The notes beneath the pieces are model-generated. The model searched no databases. It was not told the DNA's origin and was given only the letters and a program-made list of their open reading frames with translations. Shown piece by piece: positions 1-64,000 of a DNA stretch of 64,000 bases (within the stretch, counting starts at the first letter, position 1; each line of letters opens with the position of its first letter). The stretch is from the NCBI GenBank assembly GCA_963555755.3, contig OY820905.2, positions 256,001 through 320,000 of the forward strand. Direction: 5' to 3'. Made by a program: the position numbers and the translations under genes. This stretch comes from Nitrospirales bacterium (GTDB lineage Bacteria; Nitrospirota; Nitrospiria; Nitrospirales; UBA8639).

Positions 1-463
1 TCACTGCACTGCCTTGATCCTCTGCAGAGGCATTGTTGCTGTAGAACGCCACGGCGGCAAAGTACATGCCTGGAGTCAGTACCAGCTCACCAATGAACGG
101 ATCGTGGTCTGCGAAGGGATCTGAGCCAGGGTCGGTACCAGCATTGAAGGCTCCGATCATGAAAAAATGGCTGTCATCATTGCTGGCAAGCAGTAGACCT
201 GTCGAATTGAAAATCCATAGCGCTGGATCCAGACCTTCATCGTCATCGCTTGTGGCACCGATGTCTGACGCGAAATCAATATCGAAGAACAGGCCCAACG
301 GGCCTCCCAAAATGGTGCCAATGTCTTGCGCAGTCGCGGTGGTATCATTAAGGCCAGAGGTCGACGAGCCTTCGACATCGAAAGACATGCCAAAGGCCAT
401 GCCCGTGCCCGCCAGAACCATCAAGGCACTCAATACCCATGTTTTCATCATGCCGATCTTCAT
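1..463 (-). CDS. Secreted DVUA0089-like / probable PEP-CTERM-type surface protein, 5' part (runs off window)
   Basis: Not in ORF track (no stop in window). ATG at 463 after GGGAGG RBS; MKIGMMKTWVLSALMVLAGTGMA signal peptide, then NDTTATAQDIG...DPALWIFNSTGLLLASNDD, typical of this family; C-terminal sorting signal not visible. Confidence 0.65.
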   Translation of the reverse strand, partial: MKIGMMKTWVLSALMVLAGTGMAFGMSFDVEGSSTSGLNDTTATAQDIGTILGGPLGLFFDIDFASDIGATSDDDEGLDPALWIFNSTGLLLASNDDSHFFMIGAFNAGTDPGSDPFADHDPFIGELVLTPGMYFAAVAFYSNNASAEDQGSAV

Positions 464-520
464 CTCTGCGCCTCCCAATATTAGAAATTGTGGTATGTGT
501 AACCTTTTCGATGCAACTCT

Positions 521-536
521 TGCGAGAATAATGCCA
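521..536 (-). promoter_or_regulatory. Sigma-54 promoter (-24/-12)
   Basis: Minus strand TGGCATTATTCTCGCA = GG-N10-GC, about 60 bp upstream of the ATG at 463. Confidence 0.6.
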
Positions 537-656
537 CTTACTGTGCGTATGTTAATTGGCGACCCTTTCTGTTGAGATTGGTCTTTGTTGAGAGCGGTTG
601 CGCGATATTCATACGAGTTTGTGTCGCATGAGGCTTGGGGCTGTGCTGGCTCACAT

Positions 657-764
657 TGTAGGATATTCCGACACCATTGGCCCATAATCTATCTTCAGAT
701 GTGCGAAACGCCTGTGTTCATAGGGTAATGAGCCCATTCACGCTTTATGTAAATAATTCCGACG
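657..764. promoter_or_regulatory. Two TGT-N11-ACA-type enhancer sites for a sigma-54 activator
   Basis: TGTAGGATATTCCGACA (657-673) and TGTAAATAATTCCGACG (748-764); similar pair at 45758/45848. Confidence 0.5.
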
Positions 765-830
765 CTACGGCGAATGACGCAGGCGAATCACTGAAAAAGC
801 GTGAGTGGCAAGCCCCAATTATCAGACCTG

Positions 831-930
831 CCAGAAAGCCCCTTGCTTTGCATGGGGATGAATAGCAGCCCGGGGCAAAGTTTATTGTTAGGTTTTTGAG
901 AAGCTCCGCCCTTTAGGTGGGGAGCTTCAT
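831..930 (+). mobile_element. IS200/IS605-derived minimal element (paired end hairpins, PATE-like)
   Basis: AAAGCCCCTTGCTTTGCATGGGGATGAA and GAAGCTCCGCCCTTTAGGTGGGGAGCTTCA resemble IS605 left and right end hairpins with no ORF between. Confidence 0.5.
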
Positions 931-1049
931 TTTTTGAAAATAAAAACGTTACGGGGTGACGGCTTACAGGGGATTCAAAACACATTGAGAAATGATACAG
1001 TGGGACAAAGAGGTCAAAGGAAGAGAAATATGAAAACCGAGGGCCCCTC

Positions 1050-1592
1050 ATGCCGATGTTAAATATTGCCCGCCTTGGCCACCCGAAAATTCGTGGTGGT
1101 GCCGTGAAGGTATCGAAAGAAGAATTGCAATCGTCAGAGATGCAGGAATTCATTGACGACCTGGTCGAAACCATGCGTGATGCAAAGGGGGTGGGGATTG
1201 CGGCTCCCCAGGTGCAGGTGTCGAAGCAAATCATTGCAATCGAAGTGTCGCCGGCGAACCCGCGGTACCCCAACCAGGCTGAGGTGTCTCTCACTGTGCT
1301 GATCAATCCCAATATCATCGAGAAGAGTACAGAAACCGAAAACGGATGGGAGGGTTGCCTCAGTGTGCCGGACTTACGGGGACTCGTGCCACGATGGACT
1401 CAAGTGACAGTACAGGGTATGGATCGACATGGAAAGGTAGTGCTGTTTGAAGCCAAGGGTTTTCATGCTCGCGTGGTCCAACATGAGGTCGATCATTTGA
1501 ACGGGCTAGTGTTTTTAGATCGTTTACCAGATCTACAAACTCTCACGCACCTTCGAGAGTATGAACAATTTTGGAAAATTCATGACGTGTAA
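1050..1592 (+). CDS. def: Peptide deformylase
   Basis: Motifs GVGIAAPQV, EGCLSVP, QHEVDHLNG. Confidence 0.97.
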   Translation: MPMLNIARLGHPKIRGGAVKVSKEELQSSEMQEFIDDLVETMRDAKGVGIAAPQVQVSKQIIAIEVSPANPRYPNQAEVSLTVLINPNIIEKSTETENGWEGCLSVPDLRGLVPRWTQVTVQGMDRHGKVVLFEAKGFHARVVQHEVDHLNGLVFLDRLPDLQTLTHLREYEQFWKIHDV

Positions 1593-1610
1593 TTCTTTAA
1601 AGAGTTGTGA

Positions 1611-2411
1611 ATGAAAATTATTCGGTTTCGAGATAACGCAGGTGATGTTCGTTATGGCGAATGGGTTGCCGAGGATTCCGCTCGACTTATCGAAGGGAAT
1701 CTCCTTGACACTTATGAGGTGACCGAGCAGGTGGTGCCAGTTGAAAAATTGTTGGCACCCGTAGTGCCGAGGACCATTTTGTGCATTGGGCTTAATTATC
1801 GACAACATGCGGAAGAGACGGGAGCCAAAATTCCTGAGTACCCTGTGCTGTTTATCAAGGCTGCCAATGCTCTCAACAATCCTGGAGATCCAATCGTGAT
1901 TCCTCACATTGCTCCTGGACAGGTGGACTACGAATGTGAGTTGGCGGTGGTGATCGGGAAGACTGCTAAAAACGTTCCGCGCAGTGAAGCGCTTGACTAT
2001 GTATTGGGCTACACCTGTGCGAACGATGTCAGTGCCCGTCGCTGGCAGAAGGAGGGTGGGGCCAAACAATGGTGTCGTGGGAAATCTTTTGACACCTTCT
2101 GTCCACTCGGTCCGTGTGTCGTCACACCGGATGACATCCCGAACCCTAATAATCTCAAAATTACCACCACACTCAACGGCGAAACCATGCAAGACTCGAC
2201 CACGTCCGACATGATTTTTGATGTGCCAACGTTGATTAGCTTTTTAAGTGAAGGTACGACGCTCTTGCCTGGGACCGTCATTCTTACTGGCACCCCTCAA
2301 GGCGTTGGTTTTGCGAGAACCCCACCCATCTTCCTGAAAGATGGCGATCAGGTGACCATTGACATTGAGGGCATCGGCGCACTCAGTAATCCCGTTCAAG
2401 AGGAAGTATGA
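1611..2411 (+). CDS. Fumarylacetoacetate hydrolase family protein
   Basis: CIGLNY..HAEE, DYECELAVVIGK, ANDVSAR, KSFDTFCPLGP, ILTGTP. Confidence 0.95.
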   Translation: MKIIRFRDNAGDVRYGEWVAEDSARLIEGNLLDTYEVTEQVVPVEKLLAPVVPRTILCIGLNYRQHAEETGAKIPEYPVLFIKAANALNNPGDPIVIPHIAPGQVDYECELAVVIGKTAKNVPRSEALDYVLGYTCANDVSARRWQKEGGAKQWCRGKSFDTFCPLGPCVVTPDDIPNPNNLKITTTLNGETMQDSTTSDMIFDVPTLISFLSEGTTLLPGTVILTGTPQGVGFARTPPIFLKDGDQVTIDIEGIGALSNPVQEEV

Positions 2412-2447
2412 CGCTCTATTGTTTCCCTGGCTCTCAGTTTCCATTCA

Positions 2448-2569
2448 GGGGATGTTCAAAAAGGTGCGCTCAGCAAGGCCGCAGGCCCTTTGACGCGCGG
2501 AACGTACTCATAGTACGTGAGCACGACAAAGGGCAGAGAACGCCGCTGACGCCCTTTTTCAACATTCCC
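2448..2569. mobile_element. MITE family A (short form)
   Basis: Terminal IR GGGGATGTTCAAAAA / TTTTTCAACATTCCC; internal GTACGTGAGCACG core repeated at about 9 loci in window. Confidence 0.85.
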
Positions 2570-2659
2570 ATGCACATTGCGTTATGAGGGATCTCCTTCG
2601 TATGATCAGCCTGATAATCGTTCGATGATAATGCGTGACGAGGAAGACTCCTCGGGATA

Positions 2660-2878
2660 ATGAAAGGCCTCATGATGAATATTGCAGATCTATCCCAAAC
2701 AGACTTTAAAGCATTGGTGAATGGAATCGTGGATGATCGATTGTGTGAGCTACTCGGAGACCCAGATTTGGGTCTGCCCTTGGATGAAACCGTCCGGGCT
2801 CGTCTGAAGGCATCCCTGACTTCTTCCGAACGAGTCACCGGGGATCAGATCGCCGAATCCCTCGGACTTCGGTGGTAA
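2660..2878 (+). CDS. Putative antitoxin
   Basis: 72-aa acidic ORF directly upstream of a RelE/ParE-like toxin. Confidence 0.7.
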   Translation: MKGLMMNIADLSQTDFKALVNGIVDDRLCELLGDPDLGLPLDETVRARLKASLTSSERVTGDQIAESLGLRW

Positions 2879-2884
2879 CAGAAG

Positions 2885-3160
2885 ATGGCATGGTATCGTG
2901 TTGCATATTTGCCTGCGGTTATTGACGACCTTCGAGCCATCGATCACGGGGTCGCGCAGCGTCTCTTGGATAAGACCAAGTGGCTTGCTTCAAATGTCGA
3001 AAATCTTCGGCATGAACCCTTAGCACCCGACTTGCCTGAACTATCCCAATATGCCGTTACAGACTGGCGCATTCTCTACTTCGTTGACCGCGAAGACCAG
3101 ATTGTGAACATTCATCGGATCAGTAGCCGTAAGGAGTTGTATAGACGAAGGGCTCTATAA
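2885..3160 (+). CDS. RelE/ParE family type II toxin
   Basis: YRVAY...DDLRAID...DWRILYFVDREDQIVNIHRISSRKELY pattern. Confidence 0.85.
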   Translation: MAWYRVAYLPAVIDDLRAIDHGVAQRLLDKTKWLASNVENLRHEPLAPDLPELSQYAVTDWRILYFVDREDQIVNIHRISSRKELYRRRAL

Positions 3161-3262
3161 GATTCTTCATAAATAAAGGGCAGAGGAAAACCTTATAGGC
3201 ACCTCTAAAAACGTGAGGTTTGGCTCGTTTGCCCTGCCATGGACTGTCGGTTTCCTGGATCA

Positions 3263-3738
3263 GGTATTGTCAACGTCACTCGCTTTTGGCAGACTGACGG
3301 GGATTGTCAATTTACCTGGCGTTTGGCAGACTGGGCAGCATGAAACCCAAAAAGCCCAGCTACCAACGTCATCGCTTTCCCTCTGAAATTCTCAGCCACG
3401 CCGTCTGGTGGTACCATCGTTTCTGCCTCAGTTTCCGTGAAGTCGAAAAATTGCTGGCCGAACGTGGCATCACCGTCACCTATGAAACCGTTCGTCAATG
3501 GTGCCGAAAGTTTGCCCCAGCCTATGCGGGGAAATTGAAGAAGCCACAAGGTCGTCTCGGTGATATGTGGCAGCTTGATGAAGTGTTTGTGTCCATCCAC
3601 GGCGAACAGCAGTATCTCTGGCAAGCCGTGGATCAAGACGGCGATACCATTGATATGTTGGTGCAACGCCGACGCAATACACAAGCAGCGGCGCGCTTCT
3701 TCCGCACAAAGGAGGGGAGTGAAAAACCCCAGAAGTGA
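3263..3738 (+). pseudogene. IS6-family element remnant (left IR plus truncated transposase from 3340)
   Basis: IR GGTATTGTCAACG at 3263; YQRHRFPSEI...WQLDEVFV...YLWQAVDQDG; breaks off near 3705 into a repeat end. Confidence 0.9.
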
Positions 3739-3795
3739 CCCACACGATTTGGAGAAGAGCCATTCTTCTAAATTACCTCATCTTTGGTTTTTCCT

Positions 3796-5457
3796 TTATT
3801 TCTTTCCCTGACTCATAACCTGAACAAGTCCTGGTGGCCGTTGGGCAGCGAGGTCGGCGTAGAAGTCTTGGCCTTCGTGGTTGATGACGATGAAGGCGGG
3901 GAAGTCTTCGACTTCGATTTTCCACACGGCTTCCATGCCGAGGTCTTCATATTCGAGCACTTCTACCTTCTTGATGCTGTGTTCGGCGAGGCGGGCGGCG
4001 GGGCCACCGATGGAGCCGAGATAAAATCCGCCGTGCCTTCCACAGGCCTCGCGCACTTGTTGGGAACGGTTGCCTTTGGCCAGCATGACCATGCTGCCGC
4101 CGACGGCTTGAAACTGATCCACGTAGGAGTCCATGCGTCCGGCTGTGGTGGGGCCAAAGGAGCCGGAGGCGTGGCCTTCGGGTTTCTTTGCGGGGCCGGC
4201 GTAGTACACAACGTGATCTTTAAGGTATTGCGGGAGTCCGTCTCCGGCATCCAGCCGTTCTTTGAGTTGGGCGTGGGCAATGTCTCGTGCGACTACGATG
4301 GGTCCGGTGAGTGAAAGACGAGTGGACACAGGGTGTTTGCGCAGCTCGGCGAGGATTTCTTGCATGGGTCGATTCAGATCAATCTTGACGACTTCTCCCT
4401 TTAGGTCTTGTTCGGTGATGTCGGGGAGGTATTGTGCGGGATTGGTTTCGAGCTGTTCGAGAAACACGCCGTCTTTGGTGATTTTCCCGAGGGTTTGTCG
4501 ATCGGCCGAACAGGATACGCCCAGGCCGACGGGGCATGAGGCACCGTGACGTGGAAGGCGAATGACGCGGACGTCATGCGCAAAGTATTTGCCACCAAAT
4601 TGTGCGCCGATGCCGGTCTCTGCGCAGAGTTGTAAAATTTCTTTTTCCAAGTTTCGGTCTCGAAACGCGCGGCCCTGGTTGTTCCCGGAAACGGGAAGAT
4701 CGTCAAGATAATGGCAACTTGCGAGTTTGACGGTCTTCAATGTGAACTCCGCGGACATGCCGCCGATGACCAATGCCAGGTGATACGGCGGGCAGGCGGA
4801 AGTACCGAGAGTACGAATTTTTTCTGCGACAAAAGTGAGTAGGGATTTTGGATTGAGCAGAGCTTTGGTTTCTTGATACAGAAAGGTTTTGTTTGCCGAG
4901 CCTCCGCCCTTGGCGATAAACAGAAAGCGGTATTCGCCACCCGATTCGGCGTAGAGGTCGATCTGTGCGGGGAGGTTATTGCCGGTATTTTTCTCGGTGT
5001 ACATGTCGAGAGGAGCCATTTGCGAATAGCGCAGGTTGCCTTGATTGTAGGCTTCAAAAATACCGCGGGAGATGGCTTCGGCGTCATCACCTATGGTAAA
5101 GACCTGCTGCCCCTTATACCCTAAAGCGATTGCCGTGCCGGTATCCTGACAGCCCGGCAACACCCGTGCCGCCGCGATGTTGGCATTTTTGAGCAGTTCT
5201 AACGCGACAAAACGATCATTGTCCGAGGCTTCAGGGTCATCCAGGATGTTGGCTAATTGTTTGAGATGACTGGATCTCAGCAAATGTGAGATATCGTCCA
5301 TGGCTTCGCGCGCTAGGAGGGTCAGCGCTTTTGGATCCACTTTTAAGATTTCTTTTCCTTCGAAGGTTGTGGTGGAAACAAAGTCCGACGTGAGCTTGCG
5401 ATACGCTGTTTTATCCTCTGTGTGTTCAAAGATTTCTTGATATTGAAATTCTGGCAT
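3796..5457 (-). CDS. fumA: Class I fumarate hydratase (Fe-S)
   Basis: [32 protein letters not shown] motifs; 553 aa. Confidence 0.97.
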
Positions 5458-5729
5458 GGGTAGACTCCTTTAATCGTCTGGTTGTTCACCCCTCACCCCA
5501 GCCCCCAGCCTTCGCCGAAGCGGCTTCGCGCAGGCAGGTTTCCCCAAAGGGGGCGAGGGGGCTATGAGTAACATTTTGTCTAGGGCTCAGGGGCCAATCT
5601 TGCCATACTTTCCTTTGTGAATGCACCTCAGTTGTTTACTGGTGTGAGAAAAGAGGAGATTTCTCTCAAGGGTCGAAATGACAGAAGGAGTGTGACAAGC
5701 TTGGATCGACTGCGTATAATTCCTTTCTC

Positions 5730-6845
5730 ATGAGTGCTGAAGTTGTTTCGATTCCCTCTCCTCCTGATCCGGTGTTGGTTGCGACGACGTTGCGCACCAG
5801 GTTGGGCTTGCCCTCTGAATTGATTAGCATGGTGTCGTTGGCAGGCGATGCGTCAAATCGCCGATACTTTCGGTTGCATGTGAAGGGGAGTCTGGCCCCG
5901 TCATTGATTCTGATGCAGCTTGCCGATCCGGAAGGCTTTAAGGCGTCGGAAGAAGCGGTGAGTGGAACGGCGGCTGAGGTCACCGAGCTGCCTTTTCTGA
6001 ACCTGTTGCGACCGTTGGCTCACGCTGGAGTGTCGGTTCCGAATCTTCATTTTTATGATGACGTGGCGGGGCTACTCTATTTGGAAGATTTCGGTGACAT
6101 GACCCTGTTTCAGGCCTGTGCTGAGGGTGGCGAGTCGGTCATTCAACAACTGTATCCGAAAGCTATTGATGCTCTTGTTCGAATACATCTTCGCTTGCAA
6201 CCGGAAACGGCGGAAGCATGTGTGGCGTTTTCCCGATCGTTTGATGTGCCCCTCCTCATGTGGGAGTTCGAACATTTTCTCGAGTACGGCATTTGGGCGC
6301 GACAGAATAAAAAGCCGATGTGTGCGGACCATGTGAAAGTTTTTCGTGAGGCGTTTACCATGATGGCCGAATGTATGGCGAATCAACCGACGGTGTTTAC
6401 GCATCGTGATTATCATTCGCGCAATTTGATGGTCGATGGTGATCGGCTCGGGGTGATTGATTTTCAAGATGCCTTGATGGGGCCGGCGACATATGACCTG
6501 GCATCCTTGCTGCGGGATTCATACCTGGCGTTGGATGAATCGTTTATTGATGAGATGATCGATCGGTATCTTGAAGGCATGTGTGCAGAGTTGGATCGGG
6601 ACACTCAAGAGCGGATGTTGTTCACCGATCGGGCTGCGTTTCGGCGGCTTTTTGATTTGACGAGTATTCAACGGAACCTCAAGGCTGCGGGCCGCTTTGT
6701 GTATATCGCTCAAGTCAAAGGGAATCCCAAGTTTCTCGCGAATATTCAACGAACCCTGGGGTACGTGCGCCGCAATCTTGAAACCTATCCCGAATTGGAA
6801 CCTCTACGCGTGGCGCTGACGCCCTATGTGCCGGAATGGCAATGA
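5730..6845 (+). CDS. amgK: Anomeric MurNAc/GlcNAc kinase (APH-family phosphotransferase)
   Basis: GDASNRRYFR, HRDYHSRNLM, IDFQDA; followed by a MurU-like nucleotidyltransferase. Confidence 0.8.
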   Translation: MSAEVVSIPSPPDPVLVATTLRTRLGLPSELISMVSLAGDASNRRYFRLHVKGSLAPSLILMQLADPEGFKASEEAVSGTAAEVTELPFLNLLRPLAHAGVSVPNLHFYDDVAGLLYLEDFGDMTLFQACAEGGESVIQQLYPKAIDALVRIHLRLQPETAEACVAFSRSFDVPLLMWEFEHFLEYGIWARQNKKPMCADHVKVFREAFTMMAECMANQPTVFTHRDYHSRNLMVDGDRLGVIDFQDALMGPATYDLASLLRDSYLALDESFIDEMIDRYLEGMCAELDRDTQERMLFTDRAAFRRLFDLTSIQRNLKAAGRFVYIAQVKGNPKFLANIQRTLGYVRRNLETYPELEPLRVALTPYVPEWQ

Positions 6846-6857
6846 GTCATTCCTCAT

Positions 6858-7199
6858 GGGGATGTTGAAAAATGGCGTCAGCCTTCGCCAAGGCTACGGC
6901 AGACAAGCCATCGGCGTTTTTGGCACTGTGTCGTGCTCACGTACTGACCCGTACGCTCCGTGCGCCAAGCCACCTCCGCCGAGCCACCTTCGCCGAAGTG
7001 GCTACGGAGGCCGGGAGTGGCGACGTTGGCCGGGAGCGCCTGCGCCTTTCCTTCGACAGACTCAGGACAGGGCTGAGCGCACCTTCCTTCGGCGTTGGCT
7101 CAGGACAGGTTTTGAACATCCCCTCTTGCTCTTGGCGTTTTATAAGATGACCCACGCGTTAACGGCATTATTGAAATTTACGTACTATTCAACAGGCCC
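6858..7199. mobile_element. MITE family A (long form with extra inserted hairpins) between amgK and murU
   Basis: GGGGATGTTGAAAAA...TTTTGAACATCCCC...TATTCAACAGGCCC. Confidence 0.8.
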
Positions 7200-7202
7200 T
7201 TT

Positions 7203-7937
7203 ATGAAAGCTATGGTTTTAGCCGCTGGGCTTGGTAATCGGTTGCGCCCTCTCACGAATTCCCTTCCGAAACCTCTCCTTCCCCTGGGTCCTCATTCCTT
7301 GTTGGTGTGGAACTTATTGCTGCTGCGAAAGCATGGCATTTCCGAGGTCATGATAAATCTTCACTACCTTGGTGAACAGATTCAGGCAATTATCGGGGAT
7401 GGGAGTCAGTGGGGGCTTCACGTGACGTATTCGGTGGAACCGGTATTGTTAGGGACGGGTGGCGGCCTGAAACAGGTGGAATCATTTTTTGAGGGAGAGC
7501 CTTTTCTAGTGGTGAATGGCGATACGGTCTTCGATCTTGATCTGTCGGCTATGATTGCCCACCATCTTCAGGCTGATGCGATTGCGACCATGGTCCTTCG
7601 CGATGATTCTGATGTGGAACAATGGGGTGTGATTGAAACGGATCCCCAGGATCGTGTCTTGACCATTACAGGGAGGGGCCAATCTGCTTCAGTCGCCAGG
7701 GAAGCCATTATTCAGCGCATGTTCGCTGGCATCCATGTCATCGATCCAGTTCTCTTGCGCCATATTCCTCAAGGTGTTCCTTCCTCTATTATTGATGCCT
7801 ATGTGCTATGGCTGGAACGTGGGGCCATGGTCTCCAGCTATCTGTTGACCAGCTATTGGTCGGATGTAGGTACCCCAGAGCGCTATGCCCAAATCCAACA
7901 GGATTTCGATTCCGGCCTTCTTCGCCTGCCCGAATAA
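7203..7937 (+). CDS. murU: MurNAc-alpha-1-phosphate uridylyltransferase / NDP-sugar pyrophosphorylase
   Basis: MKAMVLAAGLGNRLRPLT...PKPL, LGTGGGL, VVNGD, WSDVGT. Confidence 0.8.
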   Translation: MKAMVLAAGLGNRLRPLTNSLPKPLLPLGPHSLLVWNLLLLRKHGISEVMINLHYLGEQIQAIIGDGSQWGLHVTYSVEPVLLGTGGGLKQVESFFEGEPFLVVNGDTVFDLDLSAMIAHHLQADAIATMVLRDDSDVEQWGVIETDPQDRVLTITGRGQSASVAREAIIQRMFAGIHVIDPVLLRHIPQGVPSSIIDAYVLWLERGAMVSSYLLTSYWSDVGTPERYAQIQQDFDSGLLRLPE

Positions 7938-7949
7938 CTTTCCGAGAAA

Positions 7950-8139
7950 GGGGCGGTTGAATAATTCACGTTAATAGTCAATAAAAGCTTCAAATAAGCC
8001 ACACATCATCAGGGGGAGGGAATGTTCAAAAAAGTTCGTCCAGCAAGGCCGCAGCCCTTTTGACGCGCGGAGCGTACTCATAGTACGTGAGCACGGCAAA
8101 AGGGCGAGAACGCCGCTGGCGACTTTTTTCAACATTCCC
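7950..8139. mobile_element. MITE family A (long form)
   Basis: IRs as above; flanked by 5-bp direct repeat AGAAA. Confidence 0.85.
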
Positions 8140-8186
8140 AGAAATTGTGACAATCTGTTGACGAATCTGTCTACAGTTGTGTCAAA

Positions 8187-11003
8187 ATGGTGACTCGTGC
8201 TTCTGATTGTACGGGATATATGAGTAAACACAAAAAACCTCGTCCCTCGCCTCAAGAAGAGTCAGCCGACTTAGGATCGCTGACCCAACACCTTCGCCGA
8301 TTACAGCAGCAACTTCAGGAGCTGGCTCTGTCTCCCAAAGGCTTGTCATCCACTCAAGCTCAGGGGCTTGCTCTAGAGCTTGAAGCCGTCACCCACTCCT
8401 TCCAAAGTTTGGATGGAGCACAGCCAGTTTCAACGGTAGTCGGTGAAGCCTTACCCGGCTCGGCCCCTGTTTCTCAAGAACAAGGGAAAGCACACCATCC
8501 TGAGGCCCTCTCTCAGCTCGATTGCCATTTTGTCACAAATGCTCAGGGACTTATTCAACTTGCGGATCAATCGGCGGGACAATTACTTGAGCGGCCTCCG
8601 AATAACATCATTGGTCAAAACCTCCTGGAATTGCTTGCTCCGGATGATCGATTTGTCCTTCAACAGCACCTTCGGAAGCTTGAAGATGGAGAACCGGGTC
8701 TTGAATGGGAAATGTCTCTGGCCCCTTTGAGAAAGAATCCGTTTGCCGCCTTTATTACGATTTCCGCGTTGCGTGCTCCCGATGGTGCTGTGACCTCGGT
8801 GCATTGGCTTGTTCGGAATCTTTCCGCGCACAAACGAGCCATGACTAGCGATGAATTAACCCATGCTCTGGGCGAGCATGTTTTGGAAGGTCTGACCTTG
8901 CCGGAAGTTCTTTCTCATGTGTGTCACCATTTCGTGCAATTGTTTGCGTATCCCCTGGTGTGGGTGGCGTTAAAAGAGTTGGACGGGGAGGTCACGTTGG
9001 CGGCGCAGGCAGGGGCTCATCCCTCGTTGATGGAAAAGGTGGAGTTGGAATTGTCCTCAGCCGATGTGGCTTGTGTACAGGCCGTCCTTGCGTCCCAATC
9101 GTCACAGGTTTACCGGATGGATGAGGCCGATTGGCCTCGGGAGAGCTATGCGGAACGGTATGGATTCAAGTCAAGTTTGTCGGTACCTCTCTGCGCGCGG
9201 GGTCAGGTGTTCGGTGTGCTGACGGTTGGGGCGTCTCGTCCGGATGCGTTTGATCCATTCACCGTGAGTTGGTTTGAAAAATTGGCGGGTCAGGTGGCGG
9301 TCAGTTTGCTGCTGGTGAAGGAGTATGAATACCTTCGAGTGCGTGGCGCAGCGATTGCCTCTGCCGAGCATGCGGTGTTTATTACTGACCCTGATGGTCG
9401 AATCGAATGGGTGAATGATGCCTACACTCGGTTGACCGGATATGGCGCGTCTGAACTGATAGGGACGATTCCCCGGTTCTTGAATTCCGGCAAATCGCGA
9501 ACGGCGATGCGGCAAGCGCATCGACGTAAAGATTCGGGAAAAGTTTGGCGTCATGAGTTAGTCGAGCGTCGCAAAGATGGGCGGTCTTTTATGGTGGAGC
9601 AGGTCTTTACGCCCTTGCGAAACGACCAGGGCCAGATCACGCATTTTGTGGCCATTCATCAAGATATTACGGTTCGCAAAGAGACAGAAGCGAAGTTTGT
9701 TCATTTAGCCCACCATGATCCTCTGACGGATCTTCCGAATCGGACGATGTTTTATGATCGGCTCAAGCAAGCGTTGGCGCAGGCGCGGCGACATGGCCGT
9801 TCCGTGGGCGTGATCTTTTTGGACTTGGATCGATTTAAATCTGTGAACGACGCCTTTGGGCATGAAATTGGGGATGCGTTGCTCCGAACCGTTTCCGATC
9901 GGCTCACACATTGTGTGCGGGCGACGGATACGGTCGCCCGACTAAGCGGCGATGAGTTTACGATGATATTACAAGATTTGGAGCGGGGCCAGGATGCCGG
10001 CCATGTGGCGCAAAAAATATTGGATGCCTTGTCCCAGCCGTTTGAATTCAAGGGCCATACCATAGTTGTCCATGCGAGTTTAGGCATTGCTCTGTATCCC
10101 TTTGATGCGACTGCTCCGGATCTTTTGATTGCCAAAGCTGATCGGGGCATGTATCGCGCTAAAGAAAAAGGGGGAAATTGCTATCAATTTGTGTCCGAGG
10201 AATTAAACGCGCAGGCCTTTGAACGGTTGATGTTAGAGAAGAGTTTGCATGCGGCGTGGGAACAGGAAGAATTTCTCCTGCATTTCCAACCGGAAGTCGA
10301 TTTAAAAACGGGACAACTCCTAGGTATGGAAGCGCTGATTCGGTGGCAGCACCCGGAGTTGGGTTTGATCTTTCCCCATCAATTTCTTCCTCTGGCCGAA
10401 GAGACCAAGTTTTTCCCGTCCATTCAGGAATGGATTCTGCGAAAGACCTGTTTGCAAAGTCAGGAATGGAACACACTTGGTCTGCCCTCCGGACCTATGG
10501 CCGTCAATGTTTCCCTGATCCATCAGGATCCGCAGACCCTATTAGACATCATTCAATCGGTGCTGCGGGAAACTGGGTTTGACGCAAAGGCCCTCATTGT
10601 TGAAATTCCTCAGTCAATGGTCTTTGTGGCTCGGGAACCGGTGTCACTTCTCGTTCACGAGTTGACGACTTGGGGAATCACCTGCGTGCTCGATGACGTG
10701 TCTGATGGCCATTCCCTCTCTGGACAAGTTGAGCGCATTCCCTTTCGACGCATCAAATTAGCTTCTTCTCTTGTCTGTGATTTGCCCGGTGCCTCGGATG
10801 CCGTAGAGACTGTTCAGCAGTGCTTCGCCATTGCGAGGAAGGCCGATCTGCCCATGAGTGCCAAGGGCGTGGAGTCGGCAGCCCAAGTGACATTTTTGCG
10901 TGAACATGGGTGCCATCATGTCCAAGGGTATTTGTGTTCGCGTCCCTTACCAGCGGATGAAATGACCACGCTTCTCCGTGGGTGGTGTGGCTCTGAATTT
11001 TAA
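8187..11003 (+). CDS. PAS-GAF-PAS-GGDEF-EAL signalling protein
   Basis: HDPLTDLPNR, FLDLDRFK, RATD I-site, SGDEF; EAL domain with degenerate DDVSDG and KGVE; start may be 8220. Confidence 0.93.
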   Translation: MVTRASDCTGYMSKHKKPRPSPQEESADLGSLTQHLRRLQQQLQELALSPKGLSSTQAQGLALELEAVTHSFQSLDGAQPVSTVVGEALPGSAPVSQEQGKAHHPEALSQLDCHFVTNAQGLIQLADQSAGQLLERPPNNIIGQNLLELLAPDDRFVLQQHLRKLEDGEPGLEWEMSLAPLRKNPFAAFITISALRAPDGAVTSVHWLVRNLSAHKRAMTSDELTHALGEHVLEGLTLPEVLSHVCHHFVQLFAYPLVWVALKELDGEVTLAAQAGAHPSLMEKVELELSSADVACVQAVLASQSSQVYRMDEADWPRESYAERYGFKSSLSVPLCARGQVFGVLTVGASRPDAFDPFTVSWFEKLAGQVAVSLLLVKEYEYLRVRGAAIASAEHAVFITDPDGRIEWVNDAYTRLTGYGASELIGTIPRFLNSGKSRTAMRQAHRRKDSGKVWRHELVERRKDGRSFMVEQVFTPLRNDQGQITHFVAIHQDITVRKETEAKFVHLAHHDPLTDLPNRTMFYDRLKQALAQARRHGRSVGVIFLDLDRFKSVNDAFGHEIGDALLRTVSDRLTHCVRATDTVARLSGDEFTMILQDLERGQDAGHVAQKILDALSQPFEFKGHTIVVHASLGIALYPFDATAPDLLIAKADRGMYRAKEKGGNCYQFVSEELNAQAFERLMLEKSLHAAWEQEEFLLHFQPEVDLKTGQLLGMEALIRWQHPELGLIFPHQFLPLAEETKFFPSIQEWILRKTCLQSQEWNTLGLPSGPMAVNVSLIHQDPQTLLDIIQSVLRETGFDAKALIVEIPQSMVFVAREPVSLLVHELTTWGITCVLDDVSDGHSLSGQVERIPFRRIKLASSLVCDLPGASDAVETVQQCFAIARKADLPMSAKGVESAAQVTFLREHGCHHVQGYLCSRPLPADEMTTLLRGWCGSEF

Positions 11004-11895
11004 TTGGGCCTGCTCATAAAGAACTGGACAAGATCGTGCTCAGATTTGGGTCTGATTTGGACGGACTGATTGAGAAAAAGCCGAGGCCTCGCACTGCGAG
11101 GTTGAGGTTTTTTGGATCATACCGAAACCATGGTTCTAGCCCAACCGCCATCCAATCTGGATACAGGGAATTTCTTGCCCCTGCCTCTGCTTCCTGTGAG
11201 AATGCTTTCTTGGGTACGATCGTATCGTGCCCTCCCACGCACCAAGGGCCCCTGACGCCCGAAAAAGAGGCGAATGCGATGCACCAGCGCCACCAAAGAC
11301 TTCACGACGCCATTCGCGTCACAGCGGATTCCGCCGAAGAAAAAAATGGCTTTCTCCCAGTTGTCATTTCGACCAACGGGAGAAATCTCTTTCGCACCCC
11401 TGCCTCGAGATTTCTCATTCCATTCGAAATGACAACTTCCTTCAGGAGCGTGGACCGGAGTGCCCCCGGGTCGGGATTTGAGCTCTCCCACGCACGGAGG
11501 TGTCTACGCACCTGCGGAATCCGGTGTAAAAGGAGAGGCAACATAACCCACGAGGGCGGCCACACAATTATTGGCACCAGATCGTATTGTGCTGCCGAAA
11601 CCCTAAATTCTGTATGATCCGGTTTTTTCGATTGAGGTGCGTTCAAAGATGGCCCGAAGATGGGATACGAGATGTCCAAGTTATGTATTAGCAGACCCTT
11701 CGGCAATCCGTGCCTCCGTTGGATTAATGCAACGAATGTTGAAAAAATACATCAGGTCGTAACTGGTGTAGGGAACACTATGCAATTCCTGACATTTATT
11801 GTAACCAGGCTATGAATTGATGGTGAAGCGGTTTGTTTGGTAGTGATTTGGCTGTTTATTTCTCTGGAGTAACACTTTTTGAGGATGGACACTAA

Positions 11896-12052
11896 GGGTT
11901 CGCGCAAAAATAACTTCCCCTGTTTGGGCGTCGATCCATCCCGTCTGGCGGCGTTGCTCGTCCTTTCCATACGAGGAGTATGTGCAGTCCTCGCGCCTTG
12001 CCAGACAGGTGTCTCAGCACCCAAACAGAGGAAGTTATTCTTGCGCGAACCC
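11896..12052. mobile_element. MITE family B
   Basis: IR GGGTTCGCGCAAAAATAACTTCC / GGAAGTTATTCTTGCGCGAACCC, TAA on both flanks; second copy 44758-45133. Confidence 0.85.
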
Positions 12053-12228
12053 TAAGTTTCTCAGGGTAAATGGGATTTCTCCTGGACATCAAACAGACAA
12101 CACTAGAAAATGGTCTTGATTTTGCAGGTTAATTAAAAGTATGACACCATACATAGCTATGAGACTGGTCAAAAGCGTAAAATTATCGGGGCATAGAGAA
12201 TGCGGAAATTCCAAAAGAGAGGTGCGAT

Positions 12229-13062
12229 ATGACACTGTTTATTAAATCCATTGGGGTAGCGGTGTTGGGGATTGGCTTGCTAGGGCTGACATCCGGGTGT
12301 GCAAAGAAAATGGTTCGAGGGGCATCAGGGTCGGGCCAACGGATTGCCCTGGCCACTTTGAAAGCCTCGCCGGGTGGGCAACAGTCGAAGGCGTTGGGTG
12401 GTGTGTCAGGCCTCGATCAGGCACGTATGAGTCAAGAATTTGACCTGGATGCGGGGCAAAGGGGGGTGGCCAGGGATATGGATCTCACCAGCGCAACGGG
12501 CTTTCCCAATGGTTCTACGAGTCAAGCTATGTTGACGACCCCCGCTTCAACGTCTTCTTCTCGTTTTGACTCGCCATTTACCACCGCAGGGTTGCCATCC
12601 TCCGAATCCTTTGAAGAAAGTCAGGGACTCTCCAACTCCCAGGTTGGCTATGATGATCGAGATGCTGGTGCGCTTTCTCGGCGCCTGGCTCCGCGCATGG
12701 GCGTCACGTTTTCCAATGGACTCCGCGATATTTATTTCCAATTTGATAGTTGGCGGCTGACGGATGGATCGCGACGAATCCTGGAAGCCAATGCCGAATG
12801 GCTCAAGGCCAATACGCATGCGCGAATTGAGATTGAGGGCCATTGCGATGAACGGGGAACGCAAGCCTACAATCTTGTGTTAGGCGAAAAACGAGCGTCA
12901 ATGGTTCAACAGTATTTGTCGTTTCTCGGTGTGCCACATCATCAGTTAATCGTGACATCATTTGGTAAAGATAAACCGAAGTGTCAAACCTTTTCCGAAA
13001 CCTGTTTTCAAAAGAATCGCCGAGCTCACTTTGTGTCTGATTTGAATGCGGCCGTGCATTAA
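12229..13062 (+). CDS. pal: Peptidoglycan-associated lipoprotein (Pal/OmpA-like) with long linker
   Basis: Lipobox TSGC; IYFQFD, IEGHCDERGTQAYNLVLGEKRA, NRRAHF. Confidence 0.8.
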   Translation: MTLFIKSIGVAVLGIGLLGLTSGCAKKMVRGASGSGQRIALATLKASPGGQQSKALGGVSGLDQARMSQEFDLDAGQRGVARDMDLTSATGFPNGSTSQAMLTTPASTSSSRFDSPFTTAGLPSSESFEESQGLSNSQVGYDDRDAGALSRRLAPRMGVTFSNGLRDIYFQFDSWRLTDGSRRILEANAEWLKANTHARIEIEGHCDERGTQAYNLVLGEKRASMVQQYLSFLGVPHHQLIVTSFGKDKPKCQTFSETCFQKNRRAHFVSDLNAAVH

Positions 13063-13373
13063 CCATGCTCTGATTGAACGGTAATTGAGACGCGTAGAAC
13101 GTCCCTCGTCGCCGATGATTCGTATCTTGAGAACAAACGAAGTTCGAGATACGAAATACATACCCCGAGATCCGGATCAAGCAGAGCATTATGACCCTTC
13201 CAAAGTCGGAGCGCCCTTTCGACAACTCCCGAGAGCTTTCCCCTACAGACACTGAATCTATAAAAGCCTGTCCCAAACTTACTGATGTGAGTAGGATTCT
13301 TGAGCCTGCCTTGTAACGCTTAGGGTAAATCGCAAATTGCCTCAAGCTCTTTTTGCGGTCCAATCGTCCCTTC

Positions 13374-13660
13374 TCACCCTACGAACTCTGGTAAGTAACC
13401 AGATGCGCCAAAACAGGTATGAAACAGGACAACCCATAGGGCAGCAAAGGCTCTCAGGCCGGTGAGCGTATTTAACCTAGAAACGGCAGCTGGATCACAA
13501 AAGTCCGCGCAAGCTCTTGGCGCACCTGATAAAATACAAAAATGTCTCATCACCACCAAGGTGACCACGACTTTTTGTATTTCACCAGGCACACCAATAT
13601 CTTACACGTCTTTTTTGCGCCCAACTACCGTTTCTAGGTTTATGCTTGCCCGTTCAGGCG
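13374..13660 (-). pseudogene. Acyltransferase-3 (OafA-like) N-terminal remnant interrupted by a MITE
   Basis: Removing the MITE and one TAA gives RASINTLTGLRAFAALWVVLFH, the family N-terminal motif; stop soon after. Confidence 0.6.
13475..13639. mobile_element. MITE family C
   Basis: IR ACCTAGAAACGG / CCGTTTCTAGGT with 3-bp TTA/TAA duplication; copies at 42611-42774 and 38731-39157. Confidence 0.85.
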
Positions 13661-13741
13661 TGTTAAGGATGGGCGATTACTAAAGGGGAGTTATTATTGC
13701 GGTCGATGGAGTTATACCCGGTTTGAGTACCAGGGCAGGGC

Positions 13742-14773
13742 TCACGCTTCACCCAAACGAATTCCTTGATGTACTGGAATAGTTGGGAGCAGAGCAAAGG
13801 GGGTCCGCACAGTGAGAATCCGTTCCCCCCGCTGTTCGATGTATGCCTCATCAATGGGGCCAAGCCAGTTGTCTGCTTTTTGGAGATATGTAATTTTATG
13901 TGGGTCGATTCCCATGACTCGACAACAGGTCGCATCGACAGCTGGCAGGTTTCGACCCATGACAAGAACGCCTGCTTGTTTGGGCGTACCCATGATGGGC
14001 CCGTCACCCTCCATGCCCACGATACCGTCGACGATTGCAAAGTGAGGTTTGAGCGTCGCGGTAATGTCCAGAATGGAATCTGGGATGCCCGCACGATGCA
14101 ATACATTTTTGGGCCACCCATAATATATCCCTGGCATGACCCCAAATAAGTTTTTCATAGACAAGGTGGCGCCCGCCCAATGATGGGTTTTCATTTTGGC
14201 AAGAGACACAATCCAATCAATTGATTGAAAAATCTTCGGGAAGGTCAATGTGGCTAAATTGGTGTTTCCACCTTGATTCGGCAGGGAGACTCCATCCTCA
14301 TAGTTCAGGTTCAAAAAGGGAATATGATCTTCGTACAGAACGTCTCCTAACCCGGAGATTTCCAATACATCGAGCGTGTCGCGACGGTGTCCAGGCCCTT
14401 CCCCTACAAAAACCCGACTGGCTCCGAGCGAGAAGAAAGCTTCAACGGCTCCACGGACAACCAAAGGGTGGGTATTGATATGGCTGGAACCCTCGTGGGT
14501 CTCAACGAGGTTGGGCTTGAGCAAAATCCGCTTGCCTTTGATTTCAGCGGAAGAAACGCCAAGCTCCTGTAAGCCGACTGTGATGATCGAGCGAATGTCT
14601 GAGGTGTAACTGGGCGCGCGAGCAAGGAAGGTTTGAGCATGAAGTTGCGGTCGCTTGAGCCACTGAGCCAGGGTCAATCCTGAAGCTGCTAACAACCCTC
14701 CAGCAAGAGAAGTGCGAAGAATTTCACGTCTAGTCCAACCACTATGCATTTCTGAATGATCTGGCATACTCAA
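13742..14773 (-). CDS. DUF362 domain protein with Tat-like signal
   Basis: TRREIL twin arginine; ILLKPNLVE, KMKTHHWAGATLSMKNLFG, VDGIVGMEGDGP. Confidence 0.9.
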   Translation of the reverse strand: MSMPDHSEMHSGWTRREILRTSLAGGLLAASGLTLAQWLKRPQLHAQTFLARAPSYTSDIRSIITVGLQELGVSSAEIKGKRILLKPNLVETHEGSSHINTHPLVVRGAVEAFFSLGASRVFVGEGPGHRRDTLDVLEISGLGDVLYEDHIPFLNLNYEDGVSLPNQGGNTNLATLTFPKIFQSIDWIVSLAKMKTHHWAGATLSMKNLFGVMPGIYYGWPKNVLHRAGIPDSILDITATLKPHFAIVDGIVGMEGDGPIMGTPKQAGVLVMGRNLPAVDATCCRVMGIDPHKITYLQKADNWLGPIDEAYIEQRGERILTVRTPFALLPTIPVHQGIRLGEA

Positions 14774-14880
14774 ACTTTCGACATCGGACCAACAGCCTTT
14801 TGTGTCGCTGTAAGAGGTGGTCCTAAGATTTCGGACAGGGATTTAGGCTACAATTGATGACCAAAGGAGGGTCATGGATT

Positions 14881-15171
14881 ATGAGTCGAACCCGAAAGAA
14901 TCATCCGGCCAATTTTAAAGCCAAGGTGGCGTTGTCCGCGCTCCGCGAGGAGGCACCGATCTCGGAACTCGCGGTAAAATATGGCGTGCATGCCACCGTC
15001 ATTCATCGCTGGAAACGTGAAGCCCTGGCCTCCCTGGAGGCGGGGTTTTCCGGCAAGTGTGAAAAGAGCCACACCGATCAAGCGGCGCACATTCATGAGC
15101 TGCACGCTAAAATAGGCCAACTGAGTGTGGAGCGGGATTTTTTAGTCGCTGCCTCCAACCGATTGGGGTGA
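14881..15171 (+). CDS. IS3 OrfA
   Basis: FKAKVAL...ELAVKYGVH...LHAKIGQL HTH; TTTTTTA slippery run near end. Confidence 0.9.
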   Translation: MSRTRKNHPANFKAKVALSALREEAPISELAVKYGVHATVIHRWKREALASLEAGFSGKCEKSHTDQAAHIHELHAKIGQLSVERDFLVAASNRLG

Positions 15172-16037
15172 GGAGGCGTCAAGACATGGTAGAGCCCTCC
15201 AATAAACAACTGAGCATCCAGACCCAATGTCAGTTGCTCTCCATCAGCCGCTCTGGCTGGTATTATGAATCAAAAGGGGAGTCTCCGCTGCACCTCACGC
15301 TCATGCGTCTGATTGATGAGCAATTTTTAGCCACGCCCTATTACGGCAGCCGTCAGATGGCCCGCTGGGTCCGGCGTCAGGGGTATGAGGTGGGGCGGCA
15401 CCGAGTGCGGCGGTTGATGGCGTTGATGGGCGTGCACGCGATTTATCAGGAACCGCGCACGCGTGCACCTCACCCGCAGCATCGGATCTATCCCTACCTC
15501 TTGCGGAATCTGGCTATCACCCGGGCCCATCAGGTCTGGTGCACAGATATCACCTACATCCCGATCAAGCGAGGATTTTTATAGCTGGTGGCGATTATGG
15601 ATTGGCAGAGTCGCAAAGTGCTCTCCTGGCGCCTGTCCAATACGATGGATACGCATTTCTGCGTGGAAGCGCTGGAGGAGGCGCTGGCCTTGTATGGCGT
15701 GCCGGACATATTCAATACGGATCAAGGCTCGCAATTTACGTCGTGTGAATTTACCTCGGTCCTGCAAGACCACGGGATCAAGATTTCCATGGATGGGAAG
15801 GGCCGGTGGATGGATAACGTGTGTATTGAACGGCTGTGGCGGAGCCTGAAATATGAATGTGTATACCTGCATGCCTTGGAGACCGGCTCTCAGGCTCGGT
15901 ACCAGATTGGTGCCTGGCTCAGCCATTACAACCACACACGGCCTCATTCAACCTTTAATGGACAAACCCCTGATGAAGTCTATAATCTCTCTCATCTTCA
16001 GAGGCCCGCCCCTGAAGAGAAGAAACAAGCGGCATAA
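15168..16037 (+). pseudogene. IS3 OrfB (DDE) with in-frame TAG at 15582-15584
   Basis: WCTDITYIP, FNTDQGSQF, DNVCIERLWRSLKYE; copy 2 has TAT (Tyr) at this codon. Confidence 0.9.
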
Positions 16038-16276
16038 CCTCAACCATCAAGTTGTAGCTTCACGTTGCCGCAAACCTGTCCAACACAGTGGGACCACCTC
16101 TAGGGATGATTCACGTATGCCGATATTAAGAAAATATGGACAAGGCCAAACGTGATTCAAAGAGGATCAGGAAAAACAGGGATGGACTTTGAATCTCATG
16201 CTTGGAGTCAAAATAGGACGCAAGTTTTTTTTGAGTAAACCGACAAGACACGTAGAGTAAACGATAGACCGAGAAC

Positions 16277-16367
16277 TCCTTCTCGAAATGGCAAACCCGT
16301 TGTGAAGCGGGGACGCAAAGCCACGGATCAGGTGGTCAATCTGATAGCCGGGTTACCGAAGGAAGGG
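16277..16367 (+). ncRNA. c-di-GMP-I (GEMM) riboswitch 1
   Basis: GGCAAACCCGTT-GTGA-AGCGGGGACGCAAAGCCACGG...GCCGGGTTACCG matches the c-di-GMP-I consensus; G20- and C92-equivalent bases present. Confidence 0.92.
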
Positions 16368-16419
16368 ACGCAGAACACCCATTGGGTTGGAGTTCTCCTC
16401 GAAACATGAGGAGACCTGT

Positions 16420-16923
16420 ATGCCCACAGAGTGTTGGTATTTTGATGAGCCCAGTCCATGTGAATCAGGTCAGATTGCCTGGAATCACGTCTTTCCTCGT
16501 TTCATAACCATACAACACATTCCTGCCGGAATACATCCTTGGGCCATGATCGTCAGGCCTCAGGCCCATAGCCAATCTCTGCTCAGAACCATTTGTAATA
16601 CAGCTCCTAAGTTCAGTGGAAAAAAGCCGCCTGGTCGCTCAACAGGTCATGGAGCATTTGGCTTTGGCAGTGGTGTGAGAACATCTTCAACTATTCCACC
16701 GTGTCATCGACGCTCACAGGCTGAGCCATCACCAAAAGATCAAAAAGAAAAACGTGACGGACAGCGAGGTCGAACGTGGCAACAGGAGCATATGAACTTA
16801 ACATCTAAACATTTTCCAATTCGGGATCCCCTTCCCGATAAAGGCAAACCCGTTGTGAGGCGGGGGCGCAAAGCCACGGATCAGATCAGCGATCTGACAG
16901 CCGGGTTGCCGGAAGAGGAATAA
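16420..16923 (+). CDS. Hypothetical ORF between the riboswitches (may be a remnant)
   Basis: GAGGAG RBS before ATG 16420; no recognisable domain; 3' end overlaps riboswitch 2. Confidence 0.3.
   Translation: MPTECWYFDEPSPCESGQIAWNHVFPRFITIQHIPAGIHPWAMIVRPQAHSQSLLRTICNTAPKFSGKKPPGRSTGHGAFGFGSGVRTSSTIPPCHRRSQAEPSPKDQKEKRDGQRGRTWQQEHMNLTSKHFPIRDPLPDKGKPVVRRGRKATDQISDLTAGLPEEE
16827..16919 (+). ncRNA. c-di-GMP-I (GEMM) riboswitch 2, leader of flp
   Basis: GGCAAACCCGTT-GTGA-GGCGGGGGCGCAAAGCCACGG...GCCGGGTTGCCG; about 90 nt before flp start. Confidence 0.92.
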
Positions 16924-17011
16924 GGTAAAGGGGTAGCTAATGTTGGTGGGAAAACGGGCCACACCGCGTTAGTGATTTCTTAAACCTATTATGCCCGAAA
17001 GGAGATTCATT

Positions 17012-17176
17012 ATGATGAATCATGTCATGCAATTTGTCCGAGATGAGGAAGGGGCCGCTGCCCTTGAGTATGGGTTGTTCGCCGCCTTGATTGCTGCGGT
17101 GATTGTAGGAGTCGTGGGTCAGCTTGGTGGGTCAATCCAAGGTGGGTTACAAACGGTCGCGGATGCCTTACCTTAA
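17012..17176 (+). CDS. flp: Flp type IVb pilin 1
   Basis: AAGGAG RBS; FVRDEEG|AAALEYGLFAALIA. Confidence 0.95.
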   Translation: MMNHVMQFVRDEEGAAALEYGLFAALIAAVIVGVVGQLGGSIQGGLQTVADALP

Positions 17177-17398
17177 TCAGGGTTGATTCCTAAGGGTTTC
17201 CCTCTCGTGGCCTGCCCTGGTCTATATGATCGGGTGGGCCCCAAGGGAGGCAAGTGATTCTTATTGTACCCTTGAATTCTACTGCACAACCATTTAAATT
17301 TTACTCTTGTTTGTTCTTGCCAACTTTTTTAGATGTTTCCCTCCATTCATATGGTCTGGACCGAGGAAGAAGTAGGTAAGGATTATGAGGAACGAGCT

Positions 17399-17920
17399 AT
17401 GAAAGAAATAGCAAAACAGAATGTATTCTCTCGAATAGGCGGAAACCAACGGGGAAATACGGTAGTTGAGGTGTCGCTGTTGCTGGTTCCGTTTATGATC
17501 TTAATGTTCGGGATCATGGAATTTGGCTTGTATTTTTTTCACCAACATACCCTGCAGCATGCCACCAGAGAAGGCATGCGATTGGCCCTTGTAGGCGAAG
17601 TTTTGTTGGATGAAAATAATGATCCATTAACACGGGAAGCGTCCATTATTGAGACCATTCGTGAGCAGGCTGCATTAGCCATGGACCCTAACGATGTTCA
17701 AATTTGGATTTACAAAATCGGCGATAACTATGAAGACCCGGAAGACTGGGAGAATTTGGTCGCCAATGCAGGGGAACCTGCGGATTATATGAGAATTAGA
17801 GTTGAATATGATCATGAGTTTCTGACACCTCTCCTTGGAGATATTTTTACAGAAAACGGTGATCCGGTGAAGCTTTCTGCAGAAGCCACCTATCGGAATG
17901 AACTCTTCGAGGAGGTGTAA
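17399..17920 (+). CDS. tadE: TadE-like pseudopilin
   Basis: QRG|NTVVE...FGIMEFG...ATREGMR. Confidence 0.9.
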   Translation: MKEIAKQNVFSRIGGNQRGNTVVEVSLLLVPFMILMFGIMEFGLYFFHQHTLQHATREGMRLALVGEVLLDENNDPLTREASIIETIREQAALAMDPNDVQIWIYKIGDNYEDPEDWENLVANAGEPADYMRIRVEYDHEFLTPLLGDIFTENGDPVKLSAEATYRNELFEEV

Positions 17921-17925
17921 GTGCC

Positions 17926-18543
17926 ATGGAAATGAAAAAATTACGATCAGAAAAAGGTATGGCAACGGTCGAGTTTAGCATCTTGCTGTTGAGCGTGGTT
18001 CTCCTGATGTTTGTGACTATTGATTTCGGTTCGTTAATGCACGCGCAGGCGGTGGTGACGAACGTGACAAGAGAAGGAGGCAGTCTTGCGTCACGAGATT
18101 TAAAAACCGGTACGGATTTGATGAATTTCTTAGCGTCGTCAAGTGCCCCCCTTGATTTTGATGAGAATCCTGAACGTTTCAAGATTTTCATTGCGAAAGT
18201 TGATGCAGGCGAATCCGAAGAGGACCCTAACCCAACTTGTACCGTAGTTCAACCTAATCCCCTAGAAACAGGGGGAACGCTAAGTGGATCTGACGTGGAG
18301 TCTCCAGCATCAAGTCCGACGTGTGATTTGACACAAACGCTCTACGATTATTTGGTGTTTGATGATGTAATTGGTACCTCTCCTATTCCGCAGTTTACCG
18401 TTGTCAAAGTGTACTACAAGTATGAGCCTTTGACTCCGATGGAGGCGTTGTTTCAGGCATCAGGAGGTACGGTGCTAAATTTTGATTCTGACAACAATGG
18501 AGTCAACGATTCCATTCTCCTCAAAAGCAAGGCGGTGTTTTGA
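17926..18543 (+). CDS. TadE/TadF-like pseudopilin
   Basis: EKG|MATVEF...IDFG...VTREGG. Confidence 0.88.
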   Translation: MEMKKLRSEKGMATVEFSILLLSVVLLMFVTIDFGSLMHAQAVVTNVTREGGSLASRDLKTGTDLMNFLASSSAPLDFDENPERFKIFIAKVDAGESEEDPNPTCTVVQPNPLETGGTLSGSDVESPASSPTCDLTQTLYDYLVFDDVIGTSPIPQFTVVKVYYKYEPLTPMEALFQASGGTVLNFDSDNNGVNDSILLKSKAVF

Positions 18544-18651
18544 AAACAAAGATTTAGGACGACGACTCTGAAACGATAGAATCCTTTCCCCCTTTCCAAG
18601 GGCGTAGGTTCCGTATCGAAAAGTCTTTGTCCATGACGGAGGATTGCTGTA

Positions 18652-20049
18652 ATGAAACTCTGGAATAAATATAAAAGTTTGTTGAAACGTATGAAAACTC
18701 CTGATTCCCAGGAAACCCAGAAAGACGATCTCTGTGTCTGGAACCAGCAGGGAATCTTTGCCCTGATCACTGTAATGTCAATCGTTGGGATGTTGGGTTT
18801 TGCAGCTTTGGGAATTGAGGCGGGGCGATGGTATGTGACCCGGGCTGAACTCTCAAAAGCTGTTGACGCCGCTGCGCTAGTTGGAGCTAAAAATTATTCT
18901 AACCCACATCTCGTCACCGAGGATCTTATGGCTGAGGTCGGGCAAGCGAATTTTACTCCTGGCATGTTAGGGACTGATGGTGAAGCTCAAATTTCGGGGA
19001 CGAAGGAATCAGAAAGCAAAGTCCAGGTTGTAGGCAGCACTAACGTGCTGAATACCATTTCACGTGCGTTGGAAGCCGATGCAAGTGTAGCCACAGGATA
19101 CTGGGAGAAAACATTAGTTGGTTCCTCTGGTTGGGCTCAACAGCGTGAGACAGAAATTGTGTTGCTGTTAGACCAATCAGGGTCCATGAGTGGGGCGATG
19201 GGAGATCTGAAAGCGGGAGCCCAAAGTTTTTTAGACTTCTTCGAAGAGACCGAAGACAATGACTGGTTTGCATTTATTACCTTTGCCTCAGGTGTGACTG
19301 TTGATTTTGCAATGGGCCATGATTTTTATGGACCCATCAGCGATGCCATTGACAATATGTCCGCAAGTGGGGGTACCAATACGGAAGATGCCCTTGATCA
19401 GGCCGATGGGCCTAGTGGCTTTTCAGATCAGTCTAATAAGTCAGGTGATGAAATCGTTCAACAGTATTTGATCTTTTTTTCTGATGGAAACCCCACGGCC
19501 TTTCGGGGAACATTCACAAGAGATGGAAATGACTATGATGCTGTTGGCTATGCAGCAGACTGGGATATCAGTTTGATGAATCCCGATGTACAGTTTCAAT
19601 ATTTGAGCGTTAAACAATATGAAACAGGCGATGGGCTTTCTTCAGGCTCAACCCTGTGCCAGTCTGGCACCCCTCCTGAAGGGTATTCCAATACCAAATG
19701 GGGGGTATTAGACGATGTCGAGTACGGCGTGAATGGGTATAGTGAGTTTTCAGATGTCGATTATTCAGATCTGTTGAATACGACGAATCCTGAGATATGT
19801 AGTTTAGCCAAGTCGAGAGGAAAAGATTACGTTCAAGCCATCACCAAGCAGATGGCGATTGACCATGCACAGGAACTGAAGGACACTGGCATCAAGATCT
19901 ACACGATTGGTTTAGGCAGTATTGATCAAAGTTTTCTCTCTCGGATTGCAAGTGGCTCTGGCTATGAATATTACGCGGCAGACTCTGAAGAACTGACAGC
20001 CCTGTTTCAAAAAATTGCTGCGAACATCAAATTGCGTTTAGTCAAGTAA
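18652..20049 (+). CDS. tadG: TadG-like pilus adhesin with VWA domain
   Basis: Tad N-terminus (AELSKAVDAAAL), MIDAS LLLDQSGSM, FFSDGNPT, IYTIGLG. Confidence 0.88.
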   Translation: MKLWNKYKSLLKRMKTPDSQETQKDDLCVWNQQGIFALITVMSIVGMLGFAALGIEAGRWYVTRAELSKAVDAAALVGAKNYSNPHLVTEDLMAEVGQANFTPGMLGTDGEAQISGTKESESKVQVVGSTNVLNTISRALEADASVATGYWEKTLVGSSGWAQQRETEIVLLLDQSGSMSGAMGDLKAGAQSFLDFFEETEDNDWFAFITFASGVTVDFAMGHDFYGPISDAIDNMSASGGTNTEDALDQADGPSGFSDQSNKSGDEIVQQYLIFFSDGNPTAFRGTFTRDGNDYDAVGYAADWDISLMNPDVQFQYLSVKQYETGDGLSSGSTLCQSGTPPEGYSNTKWGVLDDVEYGVNGYSEFSDVDYSDLLNTTNPEICSLAKSRGKDYVQAITKQMAIDHAQELKDTGIKIYTIGLGSIDQSFLSRIASGSGYEYYAADSEELTALFQKIAANIKLRLVK

Positions 20050-20101
20050 GATTTCGCCAGGTGCTGGTTTGAATTGGCTATCATGAAGGAGTGGCTCTGT
20101 T

Positions 20102-20260
20102 GTGGTACAGATTCTCCAGTTTTTAACCGATGAAGAAGGTGCCGTTGCGGCAGAATATGCTCTGCTGGCTGCGTTAATTGCGGCAGCCATTATTGGCGTG
20201 GTCGGTAATCTAGGGCAAATAGTCCAGCAAGTTTTTACAGACTATATAGCTGCCGTGTAA
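20102..20260 (+). CDS. flp: Flp type IVb pilin 2 (below ORF-track cutoff)
   Basis: AAGGAG then GTG; MVQILQFLTDEEG|AVAAEYALLAALIAAAIIGVVGNLG. Confidence 0.88.
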   Translation: MVQILQFLTDEEGAVAAEYALLAALIAAAIIGVVGNLGQIVQQVFTDYIAAV

Positions 20261-20382
20261 TCCGCTATGGATGGTAGCTGTGAATAGGACAAACAAGAGT
20301 TTGGAGTACGGTAGTGTTGAAAAATGGCCGTGCCGGCTGAAGTGTGCAGGTCGGGACGGCTGTTTTTCTTTTTGAGTTAGCC

Positions 20383-20913
20383 ATGATGCCTCTGTTCTTT
20401 TCTCTGTTGGCTATAGTGTTAGTGGTATTCGCTGCTGTCACGGATCTTCGATGGCACAAGATTCCGAATATCCTCACGTTTCCCTGTATGGGATTGGGTT
20501 TTGTAGGTCATGGGATTGCTTACGGATGGGGTGGGATTGTGTTGAGCCTGGGTGGCTGGGCCCTTGGGCTCCTGCTCCTTTTGGGATTTTACGCGATGGG
20601 TGGAATGGCGGCTGGTGATGTCAAGCTTCTAGCCGCGGTTGGCTCGATTATTGGGCCTGAGAATGTGTTTCAGGTATTTCTGATCGCAACCCTACTCGGG
20701 GGGCTCTATGCCTTAGGGGTGATGATTCAAGAGTCCGGATTGCAGGGCATGTTCCGTCGAGTATGGGCCATGCTGACGACATTGGTGTTAACCGGAAAGG
20801 TCAAAGGAACGCTTGCTGATCTTCAGCAATCCCAAATGAAATTACGCTATGGATTGGTTATTGCTCTTGGGACCATTGCGATACAGTTGCCGAATTGGAC
20901 TGGAGCAATTTGA
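20383..20913 (+). CDS. cpaA: Prepilin peptidase CpaA/TadV (A24)
   Basis: TDLRWHKIPN, GGMAAGDVKLLAAVG. Confidence 0.93.
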   Translation: MMPLFFSLLAIVLVVFAAVTDLRWHKIPNILTFPCMGLGFVGHGIAYGWGGIVLSLGGWALGLLLLLGFYAMGGMAAGDVKLLAAVGSIIGPENVFQVFLIATLLGGLYALGVMIQESGLQGMFRRVWAMLTTLVLTGKVKGTLADLQQSQMKLRYGLVIALGTIAIQLPNWTGAI

Positions 20914-21052
20914 AGAAATGCGAGCTGCGTAATTTTTCTTATGCCTTAATCTAAAGAAGAATGAGTACTTGCCGATAGGGAGAGGGAAAGTGCTTTTCCT
21001 ATCCTGGGGAAGAATTAAATGTTGTGGGCCATGAGCAAGAAAGACGTGTGAA

Positions 21053-21892
21053 ATGTTTCGTAATCGTTCTTTCCTATTTTTCGGATTGGCCGCGGTTTTA
21101 GCCTTGGTCACCTCCATTATGGCGTATAGCTGGTTTCAAGGACAGAAACCTGCCCCACCAGTTGAAGTAACCGACAAAAAATTTGAAGGCACGCAGATTG
21201 TGGTTGCCAATGCTGATTTGCCATGGGGAACTCCGCTCACCAGCGATATGATGAAACTCATTGCGTATCCAGCTGAATATTTACCCGAGGGTCAATTTGA
21301 GAGTCTTGAGACGCTTGAGGGCCGTGTGGTCTTAACCCATCTGAAACGTCACGAACCTATTTTGGAATCAAAACTGGCTCCACGTGATATTACAACAGGG
21401 GGTGTGATTGGCGTGATGCACCCTGAAAACCGTGCCATGTCGGTTCGAGTGAATGAAGTTGTAGGCTTGCCTGGCTTTGTGAAACCAGGTGATCGAGTGG
21501 ACATTATGGTGACATTCAGAAATCCGGTGAAAAAGAAGGGCAAGGTCACGAAGACTGTATTAGAAAATACCCTGGTGCTTGCAACTGGAACCGAAATGGA
21601 ACGAAAGGGGCCAGGTGAAAAACCCAAGGCGGTGAAAGTGATTACGGTCGAAGTCTCGTTAGTTGATGCGGAAAAGCTGGCATTAGCGTCAAATGAAGGG
21701 AAACTGCAATTGGCCCTTCGAAGCCCTTTGAATGCAGAGCCTGAATTAACAAAAGGCGCAACTACTCAGTCGTTAATGACCTCGTATCGAACGGCCACTC
21801 GACCTCGACCAGTTGTTGTGAAAAGAAGGGCTGCTCCACCACAAAGGGTTGAATTGATTACGGGGGAGGAACGGAAGCATCTGAAATTTTAA
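21053..21892 (+). CDS. cpaB: Flp pilus assembly protein CpaB/RcpC
   Basis: SAF domain, RAMSVRVNEVVGLPGFVKPGDRVD, LQLALR. Confidence 0.95.
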   Translation: MFRNRSFLFFGLAAVLALVTSIMAYSWFQGQKPAPPVEVTDKKFEGTQIVVANADLPWGTPLTSDMMKLIAYPAEYLPEGQFESLETLEGRVVLTHLKRHEPILESKLAPRDITTGGVIGVMHPENRAMSVRVNEVVGLPGFVKPGDRVDIMVTFRNPVKKKGKVTKTVLENTLVLATGTEMERKGPGEKPKAVKVITVEVSLVDAEKLALASNEGKLQLALRSPLNAEPELTKGATTQSLMTSYRTATRPRPVVVKRRAAPPQRVELITGEERKHLKF

Positions 21893-22016
21893 CCCGACTT
21901 CCACTGTCCGTGAAAAGTGATCCGTAAACCGTGAAGCATCAGATGGAAGCGCTTCTTCTTCTTTGCAGAACTGATGGTCCTATTACTCATGAACGCCAAT
22001 TGACTGCCCTAATCTG

Positions 22017-23522
22017 ATGAACAGAACGACGAATGTAAAATATTTTGTGGTTCCCCAATTATGGGTTGCACTGAAGGTCAGTGCCCTCCTCGGGGTATTG
22101 TTGCTCATGCTTTTGGGGGAACGCTCATCGGTTATGGCAGAGGGACTAGCCCTTGAGATTGTCCAGGCTGCCAAGCCGCAAACGTTAAACCTCGTGGTTG
22201 GGAAGTCGGTTGTGTTACGGAGTCAAAAGCCGTTTAGACGGGCCTCATTAGCCAATCCTGAAATTGCCACGACACTTGTGTTGTCTCCAAAGCAATTGTA
22301 TGTCAGTGGGAAAACGCTTGGAGTCACAAATCTGACGTTTTGGGGAAACGATGGGAAGGTGTTTGCTGTCTATGATGTTCATGTTGTCCCTGATATTGAC
22401 CAATTAAAGGCTCAGCTTCATGACCTATTCCCTGAAGAAAAAGACATACAAGTGAGAGCCGCGCACGATCATATTACCCTTGCAGGTTCTGTGTCAGGTC
22501 CTAATCTGCTGACACAAGTGTTGGATTTGGCAGAAAGTTATGCTCCGGAAAAAGTGAAAAACCTGATGAGTGTTCAAGGGGTTCAACAGGTTATGCTAGA
22601 GGTCACGATCGCGGAAATGCAGCGTGGGTTACTCCGGCGATTGGGAGTGAACATCACCAGGGTTGGGCCTCGCCAGGAGAGCTTCTCAATTGGAACTCTC
22701 AACGATTTAAGCTCGTTCGATACCGATGATGATGGCGTGTTGCAGCTTTTTACCTCGGCGGCAACGAATTATGTTTTTGGATTTGGTATTGGGAAGGACC
22801 AATTAACCGTCTTTTTAGATGCGTTGAAGCGACATGACTTAACCAAGATTCTTGCTGAACCCACTTTGGTTGTCATAAGTGGGCAAGAAGCCAATTTTCT
22901 TGCGGGAGGGGAGTTTCCCGTTCCTGTTCCTCAAGCCTTTGGGGTAACGACAATCGACTATAAAGAATTCGGAGTCAGCTTGAACTTTAGTCCTACCGTA
23001 TTGAGTAATGGAAAAATCGCATTAAAAATTGCGCCAGAGGCATCTGAGTTAGATTTTTCAGGCGGCATTCAATCTCAAAGCTTTCAAATCCCTGCCATTC
23101 TGACTCGGAAAGTCGAAACAGTCATTGAGATAATGGATGGGCAAAGTATTGCTATTGCGGGTCTTATGCAAGAGAACATTCAGGAATCAATTAATAAGTA
23201 TCCAGTCTTAGGCGATTTGCCAATTCTCGGTGCCTTGTTTCGAAGTACGAGTTTTCAAAAAAATGAAACTGAATTAGTGATTATTGTGACGGCTCATTTA
23301 GTCAAGCCCTTGGATAAGAAGACACAACCACTCCCCACCGATGCCTATTTGGAGCCTAACGACTTTGAACTGATGCTGATGGGGTATATGGAAGGGCGGA
23401 AACCGCAGAGTTTGCCGGGGTCAGAAAATTCGGCATCTTCAGAAACGAGTGCTGTGACTCCTCCTGCTCCTGTAAGTCTCGGAGGAGGGCTGGAGGGGCA
23501 GTTTGGACATCTTGCTCCTTAG
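22017..23522 (+). CDS. cpaC: Tad secretin CpaC/RcpA
   Basis: QQVMLEV, LAEPTL..SGQEANFLAGGEFPVP, LGDLPILGALFRS. Confidence 0.95.
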   Translation: MNRTTNVKYFVVPQLWVALKVSALLGVLLLMLLGERSSVMAEGLALEIVQAAKPQTLNLVVGKSVVLRSQKPFRRASLANPEIATTLVLSPKQLYVSGKTLGVTNLTFWGNDGKVFAVYDVHVVPDIDQLKAQLHDLFPEEKDIQVRAAHDHITLAGSVSGPNLLTQVLDLAESYAPEKVKNLMSVQGVQQVMLEVTIAEMQRGLLRRLGVNITRVGPRQESFSIGTLNDLSSFDTDDDGVLQLFTSAATNYVFGFGIGKDQLTVFLDALKRHDLTKILAEPTLVVISGQEANFLAGGEFPVPVPQAFGVTTIDYKEFGVSLNFSPTVLSNGKIALKIAPEASELDFSGGIQSQSFQIPAILTRKVETVIEIMDGQSIAIAGLMQENIQESINKYPVLGDLPILGALFRSTSFQKNETELVIIVTAHLVKPLDKKTQPLPTDAYLEPNDFELMLMGYMEGRKPQSLPGSENSASSETSAVTPPAPVSLGGGLEGQFGHLAP

Positions 23523-23541
23523 AAGAATTGGGCGGGGATTT

Positions 23542-23919
23542 ATGAATAAACGGCTATTGTTGAATGGGCTTTTGCTGACGCTTTTCTGTTTTGGACTCGA
23601 AGGGTGTCTGGTGTGGCCAGTGATGACTGAGAACTACGGACAGCGTCCGATTGAAATGGGGAAACGAGACCAAGTCTTGTCCCCGACTGCTCCTCAGCCC
23701 ACGAAGTTATCCAGAGATTTTGGGATGGCTCAGAAGGTGGCTCGGGATAGCCAAATCTTAAATCCTGAGTCCCCTGGTCGTTTAGAGCCAGTCGAGGGGC
23801 TAGATGGGGATGTGGGTGTAAAAGCGGTGACGCGCTATCGAGAATTCTTTGAGAAACCTCCTTTTGCAGGGAATGCAAAAAAAGGCTCGAAGGCGGGTGG
23901 AGGTAAGAAGAAAAAATGA
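23542..23919 (+). CDS. Tad-associated lipoprotein
   Basis: Lipobox LEGC; QILNPE..PVEGLDG; between cpaC and cpaE. Confidence 0.75.
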   Translation: MNKRLLLNGLLLTLFCFGLEGCLVWPVMTENYGQRPIEMGKRDQVLSPTAPQPTKLSRDFGMAQKVARDSQILNPESPGRLEPVEGLDGDVGVKAVTRYREFFEKPPFAGNAKKGSKAGGGKKKK

Positions 23920-25178
23920 GCCAGCAATCATGGACCCCAGTTCGGCTCGGTGCCGACAAAGAGGGGAAAAAGCGCGACAACGTGTCGGCCCATATTCTTG
24001 TAGACTTGGTGATTTATCAGGAAGCCGTCAAGAAGACGTTCCAAGACATTCTTGATGCCCACCCAGAATTTCGGGTGAAAGAACCCAATGAAACAGCCGT
24101 GCCCCGACTCGTGATTTTGGAGCTTGATGAGGATCCCGCGAAAACCTTCGCTTTTGTAGAATCAGTGATCCAAGAAGTCGATGGGCGAGAAATATTTCTC
24201 ACGTCGCCTCGGACGGATTCCTCGTTGTTGCTTGAAGCGTTGAGGACAGGGGCCAAAGAATTTTTTCCTCAACCCCTTCAACGGGATGATATTGAAGTTG
24301 CATTGAAGAAATGTGTCATCCGATGCCATCCCACCCCTCAAGAACCACAGAAAAAAATCGGCAATATCATCAGTGTCCTTGGGGGTAAGGGTGGTGTCGG
24401 GACAACCAGTGTGGCCGTTAATTTGGCTTTAAGCCTTCAAAAAGTCGCTTCAAGCCGATCAGTCGTGTTGGTTGAAGTGAATCAGCATGGTGGTGATTTA
24501 GCCATATTTTTTGATATTCAGACGGCGAATAGTCTACGTGATATTGCATCTGACCTTTCTCGGTTAGATGCCGCGCTTCTCAATCAAATTCTGTTAAAGC
24601 ATTCATCAGGGATTCGTATTCTCCCCTCAGGGTATGACGATCTCAGTAGTGGTCGTCTTTCCCCTGATTCGATTGAGCCCATTCTGAAGGTGCTTCAGTC
24701 TTTGTTTGACCAGGTGGTCATCGATTGTGGCCATGTGCTCGATCTTTCCACGAAAAAGGCAGTAGAAATCTCTTCGACCGTCTTGGTGGTGTCAACGCTC
24801 ATTGTGCCGGTGGTACATCGAACGAAACGCATTCTTGACCTCCTTCGAAACTCGGGGGTTGACGGAGGCAAAGTGAAGATCGTGTTTAATCGGTATAGTT
24901 CTGACGAAAAAGAGGTTCTCAAGGAAACGGAGGATGCTCTGAAATTAAAAACATCTTGGGTTATTGCCAATGACTACCCTGCATCTAGTGGGGCTATTAA
25001 TAATGGGACCCCCCTTGTTTTAGCATCGCCTCGCTCTCTGATCACACGGGCCTACCACGATATGGTTGTCTCGATGGGGTATGGGAATGAAGACAAAAAG
25101 GAAAGCTCGAATTGGGTTGGGCGTTTGCGTGGCATTATGGGTGGTCGAGCCAAACCTAAACAAGTTCAAGCGTCTTAA
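23916..25178 (+). CDS. cpaE: CpaE/TadZ (receiver-like plus MinD-like ATPase)
   Basis: EALRTGAKEFF, GGKGGVGTTSVAVNLA. Confidence 0.92.
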   Translation: MSQQSWTPVRLGADKEGKKRDNVSAHILVDLVIYQEAVKKTFQDILDAHPEFRVKEPNETAVPRLVILELDEDPAKTFAFVESVIQEVDGREIFLTSPRTDSSLLLEALRTGAKEFFPQPLQRDDIEVALKKCVIRCHPTPQEPQKKIGNIISVLGGKGGVGTTSVAVNLALSLQKVASSRSVVLVEVNQHGGDLAIFFDIQTANSLRDIASDLSRLDAALLNQILLKHSSGIRILPSGYDDLSSGRLSPDSIEPILKVLQSLFDQVVIDCGHVLDLSTKKAVEISSTVLVVSTLIVPVVHRTKRILDLLRNSGVDGGKVKIVFNRYSSDEKEVLKETEDALKLKTSWVIANDYPASSGAINNGTPLVLASPRSLITRAYHDMVVSMGYGNEDKKESSNWVGRLRGIMGGRAKPKQVQAS

Positions 25179-25209
25179 CTCTCTCATCGCCTGAAGGAAC
25201 CGCAAAGCC

Positions 25210-26523
25210 GTGTTTAGTCCAAACTGGGATGAAAGTGGTATCGGGGTTGCGGATCTTGGTGATCTGAACCATCGCTTGCACCGTCAAGTGATCGAATCTC
25301 TCGATCTCTCCGTTATCTCCAAACTCGATCCTGATCTCCTGAAAGCCGAACTCAGTAATCTTGTCGAGCATCTTCTCGATCAGGAGTCGATTCCCCTTAA
25401 TACTCGAGAACGCGAGCAACTCATTTCCCAAATTCAAAATGAGGTCATGGGGCTGGGTCCGCTTGAGCCTTTGGTGCAGGATCCCACGATCAACGACATC
25501 CTGGTAAATCGTGCCGACCAAATCTATGTTGAGCGTGCCGGGAAACTTGAACTGACTGATGTAAAGTTTCGTGACGAAGCCCATTTACGCAAAGTCATTG
25601 AAAAAATTGTTTCGGCTATCGGTCGTCGAATTGATGAGTCGTCCCCAATGTGTGACGCCCGTCTTGCGGATGGGTCACGGGTCAATGCGATTATCCCGCC
25701 TTTGGCCTTGGATGGGTCCTCAATCTCCATTCGGAAGTTCAGTAAAGATAAACTGCAGATTAGCGATTTGGTCAATAAACGATCATTGACGCCGGAAATC
25801 GCAGAGTTGCTGGAGGGGATTGTTCAGGCCAGGTTGAATGTCATTATTTCCGGTGGAACAGGGTGCGGGAAAACTACTATCTTAAATATATTGTCTAGTT
25901 TTATCCCTGATGATGAGCGAATTATTACCATCGAAGATGCCGCCGAGTTGCAGCTTCGCCAAGATCATGTCGTTCGGTTAGAGACCCGTCCGCCCAATGT
26001 CGAAGGAAAGGGTGAGGTCACTCAGCGGGATTTGGTGAAGAACTGTTTGCGAATGCGACCTGATCGGATTGTGATGGGAGAATGCCGGGGGGCGGAAACA
26101 TTGGATATGCTTCAGGCCATGAACACGGGGCATGATGGGTCTCTCACCACGATCCATGCCAACACGCCGAGAGATTGTTTAACTCGGATCGAAACACTGG
26201 TGGCATTGGCTGGGTTGAATATCAGTACGAAAGGACTTCGCCATTACATTAGTTCCGCCATTGACGTGGTCCTTCAATTGACTCGCTTGTCGGACGGGTC
26301 TCGAAAGATAACCAGTTTGCAAGAGGTCACGGGCATGGAAGGTGAAATTATCACGCTCCAGGAAATTTTTACATTTGAGCAGACTGGCATCACGGAAGAA
26401 CGAAAGGTCATAGGAAAGTTCGCCGCAACTGGCGTGAGGCCGAAGTTCGCGCAGAAATTCCAAGCCTTGGGGATTGAATTGTCTCCAGAAATCTTTGACC
26501 CCCTGAAGGTTTATGAAGTGTAA
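25210..26523 (+). CDS. cpaF: Tad pilus ATPase CpaF/TadA
   Basis: SGGTGCGKTT, TIEDAAEL, LRMRPDRI, AMNTGHDGS. Confidence 0.96.
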   Translation: MFSPNWDESGIGVADLGDLNHRLHRQVIESLDLSVISKLDPDLLKAELSNLVEHLLDQESIPLNTREREQLISQIQNEVMGLGPLEPLVQDPTINDILVNRADQIYVERAGKLELTDVKFRDEAHLRKVIEKIVSAIGRRIDESSPMCDARLADGSRVNAIIPPLALDGSSISIRKFSKDKLQISDLVNKRSLTPEIAELLEGIVQARLNVIISGGTGCGKTTILNILSSFIPDDERIITIEDAAELQLRQDHVVRLETRPPNVEGKGEVTQRDLVKNCLRMRPDRIVMGECRGAETLDMLQAMNTGHDGSLTTIHANTPRDCLTRIETLVALAGLNISTKGLRHYISSAIDVVLQLTRLSDGSRKITSLQEVTGMEGEIITLQEIFTFEQTGITEERKVIGKFAATGVRPKFAQKFQALGIELSPEIFDPLKVYEV

Positions 26524-26531
26524 CGCTGTAT

Positions 26532-27132
26532 GGGAATGTTGAAAAAAGCCACCAGCGGCGTTCTCGCCCTTTTGCCGTGCTCACGTACTAAGAGTACGCT
26601 CCGCGCGTCAAAATGGCTGCGGCCTTTCCTTCGACTCTGCTCAGGACAGGGCTGGAGAGACCCTTCGGAAAGACTCAGGGCATGCTTTTTTGGACCAGTT
26701 GCAATTTTGGTGGAATTGGGACCTATTCCATGGCCCGCCGCAGGTCATGGGGACCGTGTTGAGGGGTGAACAGCCTGCTCAGGCGTGGCAGGAATGGCGA
26801 GATTTCTCCCAAGGGTCGAAATGACAAGAGGCGGAAGTGGTAAGGAGCAAGTCTGGTTGGATGAACAACTAGAAGGCTTCCTTCTGTCATTTCGAGTGTA
26901 AGGAGAAATCTCTTGGCCCGAAAGAACGTGACCCGGGGGGGAATGGGGGAGAGTTCTCCCAAGGGTCAAAATGACAATGGACGAGGGGTGATACGGGCGG
27001 AGTGTAATAGGGTTTCGCCTTACTCCACCAAAATTGGGATTGATCCGCTTTTTTGAACATTCCCTCCCCTTGACGATGCTTGGCTCATCTGGAGCTTTGA
27101 TTGGCTATTGGAGTGCAATATTCAACAGGTCC
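26532..27132. mobile_element. MITE family A (long form) carrying a nested element
   Basis: 5-bp flanking duplication TGTAT; family A IRs. Confidence 0.85.
26692..27046. mobile_element. Nested 355-bp MITE with 8-bp target duplication
   Basis: Imperfect IR GGACCAGTTGCAATTTTGGTGG / CCACCAAAATTGGGATTGATCC; GCTTTTTT on both sides; contains GTCATTTCG-type hairpins. Confidence 0.8.
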
Positions 27133-27198
27133 TGTATCAATCGGTAGGCTTCGGAATGGGGTTTACATGGTTTTGACAAGCAGGGAAGAGATCATCAT

Positions 27199-28173
27199 AT
27201 GACGCTATTTATCAGCTTGGGCATTTTTCTGACCCTGCTACTCTTCTTTGAAGGTGGGCGTTCTGCTTATCATGCTTATCTCAATCCCAAAACCAAGGCA
27301 CTGAAACGTCGATTACGTGGGGCTGCTCAGGCTCCGTCAACGCGATCAGCAGCTAATCAAGTCGAAGTGTTGCGTAAGAGGGCAGCAGGTGGGCTTCCCT
27401 GGCTGGACGCCTTGTTGGCTCGTTTGCCTCGATTAGATTCGATTGAACGTACCCTTCAGCAGGCGAACAGTTCCATGCCCCTTGGAGTCTTCATGCTTCT
27501 GACAGGGGTTTTTGCGTTTCTTGGATTAGGCATTGCGGCATTTAAAAATACCAACCTTCTCATTATGCTTCTAGCGACTATCGGTGGGGGGAGTTTACCC
27601 TTTGTCTATATGGCAAGGCAGCGCAGCCAACGATTTCATGAGTTTCAACGTCAATTGCCTGATGCGCTTGACCTTGTCTCACGGTCATTGCGTGCGGGGC
27701 ATGCTTTTGGGGTGGGTATGAAGATGGTCGGGGATGAATTTCCGGATCCAATAGGGCCTGAATTTAATCGAGCGGTCGAAGAAATTTCCTTTGGAATTGA
27801 GGTGGGTGAGGCATTGAAAAACCTGTCGAATCGCATTGAGTGTGTTGACCTTCGTTTCTTTGTCACCGCTTTAATTGTCCAACGAGAGACAGGGGGGAAT
27901 TTGGCGGAGATTCTAGAATCGATTAGCCGTCTCATTCGGGAACGATTTGAATTGTTAGGACGAATCAAAGCCATATCGGCTGAAGGACGTCTGTCTGGTC
28001 TAATCTTGTTTCTTTTGCCGTTCGGAGTTGGTGGATTATTGTGGAATCTCAGCCCCGCCTATATGGAACTTTTGGTTACGGACCCTCTCGGAGTGAATAT
28101 GTTGACCGTGTCCGGAGTCAACCTCGTCATTGGGGGACTCCTGATGAAAAAGATGATTGCGATTAAGGTGTGA
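27199..28173 (+). CDS. tadB: TadB inner membrane platform protein
   Basis: QLPDALDL..RSLRAGH, QRETGGNLAEIL, SAEGRLS. Confidence 0.94.
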   Translation: MTLFISLGIFLTLLLFFEGGRSAYHAYLNPKTKALKRRLRGAAQAPSTRSAANQVEVLRKRAAGGLPWLDALLARLPRLDSIERTLQQANSSMPLGVFMLLTGVFAFLGLGIAAFKNTNLLIMLLATIGGGSLPFVYMARQRSQRFHEFQRQLPDALDLVSRSLRAGHAFGVGMKMVGDEFPDPIGPEFNRAVEEISFGIEVGEALKNLSNRIECVDLRFFVTALIVQRETGGNLAEILESISRLIRERFELLGRIKAISAEGRLSGLILFLLPFGVGGLLWNLSPAYMELLVTDPLGVNMLTVSGVNLVIGGLLMKKMIAIKV

Positions 28174-28181
28174 GTTGAACG

Positions 28182-29135
28182 ATGGATCAAGCGTTGTTGA
28201 TCAGCATCATGCTTTTCATGGTGACCCTGCTTGTCATGGTGGGGGTTTTTTCTAACATTCGCTCACGGCAAACGGCCAAGAATTGGGGCGAACGCATTCG
28301 AGGGAAAACACCCGAGGTCGAGACGACGGAGGCGCAAAAAGGAGTCGCGTATCTCAGTGGAGCGTTTTTTAAACTCTTGGAACGGTTGGGGCATGCCACC
28401 AAACCCAAAGATCAGGCTGAGACGTCTCGACTTCGAAAAACCTTGATCACCGCGGGCTATCGAGGGGTTGCAGCCCCTTTCATGTTCTTAGGCAGTCAAC
28501 TGTTTTGTGCGGTAGTGTTCGGACTGTTGTTTTTTATCTTTGGAACTGAGGTGGTCAAGGATATTCCCTCAAATTATGTGCCTCTCTTAATTGCGGGATG
28601 TGCATTAGGGGGATTTAAGGTGCCCCAACTCTGGCTGTCATTCGCGGTGAAGGGACGAAAGGAAAAACTGTCAGATGGTTTTCCCGATGCCTTGGATTTG
28701 ATGGTGGTATGTGTTGAAGCTGGCCTTGGACTCGATCAAGCTCTTGCACGGGTTGGCGAAGAAATTAATACCGGTCACCCTGCATTAAGTGAAGAGTTTC
28801 AAATTGTGAGCTTAGAATTGCGAGCAGGTTTTTCCCGCGGAGAAGCATTACGAAATTTGGGGGAGCGAACGGATCTTGGGGAGATTCGAAGTTTAATTGC
28901 CTTGCTGGTTCAAACCGACCGGTTTGGGACCAGTGTTGGGCAGGCACTTCGAGTCCATTCAGATTCAATGCGAACGAACCGACGATTAAAGGCAGAGGAA
29001 TTAGCCGCCAAGTTACCGGTGAAGTTGATGCTTCCGCTGATTGCCTTCATATTTCCGGCGTTGTTGGTGGTGATTATTGGGCCTGGAGCTATTCGATTGA
29101 TGCGGAATCTTCTCCCTGCAATGGGGGGAGAGTAG
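28182..29135 (+). CDS. tadC: TadC inner membrane platform protein
   Basis: FPDALDLMVVCVEAGLGLD, FGTSVGQALR, KLPVKLMLPL. Confidence 0.95.
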   Translation: MDQALLISIMLFMVTLLVMVGVFSNIRSRQTAKNWGERIRGKTPEVETTEAQKGVAYLSGAFFKLLERLGHATKPKDQAETSRLRKTLITAGYRGVAAPFMFLGSQLFCAVVFGLLFFIFGTEVVKDIPSNYVPLLIAGCALGGFKVPQLWLSFAVKGRKEKLSDGFPDALDLMVVCVEAGLGLDQALARVGEEINTGHPALSEEFQIVSLELRAGFSRGEALRNLGERTDLGEIRSLIALLVQTDRFGTSVGQALRVHSDSMRTNRRLKAEELAAKLPVKLMLPLIAFIFPALLVVIIGPGAIRLMRNLLPAMGGE

Positions 29136-29195
29136 TGACAGTGATGAAATGTGGAAGATTGTAGTCCTTTCAGGTCAATGACAAAGGATTGTGAT

Positions 29196-30176
29196 ATGAA
29201 ATGTCTACCAACATACTTATTCGTTATTTTTTGTAGCATGTGTTTAGGAGGTTATTCTGGATGCGCCACGGAATGGACCGGTCAATTTAAGACCCCGGAT
29301 GGGAATTACGAGCAAATCCTCGAAAAGCAAAAGGCTGGCATTGAGCAACAAGAGCCTCTTAGTACTTTGCCAGATATGACGGTTGAAGACCATGAGAAGC
29401 TTGGGGATGCCCATATGCGGCAGGGCCGATTCGGATTGGCCGTGGCGCAATACGGACAGGTGTTGGCAAAGGAGCCAGAACGGACACGCATTCGGTATAA
29501 GATGGCGATCTTGTTGCTCCAGAATGGGCAAGCCAAAGAGGCCTCTAAGCATTTCCAAAAGATTCTTGACCAGGATGATCAGTTCGCTTTGGCCTATGAA
29601 GGCCAGGGGCAGGCCCTGTTAATCCAAGGGGATTTATTTGGTGCCGATCAAGCCTTCCGGAATGCCCTTAACGTGAACCCCAAACTTTGGCGTTCCCACA
29701 ATTACTTGGGAATTATGGCCGACCGACGCCATCTTCATCTGTCGGCCATTGAGGCGTACAAAGCGGCATTGGCCATCCAACCACGAGAAGGGGCGGTCTT
29801 AAATAACTTGGGGATGGCCCATTATATGAATCGGCACTATCGTCAAGCGGCAAGAACCTTTTACCAGGCCATGCAGGCAGGCATTGACTCGCCCAAGGTT
29901 GCAAATAATTTGGGCTTGGCTCTGGCAAAGCTCGGCCGTTTTCCCCAAGCCTTTGATGCATTTAAAAAAAGTACGAATCAGGCCAAGGCCTATAATAATG
30001 TTGGGATTGCGCTCCTTGAAGCAGGGCAGCCACGGCGTGCGATGTCGTGTTTTAAAAAAGCCATTGATTTGGAACCGACGTATTATGAAAAAGCCAAAGA
30101 CAATCTCGATCAAGCGAAACGGGCTGCGAGCCAGGTAGGTAGAAAATCGTCATCCAAAAGGACTCCCTGTCTGTAA
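29196..30176 (+). CDS. tadD: TadD-like TPR lipoprotein
   Basis: Lipobox YSGC, multiple TPRs (NYLG, NNLG, NNVG); last gene of tad cluster. Confidence 0.85.
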   Translation: MKCLPTYLFVIFCSMCLGGYSGCATEWTGQFKTPDGNYEQILEKQKAGIEQQEPLSTLPDMTVEDHEKLGDAHMRQGRFGLAVAQYGQVLAKEPERTRIRYKMAILLLQNGQAKEASKHFQKILDQDDQFALAYEGQGQALLIQGDLFGADQAFRNALNVNPKLWRSHNYLGIMADRRHLHLSAIEAYKAALAIQPREGAVLNNLGMAHYMNRHYRQAARTFYQAMQAGIDSPKVANNLGLALAKLGRFPQAFDAFKKSTNQAKAYNNVGIALLEAGQPRRAMSCFKKAIDLEPTYYEKAKDNLDQAKRAASQVGRKSSSKRTPCL

Positions 30177-30222
30177 TTAAGGGGAATTGTGCGACGGTGG
30201 GCACGTGTTCTCGGCCATGAAC

Positions 30223-30543
30223 TTATTTTTTCTTCTTTGATTGTTTCGCGACGATAGAAAATCGTGGTGATGTGATCCCTTCACTCCGACAGCGTGGGCA
30301 ACGGCTTGGTCTTTTCAGGCGAGTTCGATTCCGAAACGCATACCCGCAATCCTGACATTCTGGTTCTTCCATGACAAATTGTTGTGACGTGCTGCGTTCA
30401 AGTGAACGCATAATATGAGCCAGGTGGTCTTCCACCAGTCGTTCGGCCAGGTGAACTTGGCCGGCCAGATCCCGAGCAGTACACGCATGCCGGGTGAGCA
30501 AGTCCATGAGTTGTTGACGGGTGGTTAATGGGGCAGGGTTCAT
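30223..30543 (-). CDS. HTH plus Zn-ribbon transcriptional regulator
   Basis: TTRQQL...EDHLAHI...CQDCGYAF...PSRCPRCRSE. Confidence 0.85.
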   Translation of the reverse strand: MNPAPLTTRQQLMDLLTRHACTARDLAGQVHLAERLVEDHLAHIMRSLERSTSQQFVMEEPECQDCGYAFRNRTRLKRPSRCPRCRSEGITSPRFSIVAKQSKKKK

Positions 30544-30558
30544 CTAAAATTTATTTCG

Positions 30559-31098
30559 TTAAAATTGTTTCCGCCCGGCATCAAGTTTCTTGGCCTCTTC
30601 GTCGCGATTCATGAGCTTCAATAAGAAAGAATAATCTTCCAGAATCGGTAGAATTTTGGGATGATCCATTCCAAAGGCATTTTCCAGAATTTTTTGCGCC
30701 TATTTTACGAGGGGCTCCGCTTTTTGATATTCATGTTTGGCTTCATACAGTCAGGCGCGACCTGTGAGACTCGTGGCCATTTCAGGATGCTCAGCTCCAA
30801 CGAATTTTACCCAGATGGGTATGGCCCGCCAGAAATACGGTTCGCCTTTCGTGAAGTCCTTTTGCCTGCGATACACTTTCCCCAGTTGATACAAGACCGA
30901 CGCGAGCCGCCTGTCTGGCTCTCCCAAAATTTCTGCCAGGGGCAGGGCTTTAAGCAACTCGCCTTCCGCATAATCGTATTCACTATGCTTGATGGCTTCT
31001 CGAACCTCTCGCATGGATCTATCCCACGCTGATTCGTTGTCGCACCCATGTCAAGCCCAGAAGGGAAAAATCAGACAAAGAAACAAGGAACGTCCCAT
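30559..31098 (-). pseudogene. TPR lipoprotein pseudogene
   Basis: One frame of 180 codons with signal peptide and TPR/HP repeats, broken by stops at 31051, 30751 and 30700. Confidence 0.8.
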
Positions 31099-31286
31099 AG
31101 TTTTTGGTATGGTAAAAAATTTTGGTGGCTCCAGACAAACTCAGATTAGCACCTCAGCGTGGTGCAAGGGTTTTTGCCTTTTTCCTGGACATTACGCTGT
31201 GTCCATTGTAGCCTTGATTGGTTAAGAGTATTTATTCTTATTACGTTCGAAATTTCCATAAAATTGAGTTTTCAGGTATCCCACTC

Positions 31287-32660
31287 ATGAGTCTTATTTC
31301 TCAAATTGAAAATTTTCTGCGGCGGGGCTTATGGCTTCCCGATTTGGGTACCCTTCGAGGCTGGGCGTCATTTTACATTCGGACCCTTCGCCTTGTTGTC
31401 GTGGCTTTTTCAGACTTCCGTGACGGAGCGTTGAGTATTCGTGCGACAAGTCTGGTGTCCACCACTCTGTTATCCCTTGTCCCATTTTTGGCCGTGACGT
31501 TTTCCGTGCTGAAGGCTTTTGGAGTCCATCAGCAAATCGAGCCCATCCTTGCACAGGGCCTGGAACCCTTAGGCGAAAAAGGCGCGGAAATTTCCGCGCG
31601 CATTATTGAGTTTGTGAATAACCTTAAAGTTGGTGCCTTGGGCGCAGTTGGTGTCGCCGGGTTGTTTTATACCACGTATTCGCTGATCGATAAAATCGAA
31701 GAAGCGCTCAATCACATATGGCGCGTCCGGCACTCGCGTCCTCTCGCAAGGAAGTTTACGGACTATTTGAGTGTGGTACTCGTTGGTCCTGTGCTCATCT
31801 TTACCGTTTTTGCCTCGACGGCCTCGGCGCAAAGTCATTGGCTAGTCCAATGGATTTTGAAAATTGAGCCACTGGGTACCGCGTTAGGGTGGGCGACGAC
31901 CCTCATGCCTTTTGCTTTGCTTTGTGTGGGATTTAGTCTTCTCTACAAATTTGTCCCAAACACGCAAGTCCAAATTTCTTCAGCTTTTGTTGGAGGAGTG
32001 ACGGCCGGAATTCTCTGGCAATTTGCGGGTATGATCTTTGCCTCATTCGTTTCGGGATCGGTGCGGTATAGCGCGGTGTACTCAAGTTTTGCCATCCTGA
32101 TTATTTTTCTCATTTGGGTGTATGTCGGATGGCTCATTGTCTTAACTGGGGCTCAGGTTGCGTATTATCATCAACACCCCTCGGCTTATTTGACCAGGTT
32201 ACGGTGGAAGCAAAATACTGCGGCGTTTCGTGAGCACCTCGCACTGACCATGTTAGTCCATATGACCCGTCGATATTTGGGTCATGAGCCACCCTATCAG
32301 GAACAGGAATTGGCTACTAAACTTGGGGTGCCACTCTCCGCGCTGGAAGACATCGTGGAGGATTTCATCGATCACGGATTGGTCTATCGCACGGTGGAAC
32401 CCAAGGGCATGATGTTGGGACGACCGCCCGATCAAGTATTCGTGTTAGAAATTCTCCAATTGGTGTGTCACAGGGAATATCCTCCGGTGGAACGTGATCA
32501 AAACACGATTGACCCTGTCGGTACGCTGTTGCAACAGCGCGATCAAGTTGTCCGCGATACGCTCAATGGGATGACCCTTCAAATGCTTTCTGCTGAAGAA
32601 CCGGCCGAGTTGGCGATTCCCCAGCCATCTTCCCTCTTACTTGACCAAACAGTCTCGTAA
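31287..32660 (+). CDS. YihY/BrkB-family membrane protein with C-terminal HTH
   Basis: TLLSLVPFLAV, IEEALNHIW, LYKFVPNT, YSSFAILIIFLIWVY. Confidence 0.9.
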   Translation: MSLISQIENFLRRGLWLPDLGTLRGWASFYIRTLRLVVVAFSDFRDGALSIRATSLVSTTLLSLVPFLAVTFSVLKAFGVHQQIEPILAQGLEPLGEKGAEISARIIEFVNNLKVGALGAVGVAGLFYTTYSLIDKIEEALNHIWRVRHSRPLARKFTDYLSVVLVGPVLIFTVFASTASAQSHWLVQWILKIEPLGTALGWATTLMPFALLCVGFSLLYKFVPNTQVQISSAFVGGVTAGILWQFAGMIFASFVSGSVRYSAVYSSFAILIIFLIWVYVGWLIVLTGAQVAYYHQHPSAYLTRLRWKQNTAAFREHLALTMLVHMTRRYLGHEPPYQEQELATKLGVPLSALEDIVEDFIDHGLVYRTVEPKGMMLGRPPDQVFVLEILQLVCHREYPPVERDQNTIDPVGTLLQQRDQVVRDTLNGMTLQMLSAEEPAELAIPQPSSLLLDQTVS

Positions 32661-32850
32661 GCTTGCCATTGAGTTCCCTGTATGTATAAAGGAGCCTGAT
32701 GATGAAACTGAACCCTCTGACGGTTGACCCCATTATTCGAGCCACATATGGAAACAGCATGCGGCGGTGGGGGAGAGGGGACTATCAGCCGACTTCAAGA
32801 TCGTCACAAGAACCCAAGTGGTGTGTCGTGATGGCTCGGATTAGTTTCTC

Positions 32851-33762
32851 ATGAACTTGCACAAAAAGATTTGTGTAGGCCTTGTCCAACTCGCCTGTTC
32901 ACCTGAATCACAAGAAAACCTTGATCGGGCTGTGGGCAAGATCGAGGAAGCAGCTCGAGGTGGGGCAACACTTATTTGCCTTCCGGAGTTATTTCTGTCC
33001 CAATATTTTTGCCAAAAAGAAGAAACCGCGTTCTTTGATTTGGCAGAACCTGTGCCTGGGCCTTCCACTGATGCCTTAAGCAAGATTGCCAAGCAGAATA
33101 AGGTCGTCATTATTGTACCGATTTTTGAACGGCGAACGGCTGGAATTTATCATAACTCGATGGTCGTGCTTGATCGCGATGGATCAATGGCAGGTCTCTA
33201 TCGCAAGATGCACATTCCCGACGATCCGGCCTACTATGAGAAGTTTTATTTCACTCCAGGGGATAAAGGGTTTCAGGCGATTCAAACGAGTGTGGGGAAA
33301 ATCGGAACGTTGATTTGTTGGGATCAATGGTTTCCCGAAGCTGCTCGGTTGACCACGCTTCAAGGTGCGGAGATGTTGTTCTATCCGACAGCGATTGGCT
33401 GGCATCCTTCAGAAAAATCGCAAGAGGGCGCGACACAACGTGAGGCGTGGCAAACGATTCAACGCAGCCATGCCATTGCCAATGGCGTGTTTGTTTCCGC
33501 GGTGAATCGTGTTGGGTATGAAAAACCCGAGGACGGCGAGGAGGGCATTGAATTTTGGGGAAGCTCGTTTATTTGTGATCCATTTGGAAGTGTCTTAGCC
33601 GAAGCGTCAACAGATAAAGAGGAAGTGTTGCTTGCGGAGATAGACCTTGGCCGAGTGGAAAAGGTCCGCCGCCATTGGCCCTTCCTCCGCGATCGTCGGG
33701 TCGATGCGTATGGAGGCATCACCAAACGATTCTTAGATGAAGACGATAATGGGGAGTGTTAA
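32851..33762 (+). CDS. aguB: N-carbamoylputrescine amidase (carbon-nitrogen hydrolase)
   Basis: LPELF, YRKMHIPDDP.YYEKFYF, ICWDQWFPE; clustered with agmatine deiminase. Confidence 0.92.
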   Translation: MNLHKKICVGLVQLACSPESQENLDRAVGKIEEAARGGATLICLPELFLSQYFCQKEETAFFDLAEPVPGPSTDALSKIAKQNKVVIIVPIFERRTAGIYHNSMVVLDRDGSMAGLYRKMHIPDDPAYYEKFYFTPGDKGFQAIQTSVGKIGTLICWDQWFPEAARLTTLQGAEMLFYPTAIGWHPSEKSQEGATQREAWQTIQRSHAIANGVFVSAVNRVGYEKPEDGEEGIEFWGSSFICDPFGSVLAEASTDKEEVLLAEIDLGRVEKVRRHWPFLRDRRVDAYGGITKRFLDEDDNGEC

Positions 33763-33779
33763 GAAGGAAAAGGGTTAAC

Positions 33780-34889
33780 CCCTCACCCCAACCCTCTCCC
33801 CACAAGGGCGAGGGAGTGAAAAAGTCTGGCCATAATTTGTGATCCATGTGAAACGTCATTCTGATCCCCTCGCCCCCTTGGAGGGGGAGAGGGTAGGGTG
33901 AGGGGGAAGTTTGAAGAAGCCACTTTCACCGACACGCAATCTAGCCAAAGGCATGCGCCGGCGTCCGACAGATGCTGAAGGAGTATTGTGGCGAAAATTG
34001 CGAGATCGCCAGCTAGGCGGAGTTAAGTTTCGTCGGCAACATCCAGTAGGGCCTTATATCGTCGATTTTTATTGTCCTGAGCGAAGTCTTGTCGTAGAAG
34101 TTGATGGTGGACAACATGTAGAGAACCAAGAGGCCGATGAACGGCGTACAAAAGAATTAGAGAAATTAGGATATCACGTTCTTCGATATTGGAATCATGA
34201 GGTTTTGAAGCTCACTGAAGCAGTCCTTGAGAAAATTCTTCAAGAAATAGAAATCCCTCACCCTAACCCTCTCCCTTCGAGGGAGAGGGAATCGGGAAAA
34301 TCAAATAGTTCTGATACTCAAGGCCAGATCATTCTCAGTACCTCTACTCACAAATATATATCAAGTGGGGAGTCAATTCCTCACCCTAGCCTTCTCCCTT
34401 CGAGGGCGAGGGAGTGAAAAAGTCTGGCCATAATTTGTGATCCATGTGAAACGTCATTCTGATCCCCTCGCCCCCTTGGAGGGGGAGAGGGTAGGGTGAG
34501 GGGGAAGTTTGAAGAAGCCACTTTCACCGACACGCAATCTAGCCAAAGGCACGCGCCGGCGTCCGACAGATGCTGAAGGAGTATTGTGGCAAAAATTGCG
34601 AGATCGCCAGCTAGGCGGAGTTAAGTTTCGTCGGCAACATCCAGTAGGGCCTTATATCGTCGATTTTTATTGTCCTGAGCGAAGTCTTGTCGTAGAAGTT
34701 GATGATGGACAACATACAAAGAACCAAGAGCCCGATGAACGGCGTACAAAAGAATTAGAGAAATTAGGATATCACGTTCTTCGATATTGGAATCATGAGG
34801 TTTTGAATCTTACTGACGCTGTCCTTGGGAAAATTCTTCAAGAAATAGAAATCCCTCACCCTTGCCCTCTCCCTTCGAGGGCGAGGGTA
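33780..34889. repeat. Tandem 598-bp duplication bounded by CCCTCACCC..CCCTCTCCC..GGGAGAGGG hairpins (BoxC/REP-like)
   Basis: 33811 onward repeats at 34409; hairpins at about 33780, 33865, 34255, 34378, 34463, 34853. Confidence 0.9.
33911..34417 (+). CDS. DUF559 (Vsr-like) endonuclease domain protein, copy 1
   Basis: TDAE..LW..LR.RQLGGVKFRRQHPVGPYIVDFYC...EVDGGQH. Confidence 0.92.
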   Translation: MKKPLSPTRNLAKGMRRRPTDAEGVLWRKLRDRQLGGVKFRRQHPVGPYIVDFYCPERSLVVEVDGGQHVENQEADERRTKELEKLGYHVLRYWNHEVLKLTEAVLEKILQEIEIPHPNPLPSRERESGKSNSSDTQGQIILSTSTHKYISSGESIPHPSLLPSRARE

Positions 34890-34928
34890 AAGAAAAATCC
34901 TGGGATTGGAATTGGGTCTTCCAGCCGA
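34509..34928 (+). CDS. DUF559 copy 2, open in frame into aguA
   Basis: Near-identical to copy 1, EVDDGQH variant; no stop before aguA. Confidence 0.75.
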
Positions 34929-35993
34929 ATGCCTTCGTTTTTGGGGTGGAGAATGCCGGCGGAGTGGGAGTTGCATGAGGCCACGTGGTTGGGGTGGCCG
35001 CATAATGCTTCGGATTGGCCCGGGAAATTGGCGGCCATCCATTGGGTGTATGCGGAGATTGTTCGGAAGTTGGCGGATGGAGAAAAGGTCCGAATTCTTG
35101 TCAATTCGAAAGTTCATGAAGATCGGGCCAAGCGCTTTCTTCGCCGGGCTCGCACCAATTTAGGCAAGGTTGAGTTTTTTCGCATTCCCACGAACCGCGG
35201 ATGGACCCGCGACTTTGGTCCCATTTTTGTTAAGCAGGATCCGCCAAATTCTGAAACCGCCATCGCTCGGTTTCGATTCAATGGTTGGGCTCGCTATCCC
35301 GATTGGAAAAAAGACAATCAGGTTCCAGTTCGCGTGTCGAAGCGTTTGAATTGTAAATTATTGCCGATCCCATTCCAGGGAAGGGAAGTGGTACTTGAAG
35401 GAGGGTGTATCGACGTCAATGGCACCGGCACACTACTCACCACTGATGAGTGCTTGCTTGATGCTCATATCCAAGTGCGTAATCCTGGCATAAGTCGAGA
35501 TGATTATGAAATGATATTCGGCCAATCATTTGGCGCGACCAATGTGGTGTGGTTGAACAAAGGCATTGCGGGTGATGACACACATGGGCATGTTGATGAC
35601 ATCTGTCGATTTGTCGATCAACACACTGTCGTGCTGTGCCAAGAGCGCAATATCCACGACGAGAACTACCGGTCATTAGCCGAAAATCGAGAACGTCTTG
35701 ATAGTGCCCGATTGGAAGATGGGGCGAAAATTGAAATCATCCCGTTGCCCATGCCCAGTCCGTTATGGTTCGATGGCCGTCGATTGCCCGCGAGTTATGC
35801 CAATTTTTACATTGCCAATGCGGCGGTACTCGTACCCACTTTTAATGATCCTCATGATCGACTGGCTCTGGGAATTTTGAGTGACCTTTTCCGGGATCGC
35901 CCTGTTGTTGGGATCCATGCCGTCGATTTAGTGTGGGGGTTTGGCACCATTCACTGTTTGACTCAACAGCAACCTTCTCTACGCCCTAGGTAA
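34929..35993 (+). CDS. aguA: Agmatine deiminase
   Basis: RMPAEWE, WTRDFGP, VLEGG.ID, DDTHGHVDD, ASYANF, GTIHCLTQQQP. Confidence 0.95.
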   Translation: MPSFLGWRMPAEWELHEATWLGWPHNASDWPGKLAAIHWVYAEIVRKLADGEKVRILVNSKVHEDRAKRFLRRARTNLGKVEFFRIPTNRGWTRDFGPIFVKQDPPNSETAIARFRFNGWARYPDWKKDNQVPVRVSKRLNCKLLPIPFQGREVVLEGGCIDVNGTGTLLTTDECLLDAHIQVRNPGISRDDYEMIFGQSFGATNVVWLNKGIAGDDTHGHVDDICRFVDQHTVVLCQERNIHDENYRSLAENRERLDSARLEDGAKIEIIPLPMPSPLWFDGRRLPASYANFYIANAAVLVPTFNDPHDRLALGILSDLFRDRPVVGIHAVDLVWGFGTIHCLTQQQPSLRPR

Positions 35994-36010
35994 CCTTTCG
36001 TTTACGCCCC

Positions 36011-36949
36011 ATGTCGCCTAGCCAATCATTTGTCCTTCCTGTACCACTTCGACTCGGGTGGATTGGCACAGGTGTGATGGGTGCGGCGATGTGCGGACAC
36101 TTACTGGAGAAACAGTATCCTATCACCGTCTATTCGCGAACACGTCAAAAAGCCGAAGGCTTGCTTGAACAAGGTGCTCAGTGGGGAGAATCTCCCGCAC
36201 ATGTCGTGGAACAGGCTGATGTGGTATTTACCATGGTTGGGTTTCCGCACGATGTTCGTGAGGTGTATTTCCGTGAATCCGGTCTTCTGAATCACCTTCG
36301 ATCTGATATGGTGTTGATCGACATGACGACGTCGCCTCCCAGCCTTGCTGTCGAAATTCATGATGCGTGCCAGACGAGGGATGCTCACTGTATTGATGCT
36401 CCGGTATCCGGTGGTAATGTGGGTGCGCAGCAGGCAACCTTGTCAATCATGATAGGGGGTGAATCGGACATTGCCGCAGCGGTTCGTCCACTGTTTGAAA
36501 TCATGGGTAAAACAATTATCCATCAAGGTCGAGCCGGTGCTGGGCAACATGCGAAATTGTGCAATCAGATCACCATTGCCGGGACGATGGTTGGTGTGTG
36601 CGAGTCCTTGTTGTATGGGTATCGAGCCGGCTTGGATTTGGAGACAATGCTTCAGTCCATTCGAGGTGGCGCAGCCGCCTGCTGGACGCTGGATAATTTA
36701 GCTCCACAAATTCTGCAGAGAAATTTCAACCCTGGCTTCTTTGTCGAACATTTTGTGAAAGACATGGGATTGGCGCTGGAAGAAGCCAAGCGAATGGGGC
36801 TGGTCCTTCCAGGATTAGCGCTGGTGCACCAGTTATACCTGATCGTGCAAGCCTATGGGCATGGTCGAGCCGGGACGCATGCTCTGATGTTGGCTCTCGA
36901 ACAGTTGTCGAATATCCATCTAACGAAGAAGGTTGATTCCCCGAGCTAA
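36011..36949 (+). CDS. NAD(P)-dependent beta-hydroxyacid dehydrogenase
   Basis: GWIGTGVMG, DAPVSGG, GAGQHAKLCNQ, FVKDMGLA. Confidence 0.92.
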   Translation: MSPSQSFVLPVPLRLGWIGTGVMGAAMCGHLLEKQYPITVYSRTRQKAEGLLEQGAQWGESPAHVVEQADVVFTMVGFPHDVREVYFRESGLLNHLRSDMVLIDMTTSPPSLAVEIHDACQTRDAHCIDAPVSGGNVGAQQATLSIMIGGESDIAAAVRPLFEIMGKTIIHQGRAGAGQHAKLCNQITIAGTMVGVCESLLYGYRAGLDLETMLQSIRGGAAACWTLDNLAPQILQRNFNPGFFVEHFVKDMGLALEEAKRMGLVLPGLALVHQLYLIVQAYGHGRAGTHALMLALEQLSNIHLTKKVDSPS

Positions 36950-36975
36950 GAAATTTTCGGTTTTCACTGCTCTTC

Positions 36976-38730
36976 ATGCCTACCTTTGATGATTTGCGAA
37001 ATACATTAGCCCGTATCGATGGACGAGGGTATAAGGCCTATAAGGATCTTGCCGGGGCTTTTGTCCATACCCACTGTACTGTGTGTATTGATCATGTGCA
37101 GGGAGATCCCTTTGCTGCTCCTTCCAAGATTCGCGTTCGTGTTCCATCCACGGTTGCTAAGATTCCTCCCGATCTTTTTTCGAATAAGACCCGGCGCATT
37201 GCGTTGCAAGATTTTTTGATACGAACCGTAGACGAGTCCATACGTGTGATCTGTCAAGGGCATCGAGGTATTGGAAAAAGTGGCCTCATATCGATCGATG
37301 TGGGTGGCCAAGAGGTGTTGGAACGAACCGCGATGGTGGTGACAGAACAGTGGATTGAAGCGAGGATGGAAGTTGGTTTGCCTGCCCAGGGCCGGACAGT
37401 TCTGGGTCGCCAGGCTGAAGCCATGTTGTGTCAGGAGTTGCCACACATCGTTACTAAAAGTATGAAGTGGGACGCTCTGGATCAACAACGAGCAAGGGCT
37501 TTCGTGGATTGCGTGGAAAATCAGGAGGCTATCCGAGAACAACTTGACTCCCTGGGTCTCATTGCATTTGTGGCTGATGATTCACTATTAGCACGTGCCA
37601 GCGGTGCTTCAGATCGACCGCTGGAAGGTAGTCGTGCCCACGCCTTTCTGTCCCCTGACTCTCTTCGAGTGAGGATTCCCCTCCCTCATGTTGTTGAACA
37701 ACAAGGCCAATCCACCCAGAAGTTGAGGGGATTGGGCATTCCCAAGGGCGTCACCCTTATTGTAGGAGGAGGCTATCATGGAAAGTCTACGCTGCTGCGT
37801 GCCTTGGAACGTGGGGTATATCCGCACATTCCTGGTGATGGGCGGGAATATGTGGTCACGGTGAGTCATGCGGTGAAAACGCGGGCAGAAGATGGACGAC
37901 GCATTGAACAGGTGGATATCAGTGGGTTCATCACGAATCTTCCTTTTGGTCAGGACACTACCCATTTTTCGACTGATAATGCGAGTGGCAGCACCAGTCA
38001 AGCGGCGACCATTCTTGAAGCGATCGAAGTGAATGCCACGGTTCTGTTGTTGGATGAAGATACCTCCGCGACCAATTTCATGGTGCGTGATGCGCGGATG
38101 CAAGCGTTAGTCCCAAAAACCCATGAACCTATTACGCCGTTTATTGATCGGATTCGGGAACTGTATGATCAGCATGGCGTCTCGACGATTCTGGTCATGG
38201 GTGGATGTGGTGATTATTTCGATGTCGCCGATACCGTGATCATGATGCGAGAGTTTCAGCCGGTGACCATGACAGCAGAAGCTCATCGGATAGCGAATGA
38301 ACAAAAAACCCAACGTCGTATGGAAGTGGTGTCGCTTTTTGCTTCCGTTCGTTCACGAATGATCCACATGGATAGCGTGGACTCCTCATCAGGGAAACGC
38401 GATACGAAGATAGATGCCAAGGCTCTGCATCATGTGGCCTTTGGTCATGATGCTATAGATTTGAGTGGTGTGGAACAGTTGGTGGATGTGAGTCAAACGC
38501 GAGCGGTTGGATATGCCATTCAGTTACTTGTGCAACGAACAACACGTTCTCGATTTCGTATCGCAGATGCTGTTGCCATGGTGGATGAGATTTTTACTCA
38601 AGAAGGGTTGGATTGCCTAGATCCGTATTACAAGCCGGGGCACCATCCTGGAAATTTTGCGCGACCCCGCCCTTATGAAATTGCCGCGGCGATTAATCGT
38701 CTGCGGAGTGTTCGTCTCTCCCAAGAATAA
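36976..38730 (+). CDS. ABC-class ATPase domain protein (COG3044-like)
   Basis: HVQGDPFAAPS, GGGYHGKSTLL, ASGSTSQAA, LLDEDTSATNFM. Confidence 0.9.
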   Translation: MPTFDDLRNTLARIDGRGYKAYKDLAGAFVHTHCTVCIDHVQGDPFAAPSKIRVRVPSTVAKIPPDLFSNKTRRIALQDFLIRTVDESIRVICQGHRGIGKSGLISIDVGGQEVLERTAMVVTEQWIEARMEVGLPAQGRTVLGRQAEAMLCQELPHIVTKSMKWDALDQQRARAFVDCVENQEAIREQLDSLGLIAFVADDSLLARASGASDRPLEGSRAHAFLSPDSLRVRIPLPHVVEQQGQSTQKLRGLGIPKGVTLIVGGGYHGKSTLLRALERGVYPHIPGDGREYVVTVSHAVKTRAEDGRRIEQVDISGFITNLPFGQDTTHFSTDNASGSTSQAATILEAIEVNATVLLLDEDTSATNFMVRDARMQALVPKTHEPITPFIDRIRELYDQHGVSTILVMGGCGDYFDVADTVIMMREFQPVTMTAEAHRIANEQKTQRRMEVVSLFASVRSRMIHMDSVDSSSGKRDTKIDAKALHHVAFGHDAIDLSGVEQLVDVSQTRAVGYAIQLLVQRTTRSRFRIADAVAMVDEIFTQEGLDCLDPYYKPGHHPGNFARPRPYEIAAAINRLRSVRLSQE

Positions 38731-39157
38731 TCCTAGAAACCGCAGTTGGATCACAAAAGTCCGCGCAAGCTCTCAGGGTCCGTCACGAAATAACCGGGAC
38801 AATTGGCCGAGACGATTTTGGAGCGAGCCAAGGAGCGAAGAGCGCGCATACCGGGAGTATGGAAGCGATGAGCGACGCCGGCGGAGCCCAAAAGCGTCCG
38901 GCCCTCCGGGGAGGCCCATCTTTGGCCCGGGGCGGCGTTGCTCCTCGGTCACAGAGCCCCGCTCTGCTCCCTCGTCGCGCCTTGCCCCGATCACAAATCT
39001 GGGCCTCCCAATTGTCCCGGTTATTTCGTGACGGACCCTAAGCTCGCCTGGCAAAATAAAAAAATGTCTCTTCACCAGGTGACCACGACTTTTTGTATTT
39101 CATCATGCACGCCAATATCTTACACGTCTTTTTTACGCCCAACCGCCGTTTCTATGA
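38731..39157. mobile_element. MITE family C interrupted by MITE family D (38776-39038)
   Basis: Family C halves flank an element with IR GGGTCCGTCACGAAATAACCGGGACAATTG. Confidence 0.85.
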
Positions 39158-39667
39158 TAATTACGCCGCTTCCTCAGCCGCGACGCCCCAAAAGAGGAGT
39201 AGAGCGCCCAGGCATTTTTTCTCAGACAGGCTCAAAGGTGATTGGGTCCGTAGGCGTGTATCAGATAGGACAATGAGGCGGGCCGTACAATCGTAACGGT
39301 AGGTGTCTCATGAGAGTTTTGGGGAATACAACGTTCAGATCCCTGAAATTTCTAGAACTCCACCTTTGTCGACACTTCAACTCCCAATACAGAAAGGCCC
39401 CGTACGATCGTGAAGGTTTCGATGGTCATCGCTTTGCGGATGAATGTCCTGTACATGATTCATGAGAGGACCCTCTACGCAGCAGCGTGACGAAATCACG
39501 CTGCTGCGTGGGCTGTGCCACGAGGGGGCACCGGGGCGGGTGGCGCCTCGTGGAAAAATTTTCCCTCTAAGGCTTCTTAAATTTGGGCCTTATTCTTTTC
39601 ACCAATTTGCGGTTTTTCCTCATACTTTCCTTATCGGTTTGTAGGCAGAAACCTTCCAACATATTCA

Positions 39668-39808
39668 GGGCACCTCTAAAAACCGTCCTTTTCCGTGATG
39701 GCGGCGTCAGCCGCGTGCTCAAATCCTCATGTATTCGCCCATACACTCCGGTTTTCCGCGCGCGGCTTCCTTGCCCTCACAAAAAATGCCTGGTTTTTAG
39801 AGGTGCCC
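39668..39808. mobile_element. MITE family E
   Basis: IR GGGCACCTCTAAAAAC; 4-bp duplication TTCA; inverted copy 47802-47942 with TTAA. Confidence 0.88.
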
Positions 39809-39920
39809 TTCAGTTGATTGGCGATGGTATCGGTTCCAGGAACCTGGTAAAAGTTGAAGAAACTTGGTCAAGGTATTGGCTGCGATCAAGCTGAGAAAAA
39901 TTCAGAAAGGTGGGAACCTA

Positions 39921-40302
39921 GGAGCCTGTCTGAGATTAGACGAATCTTCTGTGGGTGCGCTGGAGTTGGCCAGATTTTCTGATCCTTTTCTGGAAATGTT
40001 GAAAAAGCCGCCAGCCTTCGCCAAGGCTACGGCAGACAAGCCAGCTGCGTTCTCGGGCTTTTGGTGTGCTCACGTACTCCGTGTACGCTCCGCGCGCCAA
40101 GCCTACTCCGCCGAAGTAACCTTTGGCTACGAAGGCCGGGAAGCCCTGCGGCTTTGCTGGACGGTCCCCCGCCTCCGCGAGGGCATGCTTTTTGAACATT
40201 CCCCGTTTTCGTTGAATAGTTCCACTATTTGCCTCACACGATCGAAACATCTGACTCAAACCAGCATTCCCTCGCGACGGTCCCTAATCCCGGACAGGCT
40301 CC
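39921..40302. mobile_element. MITE (IR GGAGCCTGTC) containing a family A copy (about 39992-40203)
   Basis: GGAGCCTGTCTGAGATTAG ... CTAATCCCGGACAGGCTCC. Confidence 0.7.
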
Positions 40303-40527
40303 GAGAAACCACCGTTGGGTCACAACAGTCCCCCGCAAGCGCTTGGCGCCCCTCGAAAAACAGAAAAAAGTGTCATCACCACCAAAGTGACCACGACTGT
40401 TTCTCTTTCACGATAAAGACCAAAAATCGTAGGGGTTTTTTTTCGCCCAACGGCTGTTTTTCGGTATCAAGTTGATACGTCTTTTTCCCGAAAAAGCGAA
40501 AGAAGGATTTCAAAGGGGATAGATACG

Positions 40528-41316
40528 ATGGTCGCGAATCAGGAAAAATCTTCGACGATCTTTTGGTGCTGGGACTTTCGAGTTCAGAATACCGTTCTTC
40601 ACCCTCACTGGGTTCGTCGTATCTTCATACTCAGTTTTTTGACCGTTATCTTGTCGTGGTGCCTGGCTGCTCCGATTGTAGCGGCTGAACCGGTCCCGCC
40701 GAATTCCGTTCAGCGTGTGACAGTTCCTATTTTAGGGACGACCCTCAATAAGCATTGGGAGCAAATTGGTGTGGTGGCTGAGGTGACCATTCAGTTTGTG
40801 CATCGGCGTGATCATGACGGTCTTCGTGTGCAATTTCACACATCACCGGGCCGGTTTTCCCCAGGAGCCCAGCGAGCTGTTCAACAAGCGATTGATCAAG
40901 TCGCAAAGGTGAGCCACTTGGATCCTAAGTCTTGGACTGTGACGCTTACCCTTCCGCACCAGGGCTTGACCATGTATGGAGAAAGTTTGTCGGGAATGAT
41001 CGGCTTGAGTGTCTTGGCTCTGGCGAAAGGAGATCCGTTGCCACAAGATCGCGTCTTAACGGGGACGATTACGCCAACTGGCCAAATTGGTGTGGTGGGG
41101 GGAGTCCCGTTAAAAATCCAAGCTGCCTATGAGATGAAACTTCGACACGTGTTGATTCCCGAAGAAATCGATGTGGCAGATGGAGACTGGCGTACACCGT
41201 TTTTAATGCAGGTGTCCCCCGTTGGGACGATTAAAAAAGCCTATCGTGCGCTCACCGATCGCTCCTTAGAAGCTGCCTCTGCTTCACAAGTCATTTCAAA
41301 TCTTGCCTCGAAATAA
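40528..41316 (+). CDS. Exported Lon-protease C-terminal (S16) domain protein
   Basis: YGESLSG, LTGTITPTGQIGVVGGVPLKIQAA; N-terminal hydrophobic signal. Confidence 0.8.
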   Translation: MVANQEKSSTIFWCWDFRVQNTVLHPHWVRRIFILSFLTVILSWCLAAPIVAAEPVPPNSVQRVTVPILGTTLNKHWEQIGVVAEVTIQFVHRRDHDGLRVQFHTSPGRFSPGAQRAVQQAIDQVAKVSHLDPKSWTVTLTLPHQGLTMYGESLSGMIGLSVLALAKGDPLPQDRVLTGTITPTGQIGVVGGVPLKIQAAYEMKLRHVLIPEEIDVADGDWRTPFLMQVSPVGTIKKAYRALTDRSLEAASASQVISNLASK

Positions 41317-41653
41317 CCTTTTTCACTGCCTCATCCCTTGCTGTCTTTGGTGTACCGAAAAAGTTCTGTCGGATGGTATCTTGACAGGACCCACAAAAAT
41401 GATGATTCTGCAAAAAGGGGCCGATGATTGTTGAATCGTTTTCATGAAATGGACTGTTGAACTTGGTATTCCCCGTAGCTTGCTACGGGGTTACCGCTTA
41501 GGTCCCCCCTTTGGAAAAAGGGGGTAGGGGGATTTTCAAAATCATATTGTTCCTCTGAATACCCCGTCAGCTTGCTGCGGGGATCTTTTATTTAAATAAA
41601 AATTTCTATAAGACCAATACCATTTGATGAATTGAGAGAACCTAAATAGCCAT

Positions 41654-41916
41654 GGGCGTTCAAAAAGGCTCGTTGTCTGACCCGCCCAACCCAGGCGCGC
41701 CAAGATGCGCCCTTCCACAGGCAAGGCCGCAGTCGCTCCTGGCCTTCGTAGCCAAAGGCTACTTCGGCGGAGTAGGCTTGGCGCGCGTAGCGTACTCATA
41801 GTACGTGAGCACGGCAAAGGGCCGACCTGCCTGCGCGAAGCCGCTTTGGCGGAGGCTGGGAACGCTGCTGGCGGACCCTTCGGAACGACTCAGGGCATTC
41901 TTTTTTAACAGCCCCC
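41654..41916. mobile_element. MITE family A variant with extra hairpin inserts
   Basis: GGGCGTTCAAAAAGG...GTACGTGAGCACGG...TTTTTTAACAGCCCC. Confidence 0.75.
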
Positions 41917-41927
41917 GAAAGGTGAAC

Positions 41928-42467
41928 ATGAAACCAGGGTTTGCGGTAGATATTGATAACGTGCTGGCGTTGGCCGAACAAGAGGTTCAACGGATTTATC
42001 ACGAATTGACCGGGGAGTTATGGCCAGGGGAACTGTACGCTAGTGCTGGGGGATTGGATGGGAGTGTCATTGATCGGAAATTGATTGAGAAAATCTTTGA
42101 CTATTTTCACGAATGCAGTATTCCGACTCTTCCCGTGGTGCCAGGTGCCAGTTTGGCGTTACATCACCTTCAGCAGCAGTTCCGGATTGTGATCATTACG
42201 GCTCGTCGTCCAAGTACGCGACCGCAAACAGAAGAGTGGCTTCATAGACATGAGTTTCCTTTTGATGAACTGCATCTCACCGATGATAAGACCGACGTGG
42301 CTGAAGGGTTGGTGTTTGCAGTGGATGACCATCCTGAGCATGTGCAAGATTATGTCAGCCGAGGGATTAAGGTCTTTCTGATGGACCAGCCATGGAACCG
42401 GTGTTTTTCGGCATCTGGAGTAACGAGGGTGTTAAATTGGGAACAGTTACTTCAGACCTTTCAATGA
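41928..42467 (+). CDS. HAD-superfamily 5'(3')-nucleotidase-like protein
   Basis: VDIDNVL, IITAR, VDDHP, QPWN. Confidence 0.85.
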   Translation: MKPGFAVDIDNVLALAEQEVQRIYHELTGELWPGELYASAGGLDGSVIDRKLIEKIFDYFHECSIPTLPVVPGASLALHHLQQQFRIVIITARRPSTRPQTEEWLHRHEFPFDELHLTDDKTDVAEGLVFAVDDHPEHVQDYVSRGIKVFLMDQPWNRCFSASGVTRVLNWEQLLQTFQ

Positions 42468-42587
42468 GGGGCTGTTGAAAAAGTCCGCCAGCGGCGTTCT
42501 CGGGCCTTTGTCGTGCTCACGTACTGCTGTACGCTCTGCGCGCCAAAGGCCCTGCGGCCTTGCTGGACGGGCTTTTTGAACAGCCCC
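42468..42587. mobile_element. MITE family A (short form)
   Basis: GGGGCTGTTGAAAAAG / CTTTTTGAACAGCCCC. Confidence 0.85.
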
Positions 42588-42610
42588 TTTTGTTCTTGGA
42601 TATTCATTGA

Positions 42611-42774
42611 ACCTAGAAACGGCAGTTGGGCGCAAAAAAGACGTGTAAGATATTGTCGTGCATGGTGAAATAAAAAAAGTCATAGTCACCTCGGTGGTGA
42701 TAAGACTTTTTTTATTTTGCCAGGTGCGTCAAGAGCTTGCGCGGACTTTTGTGATCCAACTGCTGCTTCTAGGT
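42611..42774. mobile_element. MITE family C (inverted)
   Basis: ACCTAGAAAC...TTCTAGGT flanked by TGA on both sides. Confidence 0.85.
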
Positions 42775-42883
42775 TGAATAAGTCAGATGATATTATCCCT
42801 TGAGAAATTCGAGTTTTGGAACTGTCCCATTGACCAATTTTTCTTACAATTTTAATTGCTAAACCCGGAAGGTTTAAGACCCC

Positions 42884-43546
42884 ATGTCAAAAATTGAAAC
42901 AGTGGTACTTCCGCAGGTTGGCTCGATTCAGCTTGTCATTCAATCAAAACGACATATTCGCTCGCAGGAGAAGTGTGGCGGCCTTGATGCCGAATCGAAT
43001 GAATGGTTTTATTGGAATCGCCTGTGGGCCTCGGAGGTCGCGTTATCGGAATATCTCATCCAAGAATTCTTTTCGGATACACTACACGGGAAAACAATTT
43101 TAGAGTTGGGATGTGGAACCGGTCTTGCGGGGATGGTCTGCGGTAAATTAGGGGGGGTGCCGACATTTTCAGACAAAGTGCCGATGGTCATGGATTCGAT
43201 CCAAGACGCGTGTCGGCTCAATGCCATCCCTAATTATCATACGTGCATTTTGGATTGGGCCAAGATTTCTAAACCCCTCGATCGTTATGATCTGGTTTTG
43301 GGCAGCGAAATTTTTTATGACAACGAGTTTCTTGAGGATATTTGTAGGTTATTGGTAGAGGTCTTGCCGACTGGTGGAATTGGGTTGTTTTGCGATCCCA
43401 ATCGGCTGGGAGTGGAAGCCGTTGAATCTTGCTTTGCTTCCAAATTTCAATTGACTCTGAGGAACCTTGACGTGGAGTGGCCGCGACCGCCGGCAAAACA
43501 GACAACGACAAAAACCGTGTTGCTCTATCAATTGGTCAAAAGATAG
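42884..43546 (+). CDS. Class I SAM-dependent methyltransferase (Methyltransf_16-like)
   Basis: YWNRLWAS, ILELGCGTGL, LDW, DLVLGSEIFY. Confidence 0.88.
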   Translation: MSKIETVVLPQVGSIQLVIQSKRHIRSQEKCGGLDAESNEWFYWNRLWASEVALSEYLIQEFFSDTLHGKTILELGCGTGLAGMVCGKLGGVPTFSDKVPMVMDSIQDACRLNAIPNYHTCILDWAKISKPLDRYDLVLGSEIFYDNEFLEDICRLLVEVLPTGGIGLFCDPNRLGVEAVESCFASKFQLTLRNLDVEWPRPPAKQTTTKTVLLYQLVKR

Positions 43547-43564
43547 AAACTACCCAGGTGGATA

Positions 43565-43674
43565 GACTGAAGGCTGAAGGCTTTTAGGGGGCAAAAAAGC
43601 GTGACCATACAAAACGTCAGGCATTATGAGTGATAGCCTTCAGCCTTCAGCCTTCAGCCTTCAGCCTTCAGCCT
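43565..43674. repeat. Heptamer tandem repeat (AGCCTTC x5) with inverted partner between convergent genes
   Basis: AGCCTTC repeats 43635-43674; CTGAAGGCTGAAGGCT at 43567-43582. Confidence 0.8.
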
Positions 43675-43713
43675 AAAGAGCCAAATAGTTACAAAAAGTA
43701 AACGAATAACCTG

Positions 43714-44601
43714 TTACGGTGTGGTCGATTCTGACGCCTTGGATGACCTGATGTGCTTCACGCGTAGGATTTGTTGCGCATCTTGACTTTTTTGCTGTTT
43801 CAATGCCCGGTAGATTTGAGATCCGTCGGCCAATTGCATGGGAATTTCGCGCGGGATCACTGTCGTGCACGGGTCGGTCTCAGATCGTTCAAAAGAGGTT
43901 AGGCGAGTAATAGATTGTTCTGCATGCCGAATTCGCAAAATTGTTGAGACACAGGTTCCTGTTTTCGCAGATTTTGTCACAATTTCTGCTTCATTCCAGG
44001 TTTCAATCTCGTACAGATTGGTATAGCTCAACAAGGTGGCGGTATATCCCGGGGCCAATTTTGCGGTTGAGACCGAACATAAATTCCATTTTCGGTGACA
44101 GGAAATTTGTGAGGTTTGCAGGGCTTCTTTGACAGGAAGATTCGGTAGCGCCCATGTCCCATGAGCCGAAACCATCTCCTCCCAGTTCGCATCTTCAAAG
44201 CGATATTTTGGGATGAATGGAAGGATCTGGTCCAGGGTCCTATTATCATCCGTGAGGTGTTCCAGGGTTTCCTTATTGATCGTTCCCGTTTCTGAAATGC
44301 CGACGTATTTCTGATAGGCGCGCAAGGCGTCTTGTGTTGGCTGATCGAGCTCCCCCGAGAAAGGGCCAATCCCATATCCAAACCGACCAAGATAAATTTG
44401 GGATCCCAGGACTAACAAGCGAAATTCTTCAGGGCTGAGTTGTTCCAATTCTTTTGCTTCTTGAATGTGCTGAGGGGTTTTTTGAACATCTGCTTGCTCT
44501 GGATGCACCTGTGTCGGTTGTGCGATTTCGGCAAACCCGGCGGATGAGTAACTGAACACCATGACTAGGCTGATAAGAGCTCGACTCCAACGCGTGGACA
44601 C
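43714..44601 (-). CDS. Secreted peptidoglycan-binding domain protein
   Basis: Signal peptide; QIYLGRFGY..GPFSG...TQDALRAYQ..GI.ETG. Confidence 0.8.
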   Translation of the reverse strand: MSTRWSRALISLVMVFSYSSAGFAEIAQPTQVHPEQADVQKTPQHIQEAKELEQLSPEEFRLLVLGSQIYLGRFGYGIGPFSGELDQPTQDALRAYQKYVGISETGTINKETLEHLTDDNRTLDQILPFIPKYRFEDANWEEMVSAHGTWALPNLPVKEALQTSQISCHRKWNLCSVSTAKLAPGYTATLLSYTNLYEIETWNEAEIVTKSAKTGTCVSTILRIRHAEQSITRLTSFERSETDPCTTVIPREIPMQLADGSQIYRALKQQKSQDAQQILRVKHIRSSKASESTTP

Positions 44602-44757
44602 AATTCTCCTTTAGTTAAAATGCTGGAATTTCGTATGGTAAAACCAAACCTCATGATGGCAAGACAAACCTTGGAGGGTCAAGTGGCAAACTATTGGGAG
44701 GTGGTTGCGTGAAAAAGCGGAGCGAGGAATGCAAGGAGAGACTCAGCTGGATTGTAA

Positions 44758-45133
44758 GGGTTCGCGCAAAAATAACTTCCCATTTTGGGGTGCTGAGACC
44801 CTTGTCTGGCAAGGCGTGAAGACTGCGCATATTCTTAGTATGGGTCTGTTGAATAATTCAGGTCCATGACCCATAGATGCTCCAGACAAGCCAGCTCGCA
44901 TCAGGGGAAGGGAATGTTCAAAAAAGCATGCCCTGAGTCTTTCCGAAGGGTCTATCCAGCAAGGCCGCAGCCATTTTGACGCGCGGAGCGTACTCTCAGT
45001 ACGTGAGCACGGCAAAAGGGCGAGAACGCCGCTGGCGGCTTTTTTCAACATTCCCAGTATGTAAGGGAGGAGCAATACTGCCAGACGGGATGGATTGATG
45101 CCCAAAGATGGGAAGTTATTCTTGCGCGAGCCC
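44758..45133. mobile_element. MITE family B interrupted by family A (44842-45055)
   Basis: Inner element flanked by AGTAT duplication; its removal restores the 11896-12052 type sequence. Confidence 0.88.
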
Positions 45134-45308
45134 TACGTTCAAAAGACAGCCCGGATAAGAAAAAGTGAGAATGTGAAACAGAGGACCTCGTGTCGTATCG
45201 ACGTGTGGCAGATCATGCCGGTGGTCTATGATTCTTCCCGCTTCTTCTTTTTCCGTTCCGTGTGACGATGGCATCAACTCGGGTTAATGTGTTGGTACGA
45301 AAATACTG

Positions 45309-45584
45309 TTATGACTCAGCCTTCTCATCGTTCGGTGGGGGCAATAAATTTTGTCCAGGTGTCGGGTTTTGCCTTTTCCGATTTTTCACCGCACGCTCAA
45401 GCAGGGCCACTGAATCTTTGAGTAAATCGGCTGCGCAGGCTAACGTAACTTGAAGCTGCTGCATGGCTTCGGGCCACATGCCCGCAGCTTGAAGATCTTG
45501 AAACCGGCTATGCTGATCCTCAAGAATGGCTTTCTTGGCATCCAGCATTAAACTTTCGGCCTCGAAGTTTACTTGGTGCTCCAT
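45309..45584 (-). CDS. Hypothetical helical protein
   Basis: GGGGAGG RBS, 91 aa, preceded by a sigma-54 promoter. Confidence 0.75.
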   Translation of the reverse strand: MEHQVNFEAESLMLDAKKAILEDQHSRFQDLQAAGMWPEAMQQLQVTLACAADLLKDSVALLERAVKNRKRQNPTPGQNLLPPPNDEKAES

Positions 45585-45634
45585 AATTACGCCTCCCCTT
45601 GATTGTTAGTATTCACGTGTTGCTCTACCTATTG

Positions 45635-45651
45635 AGCAAAGGGAATGCCAA
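45635..45651 (-). promoter_or_regulatory. Sigma-54 promoter (-24/-12)
   Basis: Minus strand TTGGCATTCCCTTTGCT matches TGGCA-N6-TTGC. Confidence 0.8.
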
Positions 45652-45757
45652 CACGATAGCGGTGAGGCGTTCGTCGATCTTTCTATCTATTGAAGAATGT
45701 ACGTTGAGAATTTTCCAGTTTTTGTGAGTGCCCGGGCATGGAGTGCATGAGCGTTAT

Positions 45758-45864
45758 TGTAAAAAATCTTGATACCTTTCCTGTGCCTCGCCATGTTTAT
45801 GCTTGAAAAACTTCATAGATTGAAGGACTTACACCTTGCCCGTCTCCTGTAAAAAATCCCGACA
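45758..45864. promoter_or_regulatory. Two enhancer-like sites
   Basis: TGTAAAAAATCTTGATA (45758-45774) and TGTAAAAAATCCCGACA (45848-45864). Confidence 0.55.
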
Positions 45865-46096
45865 CAACTGACGGGAAATTTTCCACATTCAAAATTAAGC
45901 CAAGCCGGGTTGTTGTTGGCCCTGGTTGGGTTGGTCTGTTGTCAATTGTTGCGTACGCACCGGAGATTTAATTTTTTTTTATCAGGAGAGGATGTCGGAA
46001 TCAACTTGATGAGGGACAGTGCGTGAAAGGGCTGAGGAGCAGGTGGTGATATTGGTGGCAGTGAGACTTCCTTATGAAAGAGAAGTCAGATCCAGT

Positions 46097-46522
46097 TTAT
46101 TGCATTTCGATGGCCCCACCATTGAGATCGTAGTCTACACCTTTAAGTTCAATCTTATTGCCGATATGCCAGTGTTCTGCTGTCACCTCCGAGACCATGC
46201 CTCCCGGTAAGTAAAATTTAGCCTGTGGAACAGAAATTCCGGTTTGACTCTCTTTCTTGACCGCAAGTATGACGCCCTTCAGGGTTTTGTCCACCAGAAT
46301 GGCTGTCTCACCTTCAATCTTGAGTTCAAAACGATCTTGCTCGTTCGAGGTCCAGGCATTGTGTTCGAGTTTGGCCACTTGCGTGCCAGCAGGATTGTAT
46401 AAATCCATTGATAAGAGTATGGCGCCATCATCGCTAAGGGCAACCCGAATGAGGTCATGGCCTTCAGCTTGAAAAATGCCATTTGTATTTCGTAGTTGAT
46501 TAGAGCCAATCGTGATATCCAT
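46097..46522 (-). CDS. Hypothetical beta-rich protein
   Basis: AGAGGA RBS before ATG 46522; 141 aa, protein-like composition. Confidence 0.75.
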   Translation of the reverse strand: MDITIGSNQLRNTNGIFQAEGHDLIRVALSDDGAILLSMDLYNPAGTQVAKLEHNAWTSNEQDRFELKIEGETAILVDKTLKGVILAVKKESQTGISVPQAKFYLPGGMVSEVTAEHWHIGNKIELKGVDYDLNGGAIEMQ

Positions 46523-46698
46523 GCTGTCCTCTTTGCCGAAAAAAATGTGTATTGGTGGAACGAACCAAAAACCCGTTTCATCGGAAACTCTGCACCTTAC
46601 CGAACCAAAACGGAAGCGGTCAACTGTGATGCAATGACGTCGTCGTGCTGAAGGCCGACGTATGCTTATGCCCATGAGTAGTGATGAGAATGAATGTA

Positions 46699-47105
46699 GG
46701 GTCTTCTCCCAAGTGAGTGGGTAAATTGGGTCGAGTCATGTCCTGAAAGGCTCGCGGGAGAAGAGGTTGGTGGATTTTTTGACCGTGGGAAAAGTGGCCA
46801 GGCTTTCTTGAGGCTTCACCCTGATCATCCCTCCCCTTTGGAAGGGGACCTGCCGGCGCGCCGGCGCGCTTTGGCGAAGGCGTGGGCGAGGTGGGGTAGA
46901 GCCCGTGGCAAGGAGCGAGCTGCAGCCATGCTGAAAGCCCGGACCGGATTCGACGGCAGGCTGCTGACGTGGTCACGAATCTGGATGGGGTGCTCCAAGA
47001 GCGACCTGAGCGGCTGTCGTGGCCCTCTACCTCCCCTACCCCTCCTTACAAAGGAGGGGACTAAAAAAACCCCTAGAAGTTACCCACACGATTTGGAGAA
47101 GAGCC
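46699..47105. mobile_element. Non-autonomous element with ISL3-like ends
   Basis: GGGTCTTCTCCCAAGTGAGTGGGTAA / TTACCCACACGATTTGGAGAAGAGCC; right end also at about 3706-3761. Confidence 0.6.
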
Positions 47106-47139
47106 AAAAGAATAGATCAGTCGGGTATGATTTCATTCT

Positions 47140-48021
47140 TTATTCTGTCTTCGTATTAAAGAAATATCTCACCCCATCTACGTGCACGACCGGCATGACC
47201 ATTCCTTGTTCCAAGCCATCGTGTGAAAAACCATAGATAATCGATTCCCAGGGAATCAGCGTTCCGGTAAAGAGGATTCCTATTTCGAGAGATTCGCCCT
47301 TCGTTATTCGCTCTTTGAGAGAAGTGAGTAGGGCAGGTGGGGGGATTGCAACCATTTCATTTGGCAGGCCAACCGGTTTAAATCGTACAATGCCCCAGGT
47401 TGTCTGAGTCGGGTGAGGGCCCATCACGACTTTAATCCCTTTGTGCGTATCGTGATATTCGCCAAGAATGCCCGACCACACAAAAGCAATGCGTTGCGTC
47501 AGTAACGAATGTCCTTCGCGGAGATCGTCTCGCCTTCGGTTTAGAATAAAAAGTCTCGCGCCATGTTCTTTCCCAGGTGGATCATGTAATTGATCCCATT
47601 CCGGCGGATGCTTTTCTAATTCGTGTAAAAAATCTTCCTGTTCCTGGGCCGTGAATAGTGCCCGAATCGAATCGCCTTGGACCAACGAGTACATGTGTGA
47701 CAGGGGTAGTTGATGTAGAGGCTGAATCCCTGAGGGAGGTTCTGCCACAGCGAGTGAAGGGAACGAAACGAACACACAAACAAGAACGCATAGGGAATTA
47801 AGGGCACCTCTAAAAACCCGGCATTTTTTGTGAGGGCAAGGAAGCCGCGCGCGGAAAACCGGAGTGTATGGGCGAATACATGAGGATTTGAGCACGTGGC
47901 TGACGCCGCCATCACGGAAAAGGACGGTTTTTAGAGGTGCCCTTAATTGAATAACTCTGGAGATGGGTACCCTTCGATCCCTCCCCTTGCTGACAAAGGA
48001 GGGGAACAAAAAATGGATCAT
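47140..48021 (-). CDS. Hypothetical exported protein; N-terminus reads through MITE family E
   Basis: Signal-like SLCVLVCVFVSFPSLAVA follows MITE-derived codons; true start uncertain. Confidence 0.7.
   Translation of the reverse strand: MIHFLFPSFVSKGRDRRVPISRVIQLRAPLKTVLFRDGGVSHVLKSSCIRPYTPVFRARLPCPHKKCRVFRGALNSLCVLVCVFVSFPSLAVAEPPSGIQPLHQLPLSHMYSLVQGDSIRALFTAQEQEDFLHELEKHPPEWDQLHDPPGKEHGARLFILNRRRDDLREGHSLLTQRIAFVWSGILGEYHDTHKGIKVVMGPHPTQTTWGIVRFKPVGLPNEMVAIPPPALLTSLKERITKGESLEIGILFTGTLIPWESIIYGFSHDGLEQGMVMPVVHVDGVRYFFNTKTE
47802..47942. mobile_element. MITE family E
   Basis: Near-identical inverted copy of 39668-39808; TTAA duplication. Confidence 0.88.
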
Positions 48022-48042
48022 CAGTTAACTCGTTTCTTTGAT

Positions 48043-49140
48043 TTACTTATACGACTCTAACAGGGTTCTTTGTTCATGAATAAACAAGTGCAACTTGTTA
48101 AGTAGGAGATAGGCGGTGATGGAATCTCCTGCCCGTCGGCGAGAATCGGGTGAAGTTCGTGCAACCAAACGCTGCCCCTGTGCTACAAGGTACACGATAT
48201 GATCGCCACCAAGATTTTCGATGAGATCGATGGTGCCTGAGAGGGTAATGTGGATTGCACCAGGCGGATCGAGTCCAACATCTTCCGGACGGATGCCCAA
48301 AATGGCTGAGCCGGAGCCTAGGGTTGGAGTGATATCAACTCGAGCGTTGAACCTCAGTGTGAAATCTCCTGCTTGAAATTCCAAATTCTTGTGGTTGGCT
48401 TGAACCGTCCCTTTAATGAGATTCATAGGAGGATTTCCAATGAACCCCGCGACAAACGGATTACTGGGTTGATGATAAATCCGATCCGGCGTTCCGATTT
48501 GAAGAATGCGGCCTTGATCCATGACCACGATTTTCTCCCCTAGCGTCATGGCCTCAATTTGATCGTGAGTCACGTAGACCATGGTGACGCCCAACCGCTG
48601 ATGCAGTTTCTTCAGTTCCACCCGCATGGAGGCTCGTAATCGGGCATCCAAATTGGAAAGCGGCTCATCAAACAGAAACAACTTGGGCTTTCGCACAATG
48701 GCGCGGCCCATGGCCACTCGTTGACGTTGACCACCGGAGAGTTCTTTGGGCTTCCGGTCGAGCAAGTCATGAATTTCTAGCAACTCCGCAGCTTCGCCTA
48801 TTCTCTCCTCGATGACAGACGAAGGTTCCTTTCGCACTTTCAAACCAAAAGCCAAGTTTTCTCTGACCGTGAGATGTGGATAGAGCGCGTATTGCTGGAA
48901 GACCATCGCAATATCGCGATCGCGTGGGGGGAGTGCATCAACGGTTTGGTTTCCAATAGATACTGAACCACTTGTTTGTGCTTCAAGCCCGGCAATAATC
49001 CGAAGGAGAGTAGATTTTCCGCAACCCGACGGACCAAGCAGCACGACAAACTCACCATCAGAGGCCTCAAGCGAAATGTCGTTCAAGACGCTCGTGTTGC
49101 CGAAAGATTTATGTAGGTGAGTGAGTGCGAAGCCTGGCAT
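48043..49140 (-). CDS. Sugar ABC transporter ATP-binding protein (MalK/UgpC-like)
   Basis: GPSGCGKST, LSGGQRQR, DEPLSNLD, YVTHDQIEAM. Confidence 0.95.
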   Translation of the reverse strand: MPGFALTHLHKSFGNTSVLNDISLEASDGEFVVLLGPSGCGKSTLLRIIAGLEAQTSGSVSIGNQTVDALPPRDRDIAMVFQQYALYPHLTVRENLAFGLKVRKEPSSVIEERIGEAAELLEIHDLLDRKPKELSGGQRQRVAMGRAIVRKPKLFLFDEPLSNLDARLRASMRVELKKLHQRLGVTMVYVTHDQIEAMTLGEKIVVMDQGRILQIGTPDRIYHQPSNPFVAGFIGNPPMNLIKGTVQANHKNLEFQAGDFTLRFNARVDITPTLGSGSAILGIRPEDVGLDPPGAIHITLSGTIDLIENLGGDHIVYLVAQGQRLVARTSPDSRRRAGDSITAYLLLNKLHLFIHEQRTLLESYK

Positions 49141-49143
49141 TGG

Positions 49144-49971
49144 TTAACCTTTGACTGCTCCTGAAGAAAGGCCGCTAATAATCCCTCGTTGGAACAACAG
49201 AACCAAGAAAATTAATGGCAGCGTCGCGAGCACAGAGGCGGCAGCAATTTCTCCCCACGGCATGGTGAATTCACCTTGGAACAAGGCAATGCCAACCGGG
49301 AGTGTTTGTTTGGCGGGATCGGTCAGAAACAACAGCGCAAAGAAAAATTCGTTCCATGCGTAGATAAACGTGAGGATGGCCGCGGTAAACAGACCTGGTG
49401 CTGCGAGAGGAAGCATGACCTTATACAGGGCTTGCCATGTGGTGCAGCCATCGATTTGAGCGGCTTCTGCGAGCTCATGAGGAAGTTCTTTGAAAAACGT
49501 TGCAAGAATCCATACTGCGAGGGGAAGAGTCAGCGTTACGTAGGGCAGGACCAAGCCCCAATGAGTATTGAGCCCACCGATGTGTTTTAATATTTGCCAC
49601 ACAGGTCCGGCAATGACAATTTGCGGAAACATGGCGACACAGAGTAACCCGCTCAGGATCCACACTTTGCCATGGAGACGAATCCGCGCCAGCGCGTAGG
49701 CGGCTGGGGTGGCGATGGTCAGTGCAATGATGGTGGTGGAACTCGCGACAATCACACTGTTCCAGATGTAGTTGAAGAGTTGATGATCAATGATCGCCGA
49801 TTGATAAAATACGATACTGCCATCGGGCCACCAGGTTGGGGGAATTGCTTCGACTTGGATCTGAGATTTTAAAGAGGTCAGCACAAACCATATAAAAGGT
49901 AATAGGCTGCCGAGGACAGCAACAGCAATCCCGATGATCAATGCGAGGCGTTCTGAGAAAGGCTTGGTCAT
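49144..49971 (-). CDS. Carbohydrate ABC transporter permease (MalG-like)
   Basis: EAAQIDG loop, WNEFFFAL. Confidence 0.94.
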   Translation of the reverse strand: MTKPFSERLALIIGIAVAVLGSLLPFIWFVLTSLKSQIQVEAIPPTWWPDGSIVFYQSAIIDHQLFNYIWNSVIVASSTTIIALTIATPAAYALARIRLHGKVWILSGLLCVAMFPQIVIAGPVWQILKHIGGLNTHWGLVLPYVTLTLPLAVWILATFFKELPHELAEAAQIDGCTTWQALYKVMLPLAAPGLFTAAILTFIYAWNEFFFALLFLTDPAKQTLPVGIALFQGEFTMPWGEIAAASVLATLPLIFLVLLFQRGIISGLSSGAVKG

Positions 49972-50864
49972 GCCTTCTCCTGTTCTAATAGTTTTGAGCC
50001 TACCGTGCGAACATAAAACAACGAGAGAATTAAAATCGCCACAAAGACGGTGACGGAAATGGTCGTTCCGTATCCAACACGCCCTTCGGTGAAGAGTGTT
50101 TTATAGGCGTAGAATTGAATCACCTGCGTGGCATCGCCTGGTCCACCCTGAGTCATGACAAAGACCAAATCAAACACCCGAAACGCATCGATCGTCCGAA
50201 ACAAGAGTGCGGTGAGGAGGGCGGGTTTCAGCAGGGGAAAGGTGATGTGCCAAAACCGTTGCCACGCAGTCGCTCCATCAATGCGGGCAGCATCATACAC
50301 CTCATCCGGGATCACTTGAAGGCCAGCTAACACAAGCAGGCCGGCAAACGAAGACGTTTTCCAGACATCAGCCAAGACAATCGCGCCAAAGGCCATCCAC
50401 GGATCTGCCAGCCAGGGGACATACGCGTCCACCTGATCGCCAAAGAGCATGAGGTTGACGAGACCATATTGATCGTTCAACAAAAACCGCCACATTTGTG
50501 AGGCCACCACGGTAGGGATGGCCCAAGGAATCAACACGGCAGCCCGAACCCATCCTCGCCCTTTGAAATGCTCATGAATGACCAGCGCAATGCCAATGCC
50601 CAGGAAGAGTTCGAACGTGGTAGAAAGAATGACAAAGCCAAGCGTGACGATAAACGCCTGATGCGCAACCGGATCTTGAAAGAGCTGCACGTAATTGCCA
50701 AGCCCGATAAATGGCTGCCCCAGACTCGGCAAACCTAAGTAGATGCGGTGGAGACTCAGAAAAAACGAATCCATCGCCGGATACAGCGAAAAAATCGCAA
50801 CAAACGTCAGTGCCGGAAATACCATGAACCAGCCAGCGCTCTGCTCTGAGGTGCGTTTGGTCAT
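49968..50864 (-). CDS. Carbohydrate ABC transporter permease (MalF-like)
   Basis: LIPWAIPTVV, DVWKT, DAARIDGA, MTQGGPG. Confidence 0.94.
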   Translation of the reverse strand: MTKRTSEQSAGWFMVFPALTFVAIFSLYPAMDSFFLSLHRIYLGLPSLGQPFIGLGNYVQLFQDPVAHQAFIVTLGFVILSTTFELFLGIGIALVIHEHFKGRGWVRAAVLIPWAIPTVVASQMWRFLLNDQYGLVNLMLFGDQVDAYVPWLADPWMAFGAIVLADVWKTSSFAGLLVLAGLQVIPDEVYDAARIDGATAWQRFWHITFPLLKPALLTALLFRTIDAFRVFDLVFVMTQGGPGDATQVIQFYAYKTLFTEGRVGYGTTISVTVFVAILILSLFYVRTVGSKLLEQEKA

Positions 50865-51194
50865 AAAGGGAAAAAAACAACCTGGATCCCCGCTAAAAAC
50901 TGCGGGGATGACGGTTTAAGGTTATAAAGGCATATTTACTGTTCATTTTTTTGCTATCAGTCGAATGAATAAGAAGTATCATGTTTTGTGCCAATCACTG
51001 ATTCCCAATCGCGTCATTCCCGCGGTAGTAAGCGGGAATCCAGGTTTTAAGTTTTCACCGATTGTCCATTCTCCCGCCTTCGGCACCGCCAAGACACGCA
51101 GACAAATTTGGTTCTTATTTCCTCGCCCCCTAGGAGGGGGAGAGGACAAAGGTGAGGGGGTTGTCTTCGACTAAAGCAACAACATCATAAGTAA

Positions 51195-52568
51195 TCATTG
51201 GCCCGCACCCTGCACCAAATCCAAAAACCGATTAATTTGCCGATCCGCTTCCTTGGCCTCTTCCAAAATATCTGTCTCAGGAAACGCCAACACACGACTA
51301 AAGTACCGCTGCAGAATATGAGAAACGATCGGATACACCGGCGTGCGTGGCCGAGGTTTTGCCGTTTGAAAAACCGGAAACAAATCTTTGTATTGGGGGT
51401 TCGCCTGGAGGACTTCGGAATCAGAATACAGCGCAATGCGTGAAGGAGCCAACGACGCATGAAGCGCAAAATACTTTTGCATCTCAGAGCTGCTCATAAA
51501 CTCGATGAATGTCCACGCTTCATCAGGATGTTGAGAATACGCGCTAATCCCATACAGCCAACCACCTAAGGCTGAAACACTTTTGCCTTGCGCAAAATGC
51601 GGAAGGACCGTCACACCAACATGGCCAACGATCTTGGAATGACGCGGATCATTGGACAACCCCCACGCATAGGGCCAATTGCGATGAAACACGGCTTTCC
51701 CTTGAACAAACACCGCCAGAGATTCCGGCTCTTGATACGTGAGCACCGCCGGTGTTGCAAGCTGCTGAATGATCTGCTCTCGCACAAATTTCACCGCTTC
51801 TGTGGTGTCAGGCGAAGCCAACGTAGATTGAGTGCCATCCTCAGTCAGGAAAGAACCATTGTGACTGCCGACAATTTCCAGCATGTCACACACCAGCCCT
51901 TCGTATTGTTTGAACTGCCCGCTATAACCCCGTAACGCCGGTTGTGCGGATCGTTCACCTTCCACAATCGTTGTAGCCTGGCGTACCAATTCATTCCAAG
52001 TGACGGGAGGCGAAAATCCATATTTCTCCAACAGATCCTTCCGGTAGTAGAGGATCCCGCTATCGATGCGAGAAGGCACGCCATAGATGTGCCCTTGATA
52101 GGTGCCGGCTTCAATCGTCGCTCTCAAGAACTTGCGACGTTCGGAAGGCGTGAAATGATCGTCCAAAGGCAAGGCCCACCCCGCCGCCGCAAATTCCGAC
52201 GGCCAAATGACATCCATGAAAAACAAATCCATGGACTGATCCCTATTTTTGAGCTTTTGCGTCAGGAGATCGTGATAGGCGGTCGAAGAATGAGGCGCGA
52301 TTTCCCTCTTGATGGTGATGGTGGGATGCGCGTGTTCAAAACGCCCAATCGCCTCATCCCAAACCTTTGGATGATCCGCCTTCCACGTGACAAAATGAAG
52401 AGTGACTGTGTTGGCATCCGCACCTTGCGCGAAACTATGAGTAGCTCCCGCACTAACGACAAACCATAACCAAAAAAATGCAAGAAGAAGCCTTGGCCAG
52501 TCTGCGCGTTTCGGAGGTTGAATGGATTGCGAAAAGGTTTTCATGGGAATGTTCCTGTCCTGTATCAC
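51195..52568 (-). CDS. Sugar ABC transporter substrate-binding protein (trehalose/maltose-like)
   Basis: MDVIWPSEFA, LYYRKDLLEKYG, QYEGLVC, RNWPYAW, PRPRTP. Confidence 0.92.
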   Translation of the reverse strand: MIQDRNIPMKTFSQSIQPPKRADWPRLLLAFFWLWFVVSAGATHSFAQGADANTVTLHFVTWKADHPKVWDEAIGRFEHAHPTITIKREIAPHSSTAYHDLLTQKLKNRDQSMDLFFMDVIWPSEFAAAGWALPLDDHFTPSERRKFLRATIEAGTYQGHIYGVPSRIDSGILYYRKDLLEKYGFSPPVTWNELVRQATTIVEGERSAQPALRGYSGQFKQYEGLVCDMLEIVGSHNGSFLTEDGTQSTLASPDTTEAVKFVREQIIQQLATPAVLTYQEPESLAVFVQGKAVFHRNWPYAWGLSNDPRHSKIVGHVGVTVLPHFAQGKSVSALGGWLYGISAYSQHPDEAWTFIEFMSSSEMQKYFALHASLAPSRIALYSDSEVLQANPQYKDLFPVFQTAKPRPRTPVYPIVSHILQRYFSRVLAFPETDILEEAKEADRQINRFLDLVQGAGQ

Positions 52569-52743
52569 AGGGCCACTTCAGGAGCAAGAAGATCTCATAA
52601 ATTTCCCCCTCCTTTGTAAGGAGGGGATAGGGGAGGTAGAGTCTTCAATCAGCAACAAACTTGCAGTTGTTTTGTTCTCAAGACAGATCTTTTGCTTTCC
52701 GAAACCCTCGCCCCACTGGGGAGAGGGAAGGGTGAGGGGAATC

Positions 52744-52792
52744 TGTATCCGATCAGATACACCACTGTATCCATTGTATCCATTCAGATACA
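52744..52792. promoter_or_regulatory. Two TGTATC-N6-GATACA palindromes upstream of the ABC operon
   Basis: 52744-52761 and 52775-52792 plus a half site at 52766. Confidence 0.4.
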
Positions 52793-53044
52793 AATTTGAC
52801 GATTGACATTGACGCTTAAATAAAAATGAGCAGTCGTGACGCATCAACAAAGCCTCAAGCCGAGCTGGCATGAATCTTGTGGCTTCATAGTTATTTGTCT
52901 ATGACAACTGCTAGCATTGGTAGGGAACGAGCTTATGAATAACACACGAGACTTCATTCATGATCAAGGGCATTCAGTGGTCGGATTCTACCCTGCAAGT
53001 CGCAATACTGTGGAGAAGAGTCCCGCTGTCCGGTCAACTACAGT

Positions 53045-53258
53045 GGGCCTGTTGAATATTTCAGGTCCATGACCCATAGGTGCTCCAGAGAAGACGGCTC
53101 GCATAAGTGGGAGGGAATGTTCAAAAAAGCATGCCCTGAGTCTTTCCGAAGGGTCTATCCAGCAAGGCCGCAGCCCTTTTGACGCGCGGAGCGTACTCTC
53201 AGTACGTGAGCACGGCAAAATGGCGAGAACGCCGCTGGCGGCTTTTTTCAACATTCCC
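53045..53258. mobile_element. MITE family A (long form) lacking target duplication
   Basis: Flanks ACAGT vs TTGAG differ, unlike sibling copies. Confidence 0.85.
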
Positions 53259-53416
53259 TTGAGGGAAACCGGAATAGGCTGACAATGCCTACAGTGTTTG
53301 TCCCTTTCCAGATGGTTGAACATTTCTTGCTAAATATTGGAAAACCTTATAGTTTTTCCGAAACTCTAAAACGTAGTGAGTCGGGATAGGCTGACCGAGC
53401 TACTTAATAGTTAGGT
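53259..53416 (+). other. Integron platform / attI-like region 1
   Basis: Ungapped 103/123 match to the DNA after intI (63878-64000); ATAGGCTGAC direct repeat; ends in G/TTAGGT core at 53410. Confidence 0.75.
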
Positions 53417-53438
53417 TGTCAGGGCACAGGCGCGCACA

Positions 53439-53921
53439 ATGAGAACTACAGCGAAGAAAGGTCGATTCTTCCGGTTGGAAGAGGCAGACACAATCGCTCT
53501 GCTTCGCGAGCACAGTCTGTTCGACGAAGACGGCGATCTCATCCGCGTAGAGTACGCGAACCCAAAGCGGGAGTTCTCTACCAGGCACGCCGTTTTGGAA
53601 CTGCGCCCACGCTCGCGGATTATGTTCTACTCTTTAGGTGAAGACACAGCACGCGAAGCGGCCATTGCGACCCTGCAGAAGGCCGTTGCCATTTCGAAGG
53701 ACCTCAATCGACGACCGCTTCCGGTCCGAGGAAACTCGGATGCGACCGTGGTCATCTACAGGGAGAAGCTCGGTGGCCTCCGTGTTGTCGAGCGCCGCAC
53801 CTTCTACCAGCAGCGTAAGTACCGAGGGGACGCAAAGTTCTCGAACGCCTTCCGCGCACGTAAGATCCGAGTAGAAGAGAAGGACATGAATCGTGCAACC
53901 TACCGAAGTTCAAGCAGGTGA
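53439..53921 (+). CDS. Integron cassette 1 hypothetical protein
   Basis: ATG 29 nt after the GTTRRRY core; no recognisable domain. Confidence 0.65.
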   Translation: MRTTAKKGRFFRLEEADTIALLREHSLFDEDGDLIRVEYANPKREFSTRHAVLELRPRSRIMFYSLGEDTAREAAIATLQKAVAISKDLNRRPLPVRGNSDATVVIYREKLGGLRVVERRTFYQQRKYRGDAKFSNAFRARKIRVEEKDMNRATYRSSSR

Positions 53922-54177
53922 TAACTTGCCATTAGAGCCTCCTGATAAAGTTACTATCCTATGGCTACTTAAGCATGTGCCAGTAACGTTATGTGTGGCG
54001 TTTTTCACCCTATTATTGGCGTCATTTAGTTTTGGTGTTAAAACGAGCCATATTCTCCTGGTACGCGATCTATATGGATTAAAAAAGACGCAGTCTTTAG
54101 AAGAAAATGCGCCATCTAAAAGTAAACCTAACAAGCCCATCCAGCAGACGCCCAAAAGTGACGCTGCTGATGGGTAA
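53893..54177 (+). CDS. AT-rich membrane-segment ORF or fragment in cassette 1
   Basis: PDKVTILWLLKHVPV plus hydrophobic helix; runs into attC. Confidence 0.45.
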   Translation: MQPTEVQAGDNLPLEPPDKVTILWLLKHVPVTLCVAFFTLLLASFSFGVKTSHILLVRDLYGLKKTQSLEENAPSKSKPNKPIQQTPKSDAADG

Positions 54178-54185
54178 CGTTATGT
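54126..54185 (+). other. attC site 1
   Basis: ACCTAAC...CCCATCCAGCAG/CTGCTGATGGG...GTTATGT; ACCTAAC complements the cassette-opening GTTAGGT. Confidence 0.9.
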
Positions 54186-54209
54186 GCTTAGTAATGGAGG
54201 TGATGAGTT

Positions 54210-54398
54210 ATGAGTACTGCTAAAGAAGAGGTAAAAGCACTTCTGGATAAGCTTCCTGACGATTGTTCACTGGAAGATGTCCAGTATCATCTTTACGTTG
54301 TTGAAAAAATCCACAGAGGAATCGAGCGTGCCGATAAGGAAGGGGTGCTCAGCCAGGACGAGGTAGAAAGGAAGCTTAATACATGGGCCTCGAAGTAA
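54210..54398 (+). CDS. Antitoxin (cassette 2)
   Basis: MSTAKEEV..LLDKLPDDCSLEDVQYHLYV; overlaps toxin. Confidence 0.85.
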   Translation: MSTAKEEVKALLDKLPDDCSLEDVQYHLYVVEKIHRGIERADKEGVLSQDEVERKLNTWASK

Positions 54399-54697
54399 AG
54401 TGGTCACCGGAGGCGGCAGAGGACCTCGAATCGATCGCGGAGTATATCGCCAGAGATTCAGAGCATTATGCCAGAGCAGTTGTAACAGAAATATTATCGA
54501 TTTCTCGTAATGTCGGTGAATTCCCTTTGATCGGTCGTGTTGTGCCGGAAGTTGGAGATGGGACGATAAGGGAAAGGTTCGTGTACAGCTACCGCTTGGT
54601 ATATCGGATCGAGTCTGAAAGAATCCTGGTTGTAGCAGTAATCCACGGCAAGCGGTTGCGAGAAAATGTCGCAGAGCGACTTGAAGACAGCACATAA
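54383..54697 (+). CDS. RelE/ParE family toxin (cassette 2)
   Basis: VKWSPEAAEDLESIAEYIARDS...FPLIGRVVPE...YRLVYRI...VIHGKR. Confidence 0.92.
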   Translation: MGLEVKWSPEAAEDLESIAEYIARDSEHYARAVVTEILSISRNVGEFPLIGRVVPEVGDGTIRERFVYSYRLVYRIESERILVVAVIHGKRLRENVAERLEDST

Positions 54698-54762
54698 CAA
54701 GCCCATCAAGCCGACGCTCATTCGCAGCGCTTCGTTCGCGCGGCTTATAGGCGACGTTAGGC
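54692..54762 (+). other. attC site 2
   Basis: ACATAAC...AAGCCG/CGGCTT...GTTAGGC; ACATAAC complements GTTATGT. Confidence 0.9.
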
Positions 54763-55102
54763 GCCAGACATATATGTAAGGAGAAAATATGGATATATTA
54801 GGTATTGTTGGTATCGCAGTTGGCGTTGCAGGTCTTATATTTGGACTGGTTGAACACTCACGAAGAGTTAAGCTTGACGTTGCACTTCGCACACAATTTT
54901 CCACATCATTAAATCGAGTTCGGGCATTGGTAACCTACAATGATGACATAGTACAACTTACTGAAGGCCTGGATTCTCCGAAAATCACAAAGTGGGTGTG
55001 GTCAACTAACAAAGGTCTTTCTGATCTCTATGTATCAATGGTTGGTTACTATATCGCCAGCCATCCCTCATTCACATATGATGATATTAAGAATTGTAGT
55101 AA

Positions 55103-56551
55103 CTACTCAGGTGTGATGATCTTTGTAGTGAATTGTGCAGGCATAAAGGGGTGGCCGATCATGGCTTGTGAAATGGCTTGCAGCATGTTGCCGCCCTGCT
55201 TTCTCGCGGTAGAAAGGTAGCTTCGTATGCGGGCGAACTGCCTCGCGCCTTGAAGCGTTCGAAAACACCCGGATATTTTGAGGCGGAGCTTGATCATGCG
55301 GATATCCTGTTCTGCCAGATTATTAGTGAAGGGAACCTGTCTGTCATGGAGGAACGCGAGCACGGAGGCTTCATGCTCGCCAAGACGGGTGAGGAGATTT
55401 TGGGCCTTGGTCTTTTTGGGCCGGCCTCGTGACTTTTTCTGTGGCGGTGCCGGAAGGGGGTTGGCCTGCCATCCGAGGGTGAGAAGATCCCTGTATTGTT
55501 TCAGCCAGGGGGTTTTCTGTTCTTCCGTTAACTGTGCGAGTTGCTTGCTGACAAACACGTTCATCGTCAGCAACAGGTCAAACATGTGTTTGGCCCATGG
55601 TTGTTCGTGCTGCTCGAACAGGCACGTGAGTTCCCGCAAATGATGGGCGTTACAGAGGCCGTGGGCACAGTCATAGGAGAGATAGGGTTTCCAGAAATCG
55701 TGGATCAGGCGGCCAGCAAAATCCGGGAGGATCTGGAACTGCTCGATCGCCTCTCTTCCCCGTTTGGCGTGCACACCGTAAAAGGTCAACGTGGCCGTGC
55801 TGGCACTGTGGAGCCAGTGGAGCGTCCCGGCCGTGCGGACGCCGCTTTCATCGGCATGGAGGATGGGACTCTTGCCGAGCGCTTCTTTGACCGCAGTCTC
55901 GAACGGCGCGAGGTGCTCATAACTTCGGCGGGAGGCCTCGTCAATGGTGGCGTCGCTGACCGAGGCGCCATACAGATCAGCCATCATCTGGCTGACACGG
56001 CGTAAGGGGATCAACTGTTGGTTCTGGAGGTAGACCAGGAGGCTGCGAAATCTGGGACCGTACTGTGCCGGCGCAGGCAGGTCATCAGGAAATGACGCCG
56101 TGACCGAGCGGCCGCATTGGGGGCAGGTTTTGATTGCTCCCCGATATTCGGTGACGTCGAGTTTTGGCTCCGGCAGTTCAAAGAGCTGCCGGCGTTCATA
56201 GCCGGTGACCGTCTCGTTGGTGAGGTCGGCATGGCAGGAACAGGAGTGAACAGGCAGGTGGACCAGGTGGTCTGGGGTTTCCACCTGTTTTAACGTCTGG
56301 CCGGCATGTCCCTGTTGGCCGCCCGGCTTTTTCCCGGAAGGTATGCGCAGGCTCTTGGTTCGGGGCTTGGCCGGTCCATCGGACGAGGGCGGTTTGCTGC
56401 TGTTGCGACTGTGTTGGTCGAGCCGCTGTGCCAGTTCGGTGACATGCGTGGTCAGCGCCTGCCCCTGTTCCTGCAGCGCCAGGATCAGTTCGACGAGCGC
56501 CTCGGGGTTGCTCTTGGCCAGGATGAGGAGTGCGTCGCGGGTGAAGGTCAT
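55103..56551 (-). CDS. IS66 transposase (TnpC type)
   Basis: SRNSSKPPSSD, GGQQGH.G, HADESG, LCNAHHLREL, FTNNLAEQDIR. Confidence 0.95.
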   Translation of the reverse strand: MTFTRDALLILAKSNPEALVELILALQEQGQALTTHVTELAQRLDQHSRNSSKPPSSDGPAKPRTKSLRIPSGKKPGGQQGHAGQTLKQVETPDHLVHLPVHSCSCHADLTNETVTGYERRQLFELPEPKLDVTEYRGAIKTCPQCGRSVTASFPDDLPAPAQYGPRFRSLLVYLQNQQLIPLRRVSQMMADLYGASVSDATIDEASRRSYEHLAPFETAVKEALGKSPILHADESGVRTAGTLHWLHSASTATLTFYGVHAKRGREAIEQFQILPDFAGRLIHDFWKPYLSYDCAHGLCNAHHLRELTCLFEQHEQPWAKHMFDLLLTMNVFVSKQLAQLTEEQKTPWLKQYRDLLTLGWQANPLPAPPQKKSRGRPKKTKAQNLLTRLGEHEASVLAFLHDRQVPFTNNLAEQDIRMIKLRLKISGCFRTLQGARQFARIRSYLSTARKQGGNMLQAISQAMIGHPFMPAQFTTKIITPE

Positions 56552-57435
56552 GGCTTGCTCCGGCAGAGGGCCTGTCGGAAGTGGCGGATGAGGGGATAGA
56601 GATAAATTGCCTTCACCGGCACGCGCAGAGCCTTGTCACGGTCCTGCCGGGACCGGCCTTTGGTCTGCCCGACATAGAGCCAGTTCGCGGCCTGATAGCA
56701 GATACCTTTGAAGCGGTCTCGCTCCACAAAGGTCTCCACCAAGTGGACGGGATGGCCGTATTTCTCGATCCAGTCCTGCCGGAGACGTCTCATGACCCGG
56801 CCCAGGAGATGGCTGGCCAGATGCGGCACACGCACCCAGGGCAGGATGAGAAAGCGGGTATTGTTGGTCATGAAGTTGAGGTTGGCGGCTCGGGTGTCCG
56901 GCTCCCAGCCGATAAAGGTGTCGCGCGGGGTGGTTTTCCAGGCGGCGGAACCGAAGAGGAGGCAGGCCAGATCCTGCCCGGAGCGATCCCGCACCAGGTA
57001 CTTGAGATGTTCACCGACCGTTCGGGTGAACCCGAGGTAGTGATGGTGGCTCAGGTAATATCCCACACAACTGGCTTCGTAGGAATGTGAGGTTGGAATA
57101 TGAATGGACAGGGGCGTCAGGGTCTTGAGAGCTGCGTCGATGTGCGGGGCTTCGGGAGGCATAAACCCCTTTCGGAAAGGGGGGAAGATGTTGCGTCGAG
57201 AGGCGACACGAATCGGGGGCAGCTTCAGGAGCCCGCGATGTTCGAGTTTGTCGATCATGCTGCGGGCGGCAAAGGTTTTCAGTTGTCCGGACGGGGTCTG
57301 CCAGCCCCAGTGCCGACAAATATGCTGGGTTATTTTATGGCGGCTCCAGTCAGGGTGCCGGCAAACCAGATGGCGTAACCAGCACAGATCAGATTGGGGG
57401 AGGCGACGACCTTGACATGTAATCGCTTCATTCAT
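56548..57435 (-). CDS. DUF4338 (DruA-like) protein
   Basis: HHYLG, GEHLKYL, AAWK...RD.FIGW, NNTRFLILPW, ETFV, GICYQAANW..VG.TKGR. Confidence 0.9.
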   Translation of the reverse strand: MNEAITCQGRRLPQSDLCWLRHLVCRHPDWSRHKITQHICRHWGWQTPSGQLKTFAARSMIDKLEHRGLLKLPPIRVASRRNIFPPFRKGFMPPEAPHIDAALKTLTPLSIHIPTSHSYEASCVGYYLSHHHYLGFTRTVGEHLKYLVRDRSGQDLACLLFGSAAWKTTPRDTFIGWEPDTRAANLNFMTNNTRFLILPWVRVPHLASHLLGRVMRRLRQDWIEKYGHPVHLVETFVERDRFKGICYQAANWLYVGQTKGRSRQDRDKALRVPVKAIYLYPLIRHFRQALCRSKP

Positions 57436-57664
57436 GGCCCCGATTATGCCATGGGTGGAGCCGTTAGTCCAGAAAAAAATCAGGCTATAGAAAATTGACC
57501 TGAGTAGTTACGAATTGTATTGAAAGTGGAATTATTACTACTGCTTGGGAAGAACAAAACTGGAGAGAACATGTTGCAGTACGCAAAGAAAATAAAAGCA
57601 CGGCACCACCAGAAGCCATAATTAAGGACAACTCTATTCGGAGATATATAGTATGAATTTATAT

Positions 57665-58993
57665 GGTTCCTCGTCATATCATGTGGAATTGAAGAGGAAA
57701 CGTATAGGCGCTGCGATCATGTAAATCATGGTCATAAAGGTCTGGGGGTTTCGATAGCCTCGTGCTCTTGAGCGAGCAGCCTGAAATAACGAATTCAGCC
57801 CTTCCATACGGGCATTGGAGTAGGTTGACGTCCAACGCTGGAGAATCCGTTGGGTGTGGGTTTGCAGTGTGTTCAACGCTTTTCTGATGGCTTCGAGTTC
57901 TGGGGCATCGCTCAGCATGGAGTGGGCGTGATGAAGAAAGTGTGTCAGTCGCCACCGAGCGGCACGGAGTGTTTGAGCCTGCCTGACCCATCGCACCTTT
58001 TCCTTGATCCGCCAGGCAATGGTGGTCAGAAAGTCTCCGTCCTCCAATTCCTGCAAAGCCAGCTTCTGTTTTTCCGTTAACCCCTTGCCTTTCAAGACCG
58101 CCCACCGCGTGGCTTGGGGGAGTTTGGTCTGTTGCTGCTCACGCTTGCGCACCGCCTCGACGGCTTGAGTAAACAGTTGCACCACATGGAACCAATCCAC
58201 TGTGACAGTGGCTTGCTCAAACTCTTCTTCGACCGCGGCCCAAAAAGCCGGCGACATATCACACACGACTTCCAGCACGTTCTCCGCACGGCCGCCATGC
58301 GCCTTCAGCCAGGCCTTGAAATCCTTCACGGTCTGCTTGCCCTTGCCGGGCGTGGCAAACACAACAGGCTGCGTCCGGCGCTTCATGTCCACAAACACGG
58401 TGACATAGTTGTGGCCTCGCTTGGAGGCGGTTTCATCAAACCCAAAGGCTTCCAATTCCCGCAAGTCCAGTGCTTTCAGCGCTTGGCCAACGTAGTGCTG
58501 AATGATGCGCCACAATCGCTTGTCCCTCTCGCCCACCAGCCGGGCCGTGGCCGCAACAGGCATCTCCCGAACCAGACTCATCACCACCTGTTCAAACAGT
58601 AAGGTGAACCGACTCCCTTCACGCGCCCACGGAACTTCAATCCACTTGACCCCGTGCTCGGGGCACCGGATGCGGGGCCCCTTGGCGGTCAGCAGACAGT
58701 GGTGCTGAAAGAAGTTCAGGTGTCGCCAACGAAGCTCTTTGAAGTCATGCGCTTTACACTCCTTGCCGCACTCAGGACAGGGAAACAGAGAACCCCGATC
58801 CGAGGCCAGCTCAAGGTGTAACTCATGCGGGTTCTTCTCGGTATCCAGATGTTGAGAAACCACTTCCCACGGCGCACTCATCCCCAGCCCTAAAGAAAAT
58901 ATCTCACGTTCGTCCATCATGATCGCCCCCTTTTATTGGGGACGAATTAAGCCACATCAAACCAATTAATTCCACACCTCATGACGAAGAACC
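57665..58993 (-). mobile_element. ISL3-family element
   Basis: IR GGTTCCTCGTCAT / ATGACGAAGAACC; 8-bp duplication ATTTATAT. Confidence 0.95.
57679..58920 (-). CDS. ISL3 transposase
   Basis: CPECG, WRHLNFFQH, VPWA, FDET, VCDMS, DWFHVV, SNARMEGLNS, ARGYR. Confidence 0.95.
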   Translation of the reverse strand: MMDEREIFSLGLGMSAPWEVVSQHLDTEKNPHELHLELASDRGSLFPCPECGKECKAHDFKELRWRHLNFFQHHCLLTAKGPRIRCPEHGVKWIEVPWAREGSRFTLLFEQVVMSLVREMPVAATARLVGERDKRLWRIIQHYVGQALKALDLRELEAFGFDETASKRGHNYVTVFVDMKRRTQPVVFATPGKGKQTVKDFKAWLKAHGGRAENVLEVVCDMSPAFWAAVEEEFEQATVTVDWFHVVQLFTQAVEAVRKREQQQTKLPQATRWAVLKGKGLTEKQKLALQELEDGDFLTTIAWRIKEKVRWVRQAQTLRAARWRLTHFLHHAHSMLSDAPELEAIRKALNTLQTHTQRILQRWTSTYSNARMEGLNSLFQAARSRARGYRNPQTFMTMIYMIAAPIRFLFNST

Positions 58994-59236
58994 ATTTATA
59001 TTACGTATCAGTAGTGTCCCAACGTTTGCTGTCTGGATCGATCTAAGTTATTGATGAAGCAGGCATTAATCATGATTTTTCCTGGTCTCGATTTGAACTG
59101 CACGAACTGGTTTTGCCACCCTGCGAGGAATCTTTTTGCAGGAGGGTTGAATGAACCAAGGCCAGTTGGTATTTGCACAATTGACGCAACATCTGCCGCT
59201 CACGACATTCCGACGCTGTGTGGCACGGTACCAAGG

Positions 59237-60623
59237 GAGCTATTGTCAAATCTAGTGTCTGAAGCGTTACTCACGCGGCGACCGGGTCCGTGGTTGTCTG
59301 TTCGATTCCATCGATAAATTGAATGTCCGCAACGACTTTGGGCCACTCTCGGAATCCTCGCAAGCGCCTCCATGTTTTCTCTGCGCATTGACCTAACTTG
59401 AACATCCTGTGCAATATGCCATCTCGCGTGAGACATCCCTTTGTGCGGATCGTCCGATGCCGAATCGTTCCAAAGGTCGATTCGATGGGATTGGTGGTCC
59501 GGAGACTCGGCCAATGGGCAGCCGGAAACGTATAGAACATCAGGAGCTCCTCTCGATCTTTCTGCAAACAGGCTGTGGCCTTGGGATATTTGAGCGCATA
59601 GGTGTTGAGGAATACATCAACGGCTTGCTCCGCCAACCCTTTGGTCTCAGACCGCCAGATGTCTTGTACGGCCTGCTTGGCTTTGGATTGCACACTTTGG
59701 GGCAGCGCATTTAAGACATTCTGTGTCTTGTGGCACCAACACCGTTGATGCCGCGTCACCGGGAAGATTTCTTCCAGGGCCGCCCAGAAGCCGAGGGCGC
59801 CATCCCCAACAGCCAAGGCGGGCGCGTTCAGCCCGCGGGCTTTCAGATGCCACAGGACTTCCCGCCAACTTTGGGTGGACTCACGAATCCCGTCTTCCAT
59901 CGCTAAGAGATGTTTCTCCCCGGAGGCATTCATGCCGATCACGACCAATGCACCTAAGCGCTGCTCTTCAGCTCGTACGCCACTCTAGATCCCATCGACC
60001 CAGATATAGACCCACTGGTCGGCATCGAGTCGACGTTGTCGCCAGAGGGTATACTCCTTCCGCCAGATCTGCTTGAGCCGAGCCACCGTACTGGCGGACA
60101 GCCCCTTGGCCTCTGGGCCCACGAGGACTTCCAGAGCCGGTTGCCTCTCTCCCGTCGAGATGCCTTTTACGTACAGCCATGGGATCGCCGCTTCCAAGCT
60201 AGCCGACTTGCGCACATACGGGGGGACCAGCGCCGAGTGAAACGTGACCGGTTTGCCCTGGCGACTCCGTACTTTTGGGACTTGTACGGTCACCGGCCCA
60301 ATGCCCGTCTGAATGTCGCGCGTCGGATGATGGCCGCTGAGGACAACCCTCGCATGCCCCTGTTCCGTTGACTGGTCTGCATAGGTCGCCAAGAGCTCGG
60401 CCACCTCTGCTTTCAGGGCTTGGGCAAGAAGCTTCTGCGCCCCTGTTCGAATCAACTCCGTCAGCGAATCGGTCCTTCCTCGATCTTCTTCCTCTGATTT
60501 GGTACATTCCTGCATCGTGGCGTCTCTCCTTTGTGGTTGTGGTGGATGTCTCGCAACACCCATTTCAACCCGAGACGCCGCGTGTTTTCAACTGATCCTA
60601 GACACTACTTTCAAGTATAACTC
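59237..60623 (-). mobile_element. IS256-family element
   Basis: Imperfect IRs ending TAGTGTCT; 8-bp duplication TACCAAGG. Confidence 0.92.
59271..60517 (-). pseudogene. IS256 transposase with in-frame TAG at 59985-59987
   Basis: YIWVDGI*SGVRAE, VGDGALGFW, HQRCW.HK, RTTNPIES in a single frame. Confidence 0.88.
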
Positions 60624-60881
60624 TACCAAGGCGAGCACAAGGTGAAAGCGTTTTCGTGTCTGGACCAATTTTTTTGTATGGCCTTTGCACAGCTGACCTT
60701 TCGCGAGAGCCTACGCGACATCGAAGCCTGTCTGCGTGCCCAGCGCTCGAAGTTGTACCACCTAGGCATTCGCGCCGTCGTGTCGCGCAATACCTTGGCC
60801 AATGCCAACGCTGTGCGAGACTGGCGCATCTATGCCGACTTTGCGCAAAGTCTGATGGGGATCGCTCGACAGTTGTACATA

Positions 60882-62997
60882 GAGGTGGTCCTAGGAATTC
60901 GGACAGGGTTTTAGGCTACAATTGATGACCAAAGGAGGGTCATGGATTATGAGTCGAACCCGAAAGAATCATCCGGCCAATTTTAAGGCCAAGGTTGCGT
61001 TGTCCGCGCTCCGAGAGGATGCGCCGCTATCAGAGCTGGCTGTAAAATATGGCGTGCATGCACCGTCATTCATCGCTGGAAACGTGAAGCCCTGGCCTCA
61101 ATGGCAGCCGGGTTTTCAGGAACGCTTGCGAAGAATCACACCGATCAGGAGGCCCACATCCATGAGCTGCACGCCAAAATTGGCCAACTGAGTGTGGAAC
61201 GGGATTTTTTAGTCGGTGCCTCCAACCGGTTGGGGTCAGGAGGCGTCAAGAAATGGTAGAACCATCCAATAAGCAGCTGAGCCTCAAGACGCAATGTCAG
61301 TTGCTCTCCATCAGCCGCTCGGGCTGGTATTATGATCCCCAAGGGGAATCCCCGCTGAATCTCAAGCTCATGCGGCTAATCGATGAGCAATTTTTAACCA
61401 CGCCCTATTATGGCAGCCGTCAGATGGCACGCTGGTTACGGCGCCAGGGGTATGGCGTGGGGCGTCACCGGGTGCGGCGCTTGATGGCGTTGATGGGCGT
61501 GCACGCGATTTATCAGGAACCGCGCACGAGTGCGCCTCACCCGCAGCATCGGATCTATCCCTACCTCTTGCGGAATCTGGCTATCACCCGGGCCAATCAG
61601 CTCTGGTGCACAGATATCACCTACAGTGCGCCCAGCCTTCGGAGGTGTCATGGAGGACACTGCCGGAGCTTGAGCATGTTTGGAATGTAGAAGGACTGCC
61701 TATGGAAGGATGAGTCCGATACCCGCTTTTCGCTACGGAAAAGCGAGAGCCGAAACGGCGGTGACCTGCTATGCACTGGCAGGGTGACGGAGCCCGTGGG
61801 AAACGGGGCGTGAGGCGAAGTCGTTACGCCAAGATGCGTCTCTAGGCTGAGTGCGGGAAGGTTGAGGGACACGAACCGGTTCATGCGCGTCTGTGGGTTG
61901 AAATGTCACCACCTCCTACACGGCTTAATAGGGGGTTCACGGACAGATATCGGGTACAGGTATGAGCTGATATCGGGTGGCGGTGCGAAATGTAAGCGTG
62001 CCGCCACTGAGCAGCGTGGAGTGCGTAGCTAGCACGCGGCGTCTGTGACGACTTGCGGCAAGCAAGGAGAAAGATTGCGACCGGCAACCTCCCCCGCATG
62101 GTGGAGTCCAACATGTGAACTGGGGAAGGCGATGAAGGGGATGCCAAGGGAGTGCGATCCCGATGCCCCCATCGCTGGCGGAGCTCCCGTAGTAGTCGGA
62201 GACAGGGAAACCCTGTTACAGGGCGAAGGGGAGCAGCTCAAGGAGCTTGCGGGGCAGATTAACTGCCGGGAGAGAGGTGAAGACCTTTGAGAATCAGTGA
62301 AATGCAACGCAAGCTGGCGACGTGGTCGGCCGAGAGGTCGCCATGGCCATGACTCATGCTTGAGTGGAGAGCCGTATGCGCTGAGAGGCGCACGTACGGT
62401 TCGGGGAGGAGAAGCGGGGAAATAGCATATGACTACGCCCTGCTTCTTACTCTACTCCCGATCAAGCGAGGATTTTTATATCTGGTGGCGATTATGGATT
62501 GGCAGAGTCGCAAAGTGCTCTCCTGGCGCCTGTCCAATACGATGGATACGCATTTCTGCGTGGAAGCGCTGGAGGAGGCGCTGGCCTTGTATGGCGTGCC
62601 GGAAATATTCAACACGGATCAAGGCTCGCAATTTACGTCGTGTGAATTCACCTCGGTGCTGAAAGAACACGGGATCAACATTTCCATGGATGGAAAAGGT
62701 CGGTGGATGGATAACGTGTATATTGAACGGCTTTGGCGGAGCCTGAAATATGAATGTGTGTATCTGCATGCCTTTGAGAACGGCTCTCAGGCTCGTCACC
62801 AGATTGGCGCATGGCTCAGCCATTACAACCAAACACGGCCTCACTCGACTTTCGATGGACAAACCCCCGATGAGGTCTATAATCTCTCTCATCTTCAGAG
62901 GCCCGACCCTGGAGAGAAGAAGCAAGCGGCATAACCTCAACCATCAAGTTGTAGCTTAACGTTGCCGCAAACCTGTCCAACAAAGTGGGACCACCTC
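60882..62997 (+). mobile_element. IS3-family element, copy 2 (orfA frameshifted, orfB intron-interrupted)
   Basis: Same IRs and sequence as 14814-16100; 1-bp deletion near 61061; 830-bp insertion. Confidence 0.93.
61626..62455 (+). ncRNA. ORF-less group II intron
   Basis: 5' GTGCG, 3' AC; 34-nt domain V GAGCCGTATGCG-CTGAGAGG-CGCACGTACGGTTC (62369-62402); domain VI; exact insertion relative to IS3 copy 1. Confidence 0.95.
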
Positions 62998-63881
62998 GGT
63001 TCATCATTTACAACAAGCGTCAACCAGCCGAGATGAGTGAAGCCGAGATCGGCCAGTTCCTTTCAAGCCTGGTGTGTGAAGGGCTCGTCAGTGCCTCGAC
63101 TCAGAACCAAGCTTTGAACGCCCTGTTGTTTCTGTACCGGGAAGTTCTCGGTAAGAATATCAAGTACGTGAACGGGGTTGTCCGTGCCAAAAAGCCAAGA
63201 AGGTTGCCCATAGTTCTGACAACAGAGGAAGTCAAAAGAGTGCTTCGTGGCTTAAGCGGCACGCCATGGTTGATGGACCTGCTCATCTATGGAGGGGGAT
63301 TGCGTTTGATGGAGTGCTGCCGTCTGCGAGTCAAAGATCTTGACTTTGCGCAGAATCAGGTTGTCGTGCGGAGTGGCAAGGGGAATAAGGATCGCTACAC
63401 CACACTTTCAACTGCCATCAAGGAACCTCTCCTTCGACACCTCCAAGGGGTCAAGGGGCAACATCAGACTGATCTCAGGAAAGGTCTGGGGAGTGTCGCC
63501 TTACCCCATGCCTTTGAGCGGAAATATCCCAATGCCGGGAAGGAGTGGGGGTGGCAATGGGTGTTCCCGGCCACAAGCCACTACACCGACAGAATCACTG
63601 GCGTCAAGCGCAGGCATCATCTGCATGAGTCCGTTTTGCAACGAACCTTCAAGGAAGCGAGACTCAAAGCCGGGATCGCCAAATCGGCAAGTTGTCATAC
63701 GCTTCGCCACGCCTTTGCGACCCACCTCTTGGGGGACGGGTATGATATTCGGACGGTCCAAGAGTTGCTGGGTCACAAAGATGTGAGCACAACGATGATC
63801 TACACCCATGTGTTGAACCGAGGCGGGAAGGGAGTCCACAGTCCGACCGATCGACTCGGATTTGGCCTGGAGAACCTTTGA
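62998..63881 (+). pseudogene. intI: Integron integrase, 5'-truncated by IS3
   Basis: GLRLMEC, GKGNKDR, IntI patch WQWVFPA...RRHHLHES, HTLRH, LLGHKDVSTTMIYTHV; begins at RFII.NKRQP with the normal N-terminus missing. Confidence 0.92.
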
Positions 63882-64000
63882 GGGAAACCGGAATAGGCTG
63901 ACAATCCCTGCAGTGTTTGTCGGGTTCCCAAGAGTGGTAAATTTCTTGCTAAGTGTTGGAAAAGCTTATAGGATTTCCGAAATTCCAAAACGTACTGAGT
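63878..64000 (+). other. Integron platform / attI-like region 2 (continues past window)
   Basis: Homologous to 53259-53381. Confidence 0.7.

Follow-up and report, generated by a model that had tools for sequence, protein, structure and literature searches.

A chain of five same-strand predicted attI platforms with a single, truncated integrase gene in a Nitrospirales chromosome

The window analysed here (64,000 bp of a Nitrospirales genome; contig OY820905.2, positions 256,001 to 320,000) reaches into a chain of five integron platforms on one strand, i.e. two of type A (A1, A2) and, within 13 kb downstream of A2, three of type B (B1 to B3), with an intact integrase gene (intI) at none of them. 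The probable explanation is a decayed compound co-oriented integron locus, in which five same-strand attI docks, each with its own cassettes, have outlived their integrases. Co-orientation of intI and cassettes is already known from Treponema; on chains of solo attI in chromosomal co-oriented integrons our literature search (supplements and most subscription journals lay outside its scope) found no paper.

Results

The two type A platforms were first recognised in an earlier note as a 123-bp block present twice in the window (53259-53381 and 63878-64000), and re-alignment returned the same 20 mismatches without gaps. Extended into the genome, the alignment covers 156 bp (53259-53414 vs. 63878-64033; 87.2% identity, E 8e-50) and stops at the GTT core; the final 38-39 bp are identical in both copies and the likeness breaks off directly past ...TAATAGTTAG. 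The word ATAGGCTGAC occurs twice in each copy at a spacing of 112 bp. Both blastn and an nhmmer profile found the block at these two sites only in the 4.62-Mb genome, which rules out a dispersed repeat, one of two findings that the note had named as fatal to its own reading. The dispersed repeat of this region is an element of about 213 bp immediately left of copy 1. A recent tandem duplication, already doubted in the note, is ruled out as well by the 87% identity and by the arrays having no cassette in common.

The cores of A1 and A2 are exact reverse complements of the inverse core of the next attC (ACCTAAC in the case of A1), and 8 of the 10 type A and B platforms in the genome have a core that is the reverse complement of some downstream inverse core. 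Likewise, core and first inverse core are complementary at 22 of 31 metagenome sites, compared to a mean of 3.4 and a maximum of 11 in 10,000 permutations. By this core/inverse-core match, and thus on sequence grounds, the repeated block is a genuine attI platform. The core follows GTTRRRY with crossover after the G, GTTAGCT of A2 deviating at position 6. Conservation among 24 type A blocks ends at GTT; all 24 share a 10-bp direct repeat spaced 109-115 bp and, 5 bp ahead of the core, a conserved word (candidate accessory sites), and 22 keep a -35/-10-like pair with 17-18 bp spacing. This cross-genome conservation marks the same elements that the note had proposed as attI and Pc (repeats, promoter-like pair and core), their function being predicted. 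In both copies the predicted Pc fell short of being called by a sigma-70 consensus scan (8/12 matches vs. a threshold of 9). Recombination by IntI and expression at the docks are likewise predictions.

Both copies lead into attC arrays on the plus strand (Table 1), copy 1 via its direct repeat and core as the note had described. The second array, expected about 30 bp past the window, was located once the contig was extended, its core lying 29 bp beyond the window end. Eight attC sites, all on the plus strand, were called in C1:300-345 kb. The attC detector is a weight matrix trained on this genome and loci L103-L162, where its calls (28 forward, 2 reverse and 0 shuffled in the training regions) are not independent. 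Bottom-strand fold z-scores of five attC sites in arrays 1 and 2 were -3.9, -0.6, -6.5, -6.0 and -2.6. Array 1, with two attC and a distance of 8.2 kb between the last of them and the closest intI, conforms to the CALIN definition. Pfam and NCBIfam searches gave no match for the two ORFs of its first cassette. Between array 1 and intI lie about 8 kb of IS remains, the flanks of which do not match. A group II intron remnant in the IS3-family element matches RF00029 (66.6 bits at 62367-62455), and the MITE-like element M1 has a 5-bp target duplication in 41 of its 53 full copies, which is absent from the copy at A1.

Table 1. Features of the locus in window coordinates; positions past 64000 are window-extended (L002 position + 62000).
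Feature	Position	Strand	Remarks
Host-type regulatory module	52744..52880	+	two TGTATC-N6-GATACA palindromes, then TGGCAT-N5-TTGT word; no gene after; directed at A1
MITE-like dispersed repeat M1	53046..53258		adjoins A1; left and right flanks unmatched
Platform A1 (copy 1), solo attI region without intI	53259..53416	+	direct repeats 53274-53283, 53386-53395; predicted Pc: -35 at 53327, -10 ending 53355; core GTTAGGT, G at 53410
Cassette 1, array 1	53411..54185	+	overlapping ORFs 53439-53921 and 53893-54177; attC 54126-54185
Cassette 2	54180..54762	+	small ORF and ParE/RelE-like toxin gene (toxin-antitoxin pair; PF05016, E 3.8e-18); attC 54692-54762
Cassette 3	54757..57664	+	ORF from 54789 interrupted by IS66 (with the IS removed, about 148 codons); attC missing
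IS66-family element	55099..57511	-	8-bp target duplication; numerous identical copies in genome
ISL3-family element	57665..58993	-	8-bp target duplication
Split IS256-family transposase (to about 60623) and IS4-family fragment	59009..60881		
IS3-family element	60882..62997	+	flanks unmatched; broken by 830-bp group II intron remnant 61626-62455
5'-truncated integron integrase gene (intI)	62998..63881	+	TIGR02249; catalytic motifs present
Platform A2 (copy 2), immediately 3' of intI	63878..64000, continuing past window	+	distal repeat 63893; predicted Pc 63946-63974; proximal repeat 64005; core GTTAGCT, G at 64029
attC sites of array 2	64449, 65359, 65990, 66826	+	
Type B platforms B1, B2, B3	69491, 73533, 76661	+	

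The only long intI of the genome precedes A2 and encodes an IntI-family tyrosine recombinase (406 bits vs. a cut-off of 265, model positions 29-315) with recognisable catalytic motifs. Model positions 1-28 are missing, cut at the IS3 end, and the product is about 120 N-terminal residues short of its relatives (417-428 aa), so that no full-length, functional IntI is predicted at the locus. The missing 5' part was not found anywhere in the genome, and a fold search with the N-terminal extension of IntI gave no match at E 0.001. The placement of attI 3' of a co-oriented intI, claimed in the note, is true of copy 2, and four relatives have a type A block directly behind a full-length IntI of 78-80% identity. 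Upstream of A1 there is no intI match; the note's two integrons head to tail would require an intI before each attI, but the locus has one truncated integrase gene and a platform without any. The 90 IntI loci compared comprise 26 co-oriented, 12 divergent and 52 not callable ones. A quick tree (89 rows including the query; rows below 240 aa left out, Treponema and published inverted-integrase members not included) placed the query on a side with 25 of 26 co-oriented rows (query counted) and 0 of 12 divergent ones (SH-aLRT 96).

Platforms outnumber integrase genes well beyond this locus. The genome holds 13 complete platforms, eight of them outside the chain, and among 401 genomes of the order a type A or B platform was found in 183 and an IntI above the cut-off in 33, i.e. 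a ratio of docks to integrase genes of about 5:1 by genome and 13:1 in this genome. Within the 183 platform genomes 26 had such an IntI (4 of 19 when only one- or two-contig genomes are counted). These figures derive from the best five candidates at most (family searches) or the best two matches (DNA searches) per genome, and weak DNA matches near E 1e-4 may be false. Type A loci with at least 1 kb upstream had a full intI in 4 cases, stubs in 5 and none in 15; for type B loci with at least 0.9 kb the numbers were 2, 5 and 21. The 89 metagenome sites comprised 1 full intI, 21 stubs, 36 without intI, 7 cut by the contig end and 24 that were too short. Fragmented MAGs and short contigs lie behind many of these counts and bias them against full-length intI. 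Twelve other loci, several of them chosen for having two matches, contain 2-4 platforms with a uniform strand within every locus, and one of the genomes surveyed (G035) has a mixed chain of types B and A. At the syntenic position in G003 there is a solo platform of a third type (D), where the right-flank synteny probe had no match. In the tree B1 pairs with B3 (99% bootstrap); the first cassettes of the two differ.

Discussion

If the locus is a decayed compound integron, platforms of several lineages would have reached this chromosomal site, or been copied within it, by orientation-preserving recombination, and the docks may have received their cassettes from a cis-encoded integrase that was lost afterwards, or from one acting in trans. 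MITE- and IS-mediated deletions that started at the 5' side likely eroded the intI genes. Direct observations are the position of the crossover, the arrays on one strand, the absence or breakage of intI and the mismatch of the flanks where the MITE and the IS3 element end; a search for a reciprocal MITE partner bearing the lost intI end found none. With intI on the 5' side of attI, and the predicted Pc in the interval from the intI stop to attI, a loss of intI would spare the promoter, the dock and the first cassettes, which could thus be kept. The docks may have been retained by selection, although neutral decay would yield a similar picture. The arrays are probably frozen now because an intact intI is absent from the assembly. 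MITE or IS ends have overwritten all of the junctions, so that the joining mechanism is not readable in this genome.

Alternatively, the Pc-attI modules might be mobile units themselves, with IntI cutting out the stretch between an upstream attC and an attI and the circle, which contains an attI, re-entering at another attC or attI, or with MITEs carrying the modules along, so that both chains and scattered solo docks would arise by active spread instead of decay in place. In two genomes (G324, G277) internal type B platforms close an ORF-less unit whose start coincides with the G/TT of the attC upstream of it (two junctions each), and B1, B2 and B3 each follow an M2 element that itself lies behind a truncated attC. 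Moreover, 21 of the 89 metagenome sites have a type A profile match that sets in at position 69, where the -35 box begins, and in two such contigs that were read the same inverted-repeat element is fused at this position twice per contig. IntI1 is reported to excise and insert attI-bounded cassettes (PMC12901181). However, A1 and A2 are bounded on the left by the end of a MITE and by a gene that IS3 has cut instead of by an attC crossover, no circle or empty site occurred among the contigs examined, and the platform copies of this genome share only about 60 to 96% identity and are interspersed with copies of other genomes in the tree, i.e. most are not recent copies within the genome. We regard active spread as rather unlikely here. 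A broader version, in which promoter-plus-attI modules are portable docks that IntI (attI x attC with reversed roles) or MITEs move around, seeding both chains and scattered chromosomal sites, and that a rare or transient integrase loads in trans, is possible but tentative. In that case many environmental SALINs and CALINs would be expressed, loadable modules headed by attI, and gene capture would be a distributed system of one enzyme and many docks.

The note itself had favoured an ancient tandem duplication of one integron; both copies would then have diverged, and the first would have lost its intI. A1 and A2 are on the same strand, 10.6 kb apart, and are the only type A blocks of the genome; their sister status is compatible with the data (p-AU 0.355). 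Yet A1 shares 87.8% identity with a copy from another genus and 87.2% with A2, the best platform tree leaves the two unpaired, their arrays share no cassette, and a duplication would not account for the type B platforms in the chain, the mixed chain of G035 or the type D platform of G003, all of which makes it improbable. Of the note's interpretation, co-orientation, the position of the second array and the age of the copies stand; "two integrons" does not, and "paralogous" goes beyond the data.

An assembly chimera of integron alleles from co-occurring strains is hardly credible: the region is IS-rich, none of the contigs listed spans it, and in run X5 depths are uneven (53, 79 and 126) with the A1-specific piece missing among the contigs listed, but the assembly has two contigs with 0.83% contamination, the architecture recurs at the 12 other loci, and depths in run X1 are alike, i.e. 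117 for a 174-bp contig bridging MITE end and copy 1 (with 26 letters from the MITE), 106 for copy 2 and 230 for a 38-bp contig common to both. Contigs of two runs from separate studies show 0 differences to array 1, the IS3-intI-copy 2 stretch and array 2.

The locus has its closest counterpart in inverted-integrase integrons (Treponema denticola type) and putative archaeal attI, where intI is transcribed towards an attI at its 3' side, in cassette direction (PMC3607928; 10.1101/030866; 10.1101/2022.02.06.479319), a group reported as paraphyletic (10.1101/030866). The co-oriented intI with attI at its 3' side is shared, whereas five platforms of two lineages in one chain, none with an intact intI, set our locus apart. 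Array 1 and the scattered modules fit the definition of CALINs and SALINs, i.e. groups of attC, or lone ones, that have no intact intI close by, but they keep attI and a predicted Pc, and the cluster is headed by an attI and not an attG. According to the same sources (10.1101/030866; 10.1101/2022.09.11.507474), no intI pseudogene lies close to 95% of CALINs, attG insertion is proposed as one origin, and the attI of most integrons is neither known nor searchable. The origin of integrase-less clusters has been hard to address, partly because attI sites are little described beyond class 1 and hence are not searched for. The profiles presented here make attI searchable for an environmental order, map candidates for attI and Pc in an IntI clade so far uncharacterised and render this origin testable; enzyme-less docks likely explain part of the "orphan" gene-cassette clusters of bacteria. 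Two attI per locus with their own cassettes are also described for the complex class 1 integron In104 of SGI1 (PMC7056807), which resides on a mobile island, in contrast to the chromosomal, co-oriented locus with two 87%-alike copies and a second lineage. Similarly, Delta-attI-type cassettes of class 1 and 2 integrons have an attI-derived site within the array that IntI1 recombines (PMC12901181), but those are deleted attI pieces in place of the cassette attC, while here whole platforms of 156-184 bp with a predicted promoter head sub-arrays. The attI1 L box, as given in the same source, is unlike the conserved pre-core word of type A blocks.

The regulatory module in front of A1 contains a palindrome that occurs nine times in the genome and a TGGCAT-N5-TTGT word, which we take to be sigma-54-like. 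Of 18 upstream regions of intact intI only one, that of G002, has a similar module, which rules it out as a general intI promoter. Contigs of RNA run X8, which are blind to level and strand and possibly stem from DNA, cover intI, A2 and some cassettes at depths of 3-11.

Predicted attI function of the repeated block

The block behind intI occurs at only two sites in the whole source genome (G000; 4.62 Mb, two contigs; the window is G000:C1:256001-320000), here called A1 and A2. An earlier note had aligned 123 bp with 20 mismatches, which is correct; the match in fact reaches 156 bp in the genome, ending right after ...TAATAGTTAG, past which the two copies are without relation. The second cassette array that the note predicted past the window end is present, with a core G and four attC sites. 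Identity between A1 and A2 is 87.2%, against 87.8% between A1 and a copy in another genus; the best tree lacks an A1-A2 pairing, and an AU test does not reject such a pairing. Sequencing runs X1 and X5 belong to separate studies, and X1 is possibly the source; their contigs match array 1 (the cassettes behind A1), the IS3-intI-A2 stretch and array 2 with zero differences. Depths of A1 and A2 are similar in X1, and an A1-specific piece was absent from the listed X5 contigs, possibly a filter effect.

A cassette entering attI brings its own core after the crossover G and leaves the inverse core at its far end. The A1 core GTTAGGT is matched by ACCTAAC and the A2 core GTTAGCT by AGCTAAC, and this core-complement test is positive for 8/10 type A and B platforms (docking regions; types are our labels) of the genome. 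A motif scan of metagenome contigs yielded 104 stretches, stored as 103 loci with 89 distinct sites; the first inverse core was the exact complement in 22 of the 31 sites with detectable attC (permutation mean 3.4, maximum 11 in 10,000). Of 401 genomes of the order, 39 contain the type A block, which lies directly behind full-length IntI in four relatives (IntI identity 78-80%). Conservation among 24 aligned copies covers a pair of direct repeats (spaced 109-115 bp in all 24), the TGCAGTGTTTG block, a -35/-10-like pair (spacing 17-18 bp in 22/24) and the core, ending at GTT. A consensus promoter scan made no call on this pair, so that the cassette promoter Pc is a prediction from conserved spacing alone. 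On sequence grounds, the repeated block is an attI. Types A, B and D carry a 10-13 bp word just before the core and again 110-130 bp upstream, with the predicted promoter between; the pair is direct in A and D and inverted in B.

Probable decay of intI at both copies

The same note had read the locus as two integrons, which did not hold: intI-like sequence upstream of A1 is absent, and the intI before A2 is cut at the end of an IS3. The assembly has no second long intI. This one scores 406 against TIGR02249 (cut-off 265) and retains the catalytic motifs; intact relatives have 417-428 aa including an N-terminal extension, and the missing N-terminal part was not found anywhere in the genome. The stretch from array 1 to intI holds IS66 and ISL3, each flanked by its target duplication, along with a split IS256, part of an IS4 and the IS3, which carries a group II intron remnant. 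Cassette 3 is now without its attC. An IS3 form without the intron remnant was seen in contigs, and the IS66 target occurs in IS-free form in X1 and X5 (22 letters, one side only).

A MITE-like repeat of 213 bp (M1) is flush with the left edge of A1. Among 53 full copies of M1, 41 have a 5-bp target duplication; the copy beside A1 has unmatched flanks, the pattern expected after deletion. Left of it stands a host-type regulatory module without a gene, an orphan now pointing at array 1, whose palindrome occurs nine times in the genome. Several families of palindromic MITE-like repeats (125-215 bp) exist genome-wide, one with >200 matches.

A quick IntI tree (89 proteins) placed 25/26 co-oriented rows on the side of the query and all 12 divergent rows opposite; the nearest named relatives belong to Nitrospiraceae and other environmental phyla. 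The host itself probably belongs to the order Nitrospirales. Intact co-oriented IntI of the order and of Elusimicrobiota share an N-terminal extension of ~70-90 aa (one example and 14 relatives aligned), weakly matching Pfam HARP in 13/15 (best E 0.0006). Its model (pLDDT 79) gave weak fold matches to XPB and SMARCAL1 HARP, with no match at E 0.001 in the fold search. The extension is possibly an ssDNA-binding helper fused to IntI.

Chains of solo platforms

The chain of co-oriented attI platforms is real and goes on past the window. Three type B platforms follow downstream of the window, each preceded by a second small repeat (M2) and a truncated attC, and in two cases a 3' stub of another intI (55-57 codons) lies in front. 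The first and third (B1, B3) are sisters, 96% identical, with different first cassettes, which implies that cassettes would have been loaded once the platform had been duplicated, either in trans or in separate donor cells. In total, the genome has two type A, eight type B and three complete plus one partial type D platforms; the eight further solo platforms mostly carry 1-2 cassettes and mostly stand behind a MITE or IS end. A genome of the same genus (G003) is syntenic on both flanks of the island, where a type D platform without intI adjoins the same ABC-transporter gene; platforms of more than one lineage have thus occupied this site.

Type B platforms are present in 159 of the 401 genomes, platforms of either type A or type B in 183, and an IntI that passes the cut-off in 33; 26 genomes combine such a platform with such an IntI, and 4/19 platform-bearing one- or two-contig genomes have IntI over the cut-off, one being the truncated gene described here (the unpublished G280 is counted in the denominator only). 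Type A loci with enough upstream DNA comprised 4 with full intI, 5 with a stub and 15 with none (5/29 set aside, upstream too short), type B loci 2, 5 and 21 (1/29 set aside), very short stubs escaping this test. At twelve other loci there are between two and four platforms of type A or B, and those of any one locus share the same strand; several were chosen for showing two matches, and the sample is not random. G279 mirrors the window: a type A platform, now decayed, stands 2.5 kb in front of an intI that is full-length and has an array of its own.

Co-oriented integrons are already known, according to the portions consulted of PMC3607928, 10.1101/030866 and 10.1101/2022.02.06.479319. Excerpts of PMC7056807 likewise describe two attI sites within one locus (SGI1), and those of PMC12901181 attI-derived internal sites in class 1 and 2 integrons. 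CALIN and SALIN origins are treated without attI data in the sections seen of PMC9024848, 10.1101/030866, 10.1101/2025.06.18.660453 and 10.1101/2022.09.11.507474 (general background, also in part: PMC3575428, PMC12614218). Chains of solo attI in chromosomal co-oriented integrons did not turn up in our literature search.

Possible origin of the chains

In the co-oriented architecture the whole of intI precedes the predicted Pc and attI on their 5' side, and it can therefore be lost through deletions that start at a MITE or IS end and spare the promoter-dock-cassette unit. Such deletions would have eroded intI and left this unit behind, as we infer from unmatched flanks and 3' stubs. The uniform platform orientation in chains argues against random transposition and for joining by orientation-preserving events, either site-specific recombination by IntI or homologous recombination; in the source genome the junctions are overwritten. 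A bolder alternative is that docks move as whole units. In its favor, G324 and G277 have units whose first base coincides with an attC crossover, and in metagenome contigs the -35 edge is repeatedly fused to a recurring element.

Coordinates of features (window positions, extended past its end as L002 position + 62000; C1, contig of the source genome; L, stored loci)
Feature	Position	Remarks
Regulatory module	52744-52880	palindrome pair and a word we take to be sigma-54-like
Inverse core, array 1	54126	ACCTAAC
IS66	55099-57511	DruA-like passenger ORF PF14236; at least 12 near-identical copies
Group II intron remnant	61626-62455	830 bp, within IS3 transposase; Rfam RF00029 at 3' end
Further IS3 copy	C1:270813	
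Core G, array 2	64029	+ strand
attC, array 2	64449, 65359, 65990, 66826	+ strand; AGCTAAC at 64449
Array 2 and beyond	L002:2030-14850 (64030-76850)	four complete attC; SnoaL-like and thiaminase-like genes with truncated attC; three type B platforms
Downstream type B platforms	69491, 73533, 76661	
IS-like element, two inverted copies	L002:9440-11380, 12450-14355	flank B2 cassette
Eight further solo attI platforms	C1: 3975347, 4140075, 1013095, 2864332(-), 3469993, 1168409(-), 2007453(-), 3318330	types B and D
IntI N-terminal extension	L119:2620-2895 (-)	
ORF-less unit	L185:5800-5930, 7320-7450; L188:5240-5360, 6340-6450 (-)	attC crossover to type B platform
Transposase-like ORF	L183:5740-6480	G002; short inverted ends

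The ORF-less unit is repeated within the array at both loci, and reading by eye showed a related end in L188 behind the stub of a small tyrosine recombinase of an unrelated kind as well. The transposase-like ORF of G002, presumably RAYT-like, has a cassette array on one side and, on the other, an intI stub with another type of attI.

Follow-up and report, generated by a model that had tools for sequence, protein, structure and literature searches.

An 830-nt segment (61626..62455) interrupts the transposase gene of an IS3-family insertion sequence (IS) in the genome of a Nitrospirales bacterium, and a sequence-only reading had taken it for a group II intron that lost its open reading frame (ORF) while keeping its ribozyme core and exon-binding sites. 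The question raised by this locus is whether the segment, designated copy A, is a working intron, a stranded one or a dead relic, and from which parent it derives. The window is the whole 64,000-nt stretch of DNA that was analysed; all of the positions are numbered from its first letter, and every feature described here lies on its forward (+) strand. The limits of copy A were drawn from the DNA, an Rfam scan, the alignment with a paralogous IS and the fold.

The host IS occupies 60883..62994 (about 1282 bp without the intron). Its ends are approximate, with the similarity to the paralog beginning near 60883; the sequence shows a terminal inverted repeat (GAGGTGGTCC.../...GGACCACCTC), and the domains HTH_21, rve and rve_3 are encoded. 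The paralog, which is 90-94% identical, lies uninterrupted in the same window at 14813..16100, and its empty homing site, ACCTACA|TCCCG at 15558|15559, proves the insertion point of copy A. The flanks of copy A are identical to this empty site over -24..+25. The intron starts with GUGCG (61626-61630) and ends with AC (62454-62455), as the GUGYG...AY rule demands, and both intron-exon junctions are bridged by exact contigs of the DNA-like runs X1-X4. Exon 1 of orfB (61253..61625) carries HTH_21 and ends in W C T D I T Y plus the first base of an Ile codon, and exon 2 (62456..62934) carries the rve core from profile position 20 on and is open up to the stop codon. D-I-T-Y is followed by an Ile codon, and the gene is split behind the first base of this codon (TDITY|IP), within the rve catalytic core. 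Splicing would restore TDITYIPIKRG, as the sequence-only reading had proposed, and this is what the uninterrupted paralog reads. Both elements are pseudogenes. In the host, orfA (60949..61259) is broken into two ORF pieces by a 1-nt deletion near 61051 as compared with the paralog (ATG-CACC aligned with ATGCCACC), and neither piece has a Pfam match. In the paralog, orfA matches HTH_Tnp_1 and orfB has a TAG stop 8 codons past the empty site.

The Rfam scan covered positions 58000-64000 of the window and gave two matches at E<=1. One is Intron_gpII (RF00029) at 62367-62455 (66.6 bits against a gathering score of 40, E 6.1e-12), and the second, to a plastid domain-V family, overlaps the first and stays under its own cut-off. 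Domain V (62369..62402), located by Rfam and the fold, has 34 nt with the AGC triad, a GAGA loop of the GNRA type and a 2-nt bulge, and in domain VI (62405..62453), located in the same way, the branch-point A bulges out at 62449, 7 nt before the 3' end. The upstream domains come from an RNAalifold consensus of 14 family members mapped to the window: domain I at 61631..62124, closed by the pairs 61631-61635 / 62120-62124, domain II at 62125..62179 and domain III at 62183..62234. This consensus, of which the input alignment includes copy A itself, contains 182 pairs, and 67 of them show compensatory changes on both sides. Copy A forms 180 of the 182 pairs in domains I-III, and the RT-bearing copies L083, L084, L086 and L087 form 176-178; a multi-branched domain I followed by domains II and III is supported by the covariation. 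On the terminal branch of copy A there are 20 substitutions, of which 18 fall in unpaired columns and two in paired columns, and no pair is broken. Under random placement 10.6 broken pairs are expected, and none of 5000 trials was as low as the observed 2, in a test that spans the whole terminal branch and lumps the time before and after the insertion and the ORF loss. No inactivating change is visible: the GUGCG and AC ends are canonical, as are the triad, the bulge and the GNRA loop of domain V and the branch A. These results show that a complete ribozyme, domains I-VI, is present in copy A, as far as can be judged from its sequence and predicted fold.

The exon-binding sites proposed by the sequence-only reading fared differently. 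EBS1 (UGUAAG, 61991-61996), which it had placed in a stem-loop with five of six pairs to CCTACA, was confirmed. It lies in the 9-nt loop (61988-61996) of a stem-loop at 61978..62006 with a covarying 10-bp helix, and five of its six positions pair with IBS1 (CCTACA, 61620-61625), the final hexamer of the 5' exon. At least 5/6 pairs with the own exon are formed in 12 of the 14 family copies; L083 (UAUAGC with GCUAUA), L118 and L120 reach 6/6, and both sides of the EBS1/IBS1 pairing have changed in L083 and L122. Because the targets all share the motif, the own-exon pairing (mean 5.0) barely exceeds the cross pairing (4.74). The proposed EBS2 (UGAUAUC, 61968-61974) does pair fully, 7/7 with exon -13..-7, but its identity is doubtful, since a covarying 8-bp helix (GAUAUCGG 61946-61953 / CUGAUAUC 61967-61974; GAGAGCAG/CUGCUCUC in L083) sequesters it as its 3' strand. 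A second candidate lies in the loop (61954-61966) of this stem-loop (61946..61974), where GGUAU (61959-61963) forms 5/5 pairs with exon -12..-8 in copy A; the L083 loop AGAUGU, read by eye from the alignment, pairs 6/6 with ACAUCU.

The parent of copy A was recognised in related genomes. Five full-length copies (L083-L087, 2187-3093 nt) align to copy A around a 1450-nt gap, and a 2280-nt parent found in other Nitrospirales genomes encodes a 507-aa reverse transcriptase (RT), which begins ...RISEMQRKLATWS and ends EVAMAMTHA*. The parental RT (P0001) contains RVT_1 and GIIM only, without an endonuclease domain. As it starts with MQRKLATW and ends with EVAMAMTHA, the domain IV remnant of copy A (62236..62366, delimited by the alignment to full-length parents and the fold) is indeed the beginning of an RT joined to its end: MQRKLATWS from the ATG at 62302, the deletion junction at 62329|62330, and EVAMAMTHA* at 62334-62363. 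By this alignment, domain IV is shown to join the two ends of the parental RT after a deletion of ~1450 nt. The two remnants are in different reading frames, UGGCGAC and GUCGCCA within domain IV are predicted to be able to pair around a 15-nt loop, and the four longest ORFs within the intron (77-91 aa) matched no Pfam family. An ORF-less group II intron that arose by deletion from an RT-bearing parent, the central proposal of the sequence-only reading, is supported by the parent alignment, and the TTG at 62287, the peptide RISEMQRKLATWSAE and the EVAMAMTHA* that it had pointed out are present, the remnants being true ends of the parental RT. The TTG is probably not the start, however, because the annotated RT of an E. 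coli relative starts with MQRKLATW, and the ATG at 62302 is the likelier one. The GAG microhomology suggested for the deletion is not supported: on either side of it the parents have ...TGGTCGGAC.../...ACCGCGAGG..., and GAG is not shared.

The E. coli relative, a common intron of IS3 transposases in that species, also indicates to which family copy A belongs. It is inserted at GDVTY| in a gene annotated as an IS3 family transposase, its RT shares 67% identity with the parental RT, and over 95% of the intron the DNA identity is 68%. Solved RTs of other classes resemble the parental RT much less (best E 5.9e-54). In passages of PMC3552965 and PMC3522654, E.c.I4 is assigned to class A and located in IS3-like transposases, and the definition of class A in PMC3552965, as excerpted, includes an RT/maturase without a DNA endonuclease domain; E.c.I4 and S.f.I1 of Escherichia and Shigella, as described in part, are like the present parent in this respect. 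We take the fetched E. coli intron to be E.c.I4 on the strength of published descriptions rather than of a labelled sequence, and from the same passages and the E. coli identity the family of copy A appears to be class-A-like (E.c.I4-like). The connection with class A introns from IS3 elements of enterobacteria, drawn in the sequence-only reading, holds. Copy A differs from E.c.I4 in having no RT ORF, in its Nitrospirales host and by ~32% sequence divergence.

The landing site is shared by the family. In all of the 14 aligned copies the 5' exon ends in D-x-x-Y or a near variant. Eighty loci were fetched with the RT, and 28 of them gave a precise 5' boundary; an Asp codon stands at -13..-11 in 28/28, and D-x-x-Y| fits in 25/28. 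The full-length parents and their ~74%-identical cousins occupy the same codon of many different IS3-type transposases, and insertion in D-x-T-Y codons is a known habit of the E.c.I4-like family, the fixed homing position in IS3-like transposase genes being published for E.c.I4 (passages of PMC3522654). A relative of the parental RT is encoded in 445 of 471 candidate stretches from the genome collection, whereas in 2013 class A was said to have just three near-identical members (passages of PMC3522654 and PMC3552965). The family is present in Nitrospirales, Alpha-, Beta- and Gammaproteobacteria, Acidobacteriota and others.

The history of the ORF loss was considered from the sister copies. A second ORF-less copy (copy B) occurs in the same genome with ~8% divergence from copy A; it is located in a 5'-truncated IS and has four broken pairs on its own branch. 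The deletion of copy B is nested within that of copy A, the breakpoints differing by ~15 nt and ~11 nt. Copy B and L124, from another genus (G066), have identical deletion breakpoints and are sisters (support 86/95), and their IS hosts have no blastn similarity to each other; therefore, one ORF-less form of this family, if not more, went on to spread once its ORF had been deleted. Copy A may likewise have come already ORF-less, moved in trans by a since-lost cognate RT as with TeI3 of Thermosynechococcus, instead of losing its ORF in place, and to this account, which concerns the origin only, we give somewhat less than an even chance. The spread of the copy B/L124 form and the nested deletion of copy B speak for it, as do 17 ORF-less introns with one common breakpoint reported in passages of PMC2882425. 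Against it, the breakpoint of copy A has been seen nowhere else: it occurs once in its own genome, not at several sites, and a 22-nt pattern for the junction had 0 exact matches in the metagenome collection, in which a 28-nt degenerate pattern for the B/L124 junction also had 0 matches. A single ORF loss for copies A and B faces differing breakpoints and weak trees, the A + B clade being weakly supported (82/77) and rejected when L124 is added (p-AU 0.03). Since this clade is not upheld, and since the trees do not settle the placement beside copy A of L088, whose ORF start extends past the junction, independent in-place deletions fit equally well.

For splicing and mobility, the sequence-only reading had relied on a maturase acting in trans, and no cognate candidate was found. 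With the parental RT as a query, 34 RT genes were detected in the genome (G000), of which the best is 36% identical over 362 aa by tblastn and 45% identical over the RT core (residues 38-240) by the genome search; neither DNA comparison, tblastn nor genome search gave a cognate RT. In place of the full-length RT-bearing copy that had been looked for, only the ORF-less copy B turned up, and the DNA matches in the genome outside the two ORF-less copies are just two, each of 56 nt in domain V. For G066 and G207, the genomes with the other ORF-less copies, the RT search yielded 0 matches and 1 distant (34%) match, respectively. We consider it probable that copy A is a class-A-like (E.c.I4-like) ORF-less derivative at the usual IS3 site with no matching RT/maturase, and that, because the genome has none, it is likely immobile and at best weakly spliced. 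The perfectly matching empty paralogous site, 46 kb from copy A, is unoccupied, and copy A is likely not mobile now; that site might be younger in the genome than the RT loss. Copy A, or its RT-bearing ancestor, would have arrived by retrohoming, in which EBS1/IBS1 and EBS2/IBS2 pairing would have directed reverse splicing into the conserved DNA that codes for D-x-T-Y, and the RT would have acted in cis until the deletion, or else in trans from a since-lost cognate copy. The ribozyme was presumably under selection along most of its lineage. Copy A today may be a mere passenger, carried by a host IS that is defective too, and for this reason would have no regulatory consequence.

We regard as unlikely that copy A is a working non-autonomous intron, which splices alone or with a heterologous RT/maturase and sets the level of the IS3 transposase. 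The intact fold (180/182 pairs) and the lineage-specific changes that avoid helices would fit such an intron, and the genome encodes 31 GIIM and 35 RVT_1 matches from other intron families, corresponding to ~30 heterologous intron RTs. In addition, passages of PMC4238363 report that RmInt1 splicing was proposed to limit the spread of its host IS, and C.te.I1 self-splices in a genome without an intron RT (PMC4424553, in the passages at hand). However, 45% is the highest identity to the parental RT that any RT of the genome reaches, and the gating of transposase expression suggested by the sequence-only reading is moot, because orfA is frameshifted and there is no full transposase to gate. The region does occur in an RNA library (run X15), where an exact contig of 61614-61851 crosses the 5' splice site unspliced and could be DNA carry-over. 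No exon-exon joint was found in the sparse contigs of the RNA runs X15, X21 and X22, and none for copy A in X1-X4 at 98% likeness. The sole joint from 61625 to 62456, in run X5 (depth 130), was ruled out as a spliced product: position 61595 is A in copy A and C in the paralog, the joint carries C, and it is therefore read as the DNA of the empty paralog. The missing spliced joint says little, because the read evidence consists of assembled contigs, which drop rare forms, and a rare spliced RNA would be invisible there.

That copy A is an inert relic, a dead ribozyme whose fold is clean because too little time has passed since inactivation, is quite unlikely. Such a relic would agree with the genome without a cognate RT, the pseudogene state of the host IS and its paralog, the broken pairs and truncated IS of copy B, and the unspliced contig in the RNA library, but all canonical motifs are kept with no inactivating change visible, and 0/20 terminal-branch changes break a pair at ~8% divergence from the sister. 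The sequence-only reading had named an unfoldable domain I, no spliced product and no related RT as marks of a relic; no spliced product and no related RT were seen, which leans that way, while domain I folds. Similarly unlikely is a self-sufficient MITE-like lineage of ORF-less class A introns that outlives its RT parents inside IS3 and splices without a cognate maturase, with the internal IBS2 copy ACAGAUAUC (EBS2 helix) as an exon-binding switch; all three genomes with ORF-less copies (G000, G066, G207) have no cognate RT, yet two of the ribozymes retain 97-99% of pairs.

The stranded derivative that we prefer has known counterparts. According to passages of PMC2882425, TeI3 of Thermosynechococcus elongatus is like copy A in its ~1.5 kb domain IV deletion, its N- and C-terminal RT remnants, their disrupted frame and the intact ribozyme. 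TeI3 is described there with 17 copies, one breakpoint and cognate TeI4 RTs in the genome, and it is not tied to IS3 transposases, whereas the genome of copy A has two copies, which differ in their breakpoints, and lacks a cognate RT. C.te.I1 of Clostridium tetani is also an ORF-less bacterial intron whose genome encodes no matching intron protein, and is called 'the sole known exception' to ORF-less introns co-residing with related RT-bearing introns in passages of PMC4424553, which also report robust self-splicing and a genome without any intron RT gene. In contrast, the genome of copy A has ~30 unrelated intron RTs. RmInt1 in ISRm2011-2 of Sinorhizobium meliloti shares with copy A a transposase gene as its natural home (passages of PMC4238363), but as described it carries an RT, belongs to class D (PMC3552965) and resides in another IS family with a functional host IS, while the host IS of copy A is already broken. 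A literature search that had most subscription journals outside its range found neither ORF-less class A introns nor Nitrospira group II introns described before.

Copy A is a neat, though not very unusual, member of a well-known intron family, and likely a stranded one. It is a clean, well-anchored addition to a short list, with the parent, the empty site, a sister and independent ORF-less derivatives known, and with no cognate RT. The class A (E.c.I4-like) family extends well past Enterobacteria, and it keeps one landing site, in the DNA for the motif around the first catalytic Asp of IS3-type transposases. Should splicing of copy A need no cognate maturase, the intron would be a compact natural ribozyme; otherwise, it would be a record of an intron family dying out in a genome.

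The 830-nt insertion at 61626-62455, hereafter copy A, begins with GTGCG and ends with AC, and the Rfam group II intron model matched 62367-62455 with 66.6 bits (cut-off 40, E 6.1e-12). Folding recovered domain V at 62369-62402 (34 nt, GAGA loop, 2-nt bulge) and domain VI at 62405-62453, in which the A at 62449 is bulged, 7 nt before the intron end. The flanks of copy A are one gene, an IS3-family orfB interrupted after W-C-T-D-I-T-Y within the integrase core motif; exon 1 (61253-61625) carries HTH_21, and in exon 2 (from 62456) rve is matched starting at its profile position 20, together with rve_3. An uninterrupted paralog of this host IS at 14813-16100 of the same window is 90-94% identical and reads ACCTACA/TCCCG (the slash marks the insertion site), the same exon sequence as in copy A, with complete identity over positions -24 to +25. 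Both boundaries are therefore fixed to the base. Contigs from four DNA-like public sequencing runs crossed both junctions exactly, which excludes an artefact of assembly. The intron is genuine, and the sequence-only reading of the anatomy was largely right. Copy A belongs to two kinds already known, the class A-like introns that interrupt IS3 transposases and the ORF-less derivatives.

Among 115 genomes of its taxonomic family, the intron was matched in 11, including its own genome, G000. Full-length introns of 2187-3093 nt were found at five loci of that family (L083-L087), and they align with copy A on either side of a single gap of about 1450 nt. The parental ORF encodes a 507-aa RT in which Pfam domain search detected RVT_1 and GIIM but no endonuclease family. 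It starts ...RISEMQRKLATWS and ends ...EVAMAMTHA*, and copy A retains exactly these two ends, fused between 62329 and 62330 in different frames, so that domain IV had been described correctly as an RT start joined to an RT end. The GAG microhomology proposed for the junction was not supported by the parents, and the RT more likely starts at ATG 62302 than at TTG 62287, since the annotated RT of an E. coli relative starts MQRKLATW. The four longest ORFs within copy A contained no Pfam families. Among the parents, L085 (G113:C15:2844680-2848772) is 3093 nt instead of the usual ~2283 nt, with an extra insert of ~810 nt that breaks the start of the RT ORF, and its IS and intron unit is present twice in G113, 13 kb apart. 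The full-length L087 (G072:C190) lacks the +1 T of the 3' exon (CTCTAC/CCCGATC), and exact splicing would therefore put its orfB out of frame.

A DNA search of G000 yielded, besides copy A, only two 56-nt domain-V look-alikes and a second deleted intron, copy B (G000:C1:491207-492008; L002 1501-2302), of 802 nt and 89% identical to copy A. Copy B lies at TDITH/IL of a different, 5'-truncated IS3-family orfB, and a 326-aa ORF ends immediately upstream of it.

The RNAalifold consensus of 14 copies contained 182 pairs in domains I-III, of which 67 show compensatory changes. Of the 182 pairs, copy A forms 180, domain I included, and copy B 176, while the RT-bearing L083, L084, L086 and L087 form 176-178. 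On the terminal branch of copy A, 18 of 20 substitutions fell in unpaired columns and 2 in paired columns, with no pair broken; random placement gave a mean of 10.6 broken pairs, and in 5000 trials the number never fell to the 2 observed. Copy B had 24 changes and 4 pair breaks. As the test spans the entire terminal branch, it indicates that the RNA was constrained in the past, not that it is active now.

EBS1 (UGUAAG, 61991-61996) was located as previously placed; it pairs 5/6 with CCUACA, and the helix whose loop it occupies covaries. Pairing of EBS1 with its own exon reached at least 5/6 in 12 of the 14 copies, and pairing to the exons of other copies was nearly as good because the targets have one motif in common. 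The EBS2 assigned to 61968-61974 does pair 7/7 with GAUAUCA, but the same bases form the 3' side of an 8-bp helix, which covaries (L083 has GAGAGCAG/CUGCUCUC). An alternative candidate is the loop GGUAU at 61959-61963, which pairs 5/5 with exon positions -12 to -8. The 5' strand of the EBS2-bearing helix (61943-61951, ACAGATATC) matches 61610-61618 in the 5' exon (-16 to -8) exactly over 9 nt; copy B has the same match, and the helix sequence there is unrelated in the L083 group. The match may be an internal mimic of IBS2 or may have arisen by chance, GATATC being palindromic.

Phylum-wide, 22 of 401 sampled genomes matched the intron, the more distant copies being ~74% identical. In all 14 aligned copies, the same transposase motif closes the 5' exon (TDITY, SDICY, MDIRY, ADITY, SDMTY, LDTTY etc.). 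The parental RT as a query against the species-genome collection gave 445 confirmed relatives from 471 candidate stretches. The best 80 of the 445 are 67-100% identical, in Nitrospirales, Alpha-, Beta- and Gammaproteobacteria, Acidobacteriota, a Paenibacillus and others. Of these 80 loci, 28 allowed the 5' boundary to be located with 30 nt or more of exon; an Asp codon occupies -13 to -11 in all 28, and D-x-x-Y/ fits 25. A relative, 68% identical across 95% of the intron, is present in 2326 of 5426 complete E. coli genomes. One E. coli copy examined interrupts, at GDVTY/, a gene annotated as an IS3 family transposase, and it encodes an RT with 67% identity to that of the parents. E.c.I4 is described as targeting specific positions in the IS3-like transposases of IS629, IS911, ISEc16 and ISEc31 (PMC3522654), and the copy A family likewise lands in IS3-type transposase genes. 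E.c.I4 and S.f.I1 are assigned to class A, whose RTs are described as lacking the endonuclease domain (PMC3552965), as does the parental RT. From these published descriptions, we infer that copy A belongs to the E.c.I4/class A family. One Pseudomonadales MAG chromosome (L128-L134) has six intron copies with RTs 81-83% identical to the Nitrospirales RT, nearer than many Nitrospirota copies are, which suggests a recent transfer between phyla. In three of the six, the site reads PTDKTY/ and does not look like IS3.

The proposed dependence on a maturase in trans found no partner in G000, where no cognate RT was present among the intron RTs (best 36% identity over 362 aa, or 45% over residues 38-240). 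This genome contains 35 domain-V matches (19 above the Rfam cut-off), 31 GIIM and 35 RVT_1. The load is unusually heavy for 4.6 Mb and comprises several families, one of them of 438-aa RTs with more than 10 near-identical copies. Splicing of copy A would restore TDITYIPIKRG, as predicted. However, the suggested gating of transposase expression is moot, as the host IS orfA has a 1-nt deletion relative to the paralog and is frameshifted; the paralog has a TAG stop 8 codons past the insertion site, and no intact transposase remains for splicing to restore. The host IS is embedded among broken mobile elements (59271-60914 and 62985-63881), namely a Mutator-family transposase in two minus-strand ORFs, a DUF4372 fragment truncated at the left end of the IS, and a tyrosine recombinase (Phage_integrase and SAM_4) without about the first 27 profile positions, broken exactly at the right end of the IS. 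The perfect empty site in the paralog, 46 kb from copy A, is still unoccupied. One contig of the RNA library X15 matches 61614-61851 exactly and is unspliced across the 5' splice site. The sole exon-exon joint, from run X5, bears the paralog's base at 61595 and is read as the paralog's DNA, not as a spliced product of copy A. From the missing cognate RT, the vacant site, the defective IS copies, the unspliced contig and the paralog origin of the joint, we think that copy A is stranded. Any activity today would, in our reading, be unlikely to matter to an IS that is already defective.

The ORF was lost with at least three breakpoints in the family: that of copy A, that of copy B and L124 (G066), and that of L122 (G207); L123 (G370) retains ~690 nt of the ORF. 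Copy B and L124, the latter 5'-truncated at about intron position 350, are sisters (support 86/95) with common breakpoints in IS hosts that have no blastn similarity, indicating that this ORF-less form spread after the deletion, as described for TeI3 of Thermosynechococcus (PMC2882425). According to PMC4424553, ORF-less bacterial introns nearly always share a genome with related introns that carry an RT, and C.te.I1 is the only exception. In contrast, the Nitrospirota ORF-less copies lean the opposite way, with no cognate RT alongside; none was found in G066 and G207 either. This pattern fits RT-less copies that survive after the autonomous copies die out.
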